A stretch of DNA of 64,000 bases from Minisyncoccota bacterium. Lineage in GTDB: Bacteria > Patescibacteriota > Minisyncoccia > Phycocordibacterales > Phycocordibacteraceae. The position numbers and the translations under genes are program-made. Positions 1 through 64,000 of this stretch are shown piece by piece (within the stretch, counting starts at the first letter, position 1; each line of letters begins with the position of its first letter). The notes beneath the pieces are model-generated. The model saw only the letters and a list, made by a program, of their open reading frames with translations, made no database searches and had not been told where the DNA came from. Location of the stretch: assembly GCA_035547315.1 (NCBI GenBank), contig DASZVH010000004.1:76108-140107 (forward strand). Reading direction: 5' to 3'.

Positions 1-1606
1 CGCGCAGCATCTTGGCCCCGATATCGGCGAAGCTGCCGCCGACCTTCTTGCCGGGGTTGAAGATGCCCCCCGGGTCGAATGTCTTCTTGGTCTCTTCAAA
101 GAGCCGCATCATCTCCGGGCCGAAGAGCATCGGGAGATAGGGGGTGCGGATGATGCCGTCGTTGTGCTCGCCGGTGGTGGTGCCGCCATACTTGATCACG
201 AGCGCGTAGACCTTGGGTGCGAGCTCGAGCACCACCTGCTTGGTCGCGGGGCTCGCGAGGTCCATGAGCGGGATGATATGGAAATTGCCGTTGCCGATAT
301 GCCCGGCGATCGTGTAGATCATCTTGCCTTCATACTGCGCGAGCAGGGCGTTAAGCTCGGGCAGGAACTGCGGGTACGAGGCCGGCGGCACGACGAAGTC
401 GTCGATGAAGGGCGCGGCGTAGAGGCCGTGCAGGTTCTTGCGCAGGAGCGAGAAGGACTCGCGCCGGACCACCCAATACTTCTCGCTCTCTTTCTCATTC
501 TTCTCTATCTTGAGGCGGATCGGCAGCCCCGCAAGCGCCTCCATTGCGCTTTGCGCCTTCTGGTCCGCCTCCGCGATCGTCTCCTCGGCGAACTCGGCCA
601 TGAGGATGAGCTTGGGGACGCCGCCCTCGGCGACCATGAGCGCCTCGGGGATAAAGTCGACCCCGAGGCGCGCCGCCTTCGCGAGGCCCATCTGCGCGAG
701 CATCTGGGGGAGGAACTTGATCGCGAGGGTGAAGGTCTTGTCGTCGTAGCTCTCGAAGGACTCGGGCGCGAAGGGCAGCACCTTGGCGACGATCTCGGGC
801 AGGGCCGAGAGGTCCTCGAGGAAGCCGACCAGCATCGCGCGGTGGGGCTTGGGGCGCACGAGGCCGAGTTTGGCCTTTGTCCAGAGCGCGAGCGTTCCTT
901 GCGAGCCGCAGATGAGCTTGGCGAGATTCATCCCGCCCTCGGGAGTGCGGATATCCCAGAGGTAGTAGCCGGCGGAGTTCTTGGAGACCTTGGGCTTGCG
1001 CGCCTCGATCAGCGCGGCATTCTCGGCAAGCAGCGCGTCCATCGCGCGATAAATCTGCCCCTCGAAATCGTTTTTGACCTTCTTCATCTGGAGTTCGGAG
1101 GGCGAGAGCGCCTTGAAGGCGGCGATGCTGCCGTCGGCGAGCACGCACTCGAGCTCTTCGACGTACCGCTCCGTCTTGCCGTATTCGAGCGTGCGCTCGC
1201 CGCCGGAGTTGTTGGCGACGATGCCGCCCATCGCGCAGAGCTCGCGGCTCGCCGGATACGAGGGCAGGATCAATCCTCGTGCGAGCGTCGCCTTCTCGAA
1301 GTCGCGGTAGTAGACGCCGGGTTCGGTAACGGCGTAGTCGGCACCGACTTCGAGCACGCGATTCATATATTTGGTGAACTCCACGATCGTGCCCGTGTTA
1401 AGCGGCCCGCCAGACATGTCGGTGCCGGCGGCGCGCGCGGTGATAGAAACTTTCGCACCTCGCTGTCGCTCGGCACCTACGGACTTAACGAGCTCTGCGA
1501 GCTCGTTAACGTCCTTGGGCCAGGCGACCTCGCTCGGCATCACCTCGAAGAGGGAGGTGTCGCGGCTCGCCTTGGCGAGCTCGGCCTTGTCCGTAGAGAT
1601 CTCCAT
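1..1606 (-). CDS. FAD-binding oxidoreductase (FAD-linked oxidase, GlcD / D-lactate dehydrogenase family); 3' end lies beyond the window
   Basis: Minus-strand reading frame from ATG (cat at 1604-1606) translating MEISTDKAELAKASRDTSLFEV... and continuing to window edge; contains ...AGHIGNGNFHIIP... motif typical of FAD-oxidase C-terminal domain; track ORF 164..1663 (+) is its antisense shadow. Confidence 0.75.
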   Translation of the reverse strand, partial: MEISTDKAELAKASRDTSLFEVMPSEVAWPKDVNELAELVKSVGAERQRGAKVSITARAAGTDMSGGPLNTGTIVEFTKYMNRVLEVGADYAVTEPGVYYRDFEKATLARGLILPSYPASRELCAMGGIVANNSGGERTLEYGKTERYVEELECVLADGSIAAFKALSPSELQMKKVKNDFEGQIYRAMDALLAENAALIEARKPKVSKNSAGYYLWDIRTPEGGMNLAKLICGSQGTLALWTKAKLGLVRPKPHRAMLVGFLEDLSALPEIVAKVLPFAPESFESYDDKTFTLAIKFLPQMLAQMGLAKAARLGVDFIPEALMVAEGGVPKLILMAEFAEETIAEADQKAQSAMEALAGLPIRLKIEKNEKESEKYWVVRRESFSLLRKNLHGLYAAPFIDDFVVPPASYPQFLPELNALLAQYEGKMIYTIAGHIGNGNFHIIPLMDLASPATKQVVLELAPKVYALVIKYGGTTTGEHNDGIIRTPYLPMLFGPEMMRLFEETKKTFDPGGIFNPGKKVGGSFADIGAKMLR

Positions 1607-1664
1607 GCCTCCAGTATACCGCCCGCTTTTTATGCACATGCAATTTTCATCGCCCAGCGGTAGT

Positions 1665-2366
1665 ATGAGGGGTATGAGAAGCGGCGCTTGGGCGGTCCTT
1701 ATCGTGCTTATCATCCTCGTGGCGCTGGTCGCCTGGTTCTTCTGGGGCCGCGGTGCAGCGGGCCCCACGGCCTCCTCGACGCCTCCGGCCGCGACCTCGA
1801 GCGAGCAGACCACCACAACCCCGCAGGGGCTCAGCTTCACCCTCCCGGCGGCCTTCGCGCTCGCGACGGGGCAGGAGCCCATCATGGTCCAGAGCTACAT
1901 CCCGCCCTGCGACCAGGGTTATGACTATTGCCTTTACAAGAACGACGACGAGTTCGCGGGCACCAACTTCGAGAGCGCGGGCGTAAGCATCACTGATCGC
2001 GGCGACCTTGGCACCGAGCGCCTCTGCCTCGACACGCCGCCCGCCGGCTACGCGAGCACGATTACCCCGGACAACACCGTCTCGGGCGACACCTACTCCG
2101 CGAGCGTCTTCGCCGGCCTCGGCAACGCCGCCGCCGGCCACAGCGCGGTAGACAGCTACTACCGCCTCTACGACCGCAGCAACAGCACCTGCACCGAGCT
2201 TGACGCGCGGGTCGCAGAGAGCGCCTACGGCAACTACCCGGCCGGCACGATCGAGGAGTTCACCGCCGCCGACCAGGCGCAGGTCGAGAGCGAGCTCCAG
2301 TCCATCCTCAACGGCATGACCCTCGCCCCTTCCGGCACCCACATCAACTGGCCCAGCACCTCTTAA
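1665..2366 (+). CDS. hypothetical membrane-anchored secreted protein (N-terminal TM helix, Thr/Ser-rich linker, Cys-containing domain)
   Basis: In-frame part of track ORF 1371..2366; plausible start at ATG 1665/1674 (MRGMRSGAWAVLIVLIILVALVAWFFW); upstream part of track ORF overlaps antisense of oxidoreductase. Confidence 0.5.
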   Translation: MRGMRSGAWAVLIVLIILVALVAWFFWGRGAAGPTASSTPPAATSSEQTTTTPQGLSFTLPAAFALATGQEPIMVQSYIPPCDQGYDYCLYKNDDEFAGTNFESAGVSITDRGDLGTERLCLDTPPAGYASTITPDNTVSGDTYSASVFAGLGNAAAGHSAVDSYYRLYDRSNSTCTELDARVAESAYGNYPAGTIEEFTAADQAQVESELQSILNGMTLAPSGTHINWPSTS

Positions 2367-2418
2367 ATCAAGGCTTCTCAGGAAAGAAAAAATTTCTCAA
2401 TACTTTTCGTTAGAACAT

Positions 2419-2874
2419 ATGCAGTATTGGTTGATGAAGAGTGAGCCGGGGGAGTTTTCGATAAACGATTTGGAGAAAATTGGGGAGGAACCGTGGTCGG
2501 GAGTGCGGAGCTACCAGGCGCGCAAATATATGAGGGAGGAGATGCAGATTGGCGATAGGGTGCTCTTCTACCACTCCTCCTGCGAAGTGCCGGGGGTCTA
2601 TGGGCTCGCGAGGGTGAGCCACCTGGCCGAGCCGGACCAGGCGCAGTTTGATACGAAGAGCAAATACTTTGAGCCGCGCGCGAAGCGCGCGGCGCCGATC
2701 TGGTATGGCGTGCGGGTGCGCTTTGTCAAAAAGCTCAAGCGGCCGGTGACGCTCGCGGCGATGCGGGCGGATACGCGGCTCAAGGGTTTATTCATCTTTA
2801 AGAACGGCCGCCTCTCGGTGGGGCCGGTGGGCGAGCGGGAGTATCGGCGCATCGTGAAGATGGCGGGGGAGTAA
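2419..2874 (+). CDS. EVE domain (PUA-like) protein
   Basis: MQYWLMKSEPGEFSINDL...WSGVRSYQARKYMREEM..GDRVLFYHS signature of EVE/thymocyte nuclear protein family. Confidence 0.85.
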   Translation: MQYWLMKSEPGEFSINDLEKIGEEPWSGVRSYQARKYMREEMQIGDRVLFYHSSCEVPGVYGLARVSHLAEPDQAQFDTKSKYFEPRAKRAAPIWYGVRVRFVKKLKRPVTLAAMRADTRLKGLFIFKNGRLSVGPVGEREYRRIVKMAGE

Positions 2875-2907
2875 CCAACCGCGGCCCCGGAGGGGCCGCG
2901 GTTGGTT
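2873..2907. terminator. perfect inverted repeat (16-bp arms, 3-nt loop) between convergent genes; putative bidirectional terminator
   Basis: aaccaaccgcggcccc-gga-ggggccgcggttggtt read directly; no strong U-tract. Confidence 0.45.
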
Positions 2908-2923
2908 TGCCTCCGCTCTAGGC

Positions 2924-3787
2924 TTATTGCACTACGACCGTCGTGGTCGCGAGCGGGAGGGTGGCGATGTCGCAGTGCGGATCGCTCCACATGCAGCCGA
3001 TGTAGCCCTCCACCTGCGCGGTGTAGGTGCCGGGGCTCTGGTAGGTGTGCGCGGTGGTAAAGGAGCAGTTGGGCGCAAGCGTGAGCGCGCTCCCGGCCGA
3101 GGCCGAGGAGGCGACCGGCGTCGCCTGGCTGCACGCGGCGCTCATGGAGCCGGAGTTGGCGCCGTCGCCGTAGTCTATGACGAAGGGCCCGCTGCTCGAG
3201 AGGGCGAAGGCGGAGAAGGAGACCGCGAGCGGCGCCGCGCCCGAGGCGGGCGCTGCCGAGAGGCTCGCCTGGCGCGGCGGGTTCGCGGGCGGGGGCGAGG
3301 AGACGCCGCAGCCGAGCTTGGCGCGGGTCATCGGGCCGAAGAAGCCGGTCGAGGGCAGGCCGTTGGCGGCCTGGAGATTTTTCACCGCGGCGGCGGTCAG
3401 GGGGCCGAAGTAGCCGGTCGCCCCGGCGGAGAAGCCGGTCGAGCTCGCAAGATACTGCTGGAGCGCGACGACATTGGCGCCCGTGGCGCCTTGCGAGAGG
3501 TTAAGCGCGACCGGGCAGAGGAAGCGGCCGGCGCCCGCGGCGACGGAACCCGAGAGGCTCCCGCCGCCGGCGGGCGGGCTCGCGATGGCGGTGCCGTTGA
3601 GGCTCGCCTCCACCTGCGCGATCGTGCTCGCGCCCACCCCGAAGGAGGAGATGAGCGAGACGACCGCGTTTACCTGAGCGCTCGAGAGGCTCGCGGCCTC
3701 GGCGGGGACGGCCGCGAAAGAGAGCGCGAAGAGGGCGAACGCGAACGGGGCGAGGAATTTGGCGAAGTATGCGGCGAGACGGTTCAT
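2924..3787 (-). CDS. secreted peptidoglycan-binding domain (PG_binding_1) protein with C-terminal PKD-like domain
   Basis: Signal peptide MNRLAAYFAKFLAPFAFALFALSFAAVPAEA (start cat 3785-3787); LSQGATGANVVALQQYLA...YFGPLTAAAVKNLQAANGL PG-binding repeat; C-terminal PLAVSFSA...VIDYGDG...AHTYQSPGTYTAQV PKD-like. Confidence 0.6.
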   Translation of the reverse strand: MNRLAAYFAKFLAPFAFALFALSFAAVPAEAASLSSAQVNAVVSLISSFGVGASTIAQVEASLNGTAIASPPAGGGSLSGSVAAGAGRFLCPVALNLSQGATGANVVALQQYLASSTGFSAGATGYFGPLTAAAVKNLQAANGLPSTGFFGPMTRAKLGCGVSSPPPANPPRQASLSAAPASGAAPLAVSFSAFALSSSGPFVIDYGDGANSGSMSAACSQATPVASSASAGSALTLAPNCSFTTAHTYQSPGTYTAQVEGYIGCMWSDPHCDIATLPLATTTVVVQ

Positions 3788-3885
3788 AGGGTGAGGTACG
3801 CTACAGGCGGATAAGGCTGCTCTCTTTAGAACGGCTCCCGGGCGGATTTCTTTCATCTGCCGATTCATCAACTCTTCACCCGGCT

Positions 3886-4521
3886 GTGAGGCATAGTAGA
3901 GCCATGCGCCGGCCGGCAGCGGCAGCGATCTTGCTCGGAGCGGCAGCCACCCTTGCCGCGGGGGCGGCGCATCTCTTCCTCTACGCGCCCGAGGCGGCGA
4001 TCGCGCCGCCCGCCGCGCTCGCGGAGGCGGCGGCGCGGGTGAGCACCAGCACGCTCCCGGCGCGTCTCGCGATCCCCGCGATCGGGGTGGACGCGCCGAT
4101 CGACCCGCTCGGCATCGTCGCCGGCGACCGCATGCAGGCGCCCGCCAATTTCACCGATGTGGGCTGGTATAAATACGGCGTCGTGCCCGGGAGCCCGGGC
4201 ATCGCCGTCCTCTACGCGCATCTCGACAACGGGCTCGGGCTCAGCGGCGTCTTCAAGGATCTCGACCGGCTCAAGGCGGGCGACGAGCTGACGCTCACCC
4301 GCAAGGACGGCGCGACGCTCCGCTTCAAGGTAAGCGATGTCGAGACGTACCCCTACGACGCCGTGCCGCCCGCGGCTATAGGCGAATCCTCGCCCGGGCC
4401 GGGGCCCGCAGACCCCGCGCGGGTCGTGCTCATAACCTGCGCGGGGGAGCCGACGCACGACCCCTCGATGGGCTTTACCTACGACCACCGGCTCCTCGTG
4501 ACCGCGACGCTCGAGCCGTAG
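3886..4521 (+). CDS. class F-like sortase (transpeptidase)
   Basis: N-terminal TM, LAIPAIGVDAPI..., His in VLYAHLD, catalytic VLITCAG (TLxTC-like) motif; alternative start ATG 3904. Confidence 0.6.
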   Translation: MRHSRAMRRPAAAAILLGAAATLAAGAAHLFLYAPEAAIAPPAALAEAAARVSTSTLPARLAIPAIGVDAPIDPLGIVAGDRMQAPANFTDVGWYKYGVVPGSPGIAVLYAHLDNGLGLSGVFKDLDRLKAGDELTLTRKDGATLRFKVSDVETYPYDAVPPAAIGESSPGPGPADPARVVLITCAGEPTHDPSMGFTYDHRLLVTATLEP

Positions 4522-4589
4522 TGCTTTACAAAACAAATGAGTAGTGTATTATAGAGCAAGTACGGCCTTTCAAGAGGGAGAGCAGAGTA

Positions 4590-5291
4590 ATGAGCAAACA
4601 TATTGTCGCGGCCGCGCTGGCCGCTCTGACGCTCGCCGGCTGCGCAAGCGCCGGGGGCCAGAACGACCCCTTCGAGGGGGTGAATCGAAAAGTGTTCGCC
4701 TTCAACGAACGCTTCGACGACCGCGTCGCCATCCCGGCGACGCACGCCTACCACAAGATCACGACGCCCGGCATCCGCGCGGCGCTGCACGATATCGTGC
4801 AGAACTTGCGCGAGCCGATCAACTTCTTCAATGACCTCGGCCAGGGGGACTTCTCCCAGGCGGGCGTCACGCTCGGCCGGATGGCGCTCAACAGCACCGC
4901 CGGACTCGGCGGCATCGGCGACCCGGCCGCCAAGGCGGGCCTGCCGTATCGCGAAGAGGACTTCGGCCAGACGCTCGCCGTCTGGGGCGCGCCGGAAGGG
5001 TCCTACCTGGTCCTGCCGCTCCTCGGGCCCTCGAGCCCGCGCGCGCTGGCGGGCAGAGCGGCGGACGCGGCGATGAACCCGTTCTCCTACGCGAGCTTCC
5101 CCGGCTCGCACGCCCTCCATTGGGTGCGCTACGGGGGCGGGACGCTCGATCAGGCGCAACGGCTCTCGGGCCTGCGCGGGATCGAGCGCGAATCGCTCGA
5201 CGCCTACGCGACCGAGCGCAGTCTCTATCGCCAGAATCTGGCGCACGAGATCGCGAACGGCCATGAGCAGCCTCCCGACATCCCGCAGTAG
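4590..5291 (+). CDS. mlaA: MlaA/VacJ family outer-membrane lipoprotein
   Basis: Lipobox LTLAGCAS; DPFEGVNRKVFAFNERFDDRVAIP...IVQNLREPINFFNDLGQGD...GGIGDPAAKAGLPYREEDFGQTLAVWG closely follows MlaA consensus. Confidence 0.8.
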   Translation: MSKHIVAAALAALTLAGCASAGGQNDPFEGVNRKVFAFNERFDDRVAIPATHAYHKITTPGIRAALHDIVQNLREPINFFNDLGQGDFSQAGVTLGRMALNSTAGLGGIGDPAAKAGLPYREEDFGQTLAVWGAPEGSYLVLPLLGPSSPRALAGRAADAAMNPFSYASFPGSHALHWVRYGGGTLDQAQRLSGLRGIERESLDAYATERSLYRQNLAHEIANGHEQPPDIPQ

Positions 5292-5347
5292 CGGGAGTAT
5301 GCGGGCCGGACCTTCGTGTCCGGCCCGCTTTTCTATATAATCGTAGG

Positions 5348-7081
5348 ATGACGCAGCGCGAGGCGCTCGAGATACTCAAGACGGGCGCGAACGTCTTCCT
5401 CACCGGCGAGCCGGGGAGCGGCAAGAGCTACGTGGTGGGGAGCTATGTCGAGTGGCTGCGCGCGCGCGGGCTCGAGCCGGCGGTCACCGCCGCGACCGGG
5501 ATCGCGGCCGCGCAGATCAGCGGGATGACGGTCCACTCTTGGAGCGGGATCGGCGTGCGCGAGCGGCTCTCGGCCGCCGAGGTCGACCAGATCGCAAGTA
5601 AGGAGCACGTCGCGCGCCGCGTGGCGCGCACCTCCACGCTCGTGGTCGACGAGGTCTCGATGCTTTCCGCCGCGCTCCTCGAGGCTCTCGACGCCGTCTG
5701 CAAGGAGATCCGTCGCTCGGAGCGGCCGTTCGGCGGTCTGCAGCTCGTGCTCGTGGGCGACTTCTTCCAGCTCCCGCCCGTGCTCCGCCGGAGCTCCGGC
5801 GGAGGCGAGCGGCAATCGCTCTTCTGCTACGACTCCGCCGCCTGGCGCGAGCTCAACCCGCTGATCTGCTATCTCGGCGAGCAGCACCGCCAGGAGGACA
5901 GGGAGTATCTCGAGGTCTTGAGCGCGATACGCCGCGGCGAGGTCGAGGAGCTGCACTACGAGCGGATCAACGCGCGCCGGATCGAGCCCGGGCAGGCACC
6001 GCGCCTGGGCGAGGCGCCGCGCCTCTACTCGCACAACGCGGACGTCGACCGGGAGAACGCCGCCGAGCTCGCCAAGCTCCCGGGGGCGCCGCGCGCCTTC
6101 CTCATGAGCGCGCGCGGCGCCCCCGCGCTCGTCGAGGGGTTGAAGCGCGGCTGTCTCTCGCCCGAGCGGCTCGAGCTCAAAGAGGGCGCGGCGGTCATGT
6201 TCACCAAGAACTCGCCGACCGGCCGCTACGTCAACGGCACGCTCGGCCGCGTGATCGGGTTTGACGCCGCCGGATTGCCGATAGTCGAGATGCGCAGCCC
6301 CTCGCCGGGCTCGGTGCGGCCGGCTCCGTATATCGCGGAGCCGGTCGAGTGGCAGGTGGAGGAGAACGGCAACGTGCGCGCCGCGATCAGTCAGCTGCCG
6401 CTGCGGCTCGCCTACGCGATGACGGTGCACAAGAGCCAGGGGCAGTCCCTGGACGCCGCGCTCGTCGACCTCTCGCGCGCCTTCGAATACGGCCAGGGCT
6501 ATGTCGCGCTCTCGCGCGTGCGCACACTCGCGGGGCTCCACCTCGCGGGCATCAACGAGCGCGCGCTCCTGGTCCACCCGGAGGTGCTCGAGCGCGACCG
6601 CGATTTCCGCGCGGCCTCAAGCGCCGCGGCCGAGACCTTCGAGGCGATGGGCGCGCCGGAGCGCGAGACGCTGCAAAAGAACTTCGTCAAAGCCTCGGGA
6701 GGCGAGTGGAACGCGCGCGCCGCGCCCGCGCCCGCGCGGCGCGGCGGCGCGGCGGCGCGGCGGCAGGCGATGGAGGCCAAGCTCGCGCAGACGCTCGAGC
6801 GCGTGCGTGCGGCGCCCTCGCTCGCGGAGGCCGCGCGCACGCGCGGGCTCGCCGAGAGCACTATCCTGACGCATCTGGAAAAGCTCGCCGCCGCCGGCGC
6901 GCTCTCGCGGGAGGATTTCTCCCATCTCCTGCCCGCCGCGGGCGACCTCGCCAAGATCAGGCTCGCGCTCAAGGCCAAAGGCGGCGAGAAGCTCGCGCCC
7001 GCCTTCTACGCGCTCAAGGGCCGCTACCCCTACGAGGTTATCCGTCTGGCTCGCTTGGGGTATGATGGGGCGGATGCCTAA
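5348..7081 (+). CDS. PIF1/RecD-like ATP-dependent DNA helicase (P-loop GEPGSGKS, DEVSM box) with C-terminal extension
   Basis: FLTGEPGSGKSYV...LVVDEVSMLS...LVLVGDFFQLPPV...MTVHKSQGQSLD...YVALSRVR motifs. Confidence 0.7.
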   Translation: MTQREALEILKTGANVFLTGEPGSGKSYVVGSYVEWLRARGLEPAVTAATGIAAAQISGMTVHSWSGIGVRERLSAAEVDQIASKEHVARRVARTSTLVVDEVSMLSAALLEALDAVCKEIRRSERPFGGLQLVLVGDFFQLPPVLRRSSGGGERQSLFCYDSAAWRELNPLICYLGEQHRQEDREYLEVLSAIRRGEVEELHYERINARRIEPGQAPRLGEAPRLYSHNADVDRENAAELAKLPGAPRAFLMSARGAPALVEGLKRGCLSPERLELKEGAAVMFTKNSPTGRYVNGTLGRVIGFDAAGLPIVEMRSPSPGSVRPAPYIAEPVEWQVEENGNVRAAISQLPLRLAYAMTVHKSQGQSLDAALVDLSRAFEYGQGYVALSRVRTLAGLHLAGINERALLVHPEVLERDRDFRAASSAAAETFEAMGAPERETLQKNFVKASGGEWNARAAPAPARRGGAAARRQAMEAKLAQTLERVRAAPSLAEAARTRGLAESTILTHLEKLAAAGALSREDFSHLLPAAGDLAKIRLALKAKGGEKLAPAFYALKGRYPYEVIRLARLGYDGADA

Positions 7082-8228
7082 GGAGCGCAGGGAGGAGGGA
7101 AAGCCGCGCGCGGCCGCCGCGCGCGGCGCGCATATCTCGCTCGGCCTCGGCGGGCTCGTCCTGATCGGCGCGGGCGCTTACCTCGCGCTCTGGAGCAACC
7201 TCTTTTCGATCGAGTACACGCGCGCGGACGGCGCGAGCTCGACCCCGCGCTACAAGGCGATCGACCCGGCGCTCTACAACCTCGAGGAGCTCGCGCTCGC
7301 GCACATCGACCCCTCCTTGACCACCCTGCTCCAGCCGCAGAACGCCTCCTCGACCTTGCTGGCCGCGACCACCACCGCCTCGAGCTCGGTGGCGATAGCG
7401 GGGAAGGCCTGGCCCGCGCCCTCGCCCTACCCGGCGCCCGGCGCGCTCCTCCCCGCGCATCGCATCGTGGCCTACTACGGCAACTTCTATTCCACCGCGA
7501 TGGGCGTGCTCGGCGAGTACCCCGCGGACCAGGTGCTCGCGATGCTCGCCTCCACGAGCGCCGAGTGGGAGGCGGCGGATCCGGCCACGCCGGTCATCCC
7601 GGCGATCGACTACATCGCGGTGACCGCGCAGGCCGCCGCCGGCGCCGACGGCAAGTACCGCGCGCGCATGCCGGCGAGCCAGATCGAGCAGGCGATCGCG
7701 ATGGCCAGCCAGCTCCACGGCATCGTGATTCTCGACGTGCAGGTCGGGCTCTCCGACCTGCCGACCGAACTCCCGCTCTTGGCGCCCTATCTCTCGCTCC
7801 CCAACGTCAATCTCGCGATCGATCCCGAGTTCTCGATGCAGACCAGCGGAGCCCGGCCGGGAACCGTCATCGGCACGTATAGCGCCAAGGATATCGACTA
7901 CGCGATCGACTACCTCGACTCCCTGGTGAAGCAAAACGATCTGCCGCCCAAGATCCTGGTGGTGCACCGCTTTACCGAGGACATGGTGACCAATTACCAA
8001 AACATCACGCCGCTCCCGGACGTGCAGGTGGTGATGGACATGGACGGCTGGGGCGACCAAGCCAAGAAGATCAACACCTACGAGCGCGTGATCGCGAGCG
8101 AGCCCGTTGAGTTCACCGGCTTCAAGCTTTTCTACAAGGCGGACTTGAAGCCGCCCTCGACCGGGCTTCTCGCGCCCGCGCAGGTATTGGCGCTCACGCC
8201 CGCGCCGATTTTCATCCAGTATCAATAA
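7062..8228 (+). CDS. hypothetical membrane-anchored protein, possibly TIM-barrel glycoside-hydrolase-like extracytoplasmic domain
   Basis: ORF overlapping helicase stop by 20 nt; TM segment LGGLVLIGAGAYLALW; motifs IVILDVQVG, ILVVHRFTEDMV, VVMDMDGWGD suggestive only. Confidence 0.45.
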   Translation: MMGRMPKERREEGKPRAAAARGAHISLGLGGLVLIGAGAYLALWSNLFSIEYTRADGASSTPRYKAIDPALYNLEELALAHIDPSLTTLLQPQNASSTLLAATTTASSSVAIAGKAWPAPSPYPAPGALLPAHRIVAYYGNFYSTAMGVLGEYPADQVLAMLASTSAEWEAADPATPVIPAIDYIAVTAQAAAGADGKYRARMPASQIEQAIAMASQLHGIVILDVQVGLSDLPTELPLLAPYLSLPNVNLAIDPEFSMQTSGARPGTVIGTYSAKDIDYAIDYLDSLVKQNDLPPKILVVHRFTEDMVTNYQNITPLPDVQVVMDMDGWGDQAKKINTYERVIASEPVEFTGFKLFYKADLKPPSTGLLAPAQVLALTPAPIFIQYQ

Positions 8229-8260
8229 GATGCGCGCTCGCTTCGCGAGCGCGCATCTTG
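8229..8260. terminator. perfect hairpin (aagatgcgcgctcgc-ttcg-cgagcgcgcatctt) between convergent genes
   Basis: 14-bp arms read directly, followed by ...gtttatttat. Confidence 0.5.
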
Positions 8261-8327
8261 CGCACCGTTTATTTATCCCCGGGCGTGCGGCCTGCCTTGA
8301 GGGCGCGCGCCGCGCGCGGCTCGGACG

Positions 8328-8513
8328 CTAGCCGTGCACGAGGCGCTGATGCTCCTGCTGGCTCTCCATCGCCCCCCAGAAGCCCAGCACGAGGATGATG
8401 GCGCCCGTGATGACGAGCGTCCAGGTCAGCGTCGCCGCCGTGAGCGCGAGGAAGGGGATGACGATCACCCAGATGCCGAGGATAGCGTTGATCCAATGCT
8501 GCCAAGTACCCAT
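8328..8513 (-). CDS. small hydrophobic membrane protein (SPW-repeat-like)
   Basis: MGTWQHWINAILGIWVIVIPFLALTAATLTWTLVITGAIILVLGFWGAM two TM helices. Confidence 0.4.
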   Translation of the reverse strand: MGTWQHWINAILGIWVIVIPFLALTAATLTWTLVITGAIILVLGFWGAMESQQEHQRLVHG

Positions 8514-8605
8514 ATGTATGCGCGTTAGGCTGCTAAGTGCGCTATCCTCGCACGCACGCGGTGAATCACGGGTGAATCTCAGCGGCGTGGTACCATAGCC
8601 GGACT

Positions 8606-9388
8606 ATGGCGCTCGCGCTTGAGATACGAAATCTGGAGAAGACCTACGCGAGCGGCACCAAAGCGCTGGCGGGCGTCTCGCTTGAGGTGGGAAAAGGCGA
8701 CTTCTTCGCGCTCCTTGGCCCCAACGGGGCGGGGAAGACCACGCTCATCGGCATTGCCACCGGCCTTGTGGTGCCCACGGCGGGCTCTCTCTCGGTCTTC
8801 GGTATCGATGCCTTCACGCAGCCGGAGCTCGCCCGGAAAAGGATCGGCATCGTGCCGCAGAACTTCAACATGGACATCTTCGGCAAGATCGTGGATACGG
8901 TCGTGAATCAGGCCGGCTACTACGGCATCCCGCGCTCCGTCGCGCTTCCGCGCGCCAAGCAGATCCTTACCGACCTCGGCCTCGGCGACAAGCTCAATGC
9001 GACCGCGCGCGAGCTCTCGGGCGGCATGCAGCGCCGCCTCATGATCGCGCGCGCCTTGATCAACGAGCCGGAGCTCCTCTTCCTTGACGAGCCGACGGCG
9101 GGCGTCGACGTCGAGAGCCGCCGCTCGATGTGGAAGTATGTGCGCGGACTCTCGGAGAAAGGCGTCACCATCCTCCTCACGACGCACTACTTGGAGGAGG
9201 CCGAGCAGCTCGCGAGCCGGATCGCGATCATCAACAAGGGTACGATCGCCGCGCAAGGCACGCTCCAAGAGATCCTCGCTAAAGCGGGAGAGGAGCATCA
9301 CTCCGGCGACGGCTTCCGCGGCGGCAAGCTCGAGGAGGCCTACCTCGCGCTCACCGGCAGCCAGGGTGACCACACCGACGCGCCATGA
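8606..9388 (+). CDS. ABC transporter ATP-binding protein (ABC-2 exporter type)
   Basis: Walker A GPNGAGKTT, signature LSGGMQRRL, Walker B LLFLDEPT. Confidence 0.85.
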   Translation: MALALEIRNLEKTYASGTKALAGVSLEVGKGDFFALLGPNGAGKTTLIGIATGLVVPTAGSLSVFGIDAFTQPELARKRIGIVPQNFNMDIFGKIVDTVVNQAGYYGIPRSVALPRAKQILTDLGLGDKLNATARELSGGMQRRLMIARALINEPELLFLDEPTAGVDVESRRSMWKYVRGLSEKGVTILLTTHYLEEAEQLASRIAIINKGTIAAQGTLQEILAKAGEEHHSGDGFRGGKLEEAYLALTGSQGDHTDAP

Positions 9389-10161
9389 CCGCCTACGAGA
9401 AATGGATCTCCTTCTATACGATCATCCGCAAGGATGTGGTGCGGGTCTTGCGCATCTGGCCGCAGACCTTCCTCCCGGCGATCGTTACCTCGACCTTGTA
9501 CTTCGTCATCTTCGGCTCCTTCTTGGGCTCCCGGATCGGCTCGATACAAGGCGTCTCGTACATCCTCTTCGTCGTCCCGGGCCTCGTGATGCAGGCGGTG
9601 GTGATGGGCTCCTACATGAACACCTCCTTCACGATGTTCTCCTCCAAATTCTTCAACAGGAATATCGACGAGATCCTCGTCTCGCCGACGCCGCCCTGGG
9701 TACTCATCGCGGGCTTCACCTGCTCCGCGCTCTTGCGCGGCGTCATCACCGGCATTTTGGTTCTCCTCGTCGCGCTCCTCTTCACGCCGCTTCAGGTCCA
9801 CTCGCTCTTCGTCATCGCGCTCTTCCTCGTGATCAGCTCGCTTGTCTTCGCCCTCGCCGGATTGGTCAACGGCGTCTACGCCAAATCCATAGACGGCATC
9901 AATATCATCCCGACGTTCGTCCTCACTCCGCTCGTCTATTTGGGCGGCGTCTTCTACTCCACGAGTTCCTTGCCGGGCTTCTGGGGCTCGCTCACCAAAT
10001 TCGATCCGATCTTCTATCTCATCAACGGCTTCCGCTACGGGTTCCTCGGCATCACCGATGTCCCCGTCGCGCTCTCCTTCGGCATCTTGGCCGCGCTCGC
10101 GCTTGTCCTTCTCGGGCTCAACGTCTACCTCATCCGTATCGGCCTCGGTCTGAAGCAGTAG
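9385..10161 (+). CDS. ABC-2 family transporter permease
   Basis: ATGA overlap with ATPase gene; six hydrophobic segments; ABC-2 type permease pattern. Confidence 0.75.
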   Translation: MTAYEKWISFYTIIRKDVVRVLRIWPQTFLPAIVTSTLYFVIFGSFLGSRIGSIQGVSYILFVVPGLVMQAVVMGSYMNTSFTMFSSKFFNRNIDEILVSPTPPWVLIAGFTCSALLRGVITGILVLLVALLFTPLQVHSLFVIALFLVISSLVFALAGLVNGVYAKSIDGINIIPTFVLTPLVYLGGVFYSTSSLPGFWGSLTKFDPIFYLINGFRYGFLGITDVPVALSFGILAALALVLLGLNVYLIRIGLGLKQ

Positions 10162-10785
10162 GGCGCATGCCCTTGGGGAGCGTGCGGAAGGTGATCGAGT
10201 ACCGGAGCGCGCGGGTGGCGGCGACCGCGTGCTGCCACTCCCAGCGGATAGAATCCTGCATGACATACGCGGAGCGCGGCTCCATCTCCACGGAAAATAC
10301 CTCGGCTGCCCGGCGCGAGACGCCGCGCGTTTTCATAGGGCGGAACTTCATCCGCGCCCAGCCGCCAAGCGAGATGCCGACGATATGCTCGAACTTCTCG
10401 TTGTCGCGGTGGAAGCCCAAAGCGGTGCCGGGCGCGTATTCGTTTACCAGCGCTTCGATCACCATGCCTCGCGGCCAGCCGCGCCACTTTTCGATCCGGT
10501 GCGCGAAGCGCGCTAAGAAGCGCGGGAGAGGCGGCCCGGGGATAATCGTGTCGCGTTTGTAATCGTACCCGGCGCCGAAGTCCGCGTGCCGGCGCTTGGC
10601 CTCATACTTGCCTGCGGGGCCCCCGCGCGCATGCTTGAGCCGGTGCGCGCGGATGAACTCGATCAAGAGCTCTTCCTCCTCGGGCGCGATGAACTCGGGC
10701 TTATAAACGAGGCCCGAAGGCAGCCGCGCCTCCGCGTCGAGGAGCTTTCCTTGGGTTCCGCTCCGTTTCATAGGGCTCCCCATTC
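10130..10785 (-). CDS. alkB: alpha-ketoglutarate-dependent dioxygenase AlkB family (DNA/RNA demethylase)
   Basis: FHRDNEKFE (HxD), later H and RYSITFR motifs; start taken at ATG 10785/10773; 32-nt convergent overlap with permease. Confidence 0.7.
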
Positions 10786-10860
10786 TAGCAAGATGAAAGA
10801 AACGGCTCGGGAGAGCGCTCCTACTAAGGCTCGTGCTTACCATAATCCGCTTGCCATCCC

Positions 10861-11572
10861 TATGCCAAAGAAACTGCTTATCCCTATCCTCGGCGCGGCC
10901 GTCATCGGCGGCGCGGTCGCCAGCGTCGGCCTCACCGCGCTGGCCGCCGGGGGCTCGGCCGCGGGCACTACGGCGCTCTCGTATCGGAGATCGCGGTCAC
11001 TTTCCCCACCGCCGCGTTCGTTCTATCTCCAGGCTGCTCGGTCGGCTTGCTATACTTGCCGCATGGCGCTCGAGTGGAACAGGGTCACGTGGTACTCCAA
11101 ACTTCTCGCCGTGCTTCTTTTTCTCGCGACGTTCGCCGTGGCCTTCGCGCTCGGGCGGGAGTACGGCCTCCTCGAGGCGACGCCGAGCGCGTCCGTCGGC
11201 GCCAGCCTCCCGGCGGGGCAGGGCTCGCCGGAGAGCGGCGCGCCGGGCGCCGCCTCGAGCAGCCCGGCCGCGCCCGGCCCGGGCATGCGCACGCTCACCG
11301 AGGACGACCTCGGCGCGACGATCGCGCTCTCGCCGGGCGAGCGGTTCGCGCTCGCGCTCGGGAGCGGCCTCTCGTGGTCCGTGAGCTTCAAGCCGGAGGG
11401 CGTCGTCGTCCGCGTGCCGGGCGCGGACCCGGCTCCGGGCACGCAGGGCTTCTTCGAGGCGGCGGCCTCCGGCACGACCACGCTTTCGGCGAGCGGCCGG
11501 CCGATCTGCAGCCCCGGCGCCGCTTGCCCGCAATTTATCGAGCTTTTCCAGGCGACGATCGCGGTGCGCTAA
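10861..11572 (+). CDS. membrane-anchored protein with C-terminal chagasin-like (protease inhibitor I42 family-like) beta-sandwich domain
   Basis: TM segments; C-terminal LTEDDLGATIALSPGERFALALGSGLSWSVSF...GADPAPGTQGFFEAAASGTTTLSASGRP matches spacing of I42 family (NPTTGY motif replaced); alternative start ATG 11062. Confidence 0.4.
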
Positions 11573-11613
11573 CGTTCACGCCGTGTTCACCCACGCGCGC
11601 ATAGCATCGGCCG

Positions 11614-11985
11614 ATGCGCATCGTCGGCACCGCGCTCTTCTTCCTCCTCGCGGCGGCGGGGCTCGTGCTCGCGGTACGGGACAACCTCAGCGCCGGCCTC
11701 CTCGCCGCACCCGCCGCCGCGCTTCCCGCTCCCCCGGTCGAGCTCGTCGGCACGATCGAGTACTACCCGGACAATCTCGGGACGCCGGTGCCGTATTTGG
11801 TCTACGCGCCGCAGCGGGACAAGGCGCTCCTCTTCGACAGCGCGAGCGCGTGCGTGACCGCCGCGGGCACCTACTCCTGCGCGCTCATCAGCCAGGCGCT
11901 CCACGCGTATTACCCCGGCAAGGTGGCGGCCGAGGGCGTCATCGAGGCCGAGCATTTGCGGGTCTCCCGCCTCGCTCCCGCGTGA
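11614..11985 (+). CDS. hypothetical small secreted protein
   Basis: N-terminal hydrophobic segment MRIVGTALFFLLAAAGLVLA; high GC3 coding pattern. Confidence 0.35.
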   Translation: MRIVGTALFFLLAAAGLVLAVRDNLSAGLLAAPAAALPAPPVELVGTIEYYPDNLGTPVPYLVYAPQRDKALLFDSASACVTAAGTYSCALISQALHAYYPGKVAAEGVIEAEHLRVSRLAPA

Positions 11986-12012
11986 TATACTCGAGCCATA
12001 ATCACCACCACT

Positions 12013-12966
12013 ATGAAAATCTCGGAAGTACTCGGCTGGGGCGTGCTCGTGGTCATCATTCTCGCGCTCGGCGCCTACGCGCTCCTCTACACGACGCCGA
12101 TGGGCAACCCGTATACCGCCTCCTCGACGACCGCGGCCGACGGCGGCGCGCTCGGCGCCGGCGGAGCAAGCGGCGCGGGAAGCGGCGGGAACGCCGGCGG
12201 CCCCGTCACCTTCTACTGCACGGAGGGCAGTTTCACCGCGACCTTCAGCGCCGACGCGGTGCAAATCGACCTCGACAACGGGCGCTACTTCGCCCTCCCG
12301 AGGGCCGCGAGCGGCTCGGGCATCCGCTACGAGGGCACGGTGAGCGGCAAGGACGAGCTCCTCACCAGCGAGGGCTCCTGGGCCGCGCTCTCGGAGGACG
12401 GCGAGGCCCTCTACAGCAACTGCATCGCCGCGCAGGTGAGCGAGTCAGGCGGCGCCAAGACTTTCATCGATGAGTCTGGGCTCTTCTCCTTCAAGTTCCC
12501 CGACGCTTTCTCGATCGTGGGCACCGAGCCCGGATACACGCAGAGCTGGATGGTGAACGCGACCACCTCGGGCATGCTGCTTGCGGAGGTGCAGCTCCCG
12601 GCGAGCGCGATGCCTAAGACCAACTTTGGCGGGGCCGACTTCACCGTCGGGGTCTCGAGCGACCCCTCCGCTATCGCGAGCTGCCTCTCCTACAACCCCA
12701 CGGGCGCGCCCGGCAGCGGCCCCGTCACCGCCCTCATCAACGGCGTGACCTTCGACAAGTTCACCAGCCACGACATCGGCGCGGGCAACCTCTACGACAC
12801 CACCTCCTACCGCCTGATCCGCGACGGCGAGTGCTACGCGCTCGAGTACACGATCCACTCCACGCAGATCGCCAACTACCCCAAGGGCACGGTGACCGCC
12901 TTCAATGCGCAGCAGATCACGAAGGAGCTCGACGGCATTGCGACCTCCTTCCAGTTCCTGCAGTAG
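12013..12966 (+). CDS. membrane-anchored MliC-family (lysozyme inhibitor) domain protein fused to C-terminal domain of unknown function
   Basis: VTFYCTEGSFTATFSADAVQIDLDNGRYFALPRAASGSGIRYEG...WAALSEDGEALYSNC fits MliC pattern (Y.C...ASGA.Y...C). Confidence 0.65.
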   Translation: MKISEVLGWGVLVVIILALGAYALLYTTPMGNPYTASSTTAADGGALGAGGASGAGSGGNAGGPVTFYCTEGSFTATFSADAVQIDLDNGRYFALPRAASGSGIRYEGTVSGKDELLTSEGSWAALSEDGEALYSNCIAAQVSESGGAKTFIDESGLFSFKFPDAFSIVGTEPGYTQSWMVNATTSGMLLAEVQLPASAMPKTNFGGADFTVGVSSDPSAIASCLSYNPTGAPGSGPVTALINGVTFDKFTSHDIGAGNLYDTTSYRLIRDGECYALEYTIHSTQIANYPKGTVTAFNAQQITKELDGIATSFQFLQ

Positions 12967-12972
12967 CGCGCC

Positions 12973-13671
12973 ATGGCGCAGCTCGTGATCGGGCTCGGCT
13001 CCGGCAGGTCCGGATCCGTCTCGCTCGCGCGCTTCCTGGATACGCAGCCGGGCGCCTTCTTCTGCCACGAGAGCGCCTACGCGCGGCCGCGCCTCCTGCG
13101 CTACACCTTCGGCGATATCCTGCCCTGGGAGCCGGACGAGCGCGCCTTCGGCGCGTGGCTCGCGGGGCTCGAGCGCGCGGCCGCGCCCGCGCTCTTCTAT
13201 GGAGACGTCGCGCCCTATCTCCTGCCGTATACCGAGCGCATCCTCGCCGAGCGGCCGGCGGCGCGCTTCATCTGCGTCAAGCGCGAGCGCGCCGCGGTCG
13301 TGGCGAGCTTCCTGCGCCATAGCGCCGGCACCAACCCTTGGCAGGAGCACGACGGCCGCCGCTGGCTCCGGCGCTCCTGGGACCGCGCCTTCCCCACGTT
13401 CGCGGCGGCGAGCAAGGCCGAGGCGGCGGGGAAGTACTGGGATCTCTACTACGCCCGCGCCGCCGGATACGAGCGCCGCTACCCGGAGCGGTTCAGGCTC
13501 TTCGACTTCGCGCGGCTGAACGAGCGCGGCACGCAGGAGGCCATGCTCGACTTCGCCGGCTTCCCGCGCGCGGGCCGCGCATACGGCATGCGGCGCACCA
13601 ACGGATCGCTCCCCGCCCCGCTCATGTTCTGCCTCATCCGGCTCGGCACCGCGCTCGGACTCGACCCGTAG
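12973..13671 (+). CDS. sulfotransferase-family protein (P-loop-like GSGRSGS PAPS-binding motif)
   Basis: LVIGLGSGRSGSVSLARFL N-terminal motif; family-level call only. Confidence 0.45.
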   Translation: MAQLVIGLGSGRSGSVSLARFLDTQPGAFFCHESAYARPRLLRYTFGDILPWEPDERAFGAWLAGLERAAAPALFYGDVAPYLLPYTERILAERPAARFICVKRERAAVVASFLRHSAGTNPWQEHDGRRWLRRSWDRAFPTFAAASKAEAAGKYWDLYYARAAGYERRYPERFRLFDFARLNERGTQEAMLDFAGFPRAGRAYGMRRTNGSLPAPLMFCLIRLGTALGLDP

Positions 13672-13750
13672 GATTGCGGAGCGCCGATTCCTCTGGTATC
13701 GTGCGCGTATCGGCCGCACGGCCTCCGCCGCTGGCGGATTTAATTTTTTC

Positions 13751-15547
13751 ATGGAAATCCGCAACATCGCCATCATCGCGCACGTCGACCACGGCAAGAC
13801 GACGCTCACCGACGCGCTCTTGCGTTTTTGCGGCGCGGCGGGCGAGGGCGTCTCGATGGACAGCGACGCTCTGGAGCGCGAGCGCGGCATCACCATCTAC
13901 GCCAAGAACGCGGCGGTGGAGTATAAGGGCACCAAGATCAATATCGTCGATACGCCCGGGCACGCGGATTTCGGCTCCGAGGTCGAGCGCGTGCTGCGTT
14001 CGATCGACTCCGTGCTGCTCATCGTGGACGCGGCGGAGGGCCCGATGCCGCAGACGCGCTTCGTCCTCAAGAAGTCGCTCGAGCTCGGGCTCAAGCCCAT
14101 CGTCGTGCTCAACAAGATAGACAAGCCGGCCGCGGACCCGGCGCGCGCGCAGCTGCAGGTCCTGGAGCTCTTCCTCGAGCTCGGCGCGAGCGACGCGCAG
14201 AGCGATTTCCCGCTCCTCTACGCGATCGGCCGCGCGGGCGTCGCGATGCGGACGCTCGAGGAGGAGCGTCGCGACCTCGCGCCGCTCCTCGACACCATCC
14301 TCGAGAAGGTGCCGCCCGCCAACGCGCCGGGAGAGGAGGAAAAGCCGCTCCTCCTGCAGCCCTTCAATCTCGCCTATGATAATTTCCTCGGTCGGCTCGC
14401 GGTCGGGCGCATCTACGCGGGCACCGTGCGGCCCAATCAGAACGTGTTCATACGGAAGGCGGGCGGCGAGCTGCGCGCCGGCCGCACCACCAAAGTGTTC
14501 CTCTTCAAGGGGCTCGAGCGCGTCGAGGCGGAGTCCGCGGGTGCGGGCGACATCTGCCTCGTCGCCGGGCTTCCGGACATCTATATCGGCGAGACGATTA
14601 CCACCGACGAGGCCGCGGCGCCGCTGCCGGCGATCGCGGTCGACGAGCCCACGATCGCGCTCAATTTCCTGGTCAATAACTCGCCGTTCGCCGGCCGGGA
14701 GGGGAAGTACGTCACCAGCCGCCAGATCCGCGAGCGGCTCGAGAAGGAGCTCGAGGTTAACGTCGGCCTCAAGATCGACTTTACGAGCGCGGAGGCCTTC
14801 AAGGTCTCGGGCCGCGGCGAGCTCCATATCGCGGTCTTGCTCGAGAACATGCGGCGCGAGGGCTACGAGCTGCAGGTCTCCCAGCCGCAGGTCATCTTCC
14901 ACGAGGAGAACGGCCAGATGCTCGAGCCCTTCGAGGAGGCGACGATCGACACGCCGAGCGCGTATCAAGGAGCCATCATCGAGAAGCTCGGCGCGCGGGC
15001 TTTCATCCTGCAGGACGTCGCGCGGCACGAGAATCAGGTGCGCCTCACCTTGCTCGGCCCCACCCGCGGGCTCCTCGGCTACCGCAACCAGTTCGTCATC
15101 GACACGCGCGGCGAGGGCATCCTCGCCTCGCGCGTGGTCGGCTTCAAGCCCTACGCGGGCGAGATCAAGAAGCGCCAGGTCGGCTCGATGATCTCGATGG
15201 CGAGCGGCAAATCGCTCGGCTACTCGCTGTGGACCCTCCAGGAGCGCGGCACGCTCTATATCACTCCCGCGGTGGAGGTCTACGAGGGCATGGTGGTCGG
15301 CAACACCGCCAAGGGCGAGGAGATGATGGTCAACCCGACCAAGAACAAGAACATGAGCAACGTCCGCTCCTCCGGCACCGACGAGGCGATCGTGCTCTTC
15401 CCGGCGTTCGAGCTCACTATCGAGCGCGGCCTCGAGGTCATGGCGGAGGACGAGTATCTCGAGATAACGCCCAAGAGCGTGCGTCTGCGCAAGCAATTCC
15501 TCACCGAGAACGACCGCGCCAAGGCGCGGCGCGGCGCGGCGCGCTAA
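13751..15547 (+). CDS. typA: translational GTPase TypA/BipA
   Basis: [24 protein letters not shown]..., [14 protein letters not shown]-motifs; full-length EF-G-like architecture. Confidence 0.9.
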
Positions 15548-15622
15548 GCGCGTCCTTCATAACGGCCTCATGCGCGGGCGGGTATGGTGGCGTTATTAGC
15601 CGCTAATCAAGCCATTACCCCG

Positions 15623-16273
15623 ATGAAACGCAAGAAATTTCTCACGCTGGCCGGCCTCGCGCTCCTCGCCGCGCCGCTTGCCGCGAGCGCGCAGAGCTCC
15701 CTCGAGCTCGACGCGAACCTCTCGGCGGGCACCGGCACCGCGCTTGCGGCCGAGGCGGGCGCCTCGACGAGCGTCTCCGCCGCCGCCCCGGTGGCGATCA
15801 CCGCGGCGGAGGCGGCGAACGGCTCGCCGACGCTTTCCTCGAGCGCGCAGGTGGCGAGCGAGGCCGACTTCGCCGCCTACGCGCGCGGCGCGATCAAGAG
15901 CAACGCCTCGATCAAGGAGGTAGACTCGAACGCGGACTCGGTTACGGTCCGCTTCTCCGAGCCGGCGCGGATCCTCGGGATCTTCCCGGTTACGCTGCGC
16001 TCCGCCGCGACCATCGCGGCGGACGGCTCCGTGCGGGTCGAACATCCTTGGTATTACTTCCTCGCCGCAAGCGACGCGGACGAGACGGGGCTCAAGACCG
16101 CGCTCGCCGAGGAGGCGACCGTCTTCAGCCGCGCGCCCTCGCCGGCCGCCGCCGGCGCGACCTCGACCGCGGGAGCGGAGGCGACGCTCTCCGCAAGCGA
16201 GAAGGCGCGCCTCCTCTCGGGCATGACCATGGCGCTTGGCAGCGCGCTCTCGAGCTCCGCGAGCGCCCGATGA
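15623..16273 (+). CDS. hypothetical Ala-rich secreted protein
   Basis: Signal peptide MKRKKFLTLAGLALLAAPLAASAQ; remainder low complexity. Confidence 0.4.
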   Translation: MKRKKFLTLAGLALLAAPLAASAQSSLELDANLSAGTGTALAAEAGASTSVSAAAPVAITAAEAANGSPTLSSSAQVASEADFAAYARGAIKSNASIKEVDSNADSVTVRFSEPARILGIFPVTLRSAATIAADGSVRVEHPWYYFLAASDADETGLKTALAEEATVFSRAPSPAAAGATSTAGAEATLSASEKARLLSGMTMALGSALSSSASAR

Positions 16274-16340
16274 TATGCCGCGCGCGCGATCACGCCGGAG
16301 GCGCTACGGCACGGGGGCGAAGCGCACGGTGAAGAAGGTC

Positions 16341-16499
16341 ATGCGCGAATACAAGCGCGGAAAATTAAAGAGCGGCAAGGGCCGCCATCCCAAGGTCAAG
16401 AGCCGCAAACAGGCGATCGCGATCGGCCTCTCCGAGGCGCGCCGGGTGGGGGAAAAGGTCCCGCCCCGCCGGCGCGGCACGAAGCGCTCGCGCCGCTAG
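16341..16499 (+). CDS. small basic protein, DUF6496-like (MREYKRGKLKSGKG...SRKQAIAIGLSEARR)
   Basis: Conserved core of track ORF 16236..16499; start uncertain (upstream in-frame ATGs exist). Confidence 0.4.
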   Translation: MREYKRGKLKSGKGRHPKVKSRKQAIAIGLSEARRVGEKVPPRRRGTKRSRR

Positions 16500-16522
16500 G
16501 ATTATCAATTTACGAAACTAGT

Positions 16523-16684
16523 ATGCTTGTCGCCATCGCCGTCATCCTCTTCATCCTCTGGCTTCTCGGCATCGTCGGCCTCTACACGATCGGCTGGTTC
16601 GTGCATATCCTGCTGATCCTCGCGATCATCGCGATCTTGATCCGCATCATCTACGGGGAATACCCCTTCGGCCCGAATCCCTAG
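16523..16684 (+). CDS. lmo0937-family small membrane protein (53 aa)
   Basis: MLVAIAVILFILWLLGIVGLYTIGWFVHILLILAIIAILIRIIYGEYPFGPNP read on + strand; not in ORF track; the - ORF 16505..16708 is its antisense. Confidence 0.55.
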   Translation: MLVAIAVILFILWLLGIVGLYTIGWFVHILLILAIIAILIRIIYGEYPFGPNP

Positions 16685-16701
16685 GCGCGCGGCCGTATTT
16701 C

Positions 16702-16730
16702 TTGACATAGAGCGAGAAGTGGGATATATT
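16702..16730 (+). promoter_or_regulatory. near-consensus sigma70-type promoter (TTGACA-17 nt-TATATT) upstream of cfa
   Basis: cttgacatagagcgagaagtgggatatatt read directly; about 55 nt upstream of GTG/ATG start with AAAGGAGAG RBS. Confidence 0.45.
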
Positions 16731-16786
16731 ACCCGCGGAGCGGATCATTCCGTAATCATTCAGACAAGCGAAAAGGAGAGTGCGAC

Positions 16787-17983
16787 GTGAACATGTCAGT
16801 CAATCCTCACGAGACCGATCGGCTCCGGCCGACCTATGACCCCGCGCCGAGCCTCGCGCGCGTACTTGCGCCCTTGGCCGCCAAGGCGGGCATACGCTTC
16901 AACGGCGCGGACCCGTGGGACATCCAAGTCTACGACCCGCGCTTCTACCGCCGGGTGCTCGCGGACCGTTCGCTCGGCCTCGGCGAGGCTTATATGGACG
17001 GTATGTGGGGCTCCGGAGCGGCGGATGAGACCATCTGCCGCATCGTGCGCGCCGACCTCGCGAGGGAGCTCACCCGGGCCCCGAGCCTCTCCCTCCTTTG
17101 GCAGGGAGCGGCGGCGCGGCTCACGAGCACGGTGACGAGGGAGCGCGCCCGCGAAGCGATCGCCGCGCATTATGACATCGGCAACGAGCTCTACGAGGCG
17201 ATGCTCGACGCGCGCATGAACTACTCCTGCGCGTATTATCAGGGCCAGCCGCTTCCTCAGACGCTCGGACAGGCCCAGGAGGCCAAGCTCGACCTCGTCT
17301 GCCGGAAGATCGGCCTCCAGCCGGGCCAGCGCGTGCTCGACATCGGCTGCGGCTGGGGCTCCTTCGCGAAGTTCGCGGCGGAGCGCTATGGCGCGCGGGT
17401 GACCGGCGTCACGCTCTCGCGGGAGCAGAAGGCATGGGCGCAGAGGTCCTGCGGCGATCTCCCCGTGACCATCCGCCTGTGCGACTACCGCGACATCGAA
17501 GGGCGCTTCGATCGCATCGTCTCGATCGGTATGTTCGAGCATGTGGGGCCGGAGGAGTACCGCACGTTCTTCGAGCAGGCGGACCGTCTCTTGAAGCCGG
17601 GCGGCATACTCCTCCTGCACTGCATCGTGGGCAATCGCTCGAGACTGGTGGGCGAGGCCTGGATGTCGAAGTACGTCTTCAAGAAAGGCGTACTGCCTTC
17701 GTTCAAGCAGATCGCGGAAGCCTCGGAGGGCTTGTTCGCCCCCTGGGACGCGCACAACTTCGGCCCGGACTACGACCGTACGCTCATGGCCTGGTTTGAG
17801 AACTTCGACCGGGCGTACCGGGAGGGAAGGCTCGACCGCAAGAGGTACGACCAGCGCTTCTACCGCACGTGGAAGTACTACCTGCTCTCCTGCGCAGGGC
17901 TCTTCCGCGCCGGGGGCGCGCAGCTCGGCCAGTTCGTCTTCGCGCGGCCGGGCGAATTGCGCGGGTATCGTACCGCGCGTTGA
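16787..17983 (+). CDS. cfa: cyclopropane-fatty-acyl-phospholipid synthase
   Basis: VLDIGCGWGSF SAM motif, ...IVSIGMFEHVG..., YYLLSCAGLFRAGGAQLGQFVFARPG C-terminal signature of CFA synthases. Confidence 0.85.
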   Translation: MNMSVNPHETDRLRPTYDPAPSLARVLAPLAAKAGIRFNGADPWDIQVYDPRFYRRVLADRSLGLGEAYMDGMWGSGAADETICRIVRADLARELTRAPSLSLLWQGAAARLTSTVTRERAREAIAAHYDIGNELYEAMLDARMNYSCAYYQGQPLPQTLGQAQEAKLDLVCRKIGLQPGQRVLDIGCGWGSFAKFAAERYGARVTGVTLSREQKAWAQRSCGDLPVTIRLCDYRDIEGRFDRIVSIGMFEHVGPEEYRTFFEQADRLLKPGGILLLHCIVGNRSRLVGEAWMSKYVFKKGVLPSFKQIAEASEGLFAPWDAHNFGPDYDRTLMAWFENFDRAYREGRLDRKRYDQRFYRTWKYYLLSCAGLFRAGGAQLGQFVFARPGELRGYRTAR

Positions 17984-18000
17984 ATGACTGGAAATACGAC

Positions 18001-18033
18001 GCGGCGGCCTCTACGGCCGCTGCGTTTTTTCTT
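18001..18033 (+). terminator. rho-independent terminator after cfa
   Basis: gcggcggcc-tcta-cggccgctgc hairpin followed by gttttttctt. Confidence 0.5.
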
Positions 18034-18045
18034 ATCTGATGACAA

Positions 18046-18062
18046 AACCGCCTCGGGCGGTT
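18046..18062. terminator. hairpin aaccgcc-tcg-ggcggtt flanked by T-runs on both strands; likely terminator for ssrA (minus)
   Basis: Read directly; on minus strand hairpin is followed by UUUUGUC. Confidence 0.4.
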
Positions 18063-18071
18063 GTCATTTTG

Positions 18072-18486
18072 TGGAGGCGGGGGGAATTGAACCCCCGTCC
18101 GAATCCGGATTTGAGAGCGCTTCTACGACGCGTAGCTAGAGTTAGGCGCTAGGGCAGGATGCGAGGAACTCCAGCGAAACCATTCCTGCTTGATCCCTTT
18201 GTTTAATCCCGAGCCAGGGAATGGCGAAGGACGAGCCTATAGAAGATTCCGCCCCTCGCCGCGCTATAGGCGCCGGTGAGCGAGGGACGTCGCGCTAAGC
18301 GAAGGGAGCGAAACGCTCGACCTTACGCGTACGCGAACGCGAAGTTGCCCATACCGAAGTACGGAGACTTCACGCTTGCAAGAGTGTTCTTGGCAAGTTT
18401 GGCGCTCGAGAGGATTAGAGTGTCAGTCGAGCATGCACTGCGTCGCACGATTCTCAAAGAACGGACCGTCTAAGCCGGTCACCCCC
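18072..18486 (-). ncRNA. ssrA: tmRNA (transfer-messenger RNA)
   Basis: Minus strand starts GGGGGUGACCGGCUUAGACGG and ends ...GGACGGGGGUUCAAUUCCCCCCGCCUCCA (T-arm + acceptor with G3:U70 pair); directly downstream of smpB; internal short ORF ending UAA consistent with tag reading frame. Confidence 0.8.
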
Positions 18487-18925
18487 GTTTCAAAACCCGC
18501 TCGGCTTCCCGCATCGCTTCGCGCTTCTTCAAGGTCTCGCGCTTGTCGCTCTTGCCCTTGCCGCGCACGATCGCGATGCGGATCTTCACCAAGCGGCTTT
18601 TACTATACACCTCAAGCGGGACTATTGTCAACCCTTTTCGATCTTCCGCGGCCGCGAGCTTGGCGATCTCTCGCTTCGTGAGGAGGAGGCGGCGCGAGCG
18701 CTCCGGGTCGTAGCGCTCGCCCGTATTCTTGGGCTGGTAGGGAGGGATCGTGGCGCCCGCGAGGAAGGCCTCGCCCGCGCGCGCCACCACGCGCGCACCT
18801 TCAAGGGAACCGCGCTTATCGCGCAGGCTCTTCACCTCGCTCCCGGTGAGCTCCAAGCCAGCCTCGAAGCTCTCGAGTATCGAATACTTGAGCCGCGCTT
18901 TCTTATATTCGACCAGAGTGGCCAT
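18479..18925 (-). CDS. smpB: SsrA-binding protein SmpB
   Basis: MATLVEYKKARLKYSILESFEAGLELTGSEVKSLR...LLLTKREIAKL SmpB family signature. Confidence 0.85.
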   Translation of the reverse strand: MATLVEYKKARLKYSILESFEAGLELTGSEVKSLRDKRGSLEGARVVARAGEAFLAGATIPPYQPKNTGERYDPERSRRLLLTKREIAKLAAAEDRKGLTIVPLEVYSKSRLVKIRIAIVRGKGKSDKRETLKKREAMREAERVLKRG

Positions 18926-18989
18926 AGCGCGACTATAGCATTAGCCGTTCATTTTTATTCCACCCCCTTTTCCTATATAGTATGGCTTC

Positions 18990-20966
<1,977 letters not shown>

Positions 20967-20994
20967 GGTTTTATAAAGCCTTATAAAAAAGATC

Positions 20995-21016
20995 GCCCCG
21001 GCGCTTTGGCCGGGGC
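20995..21016. terminator. GC hairpin (gccccggc-gctttg-gccggggc); U-tract on minus strand so mainly terminator of pyrC, possibly bidirectional
   Basis: Read directly; plus-strand ttataaaaaag precedes it (= U-run on minus). Confidence 0.5.
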
Positions 21017-21037
21017 AGTGATTCTCTGAACGCGAGG

Positions 21038-22240
21038 CTACGCGGCGACGCGGTATTTGCGCGTCTCGCCGCCCATGGCGACCCGCGCCTGGATCTTCCC
21101 CCAGTGGGGAGAATCGCGGCCGATCGTCATAGGGACTTCCCAGTCTTCGCGCGTGAGCTTGAGGACCGTCTGGGCCGGCGGGAGCTCGAAGGCCCTCCGA
21201 GCGTTTTCCGAAAGGAAGCCGCTCAGGTGTTGGAGACGGCCCCGCTCGGCAAAGCGCTCGACGACATACGAGATAGTCGCCTGGGGGATCTGCGTCTGGC
21301 CGCCAAGGACGATACCGTCCTTGTTGATCTTCACGCCGGTGGCGCGCGCCGTGTCGTCGACATGGCATGCGTCGTCGGCGCCGAAGTGCCAGAACGGCTC
21401 TCCTGAGACCATCGCGTCCTCGACCGCCTGTTGGTCGGAGGAGAGGCCGAAGATCGGCAAGCAGAAGGGATGTACATTGAGCGCGGTGCCGCCCTTGCCG
21501 TCCTCGAAGAGATCGTCGATGCAGTACTGGGTGTAGTGCGGCGCGATCTCGCCGAAGATGTTGTAGCCCTTCTTCCTCAGGTAGCGGATGATCTCGAGGG
21601 TCGAGGCGCGGGAGACATGGCAGATATTCACCCATGCCTCAGGCACGGCGTCGTAGATCTGCATCAGGTCCCGCTCGATCGACTCCGGCTCGCGCATAAG
21701 GAAATTGACGCGGCGCCCCGAGCGGTAATACTTCCGCTCGAAGTGGCCCATCAGCATGAAGTGCTGCTGGCTGTACACGCGGCGTCCCATATCGTTCATG
21801 GCTCGCACGAAGGGGATGATCTTACTGACATCGTCCACATCTCTGCCGTTGCTGTTGCTCGCGGCCTTGATGAAGACTTTCACTGCATCCACGGCCCGCC
21901 TTTCTTCAGGCTGATCGAACCCGGCGATGAGGTCGTTCGGATCGGTCTTCTCCGTGAGCAGGGGCGCGACCAGGATCTGGAGCGGCGCGCCCTCCGGCAC
22001 GAACGACTGCCAGCGCTTCTTCTTTGCGCCGGCGAGCGCTGCGGTCGTGAGCGCCGTCGCGGTATTGCCCATGCCGATGATCGTCTCGAAGACTTTGGCG
22101 AAGCGCGGGACGAGCATTTCGGTGCGCCCGTCCTTGTCTTCGTCATCGTCGCGCGGATGCGTATGAGTATTGAAGATCCCCGGGATGGAGATCTCGGCAG
22201 GATAATGGGTCGCATCTGCGACCGGGTGGCCCAAGGACAT
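21038..22240 (-). CDS. pyrC: dihydroorotase
   Basis: MSLGHPV...IPGIFNTHTHPRD..., PHYTQY, FGADDACHV motifs; start cat 22238-22240 with AAGGGGG RBS; upstream part of track ORF 21038..22507 is spurious extension. Confidence 0.8.
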   Translation of the reverse strand: MSLGHPVADATHYPAEISIPGIFNTHTHPRDDDEDKDGRTEMLVPRFAKVFETIIGMGNTATALTTAALAGAKKKRWQSFVPEGAPLQILVAPLLTEKTDPNDLIAGFDQPEERRAVDAVKVFIKAASNSNGRDVDDVSKIIPFVRAMNDMGRRVYSQQHFMLMGHFERKYYRSGRRVNFLMREPESIERDLMQIYDAVPEAWVNICHVSRASTLEIIRYLRKKGYNIFGEIAPHYTQYCIDDLFEDGKGGTALNVHPFCLPIFGLSSDQQAVEDAMVSGEPFWHFGADDACHVDDTARATGVKINKDGIVLGGQTQIPQATISYVVERFAERGRLQHLSGFLSENARRAFELPPAQTVLKLTREDWEVPMTIGRDSPHWGKIQARVAMGGETRKYRVAA

Positions 22241-22307
22241 GATTGCCCCCTTTCTGTATGGCCGTTGCGATAAGGACTGCGAATCCGGGCGGAATCTACC
22301 ACGGGAA

Positions 22308-22346
22308 CGGGCAAAAAGAAACGCCGCGGGGCAAGGCCCCGCGGCG
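22308..22346 (-). terminator. rho-independent terminator downstream of pyrD-like gene
   Basis: On minus strand: gccgcggggc-ctt-gccccgcggc hairpin followed by GUUUCUUUUUG. Confidence 0.45.
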
Positions 22347-22352
22347 CTGCAT

Positions 22353-23303
22353 TCAATAGGATTTACCAGCCAACTCATGGCCGCGCTCGATGATAGAGCG
22401 CACGCGCCAGGGCCGGAGCATCGCGACCGTCGTGAAGAAGATCGAGTCGGCGCCTGCTTCGCGGATAAGATCCACGTCGCTTGGCCGCATGATCCCGCCA
22501 CCGCCATTGATGTAGGTCGTGGCGTCGAGTGTGCGGAATCTCCGTATCCAATCCGCGACTAAAGGAGCGAGGCCGCTGCCCGAGAGACCGCCTTTCCCAT
22601 AGTCGCGCTTCTCGAGCGGAGAGCCATTGGGATAGACCAAACTCCAGCTGATATCGTGCGGCATCTCGCCGAACGGGATCGTATTGGTGAGGCAGAGCCC
22701 AGCGCACTCATGCATCTGGGCGATCTCTGCCGCGGCCTCTGGAGCGACGGTGAGATTGATCTTCACCACGATGGGGATCCCGAGCTTTGCAAGGATGGGG
22801 AGAAGGCGTTTTGCCTTTTCCACAATCTTTGAGAGATCGGCACCGACGTTCGGACACGTGAGATTGAACTGCAGCGCCACAAAGCGGCTCTCGAAGCTCC
22901 GCAGCGCAATCTTAAGCTCGATCGCGAACTCCTCGGTCTCACGCTCTTGTTCCTCGTCCGTCTTGCCGATTGGCATGAAGGAGACGAAGAAGGGTTCGGC
23001 GATGTGCTGCCAGCGCTCCGTAGCGAGGAAGGCTTTGATTCCGGGATTCGAAAGGCCAACGGCATTGAGCGCACGTCCGCCAATCACGCGGGCATCGATA
23101 CAGTCGGGGAAGAGTGCGTATGGCTGGTAATCCGCCGTAAGCAGCATGTTGCCTTTGTTTGGAAAGGCGGTAATCGTCTTTGCGACGAGCGTCGAGCCCT
23201 TGAAGGAGAGGTTCGGTACCAGCTTATGGAACCAATAGCCCTCTCCTGAAAAGCCGCGTACGCCGCAGCCGTCCCAGACGGGGCCGAAAATACGAAGATC
23301 CAT
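22353..23303 (-). CDS. pyrD: dihydroorotate dehydrogenase family protein (class 1-like, Cys active site NLTCPN)
   Basis: ALNAVGLSNPG and FNLTCPNVG motifs; start cat 23301-23303 with AGGAGA RBS; track ORF extension to 23438 runs into tRNA and is rejected. Confidence 0.6.
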   Translation of the reverse strand: MDLRIFGPVWDGCGVRGFSGEGYWFHKLVPNLSFKGSTLVAKTITAFPNKGNMLLTADYQPYALFPDCIDARVIGGRALNAVGLSNPGIKAFLATERWQHIAEPFFVSFMPIGKTDEEQERETEEFAIELKIALRSFESRFVALQFNLTCPNVGADLSKIVEKAKRLLPILAKLGIPIVVKINLTVAPEAAAEIAQMHECAGLCLTNTIPFGEMPHDISWSLVYPNGSPLEKRDYGKGGLSGSGLAPLVADWIRRFRTLDATTYINGGGGIMRPSDVDLIREAGADSIFFTTVAMLRPWRVRSIIERGHELAGKSY

Positions 23304-23374
23304 CGGATGTCTCCTATGCACAATCCGCTCGCACGCTAGCACGGAAGCGGAGAGGGTGTAAAGTGAGTTCGTTC

Positions 23375-23447
23375 CCGCCCCTAGCTCAATGGTTAGAGCA
23401 CCGAGCTTATACCTCGGCGGTTCTTGGTTCGAGTCCAAGGGGGCGGA
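23375..23447 (+). tRNA. tRNA-Ile (anticodon UAU)
   Basis: Hand-folded cloverleaf: acceptor CCGCCCC/GGGGCGG, D GCTC-AATGGTTA-GAGC, anticodon stem CCGAG/CTCGG loop CUUAUAC, T-arm CTTGG-TTCGAGT-CCAAG, discriminator A; CCA not encoded. Confidence 0.7.
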
Positions 23448-23449
23448 CT

Positions 23450-24025
23450 ATGCCGCACTTCATCCTCGCGCAGTCGTATCTCCTCCTCGCGATCCTCGCC
23501 TTGCTCGAGGGGCCTTTCGTCGCCATCGCCTGCGGGGTGGGGGTGGGGCTCGGCTATTTCAATCCGCTCGCGGCCTACGGCATCTTGGTGGCCGGCAGCA
23601 TCATCCCCGACTTCTTCTATTACTCGATCGGGCGCTATGCCCGGAGCATCCCGGCGGTCGAACGCTTCGCGCTGCGCACGCGCCTGATCCGCGAGGTCTA
23701 CCTGCCGCTCAAGGAGCTCTGGCGCGAGAGCCCGCTCTTCATGCTCGCGCTCGGCAAGCTCGCCTACGGCATCACGCCGCCCATCACGATCACCTCCGGG
23801 CTCGCCGAGGTCCCGCTCCCGCGCTTCGCCTACGCCTCCTTCCTGGCGGGGACGATCCTCTACGGCGCGCTCGGCTGTCTCGGCTTCCTCCTCGCGCGCC
23901 TCTACGGCTTCGTCGACCTCAAGACGGGCGCCGCGCCCTATCTGGTCGGCGCCGCGGGCCTCGGCTGCTTCGCGCTGCTCGTGTTCCTCATGCGGGCGGC
24001 GCGGCGGCGCCTCGGCCGCGGCTAG
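23450..24025 (+). CDS. DedA/VTT-domain family membrane protein
   Basis: MPHFILAQSYLLLAILALLEGPFVAIACGVG...GSIIPDFFYYSIGRYA; start ATG only 2 nt after tRNA-Ile. Confidence 0.6.
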   Translation: MPHFILAQSYLLLAILALLEGPFVAIACGVGVGLGYFNPLAAYGILVAGSIIPDFFYYSIGRYARSIPAVERFALRTRLIREVYLPLKELWRESPLFMLALGKLAYGITPPITITSGLAEVPLPRFAYASFLAGTILYGALGCLGFLLARLYGFVDLKTGAAPYLVGAAGLGCFALLVFLMRAARRRLGRG

Positions 24026-24645
24026 GTGCGCGGGTCGCGTTTCGGCCACTCTTCGAGGCGGCCGGCCTTGAGTTCCATCGCGTCGGCGCGCCGCAGATAC
24101 GCGCGCTCCTTGCCGGGCAGGAGCCGGTAGTGGGGGAGCGCGTTCAAGAGATCGTCGAGCTCCCAGAGGTCCTCCGCGCCCGCGAGCCAGTCGAGCTTCA
24201 CGCGATCCAGATTGAGCGGCCGCGAGTAGCTCTCGAGCGTCTTCACGCCGCTCGTGTTGAGGAACCACTCGTGGAAATAGGAGAGCGCGAGCTCGCGCAG
24301 CGTCTTGTAGGCCGGGTCGCGGTAGCGGATGGTCGCGTGATTGGTCTTGGAGATCGCGCCCCAGCGCCCGCGGCGCTTATAGAGCGCGACGACGTGGTCC
24401 ACGTCGCCCGCGCCCTCGACCGCGTAGAGGTCCATGATCAGAGGCGGTTTGCCGTGGCGCTTCAAGGCCGCGGCGGCGATGAGCGCGCCCTCGATGCAAT
24501 GGGCTTTGCGCGCAGAGAGCGCCGCGAGGGCGCTCCGATGCGTCTCTCCCGACTTCTCCCAGTTCATCGGGAGGCGGTCGAGAAAGTCTTGTATCTTGGC
24601 GGGCGTGTCGAGCGTGTCGAGGAGCGCTAAGCCGGGCCGTGCCAT
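24022..24645 (-). CDS. hypothetical protein, possible Cys-His cysteine-peptidase-like fold
   Basis: SARKAHCIEGALIAAAALK...VDHVVALYKRRGRWGAISKTNH; function not recognised. Confidence 0.35.
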   Translation of the reverse strand: MARPGLALLDTLDTPAKIQDFLDRLPMNWEKSGETHRSALAALSARKAHCIEGALIAAAALKRHGKPPLIMDLYAVEGAGDVDHVVALYKRRGRWGAISKTNHATIRYRDPAYKTLRELALSYFHEWFLNTSGVKTLESYSRPLNLDRVKLDWLAGAEDLWELDDLLNALPHYRLLPGKERAYLRRADAMELKAGRLEEWPKRDPRT

Positions 24646-24685
24646 GCCGCCAGCATAGCAGGCGGCATGGTCCGCCTCGATGAAG

Positions 24686-27600
24686 CTACCAGAACCGGCT
24701 CTGCAGCAGGCTCTTGGTCAGCGGCCCGACGGCGCCCACCGCGGCGAGGCCGTTGGCCTGCTGGAAGGCGGCGAGCGCGGACTCGGTGATCGAGCCGAAG
24801 TATCCCGTCACGCTCGTCTTGAAGTAGCCGAGCTTGGAGAGGATCTGCTGGAGCGTCATGACGTCCGCGCCGCTCGCGCCCATCGCGAGCCCGCGCGAGA
24901 CGGGCAGGGCGGAGATCTGGTTCACCACGAAGCGCAGCGTGCCGTCCCAGTAGAGGTCTTCCGTGCCGGTGCCCGGGATGAAGCCCTGCGAGTCGAATTT
25001 GTTGAACATGCCGCCCTCCGCGGGATAGACGACGCCGTCGTAGGTGAGCGACTGCACGTAGAGGTTGATGTCGTGGCCGTCCTTGGTGTAGCCGTCGTTA
25101 ATGAACTGGATGTCGACGGTCTGCGCGTCCGGATACGAGCCGGTGTAGGAGACGTCCTTCCACTGGTCTTGCGCGTGGTTCGCGGTCACGGTCTGGATGC
25201 CGCCGACCTGCGCGCCGTTCACGTAGACCTTGAACTGCGGGCTGTAGTCGCCCGAGACGTGGAAGGAGAAGGTATCCTGCGCCGCCGCCTTGATCGTCAC
25301 CGTCGCGCTGCCGCTCGCCTGGCCGCCGGCGCCGGTGCAAGTGAGGGTGTAGGTCTGCGGGCTCGTGATGCCGTTGAAGGTCTGCGAGCCGCTTGTCGCC
25401 TTGGAGCCGTTCCAGTCGCCCGAGGCGATGCAGGAGTTCGCGTCGGTCGAGGACCAGCTGACCTTGCTCGAGCCGCCGGAGGAGACCTGGCTCGGATCGG
25501 CGGCGATGGTGACCGTAGGCGCCGCCGCCTGCGAGACCGTCACGGTCGCCGCGGCGTTCGCCGAGCCGTTCGAGCCGGTGCAGAGCACGGTGTAGGTGGT
25601 GGTCTGTGCCGGCGTCACGCTCGCGCTCCCGGAGACCGCGCCGCCAGTGGAGAAGCCGGTGCCGCTGCAGCTGTCGGCCCCCGTCGAGCTCCAGGTGAGC
25701 GTCGAGGATTGGCCGGCGGCGATCGAGCTCGGGTTGGCCGAGAGGGAGGCGGTGGGCGGCGGGGGCGCACTGCCGAGCGCGAGCGCGGCGATCTCGCTCG
25801 CCGAGAGCGCGCGGTTGTAGAGGCGCACGTCGTCGATCAGGCCATTGGCGTAGCCGTTCTTGACGCTGCCCGAGGCGCGGCCGATGTAGGCGCCGGCGTT
25901 CGTGTCGTAGTAGGCGACCGGCGCGCTCTGCGCCTGCGAGGTCTCGAGCTTGCCATCGAGGTAGAGCGCGACCGTCGAGCCGTCCCAGGCGAGCGTCGCG
26001 TAGTGCCAGGAGCCGTTCGGGATGATGCTCGGGCCGGTGAGGTACTGGTTCGTCCCCTTATTACTGACCTCGCCCATCAGGTGCATCGGGGAGCCGCCCG
26101 CTCCCTCATAGAGGACGAGGCGGACGCCGCCGTTGTCGCTACCGTTGCCGCTGTTGAGCTTGACGAAGATAGGCCAGACGCTGTCTTGGCCGGTGGCGGG
26201 CGTGCTGACGTAGAACCAGCCGCCGATCGTGCCGGCGCTCGTGAGATTGATGAGCGAGTTGCCCGGGAGGGAGACATAGCTCGAGCCTCCAAGCGAGACC
26301 GCCTGAGCGATCTCGCCGGCGCCGAAGGTCGGGCCGTTCACGCCCTGGCCGTTGATGCCGTTGCCCGAAGCGTCCGCGAATGAGCCGTCAAAGGGCCACT
26401 CGGCGACGGGGCCGGAGCCGCCCCCGCCGCTGCCCGAGGAGACGCTCACCGTCGTCTGCGCGCTCGCCTGGCCGCCCGCGCCCGTGCAGGTGACGGAATA
26501 CGTCGTCGTCTGCGAAGGCGTGACGACCGCGCTTCCTGCAGCGGCGCCCCCGGTGGAGAAGCCGGTACCGGTGCAGGAGTCCGCGTTCGTGGAGCCCCAC
26601 GTGAGCGTGGAAGACTGTCCGCTCGTGATCGAGCTCGGGTTGGCCGAGAGGGAGGCGGTGGGGGCGGCGGCGCCGGAGTATTCGACGAGGTAATCCTCGA
26701 CGCTCCAGCCGTCGGGACTGTTGTCGTAGTCGATATCCCACCAGGTGTAGCCGTCGGCCGCGACGGGGCCGCCGATGACCGTGCCGAGCGCGCTCGGCGG
26801 CTGGGTGCCGAGCAGCGTGCCGGAGAGCGAGGGCGTCTGGCGGACGTTCAGCGTCTCCGTGGTCTCGACGCGCTCGCCGATCGTGAACTTGGTGCTGCCC
26901 GAGGAGACGCTCACCGTCGTCTGCGCGCTCGCCTGGCCGCCCGCGCCGGTGCAGTTCACCGTGTAGGTGGTGGTCTGGGCTGGCGTCACGCCTGTGCTCC
27001 CGGAGACCGCGCCGCCGGTCGAGAAGTTCGTACCCGCGCAGCTCGTCGCGTTGGTCGAGCTCCAAGTGAGGACGGCGGTCTGGCCCGCGGTAATCGAGGA
27101 AGGATTCGCCGAGAGGGAGGCGGTGGGGGGCGGAGTGCCGCCGCTGCCGGAAGGGATAATGTGGAACTTGAGCGCGCCGGCCAGATATGATGCTTGCATC
27201 GAGGCGAGATCCGGGAAGTTGGGGTGGAGCGGCAGGAGGGTGTTGTAGGCCTGGAGCGCGCTGGCGTTGCCGGTGGCGTTATACAGCTCAGCCTGCGCCA
27301 TGAGGCCGAGCTGGCCGTAGTCGCAGTACTCGCAATTGGCGAGCGAGTCCGGCGGGTTCTGCGCGCCGACCTTCGACCAGCTCGCAGGCGTAGTGAAGGA
27401 GAGGTTGTAGTTGACTCCCGAGGCCGGCTGCATGCCCTGGCTGCTGTTGAGGAAGCGCCCGGCAGACCAGTTCGCGATCCAGTTGAGGACCGTCTTCGCG
27501 TCGTTATCGCCGAACAGCGCCGCCTGCGCAACGGCGGTCATGAGGTAATCCTGCTGCCAAGGCGCCATCACGACGTTCGGCGGGTTGCTGCCTTCATAAT

Positions 27601-29134
27601 CGCCGGGGAGGTAACCATAGATCGAGCCCTCCTGGCTCTGCAGGGAGGAGAAGTTACTGATCCAGTTCTGGTAGTTGTTGTTGACGATTCCGGTCCAGTA
27701 GGACTTGTCGGCGCTTCCGTCCGGGTTGGCCCACATGGCCTCGTCGATCTGCCGCAGCGGCCAGGCTTGCCCGCGTACCTGATCGAGGAAGTTGATCATG
27801 AGCCCCTTGCCGTCGCCGCGATAGCCGTTCCAGGAAACGAGCTCGGAGAAGGTGGCTTGTGCGTTCAGCTGGTCGAGATCCCAGCGGCTGCCGGTGAGCA
27901 GGTACGGGACGAAGGAGAGATCCGGTTCGTGCGCATTGTCGAGGGTCCAGTCGGTTGCGCCGGTGAACTGCTTCAAGGTCGGGTTGCCGCGCGAGTCGGT
28001 CCAGAGCGTCGGATAATTCACGAGCGAAAGATAGTCGCCCGTGTTCGGGTCGAAGTAGTGCCAGGGCACGGTGCCGGCCGCGTCGGCTTGTGCGAGCGCG
28101 TACTTAGCGGCGGAGGCGTCTTGCGAGAGGAGCCAGTCGGCGTTCTGTGAGGTGGTGGGCCCGACATCAGGGCGGTCGCCGGTCGTGGGCATGTACTTGG
28201 CAATGCCGGCGGAGCTGAGCGGGCTGTAGCTCTCCGGAACGAAGCCCGAGGTATCGATCCCGTCGGCGATGTCGTAGTTGGGGATGGTGCCGGTCTTGAT
28301 GAGGTACGCGACGTCGTGCTGGACGTTCACGCCCGGCGCGCCGTTGGTCCAAAATTCCTCGTGCCACTGCTGATATTGATACTCGGTGAGCGTGCCCGAG
28401 TAGACGGTCGAGCCGTTTTGCGTGACGGTCGCGGTGTAGGAGACAGTGCCGCCGCTGCCCCCGTGCGGATCGTTGGAGGACCACGCGTAGTCGTTATCGA
28501 ACTGCACATCGGTGGAGTAGGTGCCGTCAGCGTACTCGGATATGTCGAAGACAAGGTGCATCGAGCTCGTGACCGGCGCGTCGACGCGCGCCTCGCTCAC
28601 CACCGGCCCTTGCCGCCAGTAGGAAGCCTTGCCCGCGTTGAGCGCGGCGGCCAGGAGCGACGCCGCGTCGAAGTGATAGGTCTTGCCCGAGATGACGAGA
28701 TCTACCGTGAAGCTGTAGCCCGGCATCGAGGAGAGGGAGATCGGGGTGCCGGCCGAGAGCGGGGAGAGCATCACCGGCGCGCTGCCGCTGATCGCCGGCG
28801 CGAGCACGGTCACGACGCCGAAGCGCGCGGAGCCGTCGGGATACTTGGTCTTGATATCCACCTGCGCGGGGACGGTGCTGCCGTTGACGGTCGCGGAGAG
28901 GCCGGAGTTCCCGGCGAGCGCGCCGTCGACGAAGGGCTGGCCGAATTCGACCTCGTGCGCGGGCAAGCTGCCGCCGTTGGGATTCTGGAAAATGAGGCCG
29001 ACGATCTGGCCGGCGCCGGCCTGCGGCACCGAGGGCGGGTAGAGTATCGCGGCATGCGTGATCGCCGGGACGGCGAGAGCAAGCGCTGCGGCGGCGCTAA
29101 TAAAAAAACGAAACGCGAGACGCGCTTGGTACAT
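24686..29134 (-). CDS. giant secreted multidomain surface protein: large N-terminal domain, 4 Ig-like repeats, SH3b-like, LamG/ConA-like, CBM-like, C-terminal peptidoglycan-binding domain
   Basis: Signal peptide MYQARLAFRFFISAAAALALAVPAITHAA (start cat 29132-29134); repeats PPTASLSANPSSI.AGQ...LTWSST...VTPAQTTTY.V.CTGAGGQASAQTTVSV; LamG motif IDDVRLYNRALSASEIAAL; C-terminal LQQILSKLGYF...YFGSITESALAAFQQANGL. Confidence 0.7.
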   Translation of the reverse strand: MYQARLAFRFFISAAAALALAVPAITHAAILYPPSVPQAGAGQIVGLIFQNPNGGSLPAHEVEFGQPFVDGALAGNSGLSATVNGSTVPAQVDIKTKYPDGSARFGVVTVLAPAISGSAPVMLSPLSAGTPISLSSMPGYSFTVDLVISGKTYHFDAASLLAAALNAGKASYWRQGPVVSEARVDAPVTSSMHLVFDISEYADGTYSTDVQFDNDYAWSSNDPHGGSGGTVSYTATVTQNGSTVYSGTLTEYQYQQWHEEFWTNGAPGVNVQHDVAYLIKTGTIPNYDIADGIDTSGFVPESYSPLSSAGIAKYMPTTGDRPDVGPTTSQNADWLLSQDASAAKYALAQADAAGTVPWHYFDPNTGDYLSLVNYPTLWTDSRGNPTLKQFTGATDWTLDNAHEPDLSFVPYLLTGSRWDLDQLNAQATFSELVSWNGYRGDGKGLMINFLDQVRGQAWPLRQIDEAMWANPDGSADKSYWTGIVNNNYQNWISNFSSLQSQEGSIYGYLPGDYEGSNPPNVVMAPWQQDYLMTAVAQAALFGDNDAKTVLNWIANWSAGRFLNSSQGMQPASGVNYNLSFTTPASWSKVGAQNPPDSLANCEYCDYGQLGLMAQAELYNATGNASALQAYNTLLPLHPNFPDLASMQASYLAGALKFHIIPSGSGGTPPPTASLSANPSSITAGQTAVLTWSSTNATSCAGTNFSTGGAVSGSTGVTPAQTTTYTVNCTGAGGQASAQTTVSVSSGSTKFTIGERVETTETLNVRQTPSLSGTLLGTQPPSALGTVIGGPVAADGYTWWDIDYDNSPDGWSVEDYLVEYSGAAAPTASLSANPSSITSGQSSTLTWGSTNADSCTGTGFSTGGAAAGSAVVTPSQTTTYSVTCTGAGGQASAQTTVSVSSGSGGGGSGPVAEWPFDGSFADASGNGINGQGVNGPTFGAGEIAQAVSLGGSSYVSLPGNSLINLTSAGTIGGWFYVSTPATGQDSVWPIFVKLNSGNGSDNGGVRLVLYEGAGGSPMHLMGEVSNKGTNQYLTGPSIIPNGSWHYATLAWDGSTVALYLDGKLETSQAQSAPVAYYDTNAGAYIGRASGSVKNGYANGLIDDVRLYNRALSASEIAALALGSAPPPPTASLSANPSSIAAGQSSTLTWSSTGADSCSGTGFSTGGAVSGSASVTPAQTTTYTVLCTGSNGSANAAATVTVSQAAAPTVTIAADPSQVSSGGSSKVSWSSTDANSCIASGDWNGSKATSGSQTFNGITSPQTYTLTCTGAGGQASGSATVTIKAAAQDTFSFHVSGDYSPQFKVYVNGAQVGGIQTVTANHAQDQWKDVSYTGSYPDAQTVDIQFINDGYTKDGHDINLYVQSLTYDGVVYPAEGGMFNKFDSQGFIPGTGTEDLYWDGTLRFVVNQISALPVSRGLAMGASGADVMTLQQILSKLGYFKTSVTGYFGSITESALAAFQQANGLAAVGAVGPLTKSLLQSRFW
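25289..27130 (-). repeat. four tandemly arranged roughly 80-codon Ig-like coding repeats within the giant protein gene (interrupted by SH3b and LamG domains)
   Basis: Repeated peptide PTASLSANPSSI..GQ..LTW.ST.A.SC.GT.FSTGGA..GS..VTP.QTTTY.V.CTG at ORF residues about 695-772, 849-928, 1151-1226, 1231-1308. Confidence 0.6.
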
Positions 29135-29208
29135 ACGCGGGCAAATAGGGGTGGGTAATAAGCACGCCCTCATCATACCGGGCGGAAAGTCCCGCAACAG
29201 GGCGTTTT

Positions 29209-31386
29209 TCACTCGAGGTGGATAGTCGCGGCGGCGCCCCGCGCGAGACGCGCGAGGAGCGGGTAGCTGGCAAGCTCCGGATCCTTGGCAAGGAGGCGCT
29301 TGGCCTCGCTCCGGGCCGCCTCGACGAGGCGTAAATTACCCAATGATTCCATAGCGATGTCGGATACTCCCCACTGATTTCCGCCCATGAGCTCGCCCGC
29401 TCCCCGCAGCGCCAGATCCCGCTTGGCGAGCTCAAAGCCGTTCTTGGCCGTGATGAGCGCGGTGAGGCGGGCCCGCACGCTCGCGGCCTTCGATTCGGCG
29501 AGGAGGAAACAGTACGCTTGGCGGTCGGAGCGGATCACGCGGCCGCGCAGCTGGTGCAGCTGCGCGAGGCCGAAGCGTTCGGCACCCTCAATCAGAATCA
29601 CGGTCGCGTTCGGCACGTTGACGCCCACTTCGACGACCGAGGTCGCGACCAGGATCTGCACCTCGCCCGCCGCGAACATGCGCATGGACTCCTCTTTCTC
29701 GGCTGGCGTCATCTTGGAGTGGAGGATACCGATGTCGAACTCGGGGAAGACCTCCTGGGCGAGCCGCGCGGCCTCCGCTTTTACCGAACGCATCTCACGC
29801 TTCTGGGGCTCGCCCGCGCCGCCGGCTTCTGCCGGGTCGATGCGCGGGCAGATAACGTATGCCTGGCGGCCCGCGGCGAGCTCCGCGCGCATGCGCTCGT
29901 ATGCGGCCGCGCGCGCCGCGGGCGCGACGACCTCGGTGATCACCGGCCGCCGGCCTGCCGGCAGCTCGTCGAGCACGGAGAGATCCAGATCGCCGTAGAG
30001 CGTGAGCGCGAGCGTGCGCGGGATCGGCGTCGCCGTCATCGAAAGCAGATGCGGCGTCAACAAGGTTCGTCCTTGTTTCAAGGTCGAACCTTGTTTGGTG
30101 ACGAGCTTCTGCCGGTGCGCGGTGCCGAAGCGATGCTGCTCTTCGATCACGGCGAGCGCGAGCCGCTTGAAAGAGAGCGTCTCCTGGATGAGCGCGTGCG
30201 TGCCGATGACGATCGGGATGAGGCCGTCGGCCACCCGCTTGCGGAAGGTCGCGCGCGAGAGCGCGGCGGACTCTTCGTAGGAGACGCGCGAGGGGAACAC
30301 GCGCGTCTCGCTGCCCGTGATGAGGCCGATCGGGATCGGGTGCGCGCGGAAATAGGAGACGAAGGTGGAGAAGTGCTGCTTGGCGAGCACCTCGGTCGGG
30401 CACAGGTAGGCGACCTGCGCGCCCGCCGCCGCGGCCAGATACGCCGCCGCCGCCGCGACCGCCGTCTTGCCGCTCCCGACGTCGCCCTCCAGGAGGCGCA
30501 GCATCGGCACGGGGCGCGCGAGGTCGCGCGCGATCGCCGCGATAGCGCGCCGCTGCGCGCGCGTCGGCGGGAAGGGAAAACTCGCGACGAACGCTTCGAG
30601 GAGGCCGGCGCCAGGCGCGAGCTCGAGCGCGCGCGTCGCGCGCACGGTGCGGCGGCGCTCCTCGAGCGCGAGCGTGAGCGCGAGGATCTGCTCGAAGGCG
30701 AAGCGCTTGCGGGCCGCGGCGGCATCTCCGGCCCGCCGGGGCCGATGTATATATATGAGCGCGTTCTCGAACGCCGGGAGCCGGTAGCGGCGCAGGAGCT
30801 CGGGGGGCAGCGGGTCGGCGAGCGCGCCGGCGAGCGCCTTGAGCGTTTTCCCGATCGCGTGGAAGAACCAGAGCGAGCTGATGCCCTCGCTTTCGGGGTA
30901 GACGGGGAAGACGGCGGGAGCGGGCGCCGGGCCGGGAGCCGGAGAGAAGAGCGAGGCATGCGCCTCCTCGGGGTCGATCGGCGCGCGATCCACCTCGGGG
31001 TTCGCGAGATAGGCGCCGCTCCCGGATCCCGCCACCCTCCCGCTCACCTTAACCGCCATGCCTTCGCGCAGCGATTTGGCGATATACGGCTGGGAGAACC
31101 ACATGAGCTTGATGCGTCCGCTCGCGTCCTCGAGCCAGGCCTCGGCCAGCGGGCGGCGGCTCTTCCAGCTCTTGCGTGCCTCGGGCTTGCGGATGACGCC
31201 GTAGAGCGTCGCGCTCGCGCCCGGCGCGACGCCCGCGATCGTCGCCGAGGGGCCGGCGGCCTCGTAGCGGGAGGGGAAGTGGTAGAGCAGGTCGTGCAGG
31301 GTCGCGATCTTGAGGCGCTTCAACGCGCGCCGCTGCTCCGGCTTGAGCTTGGGGAAGAGCTTCTCGAGCGGGTCGGCGGGAGCCAC
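29209..31386 (-). CDS. recG: ATP-dependent DNA helicase RecG
   Basis: Helicase motifs GDVGSGKT, DEQHRFG, LLSMTATPIPRTLALT, ...VEVGVNVPNATVILIEGAERFGLAQLHQLRGRV; start probably GTG/TTG near 31386-31392 (no ATG); upstream part of track ORF is Arg-rich non-coding extension. Confidence 0.85.
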   Translation of the reverse strand: MAPADPLEKLFPKLKPEQRRALKRLKIATLHDLLYHFPSRYEAAGPSATIAGVAPGASATLYGVIRKPEARKSWKSRRPLAEAWLEDASGRIKLMWFSQPYIAKSLREGMAVKVSGRVAGSGSGAYLANPEVDRAPIDPEEAHASLFSPAPGPAPAPAVFPVYPESEGISSLWFFHAIGKTLKALAGALADPLPPELLRRYRLPAFENALIYIHRPRRAGDAAAARKRFAFEQILALTLALEERRRTVRATRALELAPGAGLLEAFVASFPFPPTRAQRRAIAAIARDLARPVPMLRLLEGDVGSGKTAVAAAAAYLAAAAGAQVAYLCPTEVLAKQHFSTFVSYFRAHPIPIGLITGSETRVFPSRVSYEESAALSRATFRKRVADGLIPIVIGTHALIQETLSFKRLALAVIEEQHRFGTAHRQKLVTKQGSTLKQGRTLLTPHLLSMTATPIPRTLALTLYGDLDLSVLDELPAGRRPVITEVVAPAARAAAYERMRAELAAGRQAYVICPRIDPAEAGGAGEPQKREMRSVKAEAARLAQEVFPEFDIGILHSKMTPAEKEESMRMFAAGEVQILVATSVVEVGVNVPNATVILIEGAERFGLAQLHQLRGRVIRSDRQAYCFLLAESKAASVRARLTALITAKNGFELAKRDLALRGAGELMGGNQWGVSDIAMESLGNLRLVEAARSEAKRLLAKDPELASYPLLARLARGAAATIHLE
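30059..30096. repeat. tandem palindromic units CAAGGTTCGTCCTTG-ttt-CAAGGTCGAACCTTG inside recG coding sequence (in-frame)
   Basis: Read directly; related to element in lepA. Confidence 0.55.
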
Positions 31387-31457
31387 GAGCAAAGTATACG
31401 CGCCCGCGCATAGATAAGAAGCGGGCCCGCCAGCGCGATGCTGGCGGGCCCGGAAGT

Positions 31458-31940
31458 TCACGGCCGGTAGGTGAGCCGCGCGAGGATCAGGTCGGCGTCG
31501 GCCGGCCTCCCCCCGAAGCGCGCAACATCGAACGCGGCGACGTGCTCGTAGCGCAGGCCGCCGCCGACGTTGCCGCCCTGCGGCAGGAGGTCGAGATCGG
31601 CGCCCGCCACGAAGGCGGCGTGATCGCCGGCTCCCTGCGCCTCGCCGACGCCGCCGAAGGCGGCGACGGTGATGGTCTTGCCGGCAAGCGGGAAGCGGTA
31701 GCCTCCCCGTGCCGCGACGGCCTCGAGGCTGCGCAGCTCGGGGGCCGAGAAGCCCTCGGCCTGCAGCTCGCCGCCGATGCTCCAAGGGCCGAAGCCCTCC
31801 TCGAGCCCGATGCTGCCGCCGCCCGCGATCGCGGAGCCGGCGCCGACATTGATCGACGCCGTAGTGGCGAAGCCGTCGGCCATCGCGGAAGAGTACGACA
31901 ATACAAGGGCCGCAGCGGCGGCCAAAGCGAACATTCTCAT
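31458..31940 (-). CDS. Gly/Ala-rich secreted protein, possibly small outer-membrane beta-barrel
   Basis: Signal peptide MRMFALAAAAALVLSYSSAMA with AAAGGAG RBS upstream; alternating G/A-rich amphipathic stretches; C-terminal ...RLTYRP. Confidence 0.4.
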   Translation of the reverse strand: MRMFALAAAAALVLSYSSAMADGFATTASINVGAGSAIAGGGSIGLEEGFGPWSIGGELQAEGFSAPELRSLEAVAARGGYRFPLAGKTITVAAFGGVGEAQGAGDHAAFVAGADLDLLPQGGNVGGGLRYEHVAAFDVARFGGRPADADLILARLTYRP

Positions 31941-32080
31941 TCCAAACTCCTTTTTGGATCCGGCCGCCCGCTCACCATGAGAAGAGCAGCCGGGCACTAG
32001 AATAGCATGCCCTACCTGATAAGTCAAGCCCGCTCCGGGTTCCACCCGCGCACATAGCGCGAGCGCGTTATACTTCCCGC

Positions 32081-32506
32081 ATGCGCCACAAGCGGCGACC
32101 CTCCTCGCTCTATCATTTCCTCATCACGTTCCCGGACCGGCTCTACCCGTTCCGCACTCGGATCGAGGGGCAGTGGGTGCGCGGCATCCGTTCCTATGAC
32201 GCCGCGCTCGCGCGCGCTTTCCGCCGCTATGGCGCGGGCCGCTACGGCTACGGCCTCGCGCTCTACCGGCAGTGTTTCCACCTGGCCGGCTCGCTCCTTT
32301 TCATCTACGCCGCGACTTTGCTCGCCTTCGACCTCTTCGGCGGCGAGGCGGCGCTCGCGCTCCTGCTCGCGCTCGCGACCGCGTTCATCACCTATCAGGA
32401 GTTTTTTCTGCAGCCGCGCGTCTACCGCCAGCGCTGGCCCAAGGGCCTCGCGGATTGGTCGGTCTGGTGCCTCCCCATGGCGGCGTATCTCTTCCTCTTG
32501 CACTAG
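32081..32506 (+). CDS. hypothetical membrane protein
   Basis: High GC3 periodicity; three hydrophobic segments; no recognised family. Confidence 0.35.
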   Translation: MRHKRRPSSLYHFLITFPDRLYPFRTRIEGQWVRGIRSYDAALARAFRRYGAGRYGYGLALYRQCFHLAGSLLFIYAATLLAFDLFGGEAALALLLALATAFITYQEFFLQPRVYRQRWPKGLADWSVWCLPMAAYLFLLH

Positions 32507-32531
32507 CCCTCGCGTCACCGGACGCCGCTTT

Positions 32532-32948
32532 TCATAATCGCCGCTGCGCGCGCAGGACGCGGTTGATCGAGTCGCGGATGGCGAGATAGCGGCCGAGCAA
32601 GAGGCCGGCGGCGAGCGCGAGCGAGATGGGGAGCACGAGCGCGGCGGCGAACCAGTGCCCGAGGATCCACTCGCGCGAGGCCGCGAAGGCGATATAGACG
32701 ACGAGCGCGATCGTGCCGGCGGCGTCCGTCTCGCTGATCGCCTGCTCGTCGCTCTCATGCCAGCGGACCTTGAGCATCCGCCCCAGCGCGTAGCCGATGG
32801 GGAGCCCCGCAAGATACGCGCCGAGCACGTCGTACCAGGGCACTGCGCCGCGCGCGAGCTCGTAGAGGAGGAAGAGCGTGAGCAGGCTCGCGATGCCGAG
32901 GAAGAGCGTCTGGCGGACGGAAAGCCGGCGGCTTACGGAATTTGCCAT
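32532..32948 (-). CDS. hypothetical membrane protein (last gene of cupredoxin-DoxX operon)
   Basis: MANSVSRRLSVRQTLFLGIASLLTLFLLYEL...; 4-TM topology; start 4 nt downstream of DoxX stop. Confidence 0.4.
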   Translation of the reverse strand: MANSVSRRLSVRQTLFLGIASLLTLFLLYELARGAVPWYDVLGAYLAGLPIGYALGRMLKVRWHESDEQAISETDAAGTIALVVYIAFAASREWILGHWFAAALVLPISLALAAGLLLGRYLAIRDSINRVLRAQRRL

Positions 32949-32952
32949 GACG

Positions 32953-33333
32953 CTAGGGTACGCGGGCGTCCTGAGCCCCGGATGAAGGCGCGGGCCACGC
33001 GGCGAGCGCGAGCGTCAGGCAGGCGATCGAGATATCGCGGAAGAGGATCCCGATATCATTGAAGTCGAGTATCACGATCGCCGCGAGGATGAGCGTCATC
33101 AGCGCCGCGGGGATGCGGATCTTCCACCCCGAGAGGACCCAGAGCGCGAGGACGGCCTCGAGCGCGCCGAAGCCGTGCAGGAGATAGAGCGTGTCGACGG
33201 GGAGCGCGCGGACGAAGTGGGGGAAATAGCCCTCCCAGCTTACCGGGTCGGCGAGCGCCGCGAGCGGCGGATAGAGGAAGGCGAGTGCGGCGCCGAGCCG
33301 CAGCGCGAGGTGGGCGGCGTTCTCGCGCCGCAT
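32953..33333 (-). CDS. DoxX family membrane protein
   Basis: MRRENAAHLALRLGAALAFLYPPLAAL...LHGFGALEAVLALWVL DoxX-like pattern. Confidence 0.55.
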   Translation of the reverse strand: MRRENAAHLALRLGAALAFLYPPLAALADPVSWEGYFPHFVRALPVDTLYLLHGFGALEAVLALWVLSGWKIRIPAALMTLILAAIVILDFNDIGILFRDISIACLTLALAAWPAPSSGAQDARVP

Positions 33334-33334
33334 G

Positions 33335-33865
33335 CTAGAGCGAGACCTCGGCGGAGGTCGTTACGTCGGTGCTGCTCGCCGCCGCGGGGATCATCGGCGC
33401 GCTCTCGGTCGAGCTCGCGGCGAGGACCGTCACGCTGCCCTGCATGTCGTCGTCGGCATGGTTGTGGTAGCCCCAGGCGCCGACCTGGCCGAACGCGAAG
33501 CTCCATGAGCCGCCCGGCGCGATCATTGCGCAGGAGTCGAAGGGTACGGGCCCCTGATAGCCCGCCGCGCAGTGCTCGCTGCGGGTGGTGCCGTCGTAGC
33601 CGTCGTGGAGCGGGTGCGGGTCGCTCGCGACCCAGAGATTCTCGGAGCTGTCGTTGACCCACTCGACTGCCTCGCCCTGCTCCACCGTCACGGAACTCGG
33701 CGCGAAGCCCTGGTCGGTGTAGTGGACGACGGCTGCAGCCGGCGCGCTCGCGGCGGGGGTGCCGCCGCCCGCGGGCGCCCCGGCTCCGGGCCCGGCGAGG
33801 AAATACCACGCGCCGGCGACGATAAGGATGATGATGACGATAAGACCGATGATTCTGCCGCTCAT
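33335..33865 (-). CDS. membrane-anchored cupredoxin-like domain protein
   Basis: N-terminal TM; VHYTDQGFAPSSVTVEQGEAVEWVNDSSENLWVASDPHPLHDGYDGT...C...YHNHADDDMQG resembles small blue-copper/cupredoxin fold with Cys/His/Met candidates. Confidence 0.45.
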   Translation of the reverse strand: MSGRIIGLIVIIILIVAGAWYFLAGPGAGAPAGGGTPAASAPAAAVVHYTDQGFAPSSVTVEQGEAVEWVNDSSENLWVASDPHPLHDGYDGTTRSEHCAAGYQGPVPFDSCAMIAPGGSWSFAFGQVGAWGYHNHADDDMQGSVTVLAASSTESAPMIPAAASSTDVTTSAEVSL

Positions 33866-33891
33866 AGGTTGTAAGTCGTAAGTGCTACGGA

Positions 33892-34488
33892 ATGAGTAAG
33901 CGAGACGAGGGATATGGTATCATGCCGCCCATGACTATCCTCTATATCGTGCTTATCATCCTGGCCCTCCTGGTGGTCTGGGTCATCGCCGCCTTCAACC
34001 GCCTTATCGGCCTTACGAATCGCGCCAAGGAAGCCTGGGCCGACATAGACGTGCAGCTCAAGCGCCGCTACGATCTCATCCCCAACCTGGTCAATACCGT
34101 GAAGGGCTACGCCGCGCACGAGTCGGGCGTCTTCGAGCGGGTGACCGCCGCGCGCACCGCGGCGATGAGCGCGACGGGGAGCGCCAAAGCCGGCGCGGAG
34201 GATCAGCTCTCCGGCGCGCTCAAATCGCTCTTCGCCGTCGGCGAAGCATATCCCGATCTCAAGGCGAACCAAAACTTCCTCGAGCTCCAGCGCGAGCTCC
34301 AGGATACGGAGGACAAGATCCAGGCCGCGCGCCGCTTCTACAACACGACCGTCATGTCCTTGAACACCGCGATACAGACCTTCCCGAATAACGTCATCGC
34401 CGGCATGGCCAACTTCAAGCCGATGGACCTCTTCCAGCTCTCCTCCGCAGACGCCGCGGCCGCCGAGCCGGTCACGGTGCAGTTTTAA
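33892..34488 (+). CDS. lemA: LemA family protein
   Basis: TM then NRLIGLTNRAKEAWADIDVQLKRRYDLIPNLVNTVKGYAAHE...FYNTTVMSLNTAIQTFP LemA signature. Confidence 0.8.
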   Translation: MSKRDEGYGIMPPMTILYIVLIILALLVVWVIAAFNRLIGLTNRAKEAWADIDVQLKRRYDLIPNLVNTVKGYAAHESGVFERVTAARTAAMSATGSAKAGAEDQLSGALKSLFAVGEAYPDLKANQNFLELQRELQDTEDKIQAARRFYNTTVMSLNTAIQTFPNNVIAGMANFKPMDLFQLSSADAAAAEPVTVQF

Positions 34489-34529
34489 GCGTTTCCGCCG
34501 AGAAGGCGTATACTAGGAGCGGGAGCATT

Positions 34530-34872
34530 GTGGAGGGTGTTATGACCGACCTGCCTAAGCTGGTGCGGGACAAGGTCCCGCACGCTATCCGCCAAGAAGG
34601 CCTCGAGCCCGCGGTACGGACGCTTTCCGAGCATGAGCTGCACGTCCATGCGCTCAAGAAGCTCGTCGAGGAGGCAAACGAGGCGCAAGCCGCGCTCGGC
34701 GCGCGCGCGGCTCCTCGAGGAGCTTGCGGATCTCGCCGAGATCTTCGACTTCGCCTGCGGGCTCTTCGAGATCAAGCCTGCGGACCTCATCGCCGCGCGC
34801 AACAAGAAGCGGCGCGAGAAGGGCGGCTTCGAGAAGCGGCTCTTACTCATCGATATCAGCCAGAAGCAATGA
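34530..34872 (+). pseudogene. MazG-like nucleotide pyrophosphohydrolase, reading frame broken by +1/-1 shift inside (GC)n run near 34695-34712
   Basis: N-terminal part MTDLPKLVRDKVPHAIRQEGLEP...KKLVEEANEAQAA in one frame; conserved C-terminal part ARLLEELADLAEIFDFACGLFEIKPADLIAARNKKRREKGGFEKRLLLI in adjacent frame ending 34872. Confidence 0.6.
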
Positions 34873-35840
34873 ATATCGCCCGGTTTCGCGAGAGCGAAAC
34901 CGGGCGTTCCTTTATCGGGGCGTTTTGCTATCATGCCGCCATGGATCTCTACGCCGAGCGCTCCGCCAATATCCGCAAGACCTGGGCCTTGGTCACGGGC
35001 TTCCTGGTCGTCGTCATCGCGCTCGGCTGGCTGCTCTCCTCCTACTTCAACGACCAGATCATCCTCTATATCGCCGTTGCGCTCGCCGTCGGCACCAATA
35101 TCTACGCCTACTGGGCTTCGGACAAGCTCGTGCTCTCGATGAACAAAGCGCGCCCGGCGACCCGCGAGGAATACTTCGACTTCTACACCGTCGCGGAGAA
35201 TCTCTCGATAGCCGACGGCCTCCCGACGCCGAAGCTCTACGTGATAGACGACCCGGCCCCGAACGCCTTCTCCACCGGGCGGGACGAGAAGCACGCGGTC
35301 GTCTGCGCGACCACCGGCCTCCTCGCGATGATGGACCGCACCGAGCTCGAGGGCGTGATCGCGCACGAGCTCTCGCATATCAAGAATCGCGACATGCTCC
35401 TGATGACGCTCGCGGTGGTGCTCGCGGGCTTCGTGGCTATCGTCGCCAATATCTTCCTGCGCCTCTCCTTCTTCGGCGGCGGAGGCCGGCGCAACAACGA
35501 CGCAGGCGCTCTCGTCATCGCCCTCGCGCTCGTGGGCATGATACTCGCGCCCGTGGCGGCCAACCTCATCAAGCTCGCGATCTCCCGCCGCCGCGAGTAT
35601 CTCGCGGACGCCTCCGGCGCGCTCCTGACGCGCTACCCCGAGGGTCTCGCCGCGGCGCTGAGGAAGCTCGAGAGCTACCAGGCGCCGATGCGCCGAGCCA
35701 ACCTCGCGACCGCGCACCTTTTCATCAACGACCCCTTCGGCGCCAAGGGCGGCGGCTCGAGCGGCTGGCTCGAGCGGCTCTTCTCCACGCACCCGCCGCT
35801 TGAGGCGCGCATAGAGGCTCTCCTGGGGAAATCGGCCTAG
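34869..35840 (+). CDS. htpX: protease HtpX (M48 family zinc metalloprotease)
   Basis: ANIRKTWALV, HELSHIKNRD (HExxH), EYLADASGA motifs; ATGA overlap with MazG-like stop; alternative start ATG 34942. Confidence 0.85.
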   Translation: MNIARFRESETGRSFIGAFCYHAAMDLYAERSANIRKTWALVTGFLVVVIALGWLLSSYFNDQIILYIAVALAVGTNIYAYWASDKLVLSMNKARPATREEYFDFYTVAENLSIADGLPTPKLYVIDDPAPNAFSTGRDEKHAVVCATTGLLAMMDRTELEGVIAHELSHIKNRDMLLMTLAVVLAGFVAIVANIFLRLSFFGGGGRRNNDAGALVIALALVGMILAPVAANLIKLAISRRREYLADASGALLTRYPEGLAAALRKLESYQAPMRRANLATAHLFINDPFGAKGGGSSGWLERLFSTHPPLEARIEALLGKSA

Positions 35841-35886
35841 CGAACGCTCTCGGGCGTTATAATAAAGAAGGAAGCATCAGAGGGAT

Positions 35887-36162
35887 GTGGCCATGATCGT
35901 GCACGGCCATCAGTTGCGTCCGCCGTATGTCGAAGGCGAAACCATGGAGGACTATGGAAAGAAACGCGGCGAATCTCGCGCGGACTGGATCAACCGGGCC
36001 GGCACGCGCCGCCGCAAGGCGGATTTGCGGCTGTGCGACGAGCTCGAGAGCCAGGACCTTTCACTACTGACCGGTCGCCAGAGCGCCGAAGCGAGGCCGC
36101 ATCACCTGCGGCGCCCGCCGAGGACACACATCGATCTCACGAAAGGGAAGCGGCGCGCGTAA
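35887..36162 (+). CDS. hypothetical small protein (uncertain)
   Basis: GTG/ATG start options; no family recognised; included because intergenic gap otherwise 330 bp. Confidence 0.25.
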   Translation: MAMIVHGHQLRPPYVEGETMEDYGKKRGESRADWINRAGTRRRKADLRLCDELESQDLSLLTGRQSAEARPHHLRRPPRTHIDLTKGKRRA

Positions 36163-36198
36163 GCGCGCCGTTAGCCATTGTGGTATAAAAGCGGGAAC

Positions 36199-36285
36199 GG
36201 AGGCGTCGCATAGTGGTCTAGTGCACCGCCTTGGAAAGGCGGCAGGCTCGAAAGGGCCTCGAGAGTTCGAATCTCTCCGCCTCCG
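36199..36285 (+). tRNA. tRNA-Ser (anticodon GGA)
   Basis: Hand-folded: acceptor GGAGGCG/CGCCTCC, anticodon stem CCGCC/GGCGG loop UUGGAAA, long variable arm (18 nt), T-arm GAGAG-TTCGAAT-CTCTC, discriminator G. Confidence 0.8.
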
Positions 36286-36351
36286 CCCTTAGAAAAAAGT
36301 ATCGGACAGACCCGAGTACCCAGAAATCGGGTCCCGAGCTAAAATGGGCAT

Positions 36352-36915
36352 ATGCAGACAAATGTCTTAATTTTCCACGGCACGGAAGGATATCCGGAGG
36401 AAAACTGGTTTCCTTGGATGAAAACCGAGATGGAGCAACGAGACTGCAAAGTGTTTGTGCCACAGTTCCCATCGCCGCCAGAGGTCGCTGCGAAAATCGG
36501 CGAGTGGTTTGACGTCCTGAAGGGGTACGAACAATATCTCGACGAGAACACGATCTTGATAGGTCATAGTTTGGGCGGAAAGTTTGCGCTGCGTCTTTTG
36601 GAAAAGTTGGAATGCCCAGTAAAAGCGGTTGCGTTCGTGGGTACGCCGATCGGAGTTCCGCCTATCGCAAATAACGAGCGCGACAATGCATTTACTGGGA
36701 ATGATTTCGATTGGGATGCAATTCGGAAGAAGGCAAAACATTTCATGGTGTACCAGTCAGATACGGATCCATATGTTGGGCTTGATAATGGAAAGGAACT
36801 CGCGAGACAGCTCGGCGTCGAGCTTTCGTTCGTCCCGAACGCAGGGCACTTCAACGCAAAAGCTGGATATACGAAATTTGATGCGTTGCGCGATGACATC
36901 TTGAAAATCCTCTAA
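36352..36915 (+). CDS. alpha/beta-fold serine hydrolase (YdeN/RBBP9-like)
   Basis: VLIFHGTEGYPEENWFPW..., nucleophile elbow GHSLGG, ...DTDPYV..., GHF. Confidence 0.7.
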   Translation: MQTNVLIFHGTEGYPEENWFPWMKTEMEQRDCKVFVPQFPSPPEVAAKIGEWFDVLKGYEQYLDENTILIGHSLGGKFALRLLEKLECPVKAVAFVGTPIGVPPIANNERDNAFTGNDFDWDAIRKKAKHFMVYQSDTDPYVGLDNGKELARQLGVELSFVPNAGHFNAKAGYTKFDALRDDILKIL

Positions 36916-36924
36916 CGACTTGCC

Positions 36925-37563
36925 ATGAGCTCCTCGGACGACATTGAACTTTCGGAAGCCCAATTCAACGAGTTTTACGAGAACTTCGGCTCCAATTCCT
37001 TTCAACTGCAAGGACGTGTGCTTGAAGACTTAGGGACGAAGCAGCTCGACATATATTTCAAGTCGATAGGATTCGCGACAACCGTAATCGGTGTCGTTGG
37101 TTTGATAGCTGGATTCGGGTTTACAGCCCTCGACCATGTAGAAAGCATGGCGCTATTTTTCTTTGGCGAAGTTCTATTGCTTGGAGGACTTTTTTACGGA
37201 CTCTTCTGGACTCAACAAAAATATCAGGCCGAATTTAAGTCGCTTGAGGAGGAGCGAAAGAAGCTCGCAGCTTTTTACGAGAAGAGGAATGGTAAATTTA
37301 TGGAGCTTTACAACAAATGGATTTCCGAACGGAGAATAAGCCGCACAGCTTTCGTTGAGTTGAACGAGATAGACAAAGGCTCGATAGAGCTTTTTAGAAC
37401 CGAAAAAGACAGACCGATCCCGTCAATCTATTCGCAGGCAATGTATATTCTCATGATCGCGGGTACGGTCGTCCTCCTCTCCTCCTTCTTCATTTGCCTA
37501 AATACAAAAAACAACCCGCGACCCGGAGGCCTCGATAATTTTTATTGGGGGCGGCTAAAATAG
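36925..37563 (+). CDS. hypothetical membrane protein (low-GC islet cargo)
   Basis: Four hydrophobic segments; lower-GC codon usage than flanks. Confidence 0.45.
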   Translation: MSSSDDIELSEAQFNEFYENFGSNSFQLQGRVLEDLGTKQLDIYFKSIGFATTVIGVVGLIAGFGFTALDHVESMALFFFGEVLLLGGLFYGLFWTQQKYQAEFKSLEEERKKLAAFYEKRNGKFMELYNKWISERRISRTAFVELNEIDKGSIELFRTEKDRPIPSIYSQAMYILMIAGTVVLLSSFFICLNTKNNPRPGGLDNFYWGRLK

Positions 37564-37733
37564 CCTTACAAGGATTGACCTCAAAAGTCTGAATCCCTCA
37601 CCCTCCGCAGATAGAAACTTCGGACTCGGACAGAGCCGCGCCGCGAAGCGGCGCGGCAGAGTGGGCGGGCAGAAAATCCCGCCGCGAAGCGGCGAATTCA
37701 GACGGGGCGGCGGCGGAAAAATGCGGGGACTTG

Positions 37734-37770
37734 GCACGAACCGTAGGGTTCGTTCCGATTTTTTGTACAA
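37734..37770 (+). terminator. rho-independent terminator (acgaacc-gtag-ggttcgt + UUCCGAUUUUUUG) ending a structured non-coding stretch
   Basis: Read directly. Confidence 0.45.
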
Positions 37771-37900
37771 ACACGTCTGGCGGAGCTTCAACGTAAAACT
37801 CTTATTGAATCTACCGGATCAGGTGCTTGAGCCCAAAAGTCCGAACTGCTGACGGCCCGCACATGTTAGAATCGGGGCATTAGATAACCCGAGACTGCCT

Positions 37901-38191
37901 ATGTACGGAGACCGGCCGAGAGTGACGCCCCACGAGTTCCAACACTACGTGCGCCCGGAGCTCTTGAACAAGGGATTCACCGAGCACCAGATCAACCAGG
38001 TCGAGACGGCGTTCCACGAATCCTTGGCGGGGAACCCGCACCTGCCCTCGTGGAAGCCGGGCGTAGACGCCGAGAATCTTGCGCAGACGATGCAATACAT
38101 GCGCGCGCACCCGGGCGCGACGATGGTCGGCCCGCACCACTGGGACGCCGTCAACGAGGTGATGGAGAAATATATCCATGAGCGCCACTAG
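37901..38191 (+). CDS. hypothetical protein
   Basis: ORF with high GC3; overlaps cax start by 14 nt; no family recognised. Confidence 0.35.
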   Translation: MYGDRPRVTPHEFQHYVRPELLNKGFTEHQINQVETAFHESLAGNPHLPSWKPGVDAENLAQTMQYMRAHPGATMVGPHHWDAVNEVMEKYIHERH

Positions 38192-39251
38192 AGAGAGCCG
38201 CTCCGATTATTTTTTCCTCGGGCTTCTTATCTTTGTACCGCTCTCCTTGTATACGGCGTGGCGTGGAATGCCGCCCTGGATGGTCTTTGCCGCCTCGCTC
38301 CTCGCGATCGTTCCGCTTGCCCGGTATATCTCGCTTGCGACCGAAGAGCTCGCGAGCCGCTCGGGCCCCGCGCTCGGCGGCTTGTTGAACGCGACCTTCG
38401 GCAACGCGCCCGAGCTCATCATTTCCGGCTTCGCGCTTGCGGCAGGGCTCGTCTCGGTGGTCAAGGCGGCCATCGTCGGCTCGATCCTCGGCAATCTGCT
38501 CCTCGTCTTGGGCACCGCGATCCTCGCCGGCGGCGTGACGCGCACCGCGCAGCGCTTCAATCTCACCGCCGCGCGCGCCAACGCTTCCGTGCTTCTCCTC
38601 GCCGTCGCCGCGCTCGTCATCCCGGCCGTCTTCTTCGCCACTTCGGCCGCCGTCTCGCCGCGCGCGGTCGAGGATCTCTCGCTCGCGATCGCGGGCCTCA
38701 TGATGCTCGTCTACGGCGGCGTGCTCCTTTTCTCGCTCAAGACGCACAAGCACCTCTATGTGGAGGCCGAGGCCGAGGGCGACGGGCGCGGCTGGAGCCG
38801 GGTCGCGAGCGCGCTCGCCCTCCTGGCCGCGACCGCGGCGACCGCGGCGGTGAGCGAGGTCTTCGTCGGCTCGATCCGCCCGATCGTCGACTCTTTCGGC
38901 TGGACGGAAGGGTTCATCGGCGCGGTGGTGATCGCGATCGCGGGCAACGCCGCCGAGCACGCCTCGGCGGTCTCCGCGGCGCTCAAGGACCGCATGGACC
39001 TCGCGCTCGCGATCTCGGTAGGCTCGGCGACCCAGGTGTTGATGTTCGTCACGCCCGCCTTGGTCATTGCGGGCGCCTTGCTCGGTGCGCCCATGACGCT
39101 CGTCTTCTCCACCTTCTCCCTCGTGGCGCTCGTCTTCGGCATCTTCGTCGCCAATTCGATCATCGAAGACGGCGAGAGCAACTGGTTCGAGGGCCTGCAG
39201 CTCATCGCGCTCTACGGCATCGTCGCGGCCGCCTTCTTCTTCCACCCATGA
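38178..39251 (+). CDS. cax: Ca2+/H+ antiporter (CaCA family, ChaA/Cax-like)
   Basis: Two alpha-repeat motifs GNAPELIISGFALAAG and GNAAEHASAVSAAL; 10-11 TM segments. Confidence 0.85.
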   Translation: MSATRESRSDYFFLGLLIFVPLSLYTAWRGMPPWMVFAASLLAIVPLARYISLATEELASRSGPALGGLLNATFGNAPELIISGFALAAGLVSVVKAAIVGSILGNLLLVLGTAILAGGVTRTAQRFNLTAARANASVLLLAVAALVIPAVFFATSAAVSPRAVEDLSLAIAGLMMLVYGGVLLFSLKTHKHLYVEAEAEGDGRGWSRVASALALLAATAATAAVSEVFVGSIRPIVDSFGWTEGFIGAVVIAIAGNAAEHASAVSAALKDRMDLALAISVGSATQVLMFVTPALVIAGALLGAPMTLVFSTFSLVALVFGIFVANSIIEDGESNWFEGLQLIALYGIVAAAFFFHP

Positions 39252-39712
39252 GGGCGCTGGCGTTCGCCGCGCTCGCGCTCCTGTGTCTCATAGGCCTCGC
39301 TGTCGCGTATCGGACAGGAGCGGGGAGCCGCGCGAGCTTCGGTGGCGTGTCCTTGACGCTCGAGTATGCGACAACCACGGCCGAGCGCGAGCTCGGCCTC
39401 GGCGGCCGAGCCGATATTCCGAGCAACTACGGCATGCTCTTCGTCTTCCCGGACGACGAGCGCTGGGGCATCTGGATGAAAAGCATGCGGGTGCCGCTCG
39501 ACCTCTTTTGGCTCGACGACGACCGGCGCGTGGTCTGGATAGAGCGGGAAGTGGCGACCGACACCTATCCGGATGTCTTTTATCCGCCCGTGCCGGCGCG
39601 CTATGTCCTTGAGACGGCCGCGGGCTTCGCCGCGACGCATCAGGTCGCGAGCGGTACGCCGCTCTTCCTGCCTGCTACGCCAAACGCCGCCTCTCATCGA
39701 GGCGGCGTTTGA
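39248..39712 (+). CDS. DUF192 domain protein (COG1430)
   Basis: ATGA overlap with cax; signal-like N-terminus; ERELGLGGRADIPSNYGMLFVFPDDERWGIWMKSMRVPLDLFWLD matches DUF192 core; N-terminal part of track ORF 38258.. is spurious. Confidence 0.65.
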   Translation: MRALAFAALALLCLIGLAVAYRTGAGSRASFGGVSLTLEYATTTAERELGLGGRADIPSNYGMLFVFPDDERWGIWMKSMRVPLDLFWLDDDRRVVWIEREVATDTYPDVFYPPVPARYVLETAAGFAATHQVASGTPLFLPATPNAASHRGGV

Positions 39713-39718
39713 TTTTTT
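39681..39718 (+). terminator. rho-independent terminator overlapping DUF192 stop codon
   Basis: aaacgccgcctc-tcatc-gaggcggcgttt hairpin followed by gattttttgg. Confidence 0.5.
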
Positions 39719-39720
39719 GG

Positions 39721-40080
39721 GGACCCGGCCGATAAGCCGAATTCTGTCTTGCTTCGCCGTAGCCCGGCGAGGCGAGGCGATCATTTATCTGTCTCGATTG
39801 TCGCCAACCGGATCAAGCGGCACCCCCGCCGCACCTCGCAGGTGGGCGGGTACGGCCTTGCACGCGGGTAAGGATTTAGCCGTTTCATCCCGTACCTTGC
39901 GGTACGGCTCGCCCCTCGGGATTACCCTCGGGGCGCTTGCACGCTTTCGCCGCAAGCGTCTCTGTTCGCACCTCGCGCCTCGCGGCGTGCGGGGATTACC
40001 CGCTACCTTGCTGCTCCCGAGGGAGCGCGTGTTCGGACTTTCCTCCCCGCCGAAAGCGGAGCGATCGCCTGGCCGGGTCC
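39721..40080 (-). ncRNA. rnpB: RNase P RNA (bacterial type A-like)
   Basis: Minus strand: P1 GGACCCGGCC...GGCCGGGUCC closing helix; P4 strands GGGAGGAAAGUCCGAACAC and ACAGAAUUCGGCUUAUCGG present at expected 5'/3' positions; about 360 nt; track ORFs here are Arg-rich non-coding. Confidence 0.75.
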
Positions 40081-40178
40081 GCAGGTATTATACCACGGAT
40101 CCGCGGGGAAAACCCCGCCTTGCGCCCGCTCGCGCGGGGTATACTGCATCCATTAATCTCTTAGCCGAAGAATCAATC

Positions 40179-42545
40179 ATGCCTCCGCAAGCAACCGCCA
40201 AACGTCTTTCGCTCGAGACCGTCGTGGTCTGGGCTCTCCTCGCCGTCGTCATCGTCGCCGCTGTCGCGGTGACGCCATGGAACGCGGTGCCCTCCGCCGC
40301 GACCAAGGCGTTCGTCATCGGCGCCGGCGCCATTATCGCGCTCGCGCTCTACATTCTCGCCCGCCTCGGGCGCGGCAGCGTCGTGCTCCCGCCCGCGCTC
40401 CTGCTCGGCGCGCTCTGGCTCCCCGCGCTCGCGTACCTGCTCTCGGCCGCCTTCTCGGGCGCCGGCTTCTCCGCCGCGGCCTTCGGCGCGGCGCTCGACA
40501 CCGACACCTTCGGCTTCATCCTCGCGGCGACGGTGCTTGGCTCGCTCTTCGCGCTTTCGCCGCGCCGCGCCGAGGAGTTCAAACGGCTCTTCTCCCTCTT
40601 CGGCTGGGCGCTCGGCATCATGGCCGCGCTGCAGATCCTTATCGTCATCGTGGGGCAGTTCGCTCCCGGGACCATCGCGCCCTCCTTCTCGCTCCTGGGG
40701 AGTCTCGGCGAGCTCGGCAGCGTCGCGGGGCTCGGCCTCGTGCTCTCGCTCGTCGCCTTGCGCACGCTCGCGCTCTCTCCGCGCCGCCGCGCGCAGCTCT
40801 ACGTGCTCGGCGCGCTCCTCCTGGTCGCGCTCGCCTTTGCCAATCTGACCCTCCCGTGGGTGCTCGTTGCGCTCGCCGCGCTCGCGCTCTTCGTCGAGGC
40901 GGTGATGCGCCGCGCGCCCGCAGGCGGCAGCGAAGAGCTCGAGGGCGCCGCGCTGATCGAGGAGGATGACGCCGGTCCCGCCGGCGGCGAGCGCCCCCTG
41001 ATCGCGCCATTGGTCGTGCTCGCGGTCGCGCTCTTTTTCCTCATCGGCGGCACGCTCGGCAACGGGCTCACCACGGCTCTGCATATCTCTTCGCTCAATG
41101 TCCGGCCCTCCTGGCAGTCGACGCTTGCGACCGCCGGCAGCGTCTATCGCTCCTCGCCCGTCTTCGGCTCGGGGCCCGACACCTTCGGCGCGCACTGGCT
41201 CCTCGCGCGCAACGCGGCGCTCAATAGCACCGTCTTCGCCAACATCGACTTCACCGCCGGCATCGGCAGCGTCCCGACCTCCTTCGTGACCACCGGGCTC
41301 GCGGGCGTGCTCGCCTGGGTGCTCTTCTTGGGCGCGTTCCTCTTCTTCGGCGGCCGGGCGCTCCTCCTGCGCAGCCCCGAGGAGCCGCTGGTGCGCTACG
41401 CGCTGCTCGCCTCGTTCGTCGGCTTCGGCTATCTGGCGCTGCTTGCGATCCTCTCGGTGCCGGGGCCTTTCGTCTATGCGCTGCTCTTCGTCTTCGCGGG
41501 CATCTTCATCTCCGCCGCGCGCTACGCCAAGGGCGCCGCGCAGTGGGGCGTCGTCTTCGGCCGGTCGCCGCGCGTCGGCTTCGTGATCGTCTTCTGCCTC
41601 ACGCTGCTCCTCTTGGCCGCGGTCGCCGCCGCCTATGCGCTCGTCGAGCGCTACGTCGCGGTCGCCGACCTCGCGCGCGCCGAACAGGCGCTCGCCGCGG
41701 GCGATACCGCCGGCGCCGCAGCCGCCGCGCAGAGCTCGCTCTCCTTCGCTCCCTCGGCCGCCGCCTATGAGGCGCAGGCGCTCGCCGCCCTCGGGCAGAT
41801 GAACGCGATCGCCGGCGACGCCACGCTCTCGCAGGCCGCCGCCCAGCAGCAGTTCCAGGCCGCGCTCTCGGCGGGCATCAACGCGGCGCTCACCGCGACG
41901 CAGCTCGCGCCCGCCGACTACACGGCGTGGATCACGCTCGGCAACCTCTACGCGGCGGTGGTCCCGCTCGGCGTCGCGGACTCCTACGACAGCGCCAAGG
42001 CCGCCTACGCCAAGGCCGGAGCGCTCAACCCGACCTCGCCTTCGATCCCGTATCTCCTCGCGCAGCTCGAGATAGCGAACAAAGACCTTCCCGCGGCCGA
42101 GACCGCGCTTAAGCAGGCGATCACGCTCTCGCCGAGCGACACGCAGGCGATCCTCCTGCTCTCGCAGCTCGAGGTGGCTTCGGGCGACCTGCAAAGCGCC
42201 CTCGCCGACGCGAAAGCCGCCGCTTACTTCACCCCGAACGACCCGAACGTCCTCTACCAGCTGGGCGTGCTCGAGGCCGCCTCCGGCGACCTGCAAAGCG
42301 CGGTCTCGGCGCTCTCGGCCGCGGTCGCCGCCAATCCGCAGTTCGCCAACGCGCGCTACCTGCTCGCCGCCGCCTACGCCAAGAGGGCGGATTATACCGA
42401 CGCGCTCGCGCAGCTTTCGGCCATCGCCGCGCTCTCCGACGACAACAAGCAGGCGGTCGCCGCCGACATCGACGCGCTCTCGGCAGGGGAGAACCCGTTC
42501 CCGGCGAACCTCCTCGCGGCGTCCTCGACCAGCCTCTCGCAGTAG
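40179..42545 (+). CDS. O-antigen ligase/Wzy-like polytopic membrane protein with C-terminal TPR repeats
   Basis: Start ATG 40179 (MPPQATAKRLSLETVVVWALL); >10 TM segments then Ala-rich TPR-like repeats (...AKAAYAKAGALNPTSPSIPYLLAQLE...); upstream 600 nt of track ORF covers RNase P RNA and is rejected. Confidence 0.55.
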   Translation: MPPQATAKRLSLETVVVWALLAVVIVAAVAVTPWNAVPSAATKAFVIGAGAIIALALYILARLGRGSVVLPPALLLGALWLPALAYLLSAAFSGAGFSAAAFGAALDTDTFGFILAATVLGSLFALSPRRAEEFKRLFSLFGWALGIMAALQILIVIVGQFAPGTIAPSFSLLGSLGELGSVAGLGLVLSLVALRTLALSPRRRAQLYVLGALLLVALAFANLTLPWVLVALAALALFVEAVMRRAPAGGSEELEGAALIEEDDAGPAGGERPLIAPLVVLAVALFFLIGGTLGNGLTTALHISSLNVRPSWQSTLATAGSVYRSSPVFGSGPDTFGAHWLLARNAALNSTVFANIDFTAGIGSVPTSFVTTGLAGVLAWVLFLGAFLFFGGRALLLRSPEEPLVRYALLASFVGFGYLALLAILSVPGPFVYALLFVFAGIFISAARYAKGAAQWGVVFGRSPRVGFVIVFCLTLLLLAAVAAAYALVERYVAVADLARAEQALAAGDTAGAAAAAQSSLSFAPSAAAYEAQALAALGQMNAIAGDATLSQAAAQQQFQAALSAGINAALTATQLAPADYTAWITLGNLYAAVVPLGVADSYDSAKAAYAKAGALNPTSPSIPYLLAQLEIANKDLPAAETALKQAITLSPSDTQAILLLSQLEVASGDLQSALADAKAAAYFTPNDPNVLYQLGVLEAASGDLQSAVSALSAAVAANPQFANARYLLAAAYAKRADYTDALAQLSAIAALSDDNKQAVAADIDALSAGENPFPANLLAASSTSLSQ

Positions 42546-42571
42546 CGGGGCCGGGCGCGTAGAATAGGGAG

Positions 42572-44236
42572 ATGGTCAAGCGCCTGCTCGAGCGGATCGC
42601 GCGCCCCGTACGCGGCCTGCATCAGGCCGCGTACGTGCTTGCGGGCCTCACGCTCGCCTCGCAGCTCCTCGCGCTGCTGCGCGACCGCACCTTCGCGCAC
42701 GTTTTCGGCGCCTCGCAGACGCTCGACTTCTACTATGCCGCCTTCAAGGTGCCGGATCTGGTGTTCGCCCTCGTCTCCTCGCTCGTCTCCGCCTATATCC
42801 TGATCCCGCGCATCACGGGCGCCTCGCGCGAGGAGGCGGGGCGGTTCCTCTCCGAGTCGCTCACGTTCCTGCTTGCCGGCGGCGGGGTGATCTGTCTCGC
42901 GCTCGCGCTCCTGGCGCCGGAGATCCTCTTCTCCATTTATCCGCAATTCGCCGCCTCGCCGCAGGCGGGCGCCTTCATCCTGCTCGCGCGCATACTCCTC
43001 ATCCAGCCGATCCTCCTCGGCGCTTCCGGCGTCCTCGGGAGCGTGACCCAGGTCGAGCGGCAATTCTTCCTCTTCGCGCTCGCGCCGGTGCTCTACAACC
43101 TCGGCATCATCCTCGGGACGGTGCTCCTCTTCCCGCGGCTGGGCTTGCCGGGGATCGGCTATGGCGTGGTCGCGGGCAGCCTCGCCTATGTCGCGACCAA
43201 TCTCCCCTCGCTCGCGCGGGCCGGCATCCGCATCCGCTTCATCCGGCCGCGGCTCGCCGAACTGCTCCCGGTGGTGCGCGACTCGATCCCGCGCTCCTTG
43301 GCGCTCGGGATGGATTCTTTCACGCTCCTCTTCCTCACCGCGCTCGCGGCGCGGCTCTCCGAGGGCTCGGTATCCGTCTTCACGCTCGCGGGCAACCTGG
43401 AGAACGTGCCGCTCTCGCTTATCGGCGGCTCCTATGCGGTCGCCGCCTTCCCGGCGCTCTCGAAGCACGCTGCGGACCGGGAAGAGTTCACCCGCGTGCT
43501 CTCGGGGAGCGCGCGGCACATCATCCTCTGGTCGATGGTCTTTATCGGGCTCGTAATCACGCTGCGCGCATATATCGTCCGCGTCATCCTGGGCTCGGGC
43601 GCCTTCGACTGGGACGCCACCCGGCTCACCGCCGCCCTGCTCGCGCTCTTCGTCGTCGGGCTCGCGGCCCAGGGGCTGGTGCTCCTCTTCTCCCGCGCCT
43701 TGTACGCCGTCAAACAGTCCTGGCGGCCGTTCTTCTACCAGCTCGGGGCCGCCCTCTTCACCGCGGCCGCGGCGCTCCTCCTGCTCTCGCCCGCCGCGCG
43801 CGGCTCCTTCGCCCCATGGCTCGCGGGCATCCTGCGGGTCGGCGACATCTCCGACGCGCTCGTCCTCACGCTCGCCTTCGCCGCGACGTTGGGCGAGATA
43901 TTCCTCGCCGCCTTCGCGACCTACGCGCTCCGGCAGGCGGCGCCCGGCCTCGCGCGCTCCCTGCTCCGGCCGCTGCTCGAGGGCGGCGTCGCCGCCTTCG
44001 CCGGCGGGGGAGCCGCGTATCTGGCGCTCTGGTATCTCGGCGGGATCGCGCCGCTCTCCACCTCGGGCGTCGTTTTCGCCGACGGCTTCATCGCGGGGGT
44101 GCTCGGCCTCGCCGCCTCGGCGCTCACGCTCTTCCTGCTCAAGAACGAGGAATTCGCCGACATCGTCTCGGCGGCGCGCCGCATCTCGACCAAGATCCTC
44201 CCGCCCTCGGCACCCGAGGAGGCTATCCCCAACTAA
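42572..44236 (+). CDS. murJ: lipid II flippase MurJ (MviN)
   Basis: LASQLLALLRDRTFAHVFGAS..DFYYAAFKVPDLVFAL...; 14 TM MOP-superfamily layout. Confidence 0.8.
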   Translation: MVKRLLERIARPVRGLHQAAYVLAGLTLASQLLALLRDRTFAHVFGASQTLDFYYAAFKVPDLVFALVSSLVSAYILIPRITGASREEAGRFLSESLTFLLAGGGVICLALALLAPEILFSIYPQFAASPQAGAFILLARILLIQPILLGASGVLGSVTQVERQFFLFALAPVLYNLGIILGTVLLFPRLGLPGIGYGVVAGSLAYVATNLPSLARAGIRIRFIRPRLAELLPVVRDSIPRSLALGMDSFTLLFLTALAARLSEGSVSVFTLAGNLENVPLSLIGGSYAVAAFPALSKHAADREEFTRVLSGSARHIILWSMVFIGLVITLRAYIVRVILGSGAFDWDATRLTAALLALFVVGLAAQGLVLLFSRALYAVKQSWRPFFYQLGAALFTAAAALLLLSPAARGSFAPWLAGILRVGDISDALVLTLAFAATLGEIFLAAFATYALRQAAPGLARSLLRPLLEGGVAAFAGGGAAYLALWYLGGIAPLSTSGVVFADGFIAGVLGLAASALTLFLLKNEEFADIVSAARRISTKILPPSAPEEAIPN

Positions 44237-44258
44237 AGGGAGATGCTAGAGTCGCGTA

Positions 44259-46082
44259 GTGGAGATACGCAACTTCTCGATCATCGCGCACATTGACCAC
44301 GGGAAGAGCACCCTGGCTGATCGCCTGCTCGAGAAGACGGGCACTATCCCCGAGCGCAAGATGCGCGCGCAGGTCTTGGACAAGATGGACCTCGAGCGCG
44401 AGCGCGGGATCACGATCAAGATGCAGCCGGTGCGGATGACCTATCGCGCGGCGGACGGTCGCGACTATATTTTGAATTTGATCGATACGCCCGGGCATAT
44501 CGACTTCTCCTATGAGGTCTCGCGGGCGCTTAAGGCGGTCGAGGGCGTCGTCTTGCTTGTGGACTCTACCCAGGGAGTCCAGGCGCAAACGTTGACCACC
44601 CTCGCCGCGGCCAAGGAGGCCGGCTGCGCTATCATCCCGGTGGTCTCCAAGATAGATTCTCCCTACGCGCGCGTGCCGGAGGTCAAAGCGGAGCTCGCGC
44701 GCCTGCTCGAGGTCCGGGAGGGGAGTGTGCTCGCGGTCTCGGGGAAGACGGGCGCCGGCGTAGAGCAATTGCTGCAGGCAATTGTGGAAAGAGTGCCCGC
44801 GCCGACAAGGTCGAACCTCGTAAATCCCGAAGGTTCGACCTTGTCGGGCGAAGCGCGCGGGCTCATCTTCGACTTCTCCTATTCCACGCACCGCGGCATC
44901 GCCGTCTATCTGCGCGTCTTCGACGGCTCGATCAAGGCGGGCGACAAATTGTCCTTCCGCGCGGCAGGCCGTGATTTTACGGCCCTCGAGGTCGGCGTCT
45001 TCACCCCCGAGGAGGCGCCCACCGCCGCGCTTGGCGCGGGAGAGATCGGCTACGTGGTCACCGGCATCAAGGAGCCGGGCGTGGTTGCGGTCGGCGACAC
45101 CGTCGGCGCCACCAAGGGTGCTCTGCCGGCCCTGGCGGGTTTTGAACGGCCGCGTCCGGTGGTCTGGGCCTCCGTCTATCCGGAAAGCCAAGACGATCTG
45201 CCACTTCTTCGCCAGGCGCTTGAGCGCCTGCGGCTCTCCGACTCCTCGCTCTCCTTTGAGGAGGAATCATCCGGGGTGCTCGGGCGAGGCTTCCGCTGCG
45301 GGTTCTTGGGGCTCCTCCATTTGGAGATCATCACGGAGCGCCTGCGGCGCGAGTTCAGCCTCACCTTGGTGGTCACGATCCCGACGATCTCCTATGTGGT
45401 CACCACGGAGAACGGCAAAACAGAGACTTACTACACGCCGGCCAAGTTCCCCGAGTTCGGCGAGATCAAAGAGATCCGCGAGCCTTGGGCAAACGCGATT
45501 ATCATCACGCCCCCAGAGTCCCTCTCCGGCATCATGCAGCTCCTCTACGAGCATGAGGCGGAAGTTAAAAACACCGAGACCTTCCCTGACGGCAGGATCG
45601 AGCTTGCTGCGGAGCTGCCCTTGCGGGAGCTTATGCGCGGATTCTTCGATGCACTCAAGAATGTCTCCTCGGGCTACGCGAGCCTCTCCTATGAGCTCCT
45701 GCCAGAGCGGCCGGCCGACGTGGTGCGTCTCGATATCTTGGTCGCGGAGGAGCCGGTGCCCGCCTTCGCGCGGATCGTCGCGCGGCGGCGCGTACAAGAG
45801 GAGGCGGAGAAGATGGTCGAGCGCCTCCATGCCATACTCCCCAAGCAGCTCTTTGTCACCAAGATCCAGGCGCGCGCCTTGGGGCGGATCATCTCCTCGC
45901 GCTCCTTATCCGCGATGCGCAAGGATGTCACGGGTTACCTCTACGGCGGCGACGTCTCCCGCAAGCAAAAACTCCTGCAAAAGCAGAAGCGGGGCAAGAA
46001 GAAGCTCCTCGCGCACGGCACCGGCCGGGTGACCATCCCCGAGGACGTCTTTATGAAGATGGTGCAGGAAAGCGACCGCTAA
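44259..46082 (+). CDS. lepA: elongation factor 4 (LepA)
   Basis: GTG start; IRNFSIIAHIDHGKSTLADRLL, DTPGHIDF, SKID G-motifs; C-terminal LepA-specific region ...LLQKQKRGKKK. Confidence 0.9.
   Translation: MEIRNFSIIAHIDHGKSTLADRLLEKTGTIPERKMRAQVLDKMDLERERGITIKMQPVRMTYRAADGRDYILNLIDTPGHIDFSYEVSRALKAVEGVVLLVDSTQGVQAQTLTTLAAAKEAGCAIIPVVSKIDSPYARVPEVKAELARLLEVREGSVLAVSGKTGAGVEQLLQAIVERVPAPTRSNLVNPEGSTLSGEARGLIFDFSYSTHRGIAVYLRVFDGSIKAGDKLSFRAAGRDFTALEVGVFTPEEAPTAALGAGEIGYVVTGIKEPGVVAVGDTVGATKGALPALAGFERPRPVVWASVYPESQDDLPLLRQALERLRLSDSSLSFEEESSGVLGRGFRCGFLGLLHLEIITERLRREFSLTLVVTIPTISYVVTTENGKTETYYTPAKFPEFGEIKEIREPWANAIIITPPESLSGIMQLLYEHEAEVKNTETFPDGRIELAAELPLRELMRGFFDALKNVSSGYASLSYELLPERPADVVRLDILVAEEPVPAFARIVARRRVQEEAEKMVERLHAILPKQLFVTKIQARALGRIISSRSLSAMRKDVTGYLYGGDVSRKQKLLQKQKRGKKKLLAHGTGRVTIPEDVFMKMVQESDR
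44804..44845. repeat. 42-nt palindromic element (15-bp perfect arms GACAAGGTCGAACCT / AGGTTCGACCTTGTC, 12-nt spacer) in-frame within lepA
   Basis: Read directly; encodes TRSNLVNPEGSTLS inserted between ...RVPAP and GEARGLIFD... Confidence 0.6.
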
Positions 46083-46100
46083 GAAGGTATACTGGGCCGC

Positions 46101-46439
46101 ATGCGGCGGATCGAGTGGAGGAAGGGGCTTGCGATCGGCGTACTTATCCTGACCGCCGTCTGGCTCGGCTCCCTGATCTGGAGTTTGGCGGGAAAGGCGG
46201 ACCTCGCCTGGCGGCAGGCGCACGACACGCGGGCCGAGTACCTGGCGCTCGAGGCGCGGCGGCAGGAGCTTGCCGCCGACAGCGCCGCGCTCGAGACGCC
46301 GCGCGGGCAGGACGCCGCCATTCGCGAGGCCTTCGGCGTTGCGCGGCCGGGAGAAGAGGTTATCGTGGTAGTGCCGCCTGCCACCTCGACGCCCACCTCG
46401 ACGCCGCCGTGGTGGCGGCAGGTGCTGGATTGGTTCTAA
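46101..46439 (+). CDS. FtsB/DivIC-like septum formation initiator family protein (TM + coiled coil)
   Basis: AAGAAGG RBS; KGLAIGVLILTAVWLGSLIWSL TM then RAEYLALEARRQELAADSAALE coiled coil. Confidence 0.45.
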   Translation: MRRIEWRKGLAIGVLILTAVWLGSLIWSLAGKADLAWRQAHDTRAEYLALEARRQELAADSAALETPRGQDAAIREAFGVARPGEEVIVVVPPATSTPTSTPPWWRQVLDWF

Positions 46440-46467
46440 ATAAGGAAGAACCGGTTTTGCTTTTGGT

Positions 46468-46541
46468 GCAGGATTAGTTTAGTGGCAGAATAGTTGCTTC
46501 CCAAGCAATAGGCGCGAGTTCGATTCTCGCATCCTGCACCA
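46468..46541 (+). tRNA. tRNA-Gly (anticodon CCC), CCA encoded
   Basis: Hand-folded: acceptor GCAGGAT/ATCCTGC, anticodon stem GTTGC/GCAAT loop UUCCCAA, T-arm GCGAG-TTCGATT-CTCGC. Confidence 0.8.
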
Positions 46542-46555
46542 AGCGCAAAACCGAT

Positions 46556-46589
46556 GAAAACGGGGCCCCGCTCCCCGTTTTCATTTTCC
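46556..46589 (+). terminator. rho-independent terminator after tRNA-Gly
   Basis: gaaaacgggg-ccccgct-ccccgttttc followed by auuuucc. Confidence 0.5.
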
Positions 46590-46628
46590 AAGCAATAGGC
46601 GGGAGTTCGATGCTCCCATTCCGCACAG
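46586..46628 (+). repeat. degenerate duplicate of tRNA-Gly 3' half (attachment-site-like)
   Basis: ttccaagcaataggcgggagttcgatgctcccattccgcaca vs tRNA ttcccaagcaataggcgcgagttcgattctcgcatcctgcacca (about 36/43 identical). Confidence 0.5.
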
Positions 46629-46666
46629 CGGTCAGAGACCCGTTTTTAGTCCGCGAGGCCTCTTAA

Positions 46667-46918
46667 AAAGTTCGCAACCGTGAGGCCTGTTCGGTTGAGG
46701 ATCCCACGTTTCAGACGCTCGGCTACGCCGTTGCGAAAATCGACACAACGAAGTTCCTCGGCATCTTTCCGATCAAGCAGAAACCGCGCCCTATCGTCTT
46801 CATCACCGACAACGGCAAGGCGGCGGTCTATGACCGCTCAATTCTCGATATCGTTAACGAAGAACTGGATCGCGCAGGTCTCGGTGCTTGCGCCCAGTTC
46901 GAAGAATGTCCGGTCTAG
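46667..46918 (+). pseudogene. orphan C-terminal gene fragment (83 codons, no start codon) downstream of tRNA-Gly duplicate
   Basis: Frame reads ...DPTFQTLGYAVAKIDTTKFLGIFPIKQKPRPIVFITDNGKAAVYDRSILDIVNEELDRAGLGACAQFEECPV* with protein-like composition but begins immediately after an in-frame TAA. Confidence 0.3.
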
Positions 46919-46936
46919 TTAAACGGGCACAAATAA

Positions 46937-46966
46937 AAAGGCCCGGGGATTTCTCCTCGGGCCTTT
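46937..46966 (-). terminator. rho-independent terminator of 358-aa hypothetical gene
   Basis: Minus strand aaaggcccg-aggagaaatccc-cgggccttt followed by UUUAUUUG. Confidence 0.5.
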
Positions 46967-46985
46967 CGATATTGCGTTAACGGAA

Positions 46986-48062
46986 CTATTCGGTGAACAC
47001 AATGTTGACGAAGGCGCCAATCGAGCCTACCCAGAGCAGATACTTGGGAAAGCAGCGAATAAGTTCCGCCGTGCTCAAGAGCACGTTGCCGCGCGGAAGA
47101 TCGTATTCCCGCTCGGCATACTGCGAATCGCTGATCATCCAGTAGTAGGAGCGGTCATAGCGAACGAAGCCGCATACCACTTGGTTATGCTGGCCGTGCA
47201 TGCGACGCTGCGCATACAGGACGACATTTACCATATAGCCGTTGCAGATCGCCTCCGCCAAGTTGCTCTCGAACTTCGAGAGCGTCCATAAGCGCCATGG
47301 AGCATTGATGCCGTACTTCTGGAGGAAGCTGGTGACTTGCGACGGCAGGGCGTGCTTGAAGTACTTTCCTTGACCGGGATCCTTTTTGAAGGCACCGACG
47401 ATGCTCCTGGCAGCGATCTGCGCGCAGTAGAAACCAGGCTCAAAGTCCGTGATGTAGACGGGCTTCCGAACGCTGGCCACTACTTCGTCCGGCCTCGACT
47501 GCTCGAACGGTTTTGCCGCATCGATCAATTCCTGTTCGCCTGCACGGATGGTACGGACGCGCAGGAGGAAGCGGTGATCAAGCGACCAGCGTTTCTTTGT
47601 CGCCGGGACGCCATAGACCCACTGCTCGCGTTTGTTGCTTGCGGGCAATCGAACGCTCTGGAGAGCGTAGCCGTAGTCAGCATAGGTCAGTGCGGTCAGC
47701 ACTTCACCGAGCTTGTCGGAGTCGTTGTCCAGACAGAGCCGCAAGAGTGCTTCAATGTCGCAAACATCGAATACTTTGCCGCGAGGCAAGTATTTCTTGC
47801 TTGCGGGATATAGGCACCGCGAACCCCTGAGATCTCCCATGAATGGAGGCTCGGTACAACCAAGCTCGCGAGCTGTGAGGATCGCGCACTCAATCGTGCC
47901 AGCCAGTGCCGTTTCGTCGGAAGCACGGTAGTATTTCTTCAGGAAGGCGCGGCCGAGGCTATCAACGCGATAGCCAACAGCACGTAGCTCTTGGGGGAGC
48001 GACTGCGCCAAGCCGCGTTGCCAAGGCAGTAGTGAGATATTGAACGTGGCAATGGTCGCCAT
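46986..48062 (-). CDS. hypothetical protein (lower GC, about 55%); likely horizontally acquired
   Basis: Long ORF with protein-like composition; no family recognised. Confidence 0.5.
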   Translation of the reverse strand: MATIATFNISLLPWQRGLAQSLPQELRAVGYRVDSLGRAFLKKYYRASDETALAGTIECAILTARELGCTEPPFMGDLRGSRCLYPASKKYLPRGKVFDVCDIEALLRLCLDNDSDKLGEVLTALTYADYGYALQSVRLPASNKREQWVYGVPATKKRWSLDHRFLLRVRTIRAGEQELIDAAKPFEQSRPDEVVASVRKPVYITDFEPGFYCAQIAARSIVGAFKKDPGQGKYFKHALPSQVTSFLQKYGINAPWRLWTLSKFESNLAEAICNGYMVNVVLYAQRRMHGQHNQVVCGFVRYDRSYYWMISDSQYAEREYDLPRGNVLLSTAELIRCFPKYLLWVGSIGAFVNIVFTE

Positions 48063-48265
48063 CGCTCTCTCCTTTCTTCAGTTTCTGCTCTTACAAAGAG
48101 CGGTTGCGGGACGATTCCCCCTAGCGACAAAGATAACAGTAATCTGCACCCGTGTCAAGAGCAGATGTGTTCTGAGCTTTTAGGCATTCGTTGGCATTTT
48201 GCAACATGCAACATACCCTCTTTTGGCGTTGCATTCTATATCATTTTGAGCGCTTTCCGAACGCA

Positions 48266-48302
48266 AACCGAACACTCGAAACGGCTCTTTTCGTGTTCGG
48301 TT
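48266..48302. repeat. 10-bp inverted repeat AACCGAACAC...GTGTTCGGTT in divergent intergenic region
   Basis: Read directly. Confidence 0.45.
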
Positions 48303-48314
48303 TGTTCGCTTTTG

Positions 48315-48580
48315 CAGTCCGCAACCGCGAGGCTCGCGCCAGCGACTCGTGAGACACGCTCAAAACGCCGAAATACCTTGCAACTGCTTGCTGGAATGCC
48401 GAAAACGAGACAGTTTCCAATATGGCCTACCTGTGTCTCATTTGTCTCATCTTGTACCCGACCGCGAGGCCTCGATTGGGCCTAGCGACTACTCGCCAAA
48501 CGGCCCTTGTGGTGCCTCGCTTGGGGTAGTCCGCAACTGCGAGGGGGCACCCGTTATCGAGGCGTCTTCATCGAAACAAT
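48315..48580. repeat. three imperfect roughly 50-bp direct repeats (core (g)tccgcaac(c/t)gcgagg...agcgact(a)ctcg...aaacg) in low-GC non-coding region
   Basis: Copies begin near 48315, 48452 and 48523; spacing irregular (137 and 71 bp). Confidence 0.4.
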
Positions 48581-48607
48581 AGGGGAAATATGGCGTACTA
48601 AGGGCAT

Positions 48608-48970
48608 ATGGCATCGACCAAGCAGGTGCTTGCGGCGGGAGCGGCGGCCGCAGTAATGGCTGCGGGCGGGGCGGCAGGGATACCCGCCCCGGCCGCAGCG
48701 GCCGGGGCGGGCGCCCTCGAGCCGCCCGTCGGGAGCGTCTTCTCGGGCACTATAGAGATCGCCTCGACCCAAGGACTCCTGGTCGGCCGCAAGCAGAAGA
48801 AGGGCGGCGGACAGCTTATCGCGGTAGATACCGACGCCTCGACGGTGGTCTCCAAAGGCGGCCTCGAGCGGTCGGTAGAGGATCTTGCAAGCGGCGCGGA
48901 GGTCATCGTCTCAGGCGCAAAGCAGGAGGACGGCAGCATCTTGGCCTCCAAGATCATCATCAGAAATTAA
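48608..48970 (+). CDS. small secreted protein, DUF5666-like beta-barrel repeats
   Basis: Ala-rich signal region; ...GSVFSGTIEIAST.GLLV... and DLASGAEVIVSGAKQEDGSILASKIIIRN repeat units. Confidence 0.45.
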   Translation: MASTKQVLAAGAAAAVMAAGGAAGIPAPAAAAGAGALEPPVGSVFSGTIEIASTQGLLVGRKQKKGGGQLIAVDTDASTVVSKGGLERSVEDLASGAEVIVSGAKQEDGSILASKIIIRN

Positions 48971-49044
48971 TGCCTGCGCCGCCTCGCGCGGCTTCCCGGC
49001 CGAGCGGAGTGCTGGGGATGACTTTGTATGCTACAATCGGCGGT

Positions 49045-49284
49045 ATGAAACCCGTCACGATCTACAGCACCCCGACCTGCCACTTCTGCGGCATGACCAA
49101 GGAGTATTTGAAGGCCAACAACGTCGCCTACACCGAGTTCGACGTCGCGCACGACGCCGCCAAGCGCCAGGAGATGATCCAGAAGTCGGGCCAGATGGGC
49201 GTACCGGTGATTCTCATCGGAGAGGAGCTTATCGTGGGCTTTGACAAGCCCAGGATCCAGGGCGCGCTCGGCCTGCCGGCCTGA
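49045..49284 (+). CDS. glutaredoxin-like protein (NrdH/Grx family, CHFC active site)
   Basis: MKPVTIYSTPTCHFCGMTKEYLKANNVAYTEFDV...GQMGVPVILIGEELIVGFD thioredoxin-fold motif; alternative upstream start 48970. Confidence 0.7.
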   Translation: MKPVTIYSTPTCHFCGMTKEYLKANNVAYTEFDVAHDAAKRQEMIQKSGQMGVPVILIGEELIVGFDKPRIQGALGLPA

Positions 49285-49290
49285 TCCTGA

Positions 49291-49364
49291 GCCCCTATAG
49301 TTCAATGGATAGAACGGCTCACTCCTAACGAGCTGATCCCTGTTCGACTCAGGGTAGGGGCACC
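49291..49364 (+). tRNA. tRNA-Arg (anticodon CCU)
   Basis: Hand-folded: acceptor GCCCCTA/TAGGGGC, D GTTC-AATGGATA-GAAC, anticodon loop CUCCUAA (stem with one A-C mismatch), T-arm CCCTG-TTCGACT-CAGGG, discriminator A, CC encoded. Confidence 0.7.
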
Positions 49365-49392
49365 GCAAACGGCGCGGTATAATCGGGACTAT

Positions 49393-49815
49393 ATGAACTC
49401 ACTTGCACGATTCTTTTACCAGCGCGACTTGGGGCTCCTGCTCTTGCGGGTCTCGACCGGCCTTATATTCCTCCTCCACGGGTGGATGAAGGTCAACGAC
49501 CTCGCGATGACCGCGGGCATGTTCGCGCATATGGGCTTCCCGCTGTGGGTCGGCTATTTCATCGCCTGGCTCGAAGTGATCGGCGGCCTCGCGCTCATCC
49601 TCGGGGTGGCGACGCGCTTCTTCGGCGTCGTCTTCGGGATCGAGATGCTGGTGGCGACCTTCATCGTCGGCTTCTCCCGCGGGCTCGGGCTCGAGTTCTA
49701 TCTCGCCGCGGTCTCCTTCGCTATCGCGCTCGCGGGCAGCGGCCGTTTCTCGATCTATCCGCTCGAGTGCCGGGCGTGCGGGGCGCTCGTCTGCGAGCTC
49801 CACGAGCGCCATTGA
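49393..49815 (+). CDS. DoxX family membrane protein
   Basis: DLGLLLLRVSTGLIFLLHGWMKV... DoxX signature. Confidence 0.6.
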   Translation: MNSLARFFYQRDLGLLLLRVSTGLIFLLHGWMKVNDLAMTAGMFAHMGFPLWVGYFIAWLEVIGGLALILGVATRFFGVVFGIEMLVATFIVGFSRGLGLEFYLAAVSFAIALAGSGRFSIYPLECRACGALVCELHERH

Positions 49816-49854
49816 CGCCGCGGCGTCGCGGGCATATACTTAGAGAATCTAACT

Positions 49855-51396
49855 ATGTCTTCGCGCCTGCTCGCTCTCGCCCGTTTGCTCGCCCGGCCCG
49901 CCATCGCGGTAGGCGGCTCGCTCGCGCTCGCGCTCGCGCTCGCCGGCGGCGCCTGGTATCTCGCGAGCGAGAAGCCCTCCGGCGCCTACGCCGCGGCGCT
50001 CATGGCTCCGCTCGCGGAGGAGGTCCGCGCCTCCGGCCCGGTCGAGAGCGCGCAATCGACCGATCTCTCCTTCCAGATTCCGGGGCAGGTCGCCGCGATC
50101 AACGTCGCGGTGGGCCAGCACGTCGCGGCCGGACAGGTCCTTGTCGCGCTTTCAGGCGGCAGCGCCGCGGCGGCGGTCGAGAGCGCCAAGGCCAATCTCG
50201 CGAGCGCGCAGGCCAATCTCTCCGCGCTCCAGGCGGGTACCCGCCCCGAGCAGCTCGCGATCGAGCAGAACGCGGTCGCCCAGGACCAGGACGCGCTGCG
50301 CGACGCGATCCGCTCGGCATACGTCGCGGCCGACACCGCGCTCCACGCCGATATCGACCCGCTCTTCACCAATCCGCGCACGCCCAATCCGCAGTTCTCC
50401 CTCACGGTGCCCGACTCGACCCTGGTCAACGAGATTAATCGCGAGCGCTCCACGCTCGAGCCGCTCCTCACCGACTGGGGCGCCTCCGTCTCGAGCGCGG
50501 ACTTCGCCACCGCGGAGCCGGCGGCGCTTGGGCAGAGCTCTTCCGCGGATCTCGCGAGCCTGACGAGCTTCGCCGACGACGTGGCGCGGGCGCTCGCGGA
50601 GACCCAGCCCTCCGCCGCGCTCTCGGCAGGAGCGCTCGCGAGCTACCAGAACCAGGTCGCCGCCGCCCGCACGGCGCTCTCCGGCGCGGCCTCCTCGCTC
50701 ACCGGCGCCACCGCCGCGCTCATCGCGGCCGAGGGCGCGCTCGCGCTCGGGCAGGCCGGCGCGACGCCGCAGCAGATCGCGCAGGGGGAGGCGCAGGTCG
50801 GGGCCGCGCAGGCCGCGCTCGACGCCGCTACGGTCGCGCAGGGGGAGACCGCGCTCGTCGCGCCGATCGCGGGCGTGATCACCGTGCAGAACGCAAACCC
50901 GGGCGAGACGGTGGCGCCGGGCGTGCCGCTGGTCTCGATCGAGAGCGACGCCGCCTTCGAGGCCAAGGTGCCGGTCTCCGAGGCCGACATCGCCAAGATC
51001 AAGCCCGGCGAGGCGGTCGAGGCCACTTTCGACGCCTACCCCGGCGTCGTTTTCCCGGCGACGGTGACGGCGGTCGACCCGGCCGCGACCTTCTCGGGCG
51101 GGATCGCGAGCTATCAGGTCACCGCCACCTTCTCGCAGGACGACCCGCGCATCGCCTCGGGCCTCACGGCGCATCTTTCCATACTCACCGACGAGATCCC
51201 GAGCGCGCTCGTGATCCCGGCGAGCGCCGTCATCACCGAGAGCGGCGGGCAGGAGTTCGTCTACGTCAAGGGCGGCCCGGGCCCGGGCACCAAGACGCCG
51301 GTCACCACCGGCCTGCGCGGCGCGGACGGCATGGTGCAGGTCCTTTCCGGCCTCTCGGCGGGCGCGCAGGTGCTCACCTTCGGCTCCGCCGGCTAG
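49855..51396 (+). CDS. HlyD-family periplasmic adaptor (membrane fusion protein) with long coiled-coil
   Basis: N-terminal TM, biotinyl/lipoyl-like hairpin (...QVAAINVAVGQHVAAGQVLVAL...), long Ala/Gln-rich coiled coil, beta-barrel C-terminal region. Confidence 0.6.
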   Translation: MSSRLLALARLLARPAIAVGGSLALALALAGGAWYLASEKPSGAYAAALMAPLAEEVRASGPVESAQSTDLSFQIPGQVAAINVAVGQHVAAGQVLVALSGGSAAAAVESAKANLASAQANLSALQAGTRPEQLAIEQNAVAQDQDALRDAIRSAYVAADTALHADIDPLFTNPRTPNPQFSLTVPDSTLVNEINRERSTLEPLLTDWGASVSSADFATAEPAALGQSSSADLASLTSFADDVARALAETQPSAALSAGALASYQNQVAAARTALSGAASSLTGATAALIAAEGALALGQAGATPQQIAQGEAQVGAAQAALDAATVAQGETALVAPIAGVITVQNANPGETVAPGVPLVSIESDAAFEAKVPVSEADIAKIKPGEAVEATFDAYPGVVFPATVTAVDPAATFSGGIASYQVTATFSQDDPRIASGLTAHLSILTDEIPSALVIPASAVITESGGQEFVYVKGGPGPGTKTPVTTGLRGADGMVQVLSGLSAGAQVLTFGSAG

Positions 51397-51406
51397 CCGC
51401 ATCCGT

Positions 51407-52027
51407 ATGGACTCCGCACTACGCAAGAATCTTCTCATCTTCGGCGGGGCCGGGGTCGTGATCCTCATACTCGGCGTCGTCGCGGCGTATCTCATCCTCA
51501 CGGGCGGCAGCGTCTCGATCGACAACGCCTCTATCGAGGCGCCGCTCATCAACCTCGCGCCGACCTCCGCCGGCCGCTTGAACGCCGTCTACGTCAACGA
51601 GGGAGACGCGGTCGCCGCCGACGAGCCCCTCTTTACCGTGGGGACCGAGGTGGTCACCGCCAAGGTCGCGGGCATCGTCGTCAGCGTGGAGGACACCGTC
51701 GGGGCGAACATCGCGCCGGGCACGCCGGTTGTGAGCGAGGTCGACCCGACCCAGCTGCGCGTGGTGGGCGAGCTCGACGAGAACAAGGGCCTCGCGCGGA
51801 TCGCGGTCGGCGACCCGGTCCGCTTCACCGTCGACGCCTTCGGCGGCAAGACCTTCGCGGGCGTCGTGGACGAGGTCGCGCCCACCGCCAACTCCTCGGG
51901 CGTCGTTTTCAATATTTCGGACCAGCGCGAGGAGCAGAGCTTCGACATCAAGGCGCGCTTCGACACGAGCGCGTATCGCGAGCTCAAGAACGGCATGAGC
52001 GCGCGGATGACGGTGTATACCGAGTAG
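51407..52027 (+). CDS. HlyD/EmrA-like membrane fusion protein (short)
   Basis: TM; AGRLNAVYVNEGDAVAADEPLFTV... lipoyl-like; GDPVRFTVDAFGGKTFAGVV beta-barrel motif. Confidence 0.6.
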   Translation: MDSALRKNLLIFGGAGVVILILGVVAAYLILTGGSVSIDNASIEAPLINLAPTSAGRLNAVYVNEGDAVAADEPLFTVGTEVVTAKVAGIVVSVEDTVGANIAPGTPVVSEVDPTQLRVVGELDENKGLARIAVGDPVRFTVDAFGGKTFAGVVDEVAPTANSSGVVFNISDQREEQSFDIKARFDTSAYRELKNGMSARMTVYTE

Positions 52028-52031
52028 CCGC

Positions 52032-53531
52032 ATGAGCGAACGCGCCGGCCGCCCCTGGCTCGTCCTCCTCACCGTGATGGTGGGGACGCTGCTGATCGGG
52101 CTCGACCGCACCGTGGTCAACCTCGCGGTGCCCAAGATCATTGGCGCCTTCGGCATCTCGGTCTCCACCGCGGCCTGGATCGCGACCGCCTACATCATCA
52201 CCAACGCCGTCTTCGTTCCCGTCTTCGGCAAGCTCGGCGACCTCTACGGCAACCGCGTCATCTATGTCTGGAGCTTTATCGGCTTCATCGCGATGTCGGT
52301 GCTGACCGGGCTCGCGTGGAGCTTCGGCCCGCTGGTCATATTCCGCGCGCTGCAGGGGCTCGTGGGCGCCGCGATCTATCCGACCGCGATGTCCTTGATC
52401 GCCAAATCATTCGTCGAGCCCAAGGCGCGCGCGCAGGCGCTCGGCATCTGGTCCTCCTCCTTCGCCGTCTCGGCGATCATCGGCCCCTTGCTGGGCGGCT
52501 ATCTCATCGACCACTTCTCCTGGCGCATGATCTTTTACATCAACCTCCCCATCGGCGTCCTCGGGCTCGTGATGACGCTCCTCTGGCTCCCGCACGACGC
52601 GCCGACCGAGCGCGGGCGCTTCGACTGGTTCGGCTCGCTCCTCTTGGCCGGAGCCATCACCGCGATGGTGCTGGTGCTCGACCAGGGGCAGAGCTGGGGC
52701 TGGGCCTCGGCGGCGAGCCTCGCCTGCTACGGCGCGACCGCGCTCTTCGGCGGGCTCACCTGGCTCTGGGAGACGCGGCACACGCACCCGATCATTGACT
52801 TCAAGCTCTTCAAGAATCCGACCATAGTCTCGGTCTTGGCGGTCTCGTTCATCTCCTTCGGCGGGATGATGGGCGCGATGTTCCTCCTCCCCGTCTTCAC
52901 CCAGACTTTCCTCGGCTACGACGCCATCAAGACGGGGCTTCTTTTCGTCCCCATGGGGCTCACGCTGCCGATCTTCGCTCCGCTCGGCGGCTGGCTCGCC
53001 GCAAAGCTCCACCCGCGCTACACCGTCTCCTTCGGCATGGCGGTGGCGGCGCTCTCCTTCTACCTCCTGCGCAATCTCGACCCGGCGATGAGCTACGGCG
53101 ACTTCGTCCTGCCGCTCGTGCTCTTCGGGGCGGGCTTGGGGCTGGGCATGGCCCCCCTGACCAACGCCTCGACGACCGCGGTGCCGGTCCATGAGGTCGG
53201 CATGTCCTCGGGGCTCCTCAACCTCGTGCGCAATATCGGCGGCGCCTTCGGCATCGCCATTTTCGGCACGATCCTCACCAACGCGACCAATGCCAACGTG
53301 CTCATGGTCGCGCAGCACTCGGTGATCCGCAGCACCCTCCCGCAGATTATCGCGCAGGGCACGACGCTGATAATCCTCAAAGCCGACCTCCTCGCCTACG
53401 GCACCGTCTTCGAGTTCGCGGCGCTCGCGATGCTCGCGGGATCTCTCCTCGCGCTCCTCCTCCTGCGCGCCTCCAGCGACGCCTCGCACCTCTCGGCCGA
53501 GGCGCGCGCCGCAGCCGCAGCCGGCGGCTAA
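52032..53531 (+). CDS. MFS drug efflux transporter, DHA2/EmrB-QacA family (14 TMS)
   Basis: GLDRTVVNLAVPKI, YGNRVIYVWSFIGFIAMSVLTG, ...signature of EmrB family. Confidence 0.85.
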   Translation: MSERAGRPWLVLLTVMVGTLLIGLDRTVVNLAVPKIIGAFGISVSTAAWIATAYIITNAVFVPVFGKLGDLYGNRVIYVWSFIGFIAMSVLTGLAWSFGPLVIFRALQGLVGAAIYPTAMSLIAKSFVEPKARAQALGIWSSSFAVSAIIGPLLGGYLIDHFSWRMIFYINLPIGVLGLVMTLLWLPHDAPTERGRFDWFGSLLLAGAITAMVLVLDQGQSWGWASAASLACYGATALFGGLTWLWETRHTHPIIDFKLFKNPTIVSVLAVSFISFGGMMGAMFLLPVFTQTFLGYDAIKTGLLFVPMGLTLPIFAPLGGWLAAKLHPRYTVSFGMAVAALSFYLLRNLDPAMSYGDFVLPLVLFGAGLGLGMAPLTNASTTAVPVHEVGMSSGLLNLVRNIGGAFGIAIFGTILTNATNANVLMVAQHSVIRSTLPQIIAQGTTLIILKADLLAYGTVFEFAALAMLAGSLLALLLLRASSDASHLSAEARAAAAAGG

Positions 53532-53533
53532 TC

Positions 53534-53974
53534 ATGAAAACGCACAAGCACCGCAAAGCGGAGGTCGCGCGCGCCGCCACGATCTTCTTCCGCGTGCGCT
53601 CGTTGGTGCGTCACAAGCTCGCGGGCGGCGCGCGCCTCGACCCGTACGCGTGGCTGCGGATCGAGACCTTGGCCTATATCGGGGAGCACAACCCCACCAT
53701 GAGTGAGATCGCAGAGTATCTCGCGATCACCGCGCCCTCGGCGACCTCGCTTATCGCCTCGCTCGCGCGCGCCGGGCTCGTCGCGCGCGCCACGAGCAAG
53801 GAGGATCGCCGCGTGCTCCGAATCTCGCTCACCGCAAAAGGCAAGGCGACCTTGAAGGCTGCCTTTGCTCGTGGCGCGCGCATCTTTAGCGGCGTCTTCG
53901 CGCCGCTCTCCGCTCCCGAGCTCGCCGCTTTTTCGCGCCTGCTCGCCAAGCTCGAGCGGGGGAGCAGGGACTAG
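53534..53974 (+). CDS. MarR family transcriptional regulator
   Basis: Winged-helix region MSEIAEYLAITAPSATSLIASLARAGLVARATSKEDRRVLRISLTAKG. Confidence 0.75.
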   Translation: MKTHKHRKAEVARAATIFFRVRSLVRHKLAGGARLDPYAWLRIETLAYIGEHNPTMSEIAEYLAITAPSATSLIASLARAGLVARATSKEDRRVLRISLTAKGKATLKAAFARGARIFSGVFAPLSAPELAAFSRLLAKLERGSRD

Positions 53975-53975
53975 G

Positions 53976-54048
53976 TGCTTGGAGTCGGGCTCGAACCGAC
54001 GACCCCTTCCTCTTCAGGGAAGTGCTCTACCAACTGAGCTATCCAAGC
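53976..54048 (-). tRNA. tRNA-Phe (anticodon GAA)
   Basis: Minus strand GCTTGGATAGCTCAGTTGGTAGAGCACTTCCCTGAAGAGGAAGGGGTCGTCGGTTCGAGCCCGACTCCAAGCA; anticodon loop CUGAAGA. Confidence 0.85.
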
Positions 54049-54103
54049 GTCTCGAGGAGTTTACCAAATCCGGCCCGTTTTTGCAGCTATACTATCTAAC
54101 GAC

Positions 54104-55189
54104 ATGTTCCGCAGGCTCTTTGCGTGGATGAACAAATACGAGCGGCACTTGAGCGCCGTGGCGATGGTGGGCGGCTTCATCATCGACCAGCTCTTCTTCG
54201 GGCGCATCGACCTCGCGCGCACGGAGGCCGTCTTCCTCGCGTATGTCGCCATCTGCGTCGTCGCGATCGCGTGGCTCCACCGCATCGAGGAGCGCGCGGA
54301 GGCGGGGAAGCCTCGCCCGCGCTGGCGGCCGGTACTGCCCCTCGCCACCCAATTCGCGCTCGGCGGCTTCTGGAGCGGCTTCGTCTTCTTCTACGGCCGC
54401 GCGGGGGTGATCGCGGCCTCCTGGCCGTATCTCGCGCTCCTCATGTTCATCCTCATCTTCAACGAGGTGCTGAAGAAGTACCATGACCGGCTCGTCTTCA
54501 CCAACGTGCTCTTCTTCTTTGCGCTCTTCTCTTACGCCATTTTCGCGGTGCCGCTCGCGACCGGCACGATCGGCGTGGGCGACTTCATCCTCTCGGGAGC
54601 GGTCGCGCTCGGCTTCTTCGCCCTTTTCGAGCTCCTGCTCTACTATCTCGGCCGGCGGCGCTACCGTTCGGGCGCGCGCGCGATCGCGGCAGGCTCGCTC
54701 GCTACCTACGCGCTCATCAACCTTTTCTACTTCACCGGCGTCCTGCCGCCCCTGCCGCTCTCGCTCAAGAGCGGCGGCATCTACCACTCGGTCGTGCACC
54801 AGGCGCCGAGCTACACCGCGCTCGCGGAGCCCGAGCGCTGGGAGGTCCGGCTCGGCCTCGCGGAGCCCGTGCTGCATCTGCCGCTCGGCACGCCGCTCTA
54901 CGCGTTCTCGGCGGTCTTCGCGCCGGTGGCGCTCGCGACCACGATCACGCACCGCTGGGAGTGGTACGACCCTGAGCGCGGCGCGTGGGTCACCGAGGCG
55001 GCGGTGGCATACCCGATCGAGGGCGGGCGCGACGGCGGCTACCTCGGCTACTCGGCCAAAAGCATCGGCCAGGCGGGAAAGTGGCGCGTGCGCATCGAGA
55101 CCATCGACGGCCGGGTGATCGGAGAGCTCGACTTCATCGCGGCCGCCGCCACGACGAGTCCGCCCTTGACCATGAAAACGCTCGATTAG
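54104..55189 (+). CDS. hypothetical polytopic membrane protein with C-terminal extracytoplasmic domain
   Basis: 6-7 hydrophobic segments; no family recognised. Confidence 0.45.
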   Translation: MFRRLFAWMNKYERHLSAVAMVGGFIIDQLFFGRIDLARTEAVFLAYVAICVVAIAWLHRIEERAEAGKPRPRWRPVLPLATQFALGGFWSGFVFFYGRAGVIAASWPYLALLMFILIFNEVLKKYHDRLVFTNVLFFFALFSYAIFAVPLATGTIGVGDFILSGAVALGFFALFELLLYYLGRRRYRSGARAIAAGSLATYALINLFYFTGVLPPLPLSLKSGGIYHSVVHQAPSYTALAEPERWEVRLGLAEPVLHLPLGTPLYAFSAVFAPVALATTITHRWEWYDPERGAWVTEAAVAYPIEGGRDGGYLGYSAKSIGQAGKWRVRIETIDGRVIGELDFIAAAATTSPPLTMKTLD

Positions 55190-55686
55190 CTCGCTTTGAC
55201 GCGGAGCCTCGTCTGGCGGGCTTTGTCGAGCTTAGGCAGGATGATCGTGAGGAGGCCGTCTTTGGCGGAGGCGGAGGAGCTGTCGACGTCCACCTCCTGC
55301 GGCAGGAGGATCGTGCGGGCGAAGGCGCCCCAGAAGAGCTCGCGCGTGAAGGTGTCGCCCGCGGTCACGTTCTCGCGCTCCATGCGCGAGCCCTCGATCG
55401 CGACCATGTCGCGGCTGATGGAGATATTGAGCTCGTCGGGGCGCACTCCCGCGACGAAGGCGCGGATGATGATCTCGGAGGGCGTCTGATAGACGTCCAC
55501 GGGCAGCTCTCCCGCGGAGGGGTCGCGGCGCTCCGCCCCCGCCGCACGCGCGGCGGGGGCGGGGGCCGCCGCCGGCCGGCCGGCCTCGCGCACCGGCAAG
55601 GGCTCGTCGTCGAACTCGGCGTCGTCGAGCGAGCTGGCGCCCGATATCCGGTCGAAGAGGGAGCGTTTCTTGGGGAGTAGTGCCAT
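55186..55686 (-). CDS. Hsp20/alpha-crystallin family small heat-shock protein
   Basis: ...VDVYQTPSEIIIRAFVAGVRPDELNISISRDMVAIEG...GLLTIILPK alpha-crystallin domain pattern. Confidence 0.8.
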   Translation of the reverse strand: MALLPKKRSLFDRISGASSLDDAEFDDEPLPVREAGRPAAAPAPAARAAGAERRDPSAGELPVDVYQTPSEIIIRAFVAGVRPDELNISISRDMVAIEGSRMERENVTAGDTFTRELFWGAFARTILLPQEVDVDSSSASAKDGLLTIILPKLDKARQTRLRVKAS

Positions 55687-55720
55687 GGAAGGTGGGAGAT
55701 TGGGAGTGATAAGGGGTAGA

Positions 55721-56434
55721 TCAGGCCGCGCTGCGATATTGGAAATATTTTAGCACCTCGAAGAGGGCGAAGAACACGACCGCCGCGCTCCAAACGAGGA
55801 AGAAGGCGGAGAGCGCCGCGGAGCCGCCTCCAGAGATGATAAGCGCGTTGAAGGCGGCATGCAATCCGACCGCGAGGATAAGTCCGGCGGCGGCGTAGAC
55901 GATGCGCGCCAGAGGCGACTTCTTCCAGGAGAAGGCGAGCGCGAAGCCGATCGAGGCGGAGGCGACCACGTGGAGCAGGGTCGAGCCGACGAAGCGCAGG
56001 TTGTCGGTCTCGAAGCCCAAGAGGAATTGGCCGGAGGAGAGCGGAGCGAGCAGGAAGAGCGCGTTCTCGCAGGCGGCGAAGCCCAGAGCGACCGTAATCA
56101 GGTAGATGACGTAATCGGGCGCCTCGTCGACAGCGCTGCGCCAGAGGATAAAGAGGGCGCCGGCGAGATACTTGAGCGTCTCTTCGGCGATGGCCCAGGA
56201 GACCAGCACGGGGAGCGAGGTCGCCGCGAGGCCCAAGAGCGCGAGCCGGCTCCGCGCGGCCTCCTCAAGCGGGATCGCGAGCGGGACCGCGAGGGCGCCC
56301 GCGAAGAAGGCGAGCGCGATCAGGGATTTGGGCTCCGGGTGCTCGGCATCCTCCTTGAGCAGGAAATAGAGCCAGATCAGGGCCGGCACTATCCCCCCGA
56401 GCACCGCATATCCGATTGTCTCGAACGAGGGCAT
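55721..56434 (-). CDS. PrsW-family intramembrane metalloprotease
   Basis: EExxK (AIAEETLKY), FxxxE (FAACENALF), HxxxN (HAAFNAL) motifs within TM helices. Confidence 0.6.
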   Translation of the reverse strand: MPSFETIGYAVLGGIVPALIWLYFLLKEDAEHPEPKSLIALAFFAGALAVPLAIPLEEAARSRLALLGLAATSLPVLVSWAIAEETLKYLAGALFILWRSAVDEAPDYVIYLITVALGFAACENALFLLAPLSSGQFLLGFETDNLRFVGSTLLHVVASASIGFALAFSWKKSPLARIVYAAAGLILAVGLHAAFNALIISGGGSAALSAFFLVWSAAVVFFALFEVLKYFQYRSAA

Positions 56435-56471
56435 TACCCCCTCATTCTAGCAGGTGGTTTATACTGAAACG

Positions 56472-56969
56472 ATGAGCCATGTCGTGTGGGTGGACGAACA
56501 AGATAACGTGCTCGGCGCAGTCGAGCGCCAGAAAGCGCATGCAGAAGGATTGCGCCATCGAATTTCAGTTATTTTTCTTGTAAACGAGCAGGGCGAAGTC
56601 TTGGTTAATGAGCGAGCGAAAGACGGTCTTCTTGACCATTCCTCCGCGGGACATCTTGACCCAGGCGAAAGTTATCTCAACGGCGCAAAACGGAAGCTAA
56701 AAGAAGAACTCGGAGTGGAAGCTGAACTCACCGATATCGGCCATGGAGAGAGCCGCGATTATCGGCCTCCTCTCGACGGCAGGCATTTCTTCAAAGTATA
56801 TGTTGCTCACGCAAAGCCAGTAGCGCCTGACCCGACCGAAGTAAAGCATGTCTATTGGGCCGATCCCCAAAAGATTCTCGTGGATATGACAAAAAATCCG
56901 GATCGGTATACCGAGGGCTTTAAGGCCTCACTTCCAATATTCTTAAACCGGCCAATGGGAAATCATTAA
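56472..56969 (+). CDS. NUDIX hydrolase (IDI-like)
   Basis: Nudix box GHLDPGESYLNGAKRKLKEELGV; lower GC than flanks; alternative GTG start 56454. Confidence 0.65.
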   Translation: MSHVVWVDEQDNVLGAVERQKAHAEGLRHRISVIFLVNEQGEVLVNERAKDGLLDHSSAGHLDPGESYLNGAKRKLKEELGVEAELTDIGHGESRDYRPPLDGRHFFKVYVAHAKPVAPDPTEVKHVYWADPQKILVDMTKNPDRYTEGFKASLPIFLNRPMGNH

Positions 56970-59189
56970 GAACTCGGCGTTTTTGGTGGGGAGGGATTGG
57001 TAGATTTCCTCGGTGAGGAAGGGCATGAAGGGGTGGAGCGCCTTCACCAAGGCATCGAGCGCGTAGAGGAGGAAGGCCTGGCGCGAGGCCTTTCCCGCCT
57101 CGGGAGCGCTCGAGGGCGCGACTTTGGTGCCGAGTATCTGCTTCGACTCCTCGAGGATCTCGTCGGCGAGCCGATGCCATGCGTAGTGATAGAGCTTCTC
57201 CGCGGCGAGATAGAAGCGGGACTCCTCGAGATCTTTGGTCACATCCGCGAGGAGAGAATCAAGCTCGTCCGCGAGTTCTTGATCGACCGGCAGCAGCGTC
57301 GAGGGATAGTAAGACTTGGCCGAGCGGCCCGGAGCGCTTTCCCGAGATGCTGCTGCCGGGAGATCTGGCGCGCTCTCCAAGATAAAGCGCGCGATGTTCC
57401 ACAATTTATTCGCGAAGTGCTTGTAGCCCTTGACCTTCTGCTCGTCGAACTTTATGTCGTTGCCGACCGCCGTGCCGACCAAGAGGCCCATCCGCAGCGC
57501 GTCCGCTCCATATTTGTCGATCATTTCCAGGGGGTCGATGCCGTTGCCCTGCGACTTGGAGAACTTGCGCCCGCTCTTGTCGCGTACGAGGCCGTGGATC
57601 AGCACGGTCTTGAAGGGGACCTGCCCAAGATGGAAGCCGGCCATGAGTATCATGCGCGAGACCCAGAGAGTGAGGATCTCGTAGCCCGGGCTCATAAAAG
57701 CGGTCGGGTGGTAGGTGCCGAGATCCAGAGTGTGGTCGGGCCAGCCGAGCGTGGAGAAGGTCCAGAGCGCGGAGGAGAACCAGGTGTCGAGCACGTCCGG
57801 GTCCTGGAGCCAGGTCGCGGAGTCCTCGGGCGCCTCGCCCACGCGGATCTCCTCGCCGCGATACCAGACCGGGATCCGGTGGCCGAACCAGATCTGCCTG
57901 CTGATGCACCAGTCGCGCAGGTTGTCGATCCAGTGGAAGTACGCGTTGCGGAATCCCTCTTGCGGCATCGCGACCGCGCCGCTCTCGACCGCCTTGCGCA
58001 TCAGCTGCTTGAGCGTGATCGGCGCTCCGGCGGGGATTCCGGGGATGGAAGAGTGCGCGAGAGTGAAGGGCTTCTCTACGTCCACCCACCACTGCATCTT
58101 GGGCAAGGGCTCGATAACGGCGCCGGTGCGCTCGGCGGTCGCGATGTTTTGCAACACATCCTCCTCCTTCTCCAAGAGGCCCTGGCTCTGGAGCCAGTCG
58201 ACCACGGCCGCGCGCGCCTCGGCGGCCTTGAGCCCGTTAAGGCGGCCCTCGACCTTCATCTTGGCGTATTCGTTGATCACGACGTTGTCGGTGGGGAGCG
58301 CGTGGCGGCGGGCGATCTCCCAGTCTATTTGCGAGTGCGCCGGAGTGACCCCGACCGCGCCGGTGCCGAAGGAGGGATCAACCGCCGCGTCCGCGACGAT
58401 CTTGAGATGGACAGGCACGTCGCAGAATACGGTGTCGTACTCTTTGCCGAGGAACGGCTGGTAGCGCGGGTCCTCGGGGTGCACCGCGACCGCGACGTCG
58501 CCCGCTTTGGTCTCCGGGCGCGTGGTCGCTATCGAGATCGGGAAGTCTTTGGAATATTTGAAGGTGTAGAGCTTGCCCGGGCGCTCCTCGTAGACGATCT
58601 CGTCGTCGCTGATGGTGGTCTGGCCCTTCGGGTCCCAGTTGACGATGCGGTAGCCGCGATAGATAAGCCCGGCCTTGTACATCCGCGTGAAGGCCTCGGT
58701 GACCGCGCGGCTGCGCGCCTTGTCGAGCGCGTAAGCGTAGCGGCTCCAGTCCAGGCTCGCGCCCATGCGGCGGATCTGGTTGAGGATCGTAGACTCGCTC
58801 TCCTTGGCAAAGGCGGTAATCCGGCGCACGAGCTCCTCGCGCCCGAGATCGTGCCGGCTCTTGCCCTCCTCCTTTTGGATATTCTTCTCTACGCGCGCCT
58901 GGGTCGCGATCGCGGCCGAGTCGGTCCCGGGCACAAACAGCGCGCGCTTTCCGCGCATGCGCGCGTAGCGGATCACCGCGTCCTGGAGCGAGTCTTCATA
59001 GGCATGGCCCAGGTGGAGCACGCCCGTGACATTGACCGGCGGGAGCACGACCGAGAAGGGCTCGGTGCGCTCGCCTGGGAGATTGTCGGGGTTGAAATAC
59101 CCGCTCTTCTCCCAGGCCTCGTAGATTCTCCCCTCGGTCCCTGCCGGGTCGTAGGGCTTGGTGAATTTGGGGTCTACCTCTTTTGCCAT
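56943..59189 (-). CDS. valS: valine--tRNA ligase (short form)
   Basis: PPVNVTGVLHLGHA (HIGH), KFSKSQGN (KMSKS), ValS-type N-terminus YDPAGTEGRIYEAWEKSGYF; 748 aa, shorter than typical ValS. Confidence 0.75.
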   Translation of the reverse strand: MAKEVDPKFTKPYDPAGTEGRIYEAWEKSGYFNPDNLPGERTEPFSVVLPPVNVTGVLHLGHAYEDSLQDAVIRYARMRGKRALFVPGTDSAAIATQARVEKNIQKEEGKSRHDLGREELVRRITAFAKESESTILNQIRRMGASLDWSRYAYALDKARSRAVTEAFTRMYKAGLIYRGYRIVNWDPKGQTTISDDEIVYEERPGKLYTFKYSKDFPISIATTRPETKAGDVAVAVHPEDPRYQPFLGKEYDTVFCDVPVHLKIVADAAVDPSFGTGAVGVTPAHSQIDWEIARRHALPTDNVVINEYAKMKVEGRLNGLKAAEARAAVVDWLQSQGLLEKEEDVLQNIATAERTGAVIEPLPKMQWWVDVEKPFTLAHSSIPGIPAGAPITLKQLMRKAVESGAVAMPQEGFRNAYFHWIDNLRDWCISRQIWFGHRIPVWYRGEEIRVGEAPEDSATWLQDPDVLDTWFSSALWTFSTLGWPDHTLDLGTYHPTAFMSPGYEILTLWVSRMILMAGFHLGQVPFKTVLIHGLVRDKSGRKFSKSQGNGIDPLEMIDKYGADALRMGLLVGTAVGNDIKFDEQKVKGYKHFANKLWNIARFILESAPDLPAAASRESAPGRSAKSYYPSTLLPVDQELADELDSLLADVTKDLEESRFYLAAEKLYHYAWHRLADEILEESKQILGTKVAPSSAPEAGKASRQAFLLYALDALVKALHPFMPFLTEEIYQSLPTKNAEFLMISHWPV

Positions 59190-59230
59190 TGCCTACGAAA
59201 TATAGCAAAAACCGCGCCAAAAGGCGCGGC

Positions 59231-60460
59231 TTAGGCGAGCGAGAGGGCGCCGGAGGCGGAGAGGGTGGCGGGGTCGGCGAAGTCGGAGCGGAGCGCGCGG
59301 AAGTAGCCCGCGAGCGCGATCATGAGCGCGTTGTCGGTGGTGAGGTCCGCGGAGGGGATGCGCAGGTCTACACCCGGAAATTCTTTAGCGATGTTTTCTT
59401 TAAAAACGCGGCGGATGTGAGTGTTGGCCGAGACGCCGCCGCCGATCACCACGGTCTTCGCGCCGGTCTCCTTGAGCGCTCGCGCGGTCTTCGCCCAGAG
59501 CACCTCGCTTACCGCCTCCTCGAAGGCGAGCGCGATACGCTTTTTGTCTTCATCGTTGATGCCGTCCTGCTTCTTCAAGAGATAGAGCACCGCCGTCTTG
59601 AGTCCGGCGAAGGAGAAGTCGCAGGTGGCGTCATGGAGCATCGGGCGGGGGAGCGCGAGGCCTTTTATGAAATCGTCCGGCTCATTGCGCGCCGCCTCCG
59701 CGAGTTTTGATATCTGCGGGCCGCCCGGGTAGAGGAGGCCGAGCATGCGCGCGACCTTGTCGAAGGCCTCGCCGACCGCGTCGTCGCGCGTCTGGCCGAT
59801 CAATTCGTACTCTAACCACTCGCGCATAAGCACGAGCTCGGTGTGTCCACCCGAGATAAGGAGCGCGAGGATAGGCACCTCGACGCCTTTGATCTCAAGC
59901 GTCTCTCCGCTCTTCTGCGCCAGGCCCGCGAGCACATGCCCCTCCATATGATTAACGGCGACTATCGGCAGCCCCCACGCCGCTGCGAGTGCCTTGGCGA
60001 AGTTGATGCCCACCCAGAGCGCGGGCTCGAGCCCGGGGCCCGCGGTGACCGCGATCGCGTCGAGCGCGGGCCGCTCGCACTCCTTCAAAAATTCGAGCAA
60101 ATTCTCCGCGAGCGCGCCCTCGCGCGCGAGCAGATCGGCGAGCGAGGCGCGCAGCGCCTCGTCGAGCTCCTGCTCGCTTTCATGCAAAAGCTCCGCCTCC
60201 TCGAGCGCGGCCTCAAGCAGGGGGACAAGATTCTTGGCGTGCTCGCGCTTGGCGAGCGCGGGGAAGACGCCGCCATATTCCGCGTGCTTCTCCACCTGCG
60301 AAAGCAGGGCGTTGCCGAGAATCTTGAAACTCGCGGAAGAGGGAGCTTCTCTTCGGGTTGAGAGTCCAGCAAAACCCTTCGAGAAGCTCCCTCCTCCGCT
60401 CGCCTCCACGACCGCTACCGCGGTCTCGTCGCAACTGGTCTCGATAGCCAGGATTTTCAT
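59231..60460 (-). CDS. tsaD: tRNA N6-adenosine threonylcarbamoyltransferase TsaD (with about 70-aa insertion)
   Basis: MKILAIETSCDETAVAVV, ...ALLISGGHTELV..., GVEVPILAL; start cat 60458-60460; track ORF extension to 60772 is antisense of orn. Confidence 0.85.
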   Translation of the reverse strand: MKILAIETSCDETAVAVVEASGGGSFSKGFAGLSTRREAPSSASFKILGNALLSQVEKHAEYGGVFPALAKREHAKNLVPLLEAALEEAELLHESEQELDEALRASLADLLAREGALAENLLEFLKECERPALDAIAVTAGPGLEPALWVGINFAKALAAAWGLPIVAVNHMEGHVLAGLAQKSGETLEIKGVEVPILALLISGGHTELVLMREWLEYELIGQTRDDAVGEAFDKVARMLGLLYPGGPQISKLAEAARNEPDDFIKGLALPRPMLHDATCDFSFAGLKTAVLYLLKKQDGINDEDKKRIALAFEEAVSEVLWAKTARALKETGAKTVVIGGGVSANTHIRRVFKENIAKEFPGVDLRIPSADLTTDNALMIALAGYFRALRSDFADPATLSASGALSLA

Positions 60461-60484
60461 AGCGCTATCCTGTACTATAACCGC

Positions 60485-61039
60485 ATGCAGCGCAACGACC
60501 TCCTCTGCTGGGTTGACCTCGAGATGACCTCGCTCGCGGACGCCCGCAAAGACTCGATCATCGAGCTCGCGCTCGTGCTTACGGACGGGGAATTGAACGT
60601 AGTCGCCGAGGGGCCGGATCTCATCATCCACGCGGAGCAGGCAGTTTTTGACGCCCTGCCGGCGGAGGTACGCGCTTTCCACGAGGCGACCGGCATCATC
60701 CCCGAGGCAGTTGCGAGCGAGCTCACGGAAGGGGAGGCCGAAGAGCGGGTGCTCGCTTTCCTCAAGGAGCATTGCGCGCCGCAGTCGGCGCCCCTATGCG
60801 GCAACTCGATCTCGACTGATCGCCACTTCCTCAAGACGCGAATGCCTGCGCTCGACCAGTACCTTTTCTACCGCTCGATAGACGTCTCAAGCATCAAAGA
60901 GCTCGCCAAGCGCTGGGCGCCCGAGGTTTTTGAAAAAGCGCGCGAGCGCAAAGGCGCGAGCGCGCATCGCGCCAAGAGCGACATCATGAAATCGATAGAG
61001 GAGCTCCGCTTCTACCGCGGCGCCCTGTTTACTCGCTGA
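60485..61039 (+). CDS. orn: oligoribonuclease
   Basis: DEDDh motifs: LCWVDLEMTSL, CGNSISTDRHFL, HRAKSDI. Confidence 0.85.
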   Translation: MQRNDLLCWVDLEMTSLADARKDSIIELALVLTDGELNVVAEGPDLIIHAEQAVFDALPAEVRAFHEATGIIPEAVASELTEGEAEERVLAFLKEHCAPQSAPLCGNSISTDRHFLKTRMPALDQYLFYRSIDVSSIKELAKRWAPEVFEKARERKGASAHRAKSDIMKSIEELRFYRGALFTR

Positions 61040-61881
61040 CTTCTTCCCAGGGCAGGGGGCCGCCGGCGGGGATGAAGAAGCCGGCAGAGCCCTTGAGGCC
61101 ATTGCCGCCGTATTTGCGGGCTATCGCGGCGACATCTACTGAGCCGTCGCCGCGTATCGAGACGCCGAAGCCGTCCGGGTGCGCAGAGACCACAAGCGCC
61201 AAGGGCGGCCACTTGCTTGCGAGCTCGTGACCCACATGGGATTTCATCGCCATCACTGGGTGCGTGATGCCGAAGCCGATCTCGTAGCCCTCAAATTTAA
61301 CCTTCTTTGCGCCCGCAACCGACATCTCGGCAAGCTTAAGGAAGTACTCGTTGTAGGTCTTGGCGGTCGAGAGAATCTTGGCCTCTCCCTCTGGCGTCTC
61401 GAGCGCTTTCACGATGCGATCCCAGCTTTCAAAGTCATAGGGCTCGACGATGAGGTAGGAGTAGATCTCCTCGGTCTCGGGGAGCGCGTAGCGGTAGAGG
61501 TCGCCGTCTTCGATGAAGGTGAGGAGCTTCGGCGTTGGCTCGCCCGGGTGGAAGTAGCTCCAGGAAATCGTCGCGCCCGAGTGTTCAGTGTCGAAAACGC
61601 CGGGATACTGTGTCGCCACATCTTTCACACCATGGTGATGGTCGAGAATCGCGATTGATTTCGTGCGTGCAGAAAACTCCTCAAGCTCTTTAGCTGTAGG
61701 GCAGAAGTCGACAAAGACTACATCTCGCTCCTCCATCTTCTCGGGCAGGGGCTTGCCGTAGGAGACGGGGATGTACTCGGCCTCTTCGCCGAACTTCTTC
61801 CAGGCGGCGTATGCGGCGCCGAAACCGTCGATGCACTTGCTGTGATAGAGGATTACCTGCTGCTGCTTCTCGTGCGGGGTC
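61029..61881 (-). CDS. DHH-family phosphoesterase (NrnA-like nanoRNase/pAp phosphatase)
   Basis: DHH motifs: LYHSKCIDGFGAAYAAW, FVDFCP, ILDHHH; DHHA1-like GGNGLKGSAG; start cat 61879-61881. Confidence 0.7.
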
Positions 61882-61888
61882 ATGATGG

Positions 61889-62800
61889 TTATTTTACAAA
61901 ACGAGTATATATCCCTGCGGGGACCACGCGCTCGGTCGAGGACTCTTTGATAAGGAGCTCGCCGGATTCTCCCGCCGTTTCGCCGAAGGCGCTCTCGACT
62001 GCCTGGGAGAAAGCGCGCGGCGAGTAGCCGGCAGCGTAGCCCGAAATAAGGAAGAAGGAGCCTGGCGCCTCGCCCAAGAGCTCTTTGAGGACGGCGAGGA
62101 GCGTGGGCAAGTCCTCCTCGATCTTCCACACCTCGCCTTTGCCGCCGCGGCCGAAGGCCGGCGGGTCGAGTATGATGCCCTCATACTTCGCCCCGCGGCG
62201 CGCCTCGCGCTTGGCGAAGGCGAGGCAATCGTCCGGGATCCAGCGGATCGCGCCCTCGGCGAGGCCGGTGGCGCGCGCGTTCTCATGCGCGTAGTCGAGC
62301 GATTGCTTCGAGGAGTCCACATGCGTCACGAAAGCGCCTGCGTGCGCCGCCGCCAAGGTCGCGACGCCGGTATAGCCGAAGAGGTTCAGCACGCTCGGTT
62401 TCTCGACGCCACCCGCGATAAGCGCTTTGACCCGATCCTTGATCCAGATCCAGTTGGGTTCCTGCTCGGGGAAGACGCCGGTATGCTTGAAGCCCGAGAG
62501 GCGAGCAATGAACTTGAGCGGGCCGCGGCTCATCTCCCAGCCGTTATCGAGGTTTAACCTCGATAACGGAGGTAACGGAGGTTTAACCTCGGTGACGGTC
62601 CAACTGCCTTTGCCGTTTGAGAAGGCGAACTCCGCGCTTGTCTCGCTCCAACGTTCGGGCGCGCGTTTAGCCCAGAGCGCCTGCGTCTCCGGGCGCGCGA
62701 CGACGATCTTGCCGAAGCGCTCGAGCTTCATGTTCTCGCCGCTGTCGAGGAGCTCGTAGTCCTCCCAGCCTTTGGTCACCAGGTGTTTGTCGTGGGTCAT
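61889..62800 (-). CDS. class I SAM-dependent rRNA methyltransferase (RlmI/RlmK-like)
   Basis: VLNLFGYTGVATLAAAHAGA, ...IILDPPAFGRG..., PUA-like N-terminus; start cat 62798-62800 (ATGA overlap with rlmB-like stop). Confidence 0.7.
   Translation of the reverse strand: MTHDKHLVTKGWEDYELLDSGENMKLERFGKIVVARPETQALWAKRAPERWSETSAEFAFSNGKGSWTVTEVKPPLPPLSRLNLDNGWEMSRGPLKFIARLSGFKHTGVFPEQEPNWIWIKDRVKALIAGGVEKPSVLNLFGYTGVATLAAAHAGAFVTHVDSSKQSLDYAHENARATGLAEGAIRWIPDDCLAFAKREARRGAKYEGIILDPPAFGRGGKGEVWKIEEDLPTLLAVLKELLGEAPGSFFLISGYAAGYSPRAFSQAVESAFGETAGESGELLIKESSTERVVPAGIYTRFVK
62541..62598. repeat. 29-nt perfect palindrome (CCGTTATCGAGGTT-t-AACCTCGATAACGG) plus adjacent partial copy (CGGAGGTTTAACCTCGG) inside methyltransferase coding sequence, in-frame
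   Basis: Read directly; encodes ...PPLPPLSRLNLDNG...; AT-richer than flanks. Confidence 0.55.
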
Positions 62801-63561
62801 GCAGAAGGGGTCGACAGGGAAGCGGGGTGCTTTTTGCTCCACTCGTAGAAGACGATGCCTGCCGAGGCTGCGGCGTTAAGCGATTCGGTGCGCGGGTGCA
62901 TCGGGATGGCGAGCGTGATATCGCAGGCCGCGAGCGTCTTTTCCCTGATTCCCGCGCCTTCGTTCCCGATCACGAACGCCGAGGGCTTCTCGAAGCCTTC
63001 GTTCCCGAGCGCTTGGCCCTCCATGTCGAGGCCGTAGGTCCAGAAGCCCTTCTTCTTCAAGACCTCGAGCGCGTGGTTGACGTTGCCTATAGAGACGAGC
63101 GGGATGCGGAAGGCCATGCCCGCCGAGCTCTTCACCACGGCGCCCGTGATCGGCGCCTGATTACGCTCGGGGATGAGCACGGCCGAGAGGCCGAAGGCCG
63201 CCGCCGAGCGGATGATCGCGCCCACGTTGTGCGGGTCTTGCACTTCTCCGAGGACTGCTATCGCGGTATCTTCTGATACCTCAAGCGACTCGATAAAGTC
63301 ATCAAATTGCGTCAGGAGCTTCCCCGGCTCCATGAGCGCGACGACGCCCTGGTGGACCGCGTCGCGCCCAGCCATCTCGTTGCCGTTCTTGAGGAGGTCG
63401 GTCGGGATCTTGTGCGTAGCGAGCATCTCCGCGAGCTCGTGGTCGCGGAGCTCGGGCGCGAGATATACTTTCTTGATGACGGCCGGATTGCCCGCAAGCG
63501 CCTCCTCAAGCGCGTGCTTGCCGTAGATATAGACCTTCTCGTTCTTTTGCGGCCGAGCCAT
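62797..63561 (-). CDS. rlmB: TrmH/SpoU-family RNA 2'-O-methyltransferase (RlmB-like)
   Basis: VYIYGKHALEEAL, QDPHNVGAIIRSAAAFG, FVIGNEGAGI, ...ESLNAAASAGIVFYEW. Confidence 0.8.
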   Translation of the reverse strand: MARPQKNEKVYIYGKHALEEALAGNPAVIKKVYLAPELRDHELAEMLATHKIPTDLLKNGNEMAGRDAVHQGVVALMEPGKLLTQFDDFIESLEVSEDTAIAVLGEVQDPHNVGAIIRSAAAFGLSAVLIPERNQAPITGAVVKSSAGMAFRIPLVSIGNVNHALEVLKKKGFWTYGLDMEGQALGNEGFEKPSAFVIGNEGAGIREKTLAACDITLAIPMHPRTESLNAAASAGIVFYEWSKKHPASLSTPSA

Positions 63562-63563
63562 TT

Positions 63564-63639
63564 TGGTGCGCGGTGAGGGACTTGAACCCCCGACCCCATC
63601 CACGTCAAGGAAGTGCTCTACCAACTGAGCTAACCGCGC
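63564..63639 (-). tRNA. tRNA-Val (anticodon GAC), CCA encoded
   Basis: Minus strand GCGCGGTTAGCTCAGTTGGTAGAGCACTTCCTTGACGTGGATGGGGTCGGGGGTTCAAGTCCCTCACCGCGCACCA; anticodon loop UUGACGU (one U-U mismatch in stem). Confidence 0.7.
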
Positions 63640-63989
63640 GCCCCTGGAGGATACATTTTTTCGCGCAATTCCTCAAGCTGCCGCAAGACGGCGGGATCGG
63701 CGATCTTGGCGAAGCGGGGGAAGCGCTTGCCTTCCTTCTCGACCTCTTCCATGAACATCGACAAGGGGCGCACGTCGAACATCCTGCCATTCTTATAGAC
63801 AAAGGCCTCATAGAGCGGGCGATAGACCACGAGAAAGCGATCGCGCTCCTCACAGTCGTCCTCGGTGTGGTGGCCGATGCCGACGACCTCGTAGGCGTAG
63901 TTATTAAACGCACCGGCGGGGTCGTGCTTGTAGTGGTAATAAAAACCGATCTGCGGTACCTCGGTGGGGACAGACGATTCGTACGCCAT
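63630..63989 (-). CDS. DUF1653 domain protein
   Basis: GFYYHYKHDPAGAFNNYAYEVVGIGHHTEDDCEERDRFLVVYRPLYEA...FDVRPLSMFMEEV matches DUF1653; last 3 codons overlap tRNA-Val 5' end. Confidence 0.55.
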   Translation of the reverse strand: MAYESSVPTEVPQIGFYYHYKHDPAGAFNNYAYEVVGIGHHTEDDCEERDRFLVVYRPLYEAFVYKNGRMFDVRPLSMFMEEVEKEGKRFPRFAKIADPAVLRQLEELREKMYPPGARG

Positions 63990-64000
63990 CCGCTCAGTAT

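Follow-up and report, generated by a model that had tools for sequence, protein, structure and literature searches.

The closest described counterparts of the locus analysed here are the tRNA-proximal additive islands, or tycheposons, described by Hackl et al. (bioRxiv 10.1101/2020.12.28.424599). As at our locus, the proximal end of the hypervariable island is marked by a conserved full-length tRNA, beside which partial tRNAs and degenerate elements pile up, the cargo consists of niche or accessory genes, and most genomes carry no active element. A further point in common is the use of site-specific tyrosine recombinases or, in a minority of such islands, of large serine recombinases (LSRs). 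The locus differs from tycheposons in several respects: its partial tRNA lies 43 nt from the tRNA and not at the far end of an element, its relatives have, in addition, a 5' piece of the old tRNA upstream and, between the two pieces, a complete replacement tRNA, the host belongs to the CPR bacteria, the relatives carry as recombinase an LSR rather than a member of the tycheposon tyrosine recombinase clade, and no replication module was seen.

LSR prophages and islands such as phiC31, Bxb1, A118 and the SCCmec-type elements insert into protein-coding genes or at the 3' ends of such genes and are not known to target tRNA genes. The relatives of our locus resemble these elements in that a 440-490-aa Resolvase+Recombinase+Zn-ribbon protein is encoded at the end facing the attachment site, and LSR homologues are likewise frequent in predicted viral contigs. 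In contrast to the classical LSR elements, the site here and in four IMG/VR contigs adjoins the 3' end of a tRNA gene, and the copy in the window lacks any recombinase. CIME-type (cis-mobilizable) remnants are att-flanked elements without recombination genes. Our locus shares with them a short integrase-less piece of DNA bounded by att-like repeats and placed in tandem with other elements at one site; however, the unit found here measures only about 117 bp, holds a whole tRNA gene between inverted arms and replaces 6 nt of its target, with no duplication of an att core.

Gene flow in CPR/Patescibacteria is poorly documented because their genomes are tiny and recognisable mobile elements are few. 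Within the window, that is, the whole 64-kb stretch of DNA that was analysed, a 2-kb gene-poor stretch next to a tRNA-Gly gene of an uncultured, Kaiserbacteria-like bacterium of the Paceibacterota consists of decayed DNA of foreign origin, left by a mobile element at a site of integration. We consider it likely that a relic of several layers is preserved here, at a place where insertions recur, composed of the remnant of an LSR-type island and of a tRNA-replacement cassette. The nested tRNA replacement is the unusual part of this arrangement, the island itself being ordinary.

The tRNA-Gly(CCC)-Grx junction in related genomes

The backbone MurJ-LepA-DivIC-tRNA-Gly(CCC)-variable stretch-Grx-tRNA-Arg(CCT) is common to 80 related genomes, among which LepA amino-acid identity is 64-84% and the distance between tRNA-Gly and Grx ranges from 27 bp to more than 5 kb. 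Empty-type sites, with a gap of 27-100 bp, occur in 16 relatives, and in these short-gap genomes a Grx promoter-like sequence (TTTCTGTGGATAAC..TGnTATACT) stands directly 3' of the tRNA. The longer gaps, which reach 3.8 kb or more, hold varied cargo, including P-type ATPases, an ABC transporter, a histidine kinase, GH3, DUF6671 and Cas1. The relatives are polymorphic for insertions at this site. Because the same layout appears in related genomes, the junction can be regarded as a recurrent, additive and family-wide insertion hot spot in Kaiserbacteria-like Paceibacterota, apparently used by LSR islands that adjoin tRNA genes, and it offers a concrete locus, together with candidate recombinases, for the study of horizontal transfer in CPR/Patescibacteria.

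In the closest comparable genome, L007, the tRNA is followed after 49 nt by a DUF5666 gene, i.e. the site is empty. Relative to L007, positions 46542-48591 of the window (2,050 bp) are an insertion, and homology starts again at 48592, which sets the right boundary next to the following gene:

48608..48970, + strand: DUF5666 gene (Pfam, synteny); native flank, outside the island

By synteny, a DUF5666 gene also lies upstream of Grx in L006, L007, L032, L072 and L077. Two frames of the island, a gene for a 358-aa protein and a start-less frame, are absent from all 80 relatives compared. The GC content of 46542-48591 is 0.55 against 0.67/0.69 in the flanks, the dip extending over about 46400-48600. 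GC3 of the island frames is 0.67-0.70 against 0.78-0.93 in neighbouring genes, and the island GC3 lies 0.15-0.25 below that of host genes.

A first-pass annotation had read the region as the decayed remains of an element integrated into tRNA-Gly and had proposed a composition plot and a synteny comparison. The plot returned the GC dip of about 46400-48600, and the relatives indeed differ in content here, with empty sites or other cargo. The decayed element is borne out by these empty or differently filled sites, by the homology of its left end described below and by its deviant composition; decay does not extend to the 358-aa gene, which looks intact.

A probable tRNA-Gly stump and the island attached to it

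Three features at the left side of the region bear on its origin:

46468..46541, + strand: tRNA-Gly(CCC), intact; the cassette's 'new' tRNA (ARAGORN; Rfam 68.8 bits)
46585..46626, + strand: stump of an older tRNA-Gly gene, positions 32-73, from the anticodon loop to the discriminator base; the anticodon reads TCC
46627..46686, + strand: conserved left end of an LSR-type island family (AGCGGTCAG...TTTTTAGnCCGCGAGGC...GTTCGCAACCGyGAGG; alignment A3)

The stump begins 43 nt past the end of the resident tRNA, starting with TTTCCAAG at 46585, exactly at the anticodon loop (position 32). It is identical to the resident tRNA at 36 of 42 positions, a similarity far beyond chance, because elsewhere in the 64-kb window, with both strands searched, neither sequence has a match better than 24-25/42; the partial tRNA-Gly duplicate of the first-pass annotation thus proved real in the alignment test. 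A third tRNA copy was not found in the 64-kb window (no further match of at least 26/42). The stump is 38/42 (90%) identical to the tRNA-Gly of L007, L014, L042 and others, and the differences in its T-stem are compensatory (GCGAG/CTCGC against GGGAG/CTCCC), which argues for a copy from a once-functional, different tRNA-Gly allele. The partial copy therefore appears to be the 3' two-thirds of an older tRNA-Gly gene, to which the island is attached. Among relatives the junction at the anticodon loop is identical and the stump types differ between species. Stumps always lie within about 40-160 nt of a tRNA or another stump, and none was seen at the far end of a gene-bearing element among the relatives' loci. 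The stump sequence is absent from IMG/VR.

Window positions 46585-46685 are colinear with the tRNA 3' half and downstream sequence of L044, L035 and L072 (alignment A3), the best left-end match being L044 (79% over 101 nt), and homology to relatives ends at about 46686. In L035 and L044 the left end is followed by an LSR gene, which encodes a 441-454-aa Resolvase+Recombinase+Zn_ribbon_recom protein; such proteins are present in the homologous islands of L035, L044, L020 and L026. L072, whose downstream synteny is that of the window, has a 49-aa remnant of an LSR C-terminus, and L041 a 39-aa remnant of another LSR. Among the 58 gap ORFs, the LSR is the sole recombinase family found at more than one locus. 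Two non-coding stretches farther to the right, 48265-48314 and 48395-48455 of the window, match positions 10405-10454 and 10297-10352 of L035. L035 and L044, the LSR-bearing relatives, are truncated on the right by the ends of their contigs, and the elements compared are therefore incomplete. Homologues of the LSR were found on 60 IMG/VR contigs, four of which have a tRNA (Asp, Gln, Glu or Ser) facing the LSR stop at 120-210 nt. A degenerate left-end pattern gave 23 matches in JGI metagenomes, only one of them real (L092, L044-like and cut by the contig end).

Because the stump and the next 60 nt align with a tRNA 3' half and its downstream sequence at loci where an LSR follows, the island appears to be what is left of an LSR-type island after loss of its recombinase, attached to a former tRNA-Gly gene at its 3' end. 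By alignment, the homology of the island ends to LSR-bearing islands is clear. Neither a recombinase gene nor a vestige of one is present in the window: tblastn queries of four LSRs and of Cas1 gave chance matches only, and Pfam found nothing in the only intact ORF of the island. A distal att was not found either, with no match of at least 26/42 in the window and no short 3'-end motif in 48000-49100. Since both are missing from the window, the case for LSR involvement is built on the 60-nt homology and the two short non-coding ones, which suggest that an LSR moved the island. The integration into tRNA-Gly that had been proposed is thus right as to the site, but the partial copy is the stump of an older tRNA and not the distal att repeat of the island, and the second att copy expected downstream was not found in the window.

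A proposed tRNA cassette nested in the older gene

The resident tRNA is enclosed by the following features:

46443..46451, + strand: possible degenerate D-arm-end remnant of the older tRNA-Gly (AGGAAGAAC against AGTGGTAGAAC); weak evidence
46452..46467, + strand: arm A5' (CGGTTTTGCTTTTGGT), the leader, which pairs with the trailer and lengthens the acceptor stem
46539..46553, + strand: arm A3' (CCAAGCGCAAAACCG), complementary to A5'
46554..46584, + strand: hairpin B, terminator-like (ATGAAAACGGGG-CCCCGCT-CCCCGTTTTCAT), with a 12-bp stem; inverted repeat I11, 12 nt, 100%

The order in the window is arm, tRNA, complementary arm and terminator-like hairpin. The arms form inverted repeat I1 (23 nt, 91%), and the pairing of leader and trailer, which spans 15 nt, is also present in the RNA fold prediction. 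The duplex has an energy of -21.1 kcal/mol, where the median of 72 loci is -7.35, and ranks within the top five of these loci, with L054, L033, L073 and L021. The same arm recurs in the aligned upstream sequences of relatives. Hairpin B scores as a terminator-like site (fold z = -6), its 3' end (46584) coincides with the start of the old anticodon loop, and in relatives its stem has different letters with the pairing kept. The tRNA-Gly(CCC) and the terminator-like hairpin reported at first sight were both recovered (ARAGORN and Rfam, 68.8 bits; 12-bp hairpin at 46554-46584). That hairpin B is the native terminator of the tRNA was rejected, because empty-site genomes pass from the tRNA straight into the Grx promoter.

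In 13 relatives, positions 1-25 of the old tRNA are kept upstream of the arm, and alignment reveals the arm, intact tRNA, arm, hairpin and old positions 32-76 as well in L012, L031, L033, L050, L065, L073 and L083. In 4 of the 13 (5 with one read by eye), the acceptor strand of the old 5' piece pairs in full with the downstream stump. It forms 7/7 pairs in L012, L033, L056 and L058, and six plus one GU pair in L050. The 5' strand of the intact tRNA makes only 4-5/7 pairs with the stump in L012, L033 and L056. The intact tRNA of L012 is unlike the stump type along its whole length, 5' half included. In L031 the 5' fragment belongs to another allele type than the stump, and L083 is layered like the window, with cassette, stump, island end and recombinase-less cargo. 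On sequence grounds, the nested architecture of these relatives can be taken as established. The old 5' fragment (positions 1-25) is not in the window, where the only possible remnant is the 9-nt AGGAAGAAC, located directly 3' of the DivIC-like stop codon at 46437-46439 and aligning with the ...GTAGAAC end of the relatives' old 5' fragments (alignment A2). Because the fragment is absent, the place of the window in the nested architecture is argued from the arms, the hairpin and the position of the junction.

The present tRNA appears to be carried by a separate cassette of about 117 bp that displaced the stump. The possibility that the cassette is a simple product of an LSR or a tyrosine recombinase was rejected in view of the 6 nt of target (positions 26-31) missing at the junctions; LSR recombination is conservative, yet these positions of the old tRNA are gone. 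Both cassette junction patterns are absent from IMG/VR.

In the layered reading, an island of the LSR-using family would have joined the 3' end of a then-functional tRNA-Gly gene and would then have lost its recombinase and most of its cargo by deletion, one junction lying near 46686. The leftovers of this first layer would be the 60-nt left end, a truncated frame, an apparently intact and separately promoted peptidase gene, and conserved non-coding sites at 48264-48545. As a second layer, a promoter-less cassette (46452-46584) would sit where the 5' part of the older tRNA was and abut the old gene at the anticodon loop, leaving old positions 32-73 as the 'partial duplicate'. Transcription of the new tRNA would presumably come from upstream and end at hairpin B, the tRNA being processed out of the lengthened stem of leader and trailer. 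The island may have preceded the cassette, or it may have inserted beside an already orphaned stump.

The nested architecture breaks an essential tRNA gene in two, and an inserted copy takes over its function. If generated site-specifically, this would be an unusual, addictive form of mobile DNA and a bacterial parallel to ideas tying mobile elements to split or disrupted tRNA genes. A more ambitious and rather doubtful proposal is that the cassette is a self-propagating 'tRNA gene replacement' element. It would insert precisely between nt 25 and 32 of the resident tRNA-Gly(CCC), destroying the resident gene, capturing its promoter and supplying the now-essential tRNA so that loss becomes impossible, and would have done so repeatedly, in one generation of tRNA-Gly genes after another, across Kaiserbacteria, including on tRNA-Gly copies located on or attached to LSR islands. 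If true, the window would represent one cassette generation stacked on an LSR-island relic.

Alternative explanations

The copy begins exactly at the anticodon loop, which is the classical crossover site of tRNA-targeting tyrosine integrases. The locus could accordingly be a classical tyrosine-integrase relic, in which the intact tRNA is attL (host 5' plus element 3' half) and the copy, as attR, is the host 3' half that was pushed aside; all but 43 nt of the intervening element would have been deleted, and the 2-kb low-GC DNA beyond the copy would be a separate, older insertion. Between the 5' halves of the window tRNA and the L007 tRNA, acceptor positions 3 and 5 and position 24 are the only differences, and these could be compensation after the gain of a foreign 3' half. 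Tandem accretion beside tRNAs is also known in tycheposon islands (10.1101/2020.12.28.424599). We nevertheless find this origin unlikely: it does not predict the 5' piece of the old gene that relatives carry ahead of the intact tRNA, and in L012 the intact tRNA departs from the stump type throughout, 5' half included. No tyrosine integrase is among the recurring families of the 58 gap ORFs, where a single instance could be hidden. The stumps, moreover, stand about 40-160 nt from a tRNA or another stump and never at the far end of an element, and a leader-trailer pairing of 15 nt would be unexpected for an element-derived trailer.

Still less probable is a block transfer, in which the whole nested locus came from another Kaiserbacterium by transformation and homologous recombination in LepA/DivIC and Grx, with no site-specific event in this lineage. 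The flanks are conserved enough for homologous recombination (LepA, 64-84% amino-acid identity), the mismatch between 5' fragment and stump alleles in L031 suggests recombination shuffling, and L072, with the downstream synteny and the island family of the window, fits block inheritance or transfer. Such a transfer would, however, leave unexplained both the origin of the architecture and why stump and 5'-fragment types vary among species yet match each other, and no near-identical donor locus was found in the 80 genomes or in the metagenome scan.

A local duplication followed by decay, with no mobile element involved, by which slippage duplicated the tRNA 3' half and trailer while the low-GC DNA is a fast-evolving native or lineage-specific region, would suit the short distance of 87 nt from the start of the tRNA 3' half (46498) to that of the copy (46585) and a window without recombinase, but is very improbable given that the copy is nearer to other species' alleles (38/42, L007 type) than to the resident tRNA (36/42), that in T-stem and acceptor it deviates in a coherent way, towards a foreign type, that the sequence 3' of it is a homologue of other species' LSR-island ends and not a second trailer, that the identical junction occurs with differing stump types in many species, that 16 relatives have empty sites, and that GC3 falls 0.15-0.25 under that of host genes.

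The 358-aa protein and the remaining parts of the island

Within the layered relic that we favour, the island comprises these features to the right of its conserved end:

46667..46918, + strand: start-less open frame of 83 codons, after TAA, with no ATG/GTG/TTG
46937..46966, no strand assigned: hairpin separating the 358-aa gene from the convergent frame (inverted repeat I13, 13 nt, 92%)
46986..48062, - strand: 358-aa protein gene (ORF), with a predicted papain-like cysteine-peptidase fold in the C-terminal half and an N-terminal domain of unknown type
48130..48158, - strand: sigma-70-like promoter candidate of the 358-aa gene (TTGACA-17-TATCTT, TG before; consensus match only)
48063..48591, no strand assigned: non-coding right part of the island, with a hairpin, 17-nt motif copies and a tandem repeat

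The 358-aa ORF, with a GC of 0.57 and a GC3 of 0.70 (0.78-0.93 in neighbouring genes), has the lower GC noted in the first-pass annotation and looks intact rather than decayed. The annotation had also found no recognisable family for its product. This holds for curated profiles: used alone and as a profile, the protein matched nothing in Pfam, PHROGs, PADLOC, NCBIfam or PDB sequences. The fold, on the other hand, is recognisable as papain-like. The suggested search against phage and plasmid proteins yielded no homologues of the protein or of the 83-codon fragment; for the protein, tblastn in phage and plasmid collections and a scan of IMG/VR gave nothing. A word-indexed search returned the protein itself only and, with the family alignment, only the known P0001, P0004 and P0005. 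The family counts about 5 members among 1.84 billion representative proteins, and the contexts of the homologues (L002-L004) are short, without tRNA and uninformative.

An AF2 model built on the shallow 5-sequence alignment reached a pLDDT of 77 and a pTM of 0.74, and a single-sequence model a pLDDT of 32. Foldseek matched residues ~200-358 of the former to staphopains, SpvD, BtaeB, CtaG, cathepsins and an AvrRpt2-like protein, with E down to 1e-5 and a probability of 1.0; the TM-score to proteases is about 0.5 (target-normalised) and concerns the C-terminal half only. His289, His292 and Asp312 are invariant in 5/5 sequences, and Cys213 is conserved in the 4 full-length ones, the P0004 fragment not covering it. 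In the model Cys213 opens a helix (213-225), which is followed by a strand bearing a conserved His and, shortly after, a conserved Asp. The C-terminal half is accordingly predicted to adopt a papain-like cysteine-peptidase fold, as in the clan CA peptidases (staphopains C47, AvrRpt2 C70, SpvD, the T6SS effector BtaeB). Unlike these, the 358-aa protein matches no Pfam, NCBIfam, PHROG, PADLOC or PDB sequence and has an extra N-terminal domain of ~200 residues, for which no fold match was obtained. No signal peptide is evident. The gene may be expressed and its product active as a peptidase, and this five-member papain-like family is a candidate effector or accessory hydrolase without annotated relatives.

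The AT-richer, repeat-bearing intergenic region described at first (48063-48607) was found again, with a GC of 0.52, three copies of a 17-nt motif, a hairpin and a tandem. The 12-bp hairpin lies at 48264-48304, the motif (AGTCCGCAACCGCGAGG) at 48316, 48453 and 48528, with a fourth copy at 46670, and the tandem GTCTCATTTGTCTCAT (GTCTCAT) at 48435. A CRISPR array was considered for the 17-nt repeats (48316-48545) and rejected, given a core of only 17 nt, spacings of 137 and 75 nt and unrelated flanks. In the window and in four relatives, Rfam has no family for any of the hairpins or repeats, nor for the stump.

The 83-codon fragment had been called protein-like. It is indeed a start-less frame on the + strand (46667-46918), and its protein-like character comes only from the length of the frame and a GC3 of 0.67, similar to that of the 358-aa gene, against an overall GC of 0.55; none of the searches made found homologues. 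The frame probably represents the 3' remainder of a cargo gene that was cut off at the deletion junction near 46686. The hairpin that follows it (46937-46966) is 90% identical over 30 nt to a hairpin downstream of the homologous gene in L003 and is likely a bidirectional terminator.

An insertion at the tRNA-Gly-glutaredoxin site

The features described in the first-pass annotation downstream of tRNA-Gly(CCC), namely the tRNA itself, a copy of its 3' part, a frame without start, a 358-aa ORF, a repeat-bearing intergenic region and a drop in GC, are all present in the window.

Features of the tRNA-Gly(CCC) region in the window
46468-46541: tRNA-Gly(CCC)
Between tRNA-Gly(CCC) and the copy: perfect 12-bp hairpin (hairpin B)
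46585-46626: partial tRNA-Gly copy (the stump), 42 nt of the tRNA 3' part, 36/42 match
46667-46918: 83-codon frame without start codon
46986-48062, minus strand: 358-aa ORF
545-bp intergenic region: hairpin, 17-nt motif in three copies (a fourth copy at 46670) and tandem GTCTCAT

The 3' duplicate is beyond chance level, as the best match elsewhere in the window on either strand reaches 25/42. GC is 0.55 across 46542-48591 versus 0.67 and 0.69 in the flanks, and GC3 is also lower (0.67-0.70 in the start-less frame and the 358-aa ORF versus 0.78-0.93 in neighbouring genes).

A scan with the LepA C-terminal domain, keeping one genome per species, yielded 80 related loci, the closest genomes being Kaiserbacteria-like. 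These loci share the order MurJ, LepA, DivIC-like, tRNA-Gly(CCC), a variable segment, glutaredoxin and tRNA-Arg(CCT), usually followed by tRNA-Phe. In 16 genomes 27-100 bp separate tRNA-Gly from the glutaredoxin gene, and a conserved promoter-like TTTCTGTGGATAAC...TGnTATACT directly follows the tRNA. Many genomes have a gap between a few hundred bp and 1.8 kb, and in others it reaches 2.6-3.8 kb or more. The cargo of the variable segment differs from genome to genome and includes P-type ATPases, an ABC transporter, a histidine kinase, a GH3 enzyme, DUF6671 and Cas1. Related genomes also differ in content from the window, since neither the 358-aa protein nor the start-less frame is encoded at any of the 80 loci. 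L007 ranks first among the relatives in LepA identity; there, 49 nt separate the tRNA from a DUF5666 gene behind it, and homology with the window restarts at 48592. Compared with this layout, the window has 2,050 bp of inserted DNA (46542-48591), essentially the interval first delimited by annotation. An RNase P RNA of bacterial class A (39717-40080, minus strand, 114.8 bits) is found upstream of MurJ in relatives too.

Nested replacement of the tRNA-Gly gene

The unusual part of this locus is a nested replacement of the tRNA-Gly gene, clear in relatives and partial in the window, which merits study of its own. In the window, CGGTTTTGCTTTTGG, just upstream of the intact tRNA, pairs with CCAAGCGCAAAACCG, just downstream, lengthening the acceptor stem by 15 positions. 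The T-stem differences between the copy and tRNA-Gly are compensatory (GCGAG/CTCGC versus GGGAG/CTCCC), which means that the copy is derived from a tRNA that once worked and was of a different allele type. An alignment of this architecture (A2) revealed the same nested arrangement in relatives, its parts spanning the interval between about 45 nt before and about 90 nt behind each relative's tRNA-Gly.

Parts of the nested arrangement, in order
1: tRNA-Gly positions 1-25 (acceptor 5' strand and D arm), e.g. GCGGAATTGGTTTAGTGGTAGAAC
2: arm, about 17 nt
3: complete tRNA-Gly(CCC)
4: complementary arm
5: hairpin, its stem sequence differing by genome with pairing always kept (covarying)
6: tRNA-Gly positions 32-76, starting exactly at TTCCCAAG

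The upstream 5' fragment was detected by a pattern scan in 13 relatives (L012, L031, L032, L033, L035, L044, L050, L054, L056, L058, L060, L065 and L073) and by eye in L083. Its acceptor strand is complementary to the downstream stump at 7/7 positions in L012, L033, L056 and L058, at six positions plus one GU in L050 and, by inspection, at 7/7 in L073, versus just 4-5/7 pairs between the stump and the intact tRNA's own 5' strand in L012, L033 and L056. The stumps are of different allele types, which match the functional tRNA-Gly of other species. Given this pairing and these allele types, both pieces are halves of one former gene. That gene was split between nucleotides 25 and 32 by a segment with a replacement tRNA in it. 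L024, L032, L063, L071, L073, L078 and L080 show a second configuration, in which the intact tRNA is followed by the old D arm, the closed hairpin A, hairpin B and the stump. In the window, both arms, hairpin B and the stump are present and the junction is that of the relatives; the old 5' piece is reduced to nine degenerate nucleotides at most, located behind the DivIC stop codon.

Target positions 26-31 (six nucleotides) are always missing at the junctions of the cassette (arm, present tRNA, arm and hairpin B). This loss is at odds with a conservative serine-recombinase crossover and with a simple identical-overlap crossover by a tyrosine recombinase. A search of viral contigs for a cassette vehicle found none. 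Supported by an RNA fold with z of -6 and by a terminator-like site predicted at hairpin B, we propose that the cassette would be transcribed from upstream, with processing out of the long leader-trailer stem and termination at hairpin B.

The left end of the low-GC island follows the stump in the window and in L083, and follows the intact tRNA, within the nested arrangement, in L035 and L044. The end sequence of the island can thus lie behind the 3' end of an intact tRNA-Gly or of an orphaned copy, and cassette and island look like separate layers.

The island and large serine recombinases

The copy and the next 60 nt (46585-46685) are colinear with the 3' half of the intact tRNA-Gly and its downstream sequence in L044 (79% identity over 101 nt), L035 (76% over 89 nt) and L072 (81% over 78 nt), as seen in an alignment of island left ends (A3); this homology stops at about 46686. 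In L035 and L044, the conserved left-end stretch is followed by a terminator and then by the gene for a large serine recombinase (LSR) of 441-454 aa, which combines Resolvase, Recombinase and Zn_ribbon_recom domains. A more distant LSR adjoins the tRNA in L020.

LSR-bearing stretches at related loci
L035 7198-10007: LSR gene directly after tRNA-Gly(CCC)
L044 7199-8524: LSR gene directly after tRNA-Gly(CCC)
L020 6706-8175: LSR gene directly after tRNA-Gly(CCC)
L026 10717-12114: LSR gene about 3.7 kb downstream of the tRNA

Behind the LSR gene of L035 come cas1, a possible cas2 (a 98-aa ORF) and a non-coding region partly homologous to window 48265-48455, the matches covering 48265-48314 and 48395-48455 in the non-coding right part of the island. 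By eye only, window positions of about 48415-48525 also resemble L072 8221-8325, of which a weak tblastx match backs only 48428-48508 versus 8232-8312. Downstream, L072 has the same order as the window (DUF5666, Grx, tRNA-Arg, DoxX, HlyD).

In a set of 58 ORFs, each 110 aa or longer and taken from the variable segments, LSRs are the sole recombinase family that recurs at two or more loci. L072 keeps just the last 49 codons of an L035/L044-type recombinase and L041 keeps 39 codons of an L020-type one, so decay of LSR islands at the tRNA-Gly site is recurrent; the window holds no recombinase remnant. Homologues of the LSRs (43-62% identity) occur in 60 predicted viral contigs, and in four of these (IMG/VR contigs L115, L122, L139 and L146, with homologues of the L035 recombinase) a tRNA (Asp-GTC, Gln-CTG, Glu-TTC or Ser-CGA) lies 120-210 nt from the stop codon of the recombinase and faces it. 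These arrangements suggest a clade of serine recombinases that integrates at the 3' ends of tRNA genes. Behind the tRNA, L122 and L139 have a sequence similar to the 'TAGTGCTAAnnCAAGnGACT' stretch following tRNA-Gly in L006, L009, L010, L015, L022 and L026.

Taken together, the left-end homology, the matches to L035, the recurrence of LSRs and the tRNA-facing viral LSRs argue for 46627-48591 as a probable recombinase-less remnant of an LSR-type island, which an LSR would itself have moved. The initial view of a decayed element integrated into tRNA-Gly holds in that decayed foreign DNA, inserted relative to L007 and homologous to LSR islands, lies at a tRNA integration site, but its anatomy needs correction. 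As an island it is ordinary and falls into a known class, with the additive tRNA-proximal islands of Prochlorococcus as its closest described analogue.

A CCGCGAGG-containing motif, with the 17-nt core (A)GTCCGCAACCGCGAGG, is repeated in direct orientation at both island ends (46653-46664, 46670-46686, 48316-48332, 48453-48469 and 48528-48544). Allowing at most one mismatch, the 13-nt core CGCAACCGCGAGG has three matches in the window, all within the island. One copy of the motif, which may be a protein-binding site, is kept in the left ends of L035, L044 and L072.

Genes carried by the island

The 358-aa protein matches, without any difference, a hypothetical protein from a 'Candidatus Paceibacterota bacterium' MAG, where it is encoded on a 143-kb contig. 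It was not recognised by any sequence library searched. An exhaustive HMMER search of 1.84 billion representative proteins gave six matches: three full-length relatives (P0002, P0003 and P0005; 32-38% identity), a 108-aa fragment with 69% identity (P0004), a 269-aa protein whose match is limited to residues 59-173 (P0007), and P0006, which was set aside as a low-complexity protein. The genomic contexts of these relatives are short. Invariant motifs of the family are AQRRxHGQH (283-292), YWxxxDxQ (307-314) and EYxLPxGN (319-326); PGxxC (209-213) is conserved among all four full-length sequences and is not spanned by the P0004 fragment.

An AlphaFold2 model built with the family alignment (pLDDT 77, pTM 0.74) was compared by Foldseek, and its C-terminal half grouped with cysteine peptidases of the papain-like type. 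Staphopains A, B and C were matched with E = 1e-5 to 1e-4 and probability 1.0, and further matches include SpvD, the T6SS effector BtaeB, CtaG, cathepsins and an AvrRpt2-like phage protein. In the model, Cys213 is at the N-terminus of helix 213-225, His292 at a strand start and Asp312 after the next strand. This placement would correspond to the usual papain-like geometry, and the three predicted residues are putatively catalytic. A partial ORF next to P0002 (L003 2148-2471, minus strand) has a C-terminal GHPLILQI...GLHWISLWDYD... that resembles, by eye, C39-like papain-fold peptidases.

A promoter-like site (TTGACA-17-TATCTT, preceded by TG) lies 68 nt upstream of the start of the 358-aa gene, and a hairpin is present after its stop. 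The lower GC first noted for this gene stands, and the lack of a recognisable family holds at the level of sequence libraries, but its predicted fold matches papain-like peptidases and the gene looks functional rather than decayed.

The start-less frame begins inside the conserved island end, runs past the homology break at 46686 and converges with the 358-aa gene on one hairpin. Its GC3 exceeds its overall GC. These traits fit a putative cargo gene that was cut short when a deletion took out the recombinase. Its earlier description as a protein-like fragment draws on the length of the frame and on this GC3; database searches returned no homologue.

Other features of the window

A first low-GC region (36289-37607, GC 0.47-0.54) follows tRNA-Ser(GGA) at 36198-36288. 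It contains a Ser_hydrolase-family protein (36352-36915) and a 212-aa ORF of unknown type, and its far boundary is a degenerate tRNA-Ser 3'-end copy (37572-37607, 25/36). This region may be a second, att-flanked small island. A third GC dip at 56000-57500 (0.56-0.57), with no adjoining tRNA, contains a NUDIX-domain ORF (56454-56969) and a 202-aa ORF of unknown type. The tmRNA gene (18069-18486, minus strand), which is absent from the ARAGORN output, was found with Rfam (71.8 bits) and coincides with a local GC dip. Finally, a tRNA-Ile with anticodon TAT (UAU), which is uncommon in bacteria, is predicted at 23375-23448 on the plus strand.

Follow-up and report, generated by a model that had tools for sequence, protein, structure and literature searches.

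An in-frame palindromic hairpin doublet in a methyltransferase gene of a Minisyncoccota bacterium, a probable REP/REPIN-like repeat

The window analysed here is a 64-kb stretch of DNA from a Minisyncoccota bacterium, in which an intact gene on the minus strand encodes P0001 (Table 1), annotated at source as a class I SAM-dependent methyltransferase of Candidatus Paceibacterota. The original prediction had named an RlmI-like methyltransferase, and indeed the PF10672 (Methyltrans_SAM) domain is present and also matches RlmI; the protein is closest to 2IGT and is of the 2IGT type, with an RlmI/RlmK-like catalytic domain. The “PUA-like” N-terminal region proposed at the same time was not established: there is no Pfam PUA match, and in the model the N-terminal domain is rich in beta structure, as in 2IGT.

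Table 1. Coordinates of the host gene, of the palindromic element and of the other family copies in the window
Feature	Start	End	Strand	Description
Host gene	61889	62800	minus	303 aa (P0001), intact; class I SAM-dependent methyltransferase, PF10672
Hairpin unit 1	62541	62569	.	outer stem CCGTTATCG/CGATAACGG, inner stem AGGTT/AACCT, centre T
Hairpin unit 2	62570	62598	.	imperfect copy of unit 1, 22/29 identical
Doublet as matched by family model R1	62545	62594	.	core, 16-nt spacer, core
Perfect 9-nt tandem duplication	62564	62581	.	TAACGGAGG x2, part of the spacer (read from the sequence)
Second family copy	44802	44847	.	in frame in lepA (EF4); 39.8 bits, E 3e-10
Third family copy	30058	30096	.	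in frame in recG; 31.4 bits, E 1.3e-7

Within this gene we found, with the coordinates and sequence first claimed, a perfect 29-nt palindrome and, directly after it, a partial copy of itself. The palindrome is CCGTTATCGAGGTT-T-AACCTCGATAACGG, with perfect arms of 14 nt and a centre of 1 nt, and gives a 13-bp hairpin in the RNA fold of the coding strand; the palindromic part of the second unit spans 25 nt (62572–62596), with 10 of 12 arm positions paired. Both units share the core GAGGTTTAACCTC, the two cores lying 29 nt apart, and carry the same central base, so that at that base they are direct, not inverted, copies; as each unit is palindromic, direct and inverted orientations of the units are indistinguishable. 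The element is AT-richer than the surrounding gene, as had been noted (GC 0.517 vs 0.638 in the rest of the gene), and such symmetry is indeed improbable by chance, since the window holds four palindromes with arms of at least 14 nt, vs 0.0 in 40 dinucleotide shuffles. Predicted folding is stable on the mRNA strand (−29.4 kcal/mol, z −4.3), and on the plus strand a single long hairpin is predicted (−35.3 kcal/mol, z −5.6). An Rfam scan of positions 61500–64000 (E up to 1) returned the neighbouring tRNA only, and no family matching the element.

The element lies in frame on the minus strand, as originally proposed, and encodes TVTEVKPPLPPLSRLNLDNGWE at approximately residues 69–87 of P0001, in a loop between the strands at residues 64–69 and 88–92. 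The comparison with orthologs that had been suggested gave no gap-free alignment: this segment is 49 aa long in 95 of 120 homologs and 60 aa long in P0001 (11 extra residues), the alignment with the solved homolog 2IGT has a 10-residue gap at the insertion spot, and at the DNA level the site is empty in P0002 and P0003, the closest relatives (85% and 80% identity, respectively, over shared alignment columns). In the AlphaFold model of P0001 (mean pLDDT 87) residues 70–87 are coil, and pLDDT falls below 50 at residues 78–83. The palindrome is confirmed, and its reading as an in-frame insertion is supported. We also noticed a tandem duplication of TAACGGAGG, absent from the original prediction, which reads PPL-PPL on the minus strand; 3 of the 11 extra residues stem from it.

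On the basis of its sequence, the element is a member of a dispersed hairpin family. The family unit is a mini-hairpin composed of RAGGT, a 3-nt loop and ACCTY, often with further complementary bases outside, and the family doublet has the form RAGGT-NNN-ACCTY, a spacer of 10–16 nt and RAGGT-N'N'N'-ACCTY, the pair being foldable into one long hairpin. An exact-core search of the window returned just two cores, both of the 62541–62598 element, and the family was visible only after relaxing the pattern to RAGGT-N(1-5)-ACCTY. The motif search that had been recommended was carried out in the window with a covariance model, R1, built from 93 metagenome copies, none of them from the window. It gave exactly three sites (E 3e-10 to 1e-7; next best match 7.4 bits), in lepA, in recG and in the methyltransferase gene, where the doublet fits a family model with 13 paired positions (33.8 bits, E 2.4e-8 on the plus strand; 31.0 bits on the minus strand). 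The shared design that had been seen between the methyltransferase and lepA elements is thus borne out, as one family model matches both. The lepA copy encodes PTRSNLVNPEGSTLSG, nine residues more than solved EF4, and the recG copy KQGSTLKQGRTL, six residues more than solved RecG; altogether the window has 6 occurrences of the core pattern, vs 0.53 expected. The three window copies differ in their outer stems and score below canonical copies, which indicates that no single master copy produced them recently.

The family is widespread among CPR bacteria: in metagenomes, its pattern was found in at least 120 contigs, and as many as 10 copies were counted in 20.8 kb of a related contig (L211). 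Among the matches listed, 64 of 130 doublets lie well inside ORFs of at least 100 aa (vs 73.5% of random positions), and the remaining sampled copies are intergenic, several of them resembling terminators, often with T-runs following. In a wider intragenic set, composed of metagenome copies and 80 methyltransferase loci, 72 copies use all three frames (34/19/19), and where the orientation of the spacer could be called we observed no bias relative to the host gene (20 same, 23 opposite). The loop triplets are complementary in most doublets (96 inverted). No flanking direct repeats longer than 3 nt were found at any of these 96 doublets, and none at all in 82 of them, so that the family lacks the target-site duplication flanking terminal inverted repeats that defines MITEs. 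Core-spacer-core lengths divisible by 3 are no commoner among intragenic than among intergenic copies (Fisher p 0.67), and the ends of the element are therefore not definable by spacer length classes. A scan of viral contigs retrieved the pattern in three contigs only, which argues against a phage-borne family.

The family is associated with RAYT-like genes in related genomes. A contig found solely via the DNA pattern, L192, carries a Y1_Tnp gene (PF01797, 29.2 bits vs a cut-off of 23) with a doublet on both sides and a third copy inside the gene, and the best and only NCBIfam match of its product is the REP-associated tyrosine transposase (42.9 bits, below the cut-off of 80). A Y1_Tnp homolog is present in 8 of the 120 pattern-derived contigs listed, vs 0 of 81 control loci. 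In five loci chosen by protein similarity alone (L208, L209, L210, L211 and L213), AGGT-NNN-ACCT hairpins flank the gene on both sides, the copies of L208 and L209 scoring 42–43 bits with R1, and in a sixth genome chosen in the same way (L212) a CCGGT-NNN-ACCGG variant is found; the flanked gene is present in L192/L211, L208, L209, L210, L213, L171 and L088. In four genomes the neighbours of the RAYT-like gene are the same (LTD, a DeoR-type HTH protein, a sigma-70 factor and DUF5667), with a gene of ~700 aa directly upstream and, where the locus reaches, ClpB further upstream; no adjacent TnpB was called beside the gene in these four genomes. Judged from these loci, the gene appears to be single-copy, vertically inherited and without TnpB, and in the four orthologous genes a family copy is kept inside the ORF itself (4 of 4). 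The proteins have the HUH motif and the catalytic tyrosine of Y1_Tnp transposases (e.g., P0121): in the alignment N110, H111, Y112, H113 and Y173 are invariant and are followed by N177-P178, and a profile of these proteins retrieved from the PDB only IS200/IS605 TnpA and TnpA-REP, weakly (E 0.02–0.07). Neither a RAYT homolog nor its syntenic neighbours were found in the 64-kb window, so the enzyme link rests on other genomes, and it is from these that we infer both the mobility of the methyltransferase copy and its connection to a RAYT of its own genome.

Taken together, these observations suggest that the 62541–62598 element is probably an old, partly decayed REP/REPIN-like hairpin doublet, in frame, translated and tolerated. 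By analogy with the REPIN/RAYT proposal, on which the spreading of the hairpins by a RAYT-like enzyme is modelled here, a Y1/HUH transposase of the IS200/RAYT type would bind folded hairpins in single-stranded DNA and spread them. In gene-dense genomes many copies would land within genes, and the survivors would be those that keep the frame, contain no stop and fall in tolerant surface loops, being then translated. The methyltransferase copy would have added 11 residues to a loop of the N-terminal domain, three of them when a 9-nt duplication arose later by slippage. The proposal includes no benefit to the host: presumably moved by a RAYT and translated, the copy would be neutral or selfish, and would persist because imprecise deletion would break the methyltransferase gene.

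Other explanations have to be weighed against this one. Chimeric reads or fold-back library artefacts are able to create palindromes, but an assembly or sequencing artefact is scarcely credible here, as a separately assembled Logan contig (L081, run SRR12170514) contains exactly the same 58 nt, is collinear with window positions 57774–63593 at all sampled anchors and encodes the same 303-aa protein, the host ORF is intact, and assemblies from other projects (L003 and L206) have homologous insertions at the same methyltransferase codon; misassembly of the element is unlikely. We also consider unlikely that the palindrome was made locally, with no mobile element, through perfection or extension of a quasi-palindrome by intrastrand template switching and subsequent slippage. 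A local origin would agree with the clean 9-nt tandem duplication within the element, with outer arms (CCGTTATCG/CGATAACGG) that are unique to this copy, with the extension of complementarity by at least 3 nt into unique flanks in 29 of 96 doublets (~1.5 expected) in the absence of target-site duplication, with native GDTL codons that are already core-like at one tsaD site (GAGGTGACACCTT), and with loop triplets that flip (CGA/TCG) between orthologous copies. It does not account for the match, at E 2.4e-8, to a family model trained elsewhere, for the presence of the same core on the flanks of RAYT genes, nor for the homologous insertion of L003, whose family spacer is canonical and non-palindromic (10 of 13 positions match GGGAATCTGMATT) and is not producible by local templating. 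Nevertheless, template switching may explain the upkeep of perfect arms, and may in this respect be partly complementary to the REP/REPIN-like explanation.

The hairpin could instead be a selected cis-acting element, either an mRNA structure for translation or decay or a protein-binding site, with the peptide as a by-product. The stable folds predicted on both strands, the perfect symmetry of one arm pair, the often terminator-like intergenic copies with T-runs after them, and the retention of an internal copy in each of the four orthologous RAYT genes, a hint that certain copies may have a use, would be consistent with such a role. We regard it as very unlikely for the methyltransferase copy, given that an element of any kind occurs at this site in only 5 of 120 orthologs, whose nearest relatives are without one, that Rfam has no match, and that family copies occur in unrelated genes, in all frames and in both orientations, which fits insertion plus filtering and not a gene-specific function. 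A core acting as an uptake or recognition signal, similar to DNA uptake sequences and accumulating through biased uptake and recombination, is highly improbable: the motif is short and palindromic, single or in inverted pairs, its intergenic pairs resemble terminators, as the DUS pairs of Neisseria do, and the window copies are located in core genome-maintenance and translation genes (recG and lepA), but the centre triplet and the flanks are variable and the copies are true insertions of 6–11 codons, not point-mutational matches. This reading was rejected on density, which, with three doublets in the 64-kb window and 18 across 1.15 Mb of related loci, is far too low.

In the gene tree of the methyltransferase, filled sites are observed at the same codon in three unrelated lineages; this is indirect evidence of mobility, and is not what simple random transposition predicts. 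R1 scores two of these same-codon insertions at 47.8 bits (L003) and 22 bits (L206). A native AAGGT at the empty site was considered as a target and rejected, as L207 has it whereas L205 and most others do not.

In ordinary bacteria, REPINs and RAYTs are regarded as repeat-enzyme partnerships of long standing that pass down vertically and are confined to intergenic DNA. Such an architecture is unexpected in CPR, because CPR genomes are tiny and gene-dense; the elements described here are one third as large as usual, and roughly half of the copies lie inside housekeeping genes, where they are presumably translated. If the REP/REPIN-like interpretation is right, the host range and lifestyle of REPIN/RAYT elements would be extended, Rickettsia-type in-frame palindromes would gain a first candidate enzymatic mechanism, and a class of short insertions, low-confidence loops and AT-rich palindromes so far unexplained in annotations of CPR proteins would be accounted for. 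P0121-type Y1 transposases and AAGGT-N3-ACCTT hairpins constitute the candidate enzyme-substrate pair. A literature search found no description of such a system in CPR, “RAYT” matching only unrelated words. As a broader and tentative reading, possible but in our opinion doubtful, CPR/Patescibacteria would carry an undescribed, miniaturised REPIN-RAYT system whose repeats reside largely in essential genes as translated in-frame hairpins. In independent lineages the repeats may come back to the same codons, which would imply site-specific targeting of core-like sequences, and their palindromic symmetry may be actively maintained and extended into host sequence. Some copies may become fixed protein segments, the palindrome-encoded TRAKISEILAR of Paceibacterota TsaD being a candidate, and the transposase gene may be regulated via the copy kept inside its own ORF. 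If this broader reading is true, the repeats would continually supply loop insertions to the proteins of streamlined genomes.

Among known systems, Rickettsia palindromic elements (RPEs) are in-frame palindromic repeats of roughly 100–150 bp, confined to Rickettsia, that are translated in surface loops of housekeeping genes with no evident host function, and for which we know of no transposase; reportedly, they go back to Ogata et al. in 2000. The methyltransferase element is likewise an in-frame, stop-free palindromic insertion in a surface loop of a housekeeping gene, but it measures 58 nt, outside that size range, and its family is set apart, by description, in being three to four times shorter and in having a candidate enzyme. 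The double-hairpin elements of Allomyces mtDNA and the GC clusters of yeast mitochondria are, as the CPR family would be, very small mobile elements made of two hairpins, between or inside genes; they differ from the CPR family in residing in organelle genomes, in their unrelated sequences and in having no associated Y1 transposase. Mitochondrial genes of Nematomorpha contain coding palindromes, perfect inverted repeats of up to 284 bp (PMC6649704), which are similar to the present element in that they lie inside protein-coding sequence, have both arms translated and keep their symmetry despite coding constraint, but their setting is animal mitochondria, and they lack the conserved core of a short dispersed repeat family.

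The closest resemblance is to the REP/REPIN and RAYT system (Nunvar, 2010; Bertels and Rainey, 2011, PMC3116915, PMC3337134; Bertels, 2017, PMC5581495), although several features set the CPR family apart. Its core has 13 nt and its doublets 36–42 nt, unlike the REPINs of Pseudomonas (~89–110 nt), and the GTAG or CGTC tetranucleotide conserved at one end of REP hairpins (PMC3733652) was found neither beside the window units nor beside the RAYT-flanking copies, as read from their sequences. Whereas REPs are defined as mainly extragenic, about half of the sampled copies, and all three in the window, are intragenic and in frame. The host is a member of CPR/Patescibacteria, and the transposase, at ~240–270 aa, is longer than known RAYTs and scores below the NCBIfam RAYT cut-off. 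What the two have in common is the dispersal of short imperfect palindromic units (29 nt for unit 1 and 25–29 nt for unit 2, against ~20–40 nt for REPs), usually paired across a short variable spacer into a doublet foldable into one hairpin, as predicted for 62541–62598, the absence of target-site duplication, and, in related genomes, the presence of the same hairpins on the flanks of an apparently single-copy, vertically inherited Y1/HUH transposase gene without a TnpB partner.

Unit 1 of the element (62541-62569; CCGTTATCGAGGTT-T-AACCTCGATAACGG) is a perfect palindrome with 14-nt arms, and unit 2 (62570-62598), identical to it at 22 of 29 positions, includes a 25-nt palindrome (62572-62596) with pairing at 10 of the 12 arm positions; both the perfect 29-nt palindrome and the partial copy of the original prediction are thus present. 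The window contains exactly two copies of the core GAGGTTTAACCTC, spaced by 29 nt, and the spacer holds the TAACGGAGG tandem duplication (62564-62581). As had been noticed, the stretch is AT-richer than its surroundings (GC 0.517, against 0.638 in the remainder of the gene). Chance had been considered a very unlikely origin and, in fact, four palindromes with arms of at least 14 nt occur in the window, compared with none in 40 dinucleotide shuffles; the other three perfect ones (2873-2907, 8227-8259 and 48683-48711) are GC-rich (0.64-0.97). The palindrome is confirmed and is no assembly accident, since the independently assembled Logan contig L081 (run SRR12170514), collinear with window positions 57774-63593 at every sampled anchor, contains the exact 58-nt element and encodes the same protein; the misassembly contemplated in the original prediction can be set aside.

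The element is in frame within the minus-strand ORF of the methyltransferase P0001, which matches Pfam PF10672 and, weakly, RlmK/RlmI-type NCBIfam models, in agreement with the proposed RlmI-like gene. The segment between two invariant motifs has 49 residues in 95 of 120 homologs and 60 in P0001; the short form is also that of the most closely related proteins, P0002 (85% identical over the alignment columns in common) and P0003 (80%), whose DNA is TGG ATC ATC CAC ACC AAA GCG CCG GAG AGC TGG. When aligned with P0001, the closest solved structure, 2IGT (sequence E 1.4e-57; fold TM 0.86), shows a gap of 10 residues at the element rather than a gap-free match. An AlphaFold model (mean pLDDT 87) places residues 70-87 in a coil that connects strands 64-69 and 88-92, with pLDDT <50 at residues 78-83. 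The short form of the homologs, the gap and the coil therefore identify the element as an 11-codon in-frame insertion in a surface loop, as the suggested comparison with orthologs was meant to reveal; three of the 11 codons are supplied by the 9-nt duplication, which encodes PPL-PPL. The host gene is preceded by a SpoU/TrmH-type methyltransferase ORF, directly upstream of which lies a tRNA gene (63567-63639, minus strand; Rfam 63.9 bits); since the ORF call (62797-63624) overlaps the tRNA, the true start of the SpoU/TrmH-type gene is further downstream.

Of the 80 Paceibacterota loci retrieved by way of the methyltransferase, many carry the mini-hairpin AAGGT-NNN-ACCTT, single or paired, the pairs frequently having the spacer GGGAATCTGMATT. 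Within the window, the relaxed core RAGGT-N(1-5)-ACCTY has six matches (0.53 expected), and R1, a covariance model of the family built from 93 metagenome elements, none from the window, recognized exactly three places with filters off, the next best scoring 7.4 bits (see table). The claimed kinship with the lepA element is supported by both searches, and the proposed motif search, run within the window, adds recG as a third family place. At the element, LepA and RecG have 9 and 6 extra residues, respectively, relative to solved EF4 and RecG.

Host gene and family copies in the window
Feature	Position	Strand	Gene or product	Evidence
Host gene	61889-62800	minus	P0001, 303 aa; class I SAM-dependent methyltransferase, Candidatus Paceibacterota	source annotation
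Family copy	62541-62598	minus (gene)	methyltransferase gene	relaxed core; R1 33.8 bits, E 2.4e-8
Family copy	44802-44847		lepA	relaxed core; R1 39.8 bits, E 3e-10
Family copy	30058-30096		recG	relaxed core; R1 31.4 bits, E 1.3e-7

The paired form was found in at least 120 metagenome contigs, those among the matches listed being mostly from groundwater-type samples (GC 0.3-0.57), as judged from contig names and composition, and in only three viral contigs, one of which (L084, GC 0.68) carries a tandem of two adjacent AAGGT doublets (11324-11405). In about 130 doublets among the matches listed, the loop triplets of the two units are complementary in about 96 and identical in about 10; in 64 of 130 the doublet is placed well within an ORF of at least 100 aa, against 73.5% for random positions. 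Copies of the family thus occur both within and between genes, slightly favouring non-coding DNA, and T-runs follow several of the intergenic ones. When the metagenome copies are pooled with those of the 80 methyltransferase loci, the 72 intragenic ones are spread over all three frames (34/19/19) and the spacer, where its orientation is callable, runs along the gene in 20 and opposite in 23, which argues against a function of the encoded peptide. No target-site duplication was found at 96 family doublets; complementarity runs at least 3 nt into unique flanks in 29 of these (about 1.5 expected), and unit 1 of the window element extends likewise through its outer arms. Among intragenic copies, core-spacer-core lengths show no enrichment at multiples of three and hence do not define the true ends of the element. 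Doublet density is 3 in 64 kb in the window, 18 in 1.15 Mb in the methyltransferase loci and up to 10 in 20.8 kb in L211, a locus of a RAYT-like protein. There and in the similar locus L209 we observed a longer, near-identical intergenic repeat, gtcgttcctcg.cgta.tcg..RAGGTGCGACCTTggccaactg (L211 2117-2162, 3438-3483, 6286-6331, 6382-6427 and ~7380-7425; L209 7391-7436), with at least five copies in 20 kb, at 3' ends of genes, which suggests a recently active subfamily on the AAGGT-family core.

The same methyltransferase position is filled elsewhere. The Kaiserbacteria MAG locus L003 (P0045) has, at exactly this position, GTCAGC-AAGGTTAAACCTT-TAGAATCTGCATC-AAGGTTTAACCTT-GCTGAC, whose arms are perfect over 19 nt and whose spacer is nearly canonical for the family (R1 47.8 bits), and L206 (P0034) has GCGCAGGTCAGACCTGCG-AAATT-CGCAGGTCTGACCTGCGC at the site (R1 22 bits), P0048 and P0112 having equivalent insertion peptides. 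In a neighbour-joining tree of 120 homologs, filled alleles are found in three separate lineages that are united only at the level of the whole tree, a pattern that could reflect recurrent site-specific gain, lateral allele transfer or many exact losses. A second insertion hotspot, ~340-400 nt into the gene (L028 3257-3299, L047 13031-13073, L053 10352-10404, L063 10342-10384, L069 10374-10418, L003 10358-10404 and others), is occupied by another composite palindrome family (GGACGTCGTACGTCC-TACATCaGATGTA-GGACGTACGACGTCC, encoding PTSDVGPTRSYI-like peptides), with the AAGGT-family architecture (mini-hairpin, 13-nt spacer, inverted mini-hairpin) and different stems. Small PPAGG-type insertions occur at differing positions in the methyltransferase homologs P0075, P0079, P0100, P0119 and P0066; the only one read at DNA level, in L009 (~3330-3360), is encoded by a further small palindrome type, TCCGCCAGCTGGCGGA.

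Coding palindromes were also observed in tsaD. The window TsaD (60333-60399, minus strand) has a unique 16-residue in-frame insertion (SGGGSFSKGFAGLSTRREAPSSASF region) built of 27-nt inverted-repeat arms, 85% complementary, of a hairpin type different from the AAGGT family; this segment is short (24 aa) in 68 of 75 related loci, against 40 aa in the window. A second segment is 37 aa longer in Paceibacterota TsaD than in three related loci (103 versus 66 aa between two motifs), and its core, (E)TRAKISEILAREPGL, is encoded in many lineages by a 33-nt perfect palindrome, CGCGCGCCAAAATTTC-a-GAAATTTTGGCGCGCG (L003 12051-12083, L016 4659, L021 10020, L036 3230, L041 7933 and many other loci). Compensatory changes keep its symmetry perfect, and elsewhere the palindrome decayed with the peptide retained; this has the appearance of a coding palindrome of ancient origin, now fixed as part of the protein. 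The loop between HMEGH and LPVLAL is hypervariable in L001-L080 (base length 19 aa, up to 65 aa) and carries single or double AAGGT hairpins, with repeated ALASGNHVA-like segments in L025, L036 and L028 and, in L058, native codons replaced by a single hairpin at unchanged length.

A candidate enzyme was encountered in L192, a contig retrieved through the DNA pattern alone, whose 272-aa ORF has the motifs YHVFNRG, MPNHYHLIL and EYVFSNP, matches Y1_Tnp (PF01797, 29.2 bits, cut-off 23) and, as its only NCBIfam match, REP-associated tyrosine transposase (RAYT; 42.9 bits, under the cut-off of 80). A doublet lies on both sides of it (1127-1183 and 2036-2091) and a third copy inside, in frame. By tblastn, homologs are present in 8 of 120 pattern-derived contigs against 0 of 81 methyltransferase loci, and none is in the 64-kb window. 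AGGT-core hairpins stand directly at the gene ends also in L171 and L088; others are flanked by different hairpins. The protein family has 957 matches, those named by the source being labelled transposases of Paceibacterota, Nealsonbacteria, the Patescibacteria group and one Omnitrophota, and a profile of 34 members matches in the PDB, weakly, only IS200/IS605 TnpA and E. coli TnpA-REP. Among six loci picked by protein similarity alone (L208-L213), five (L208, L209, L210, L211 and L213) have the gene flanked on both sides by one of two AGGT-core hairpin types, (GTTG)TGCA-AGGT-NNN-ACCT-TGCA(CAAC) or AAATACAC-AGGT-TGC-ACCT-GTGTATTT, and L212 has the variant ATACACCGGT-TGA-ACCGGTGTAT; R1 gave 42-43 bits to the L208 and L209 copies, which are outside its training set. 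The neighbourhood of the gene is shared among four genomes and includes no TnpB partner. These loci of related genomes show the traits by which RAYTs and their partner REPs/REPINs are defined (PMC3116915, PMC3337134, PMC5581495). All four orthologous genes also have a family doublet in frame at the same position inside the ORF (L208 10203-10246, L209 10188-10231, L210 10194-10225, L211 10206-10249), which may be an autoregulation site. In L212, a Nealsonbacteria NifU gene (1269-2744) is interrupted by an intein with a LAGLIDADG endonuclease domain (precomputed Pfam calls).

The window element is most economically read as an old REP/REPIN-like doublet, its lower R1 score and private outer arms fitting an old copy. 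The doublet would have landed, or been copied, into a tolerant loop of the methyltransferase, kept the reading frame and afterwards gained the 9-nt slippage duplication; we infer that it is now translated. That unit 1 is perfectly symmetrical suggests that some process keeps the hairpin symmetric; the main rival explanation, template switching in replication, would possibly be that process, perhaps acting alongside transposition. Under the REP/REPIN-like reading, a RAYT was presumably present in the source genome and acted on the window copy, which is itself probably neutral.

In CPR literature on palindromes, in-frame insertions and REPIN/RAYT-type repeats, incompletely covered, no such elements were found described, which is absence of evidence only. 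REPIN/RAYT being known already, what appears to lack an earlier description is its small, partly intragenic form in CPR. The hairpin system works alike; however, REPIN/RAYT is by definition extragenic and includes a GTAG/CGTC tag, whereas the present system is not extragenic, has no such tag and is about three times smaller. Rickettsia palindromic elements are likewise in frame and in a loop, but the element described here is far shorter and has a candidate enzyme.
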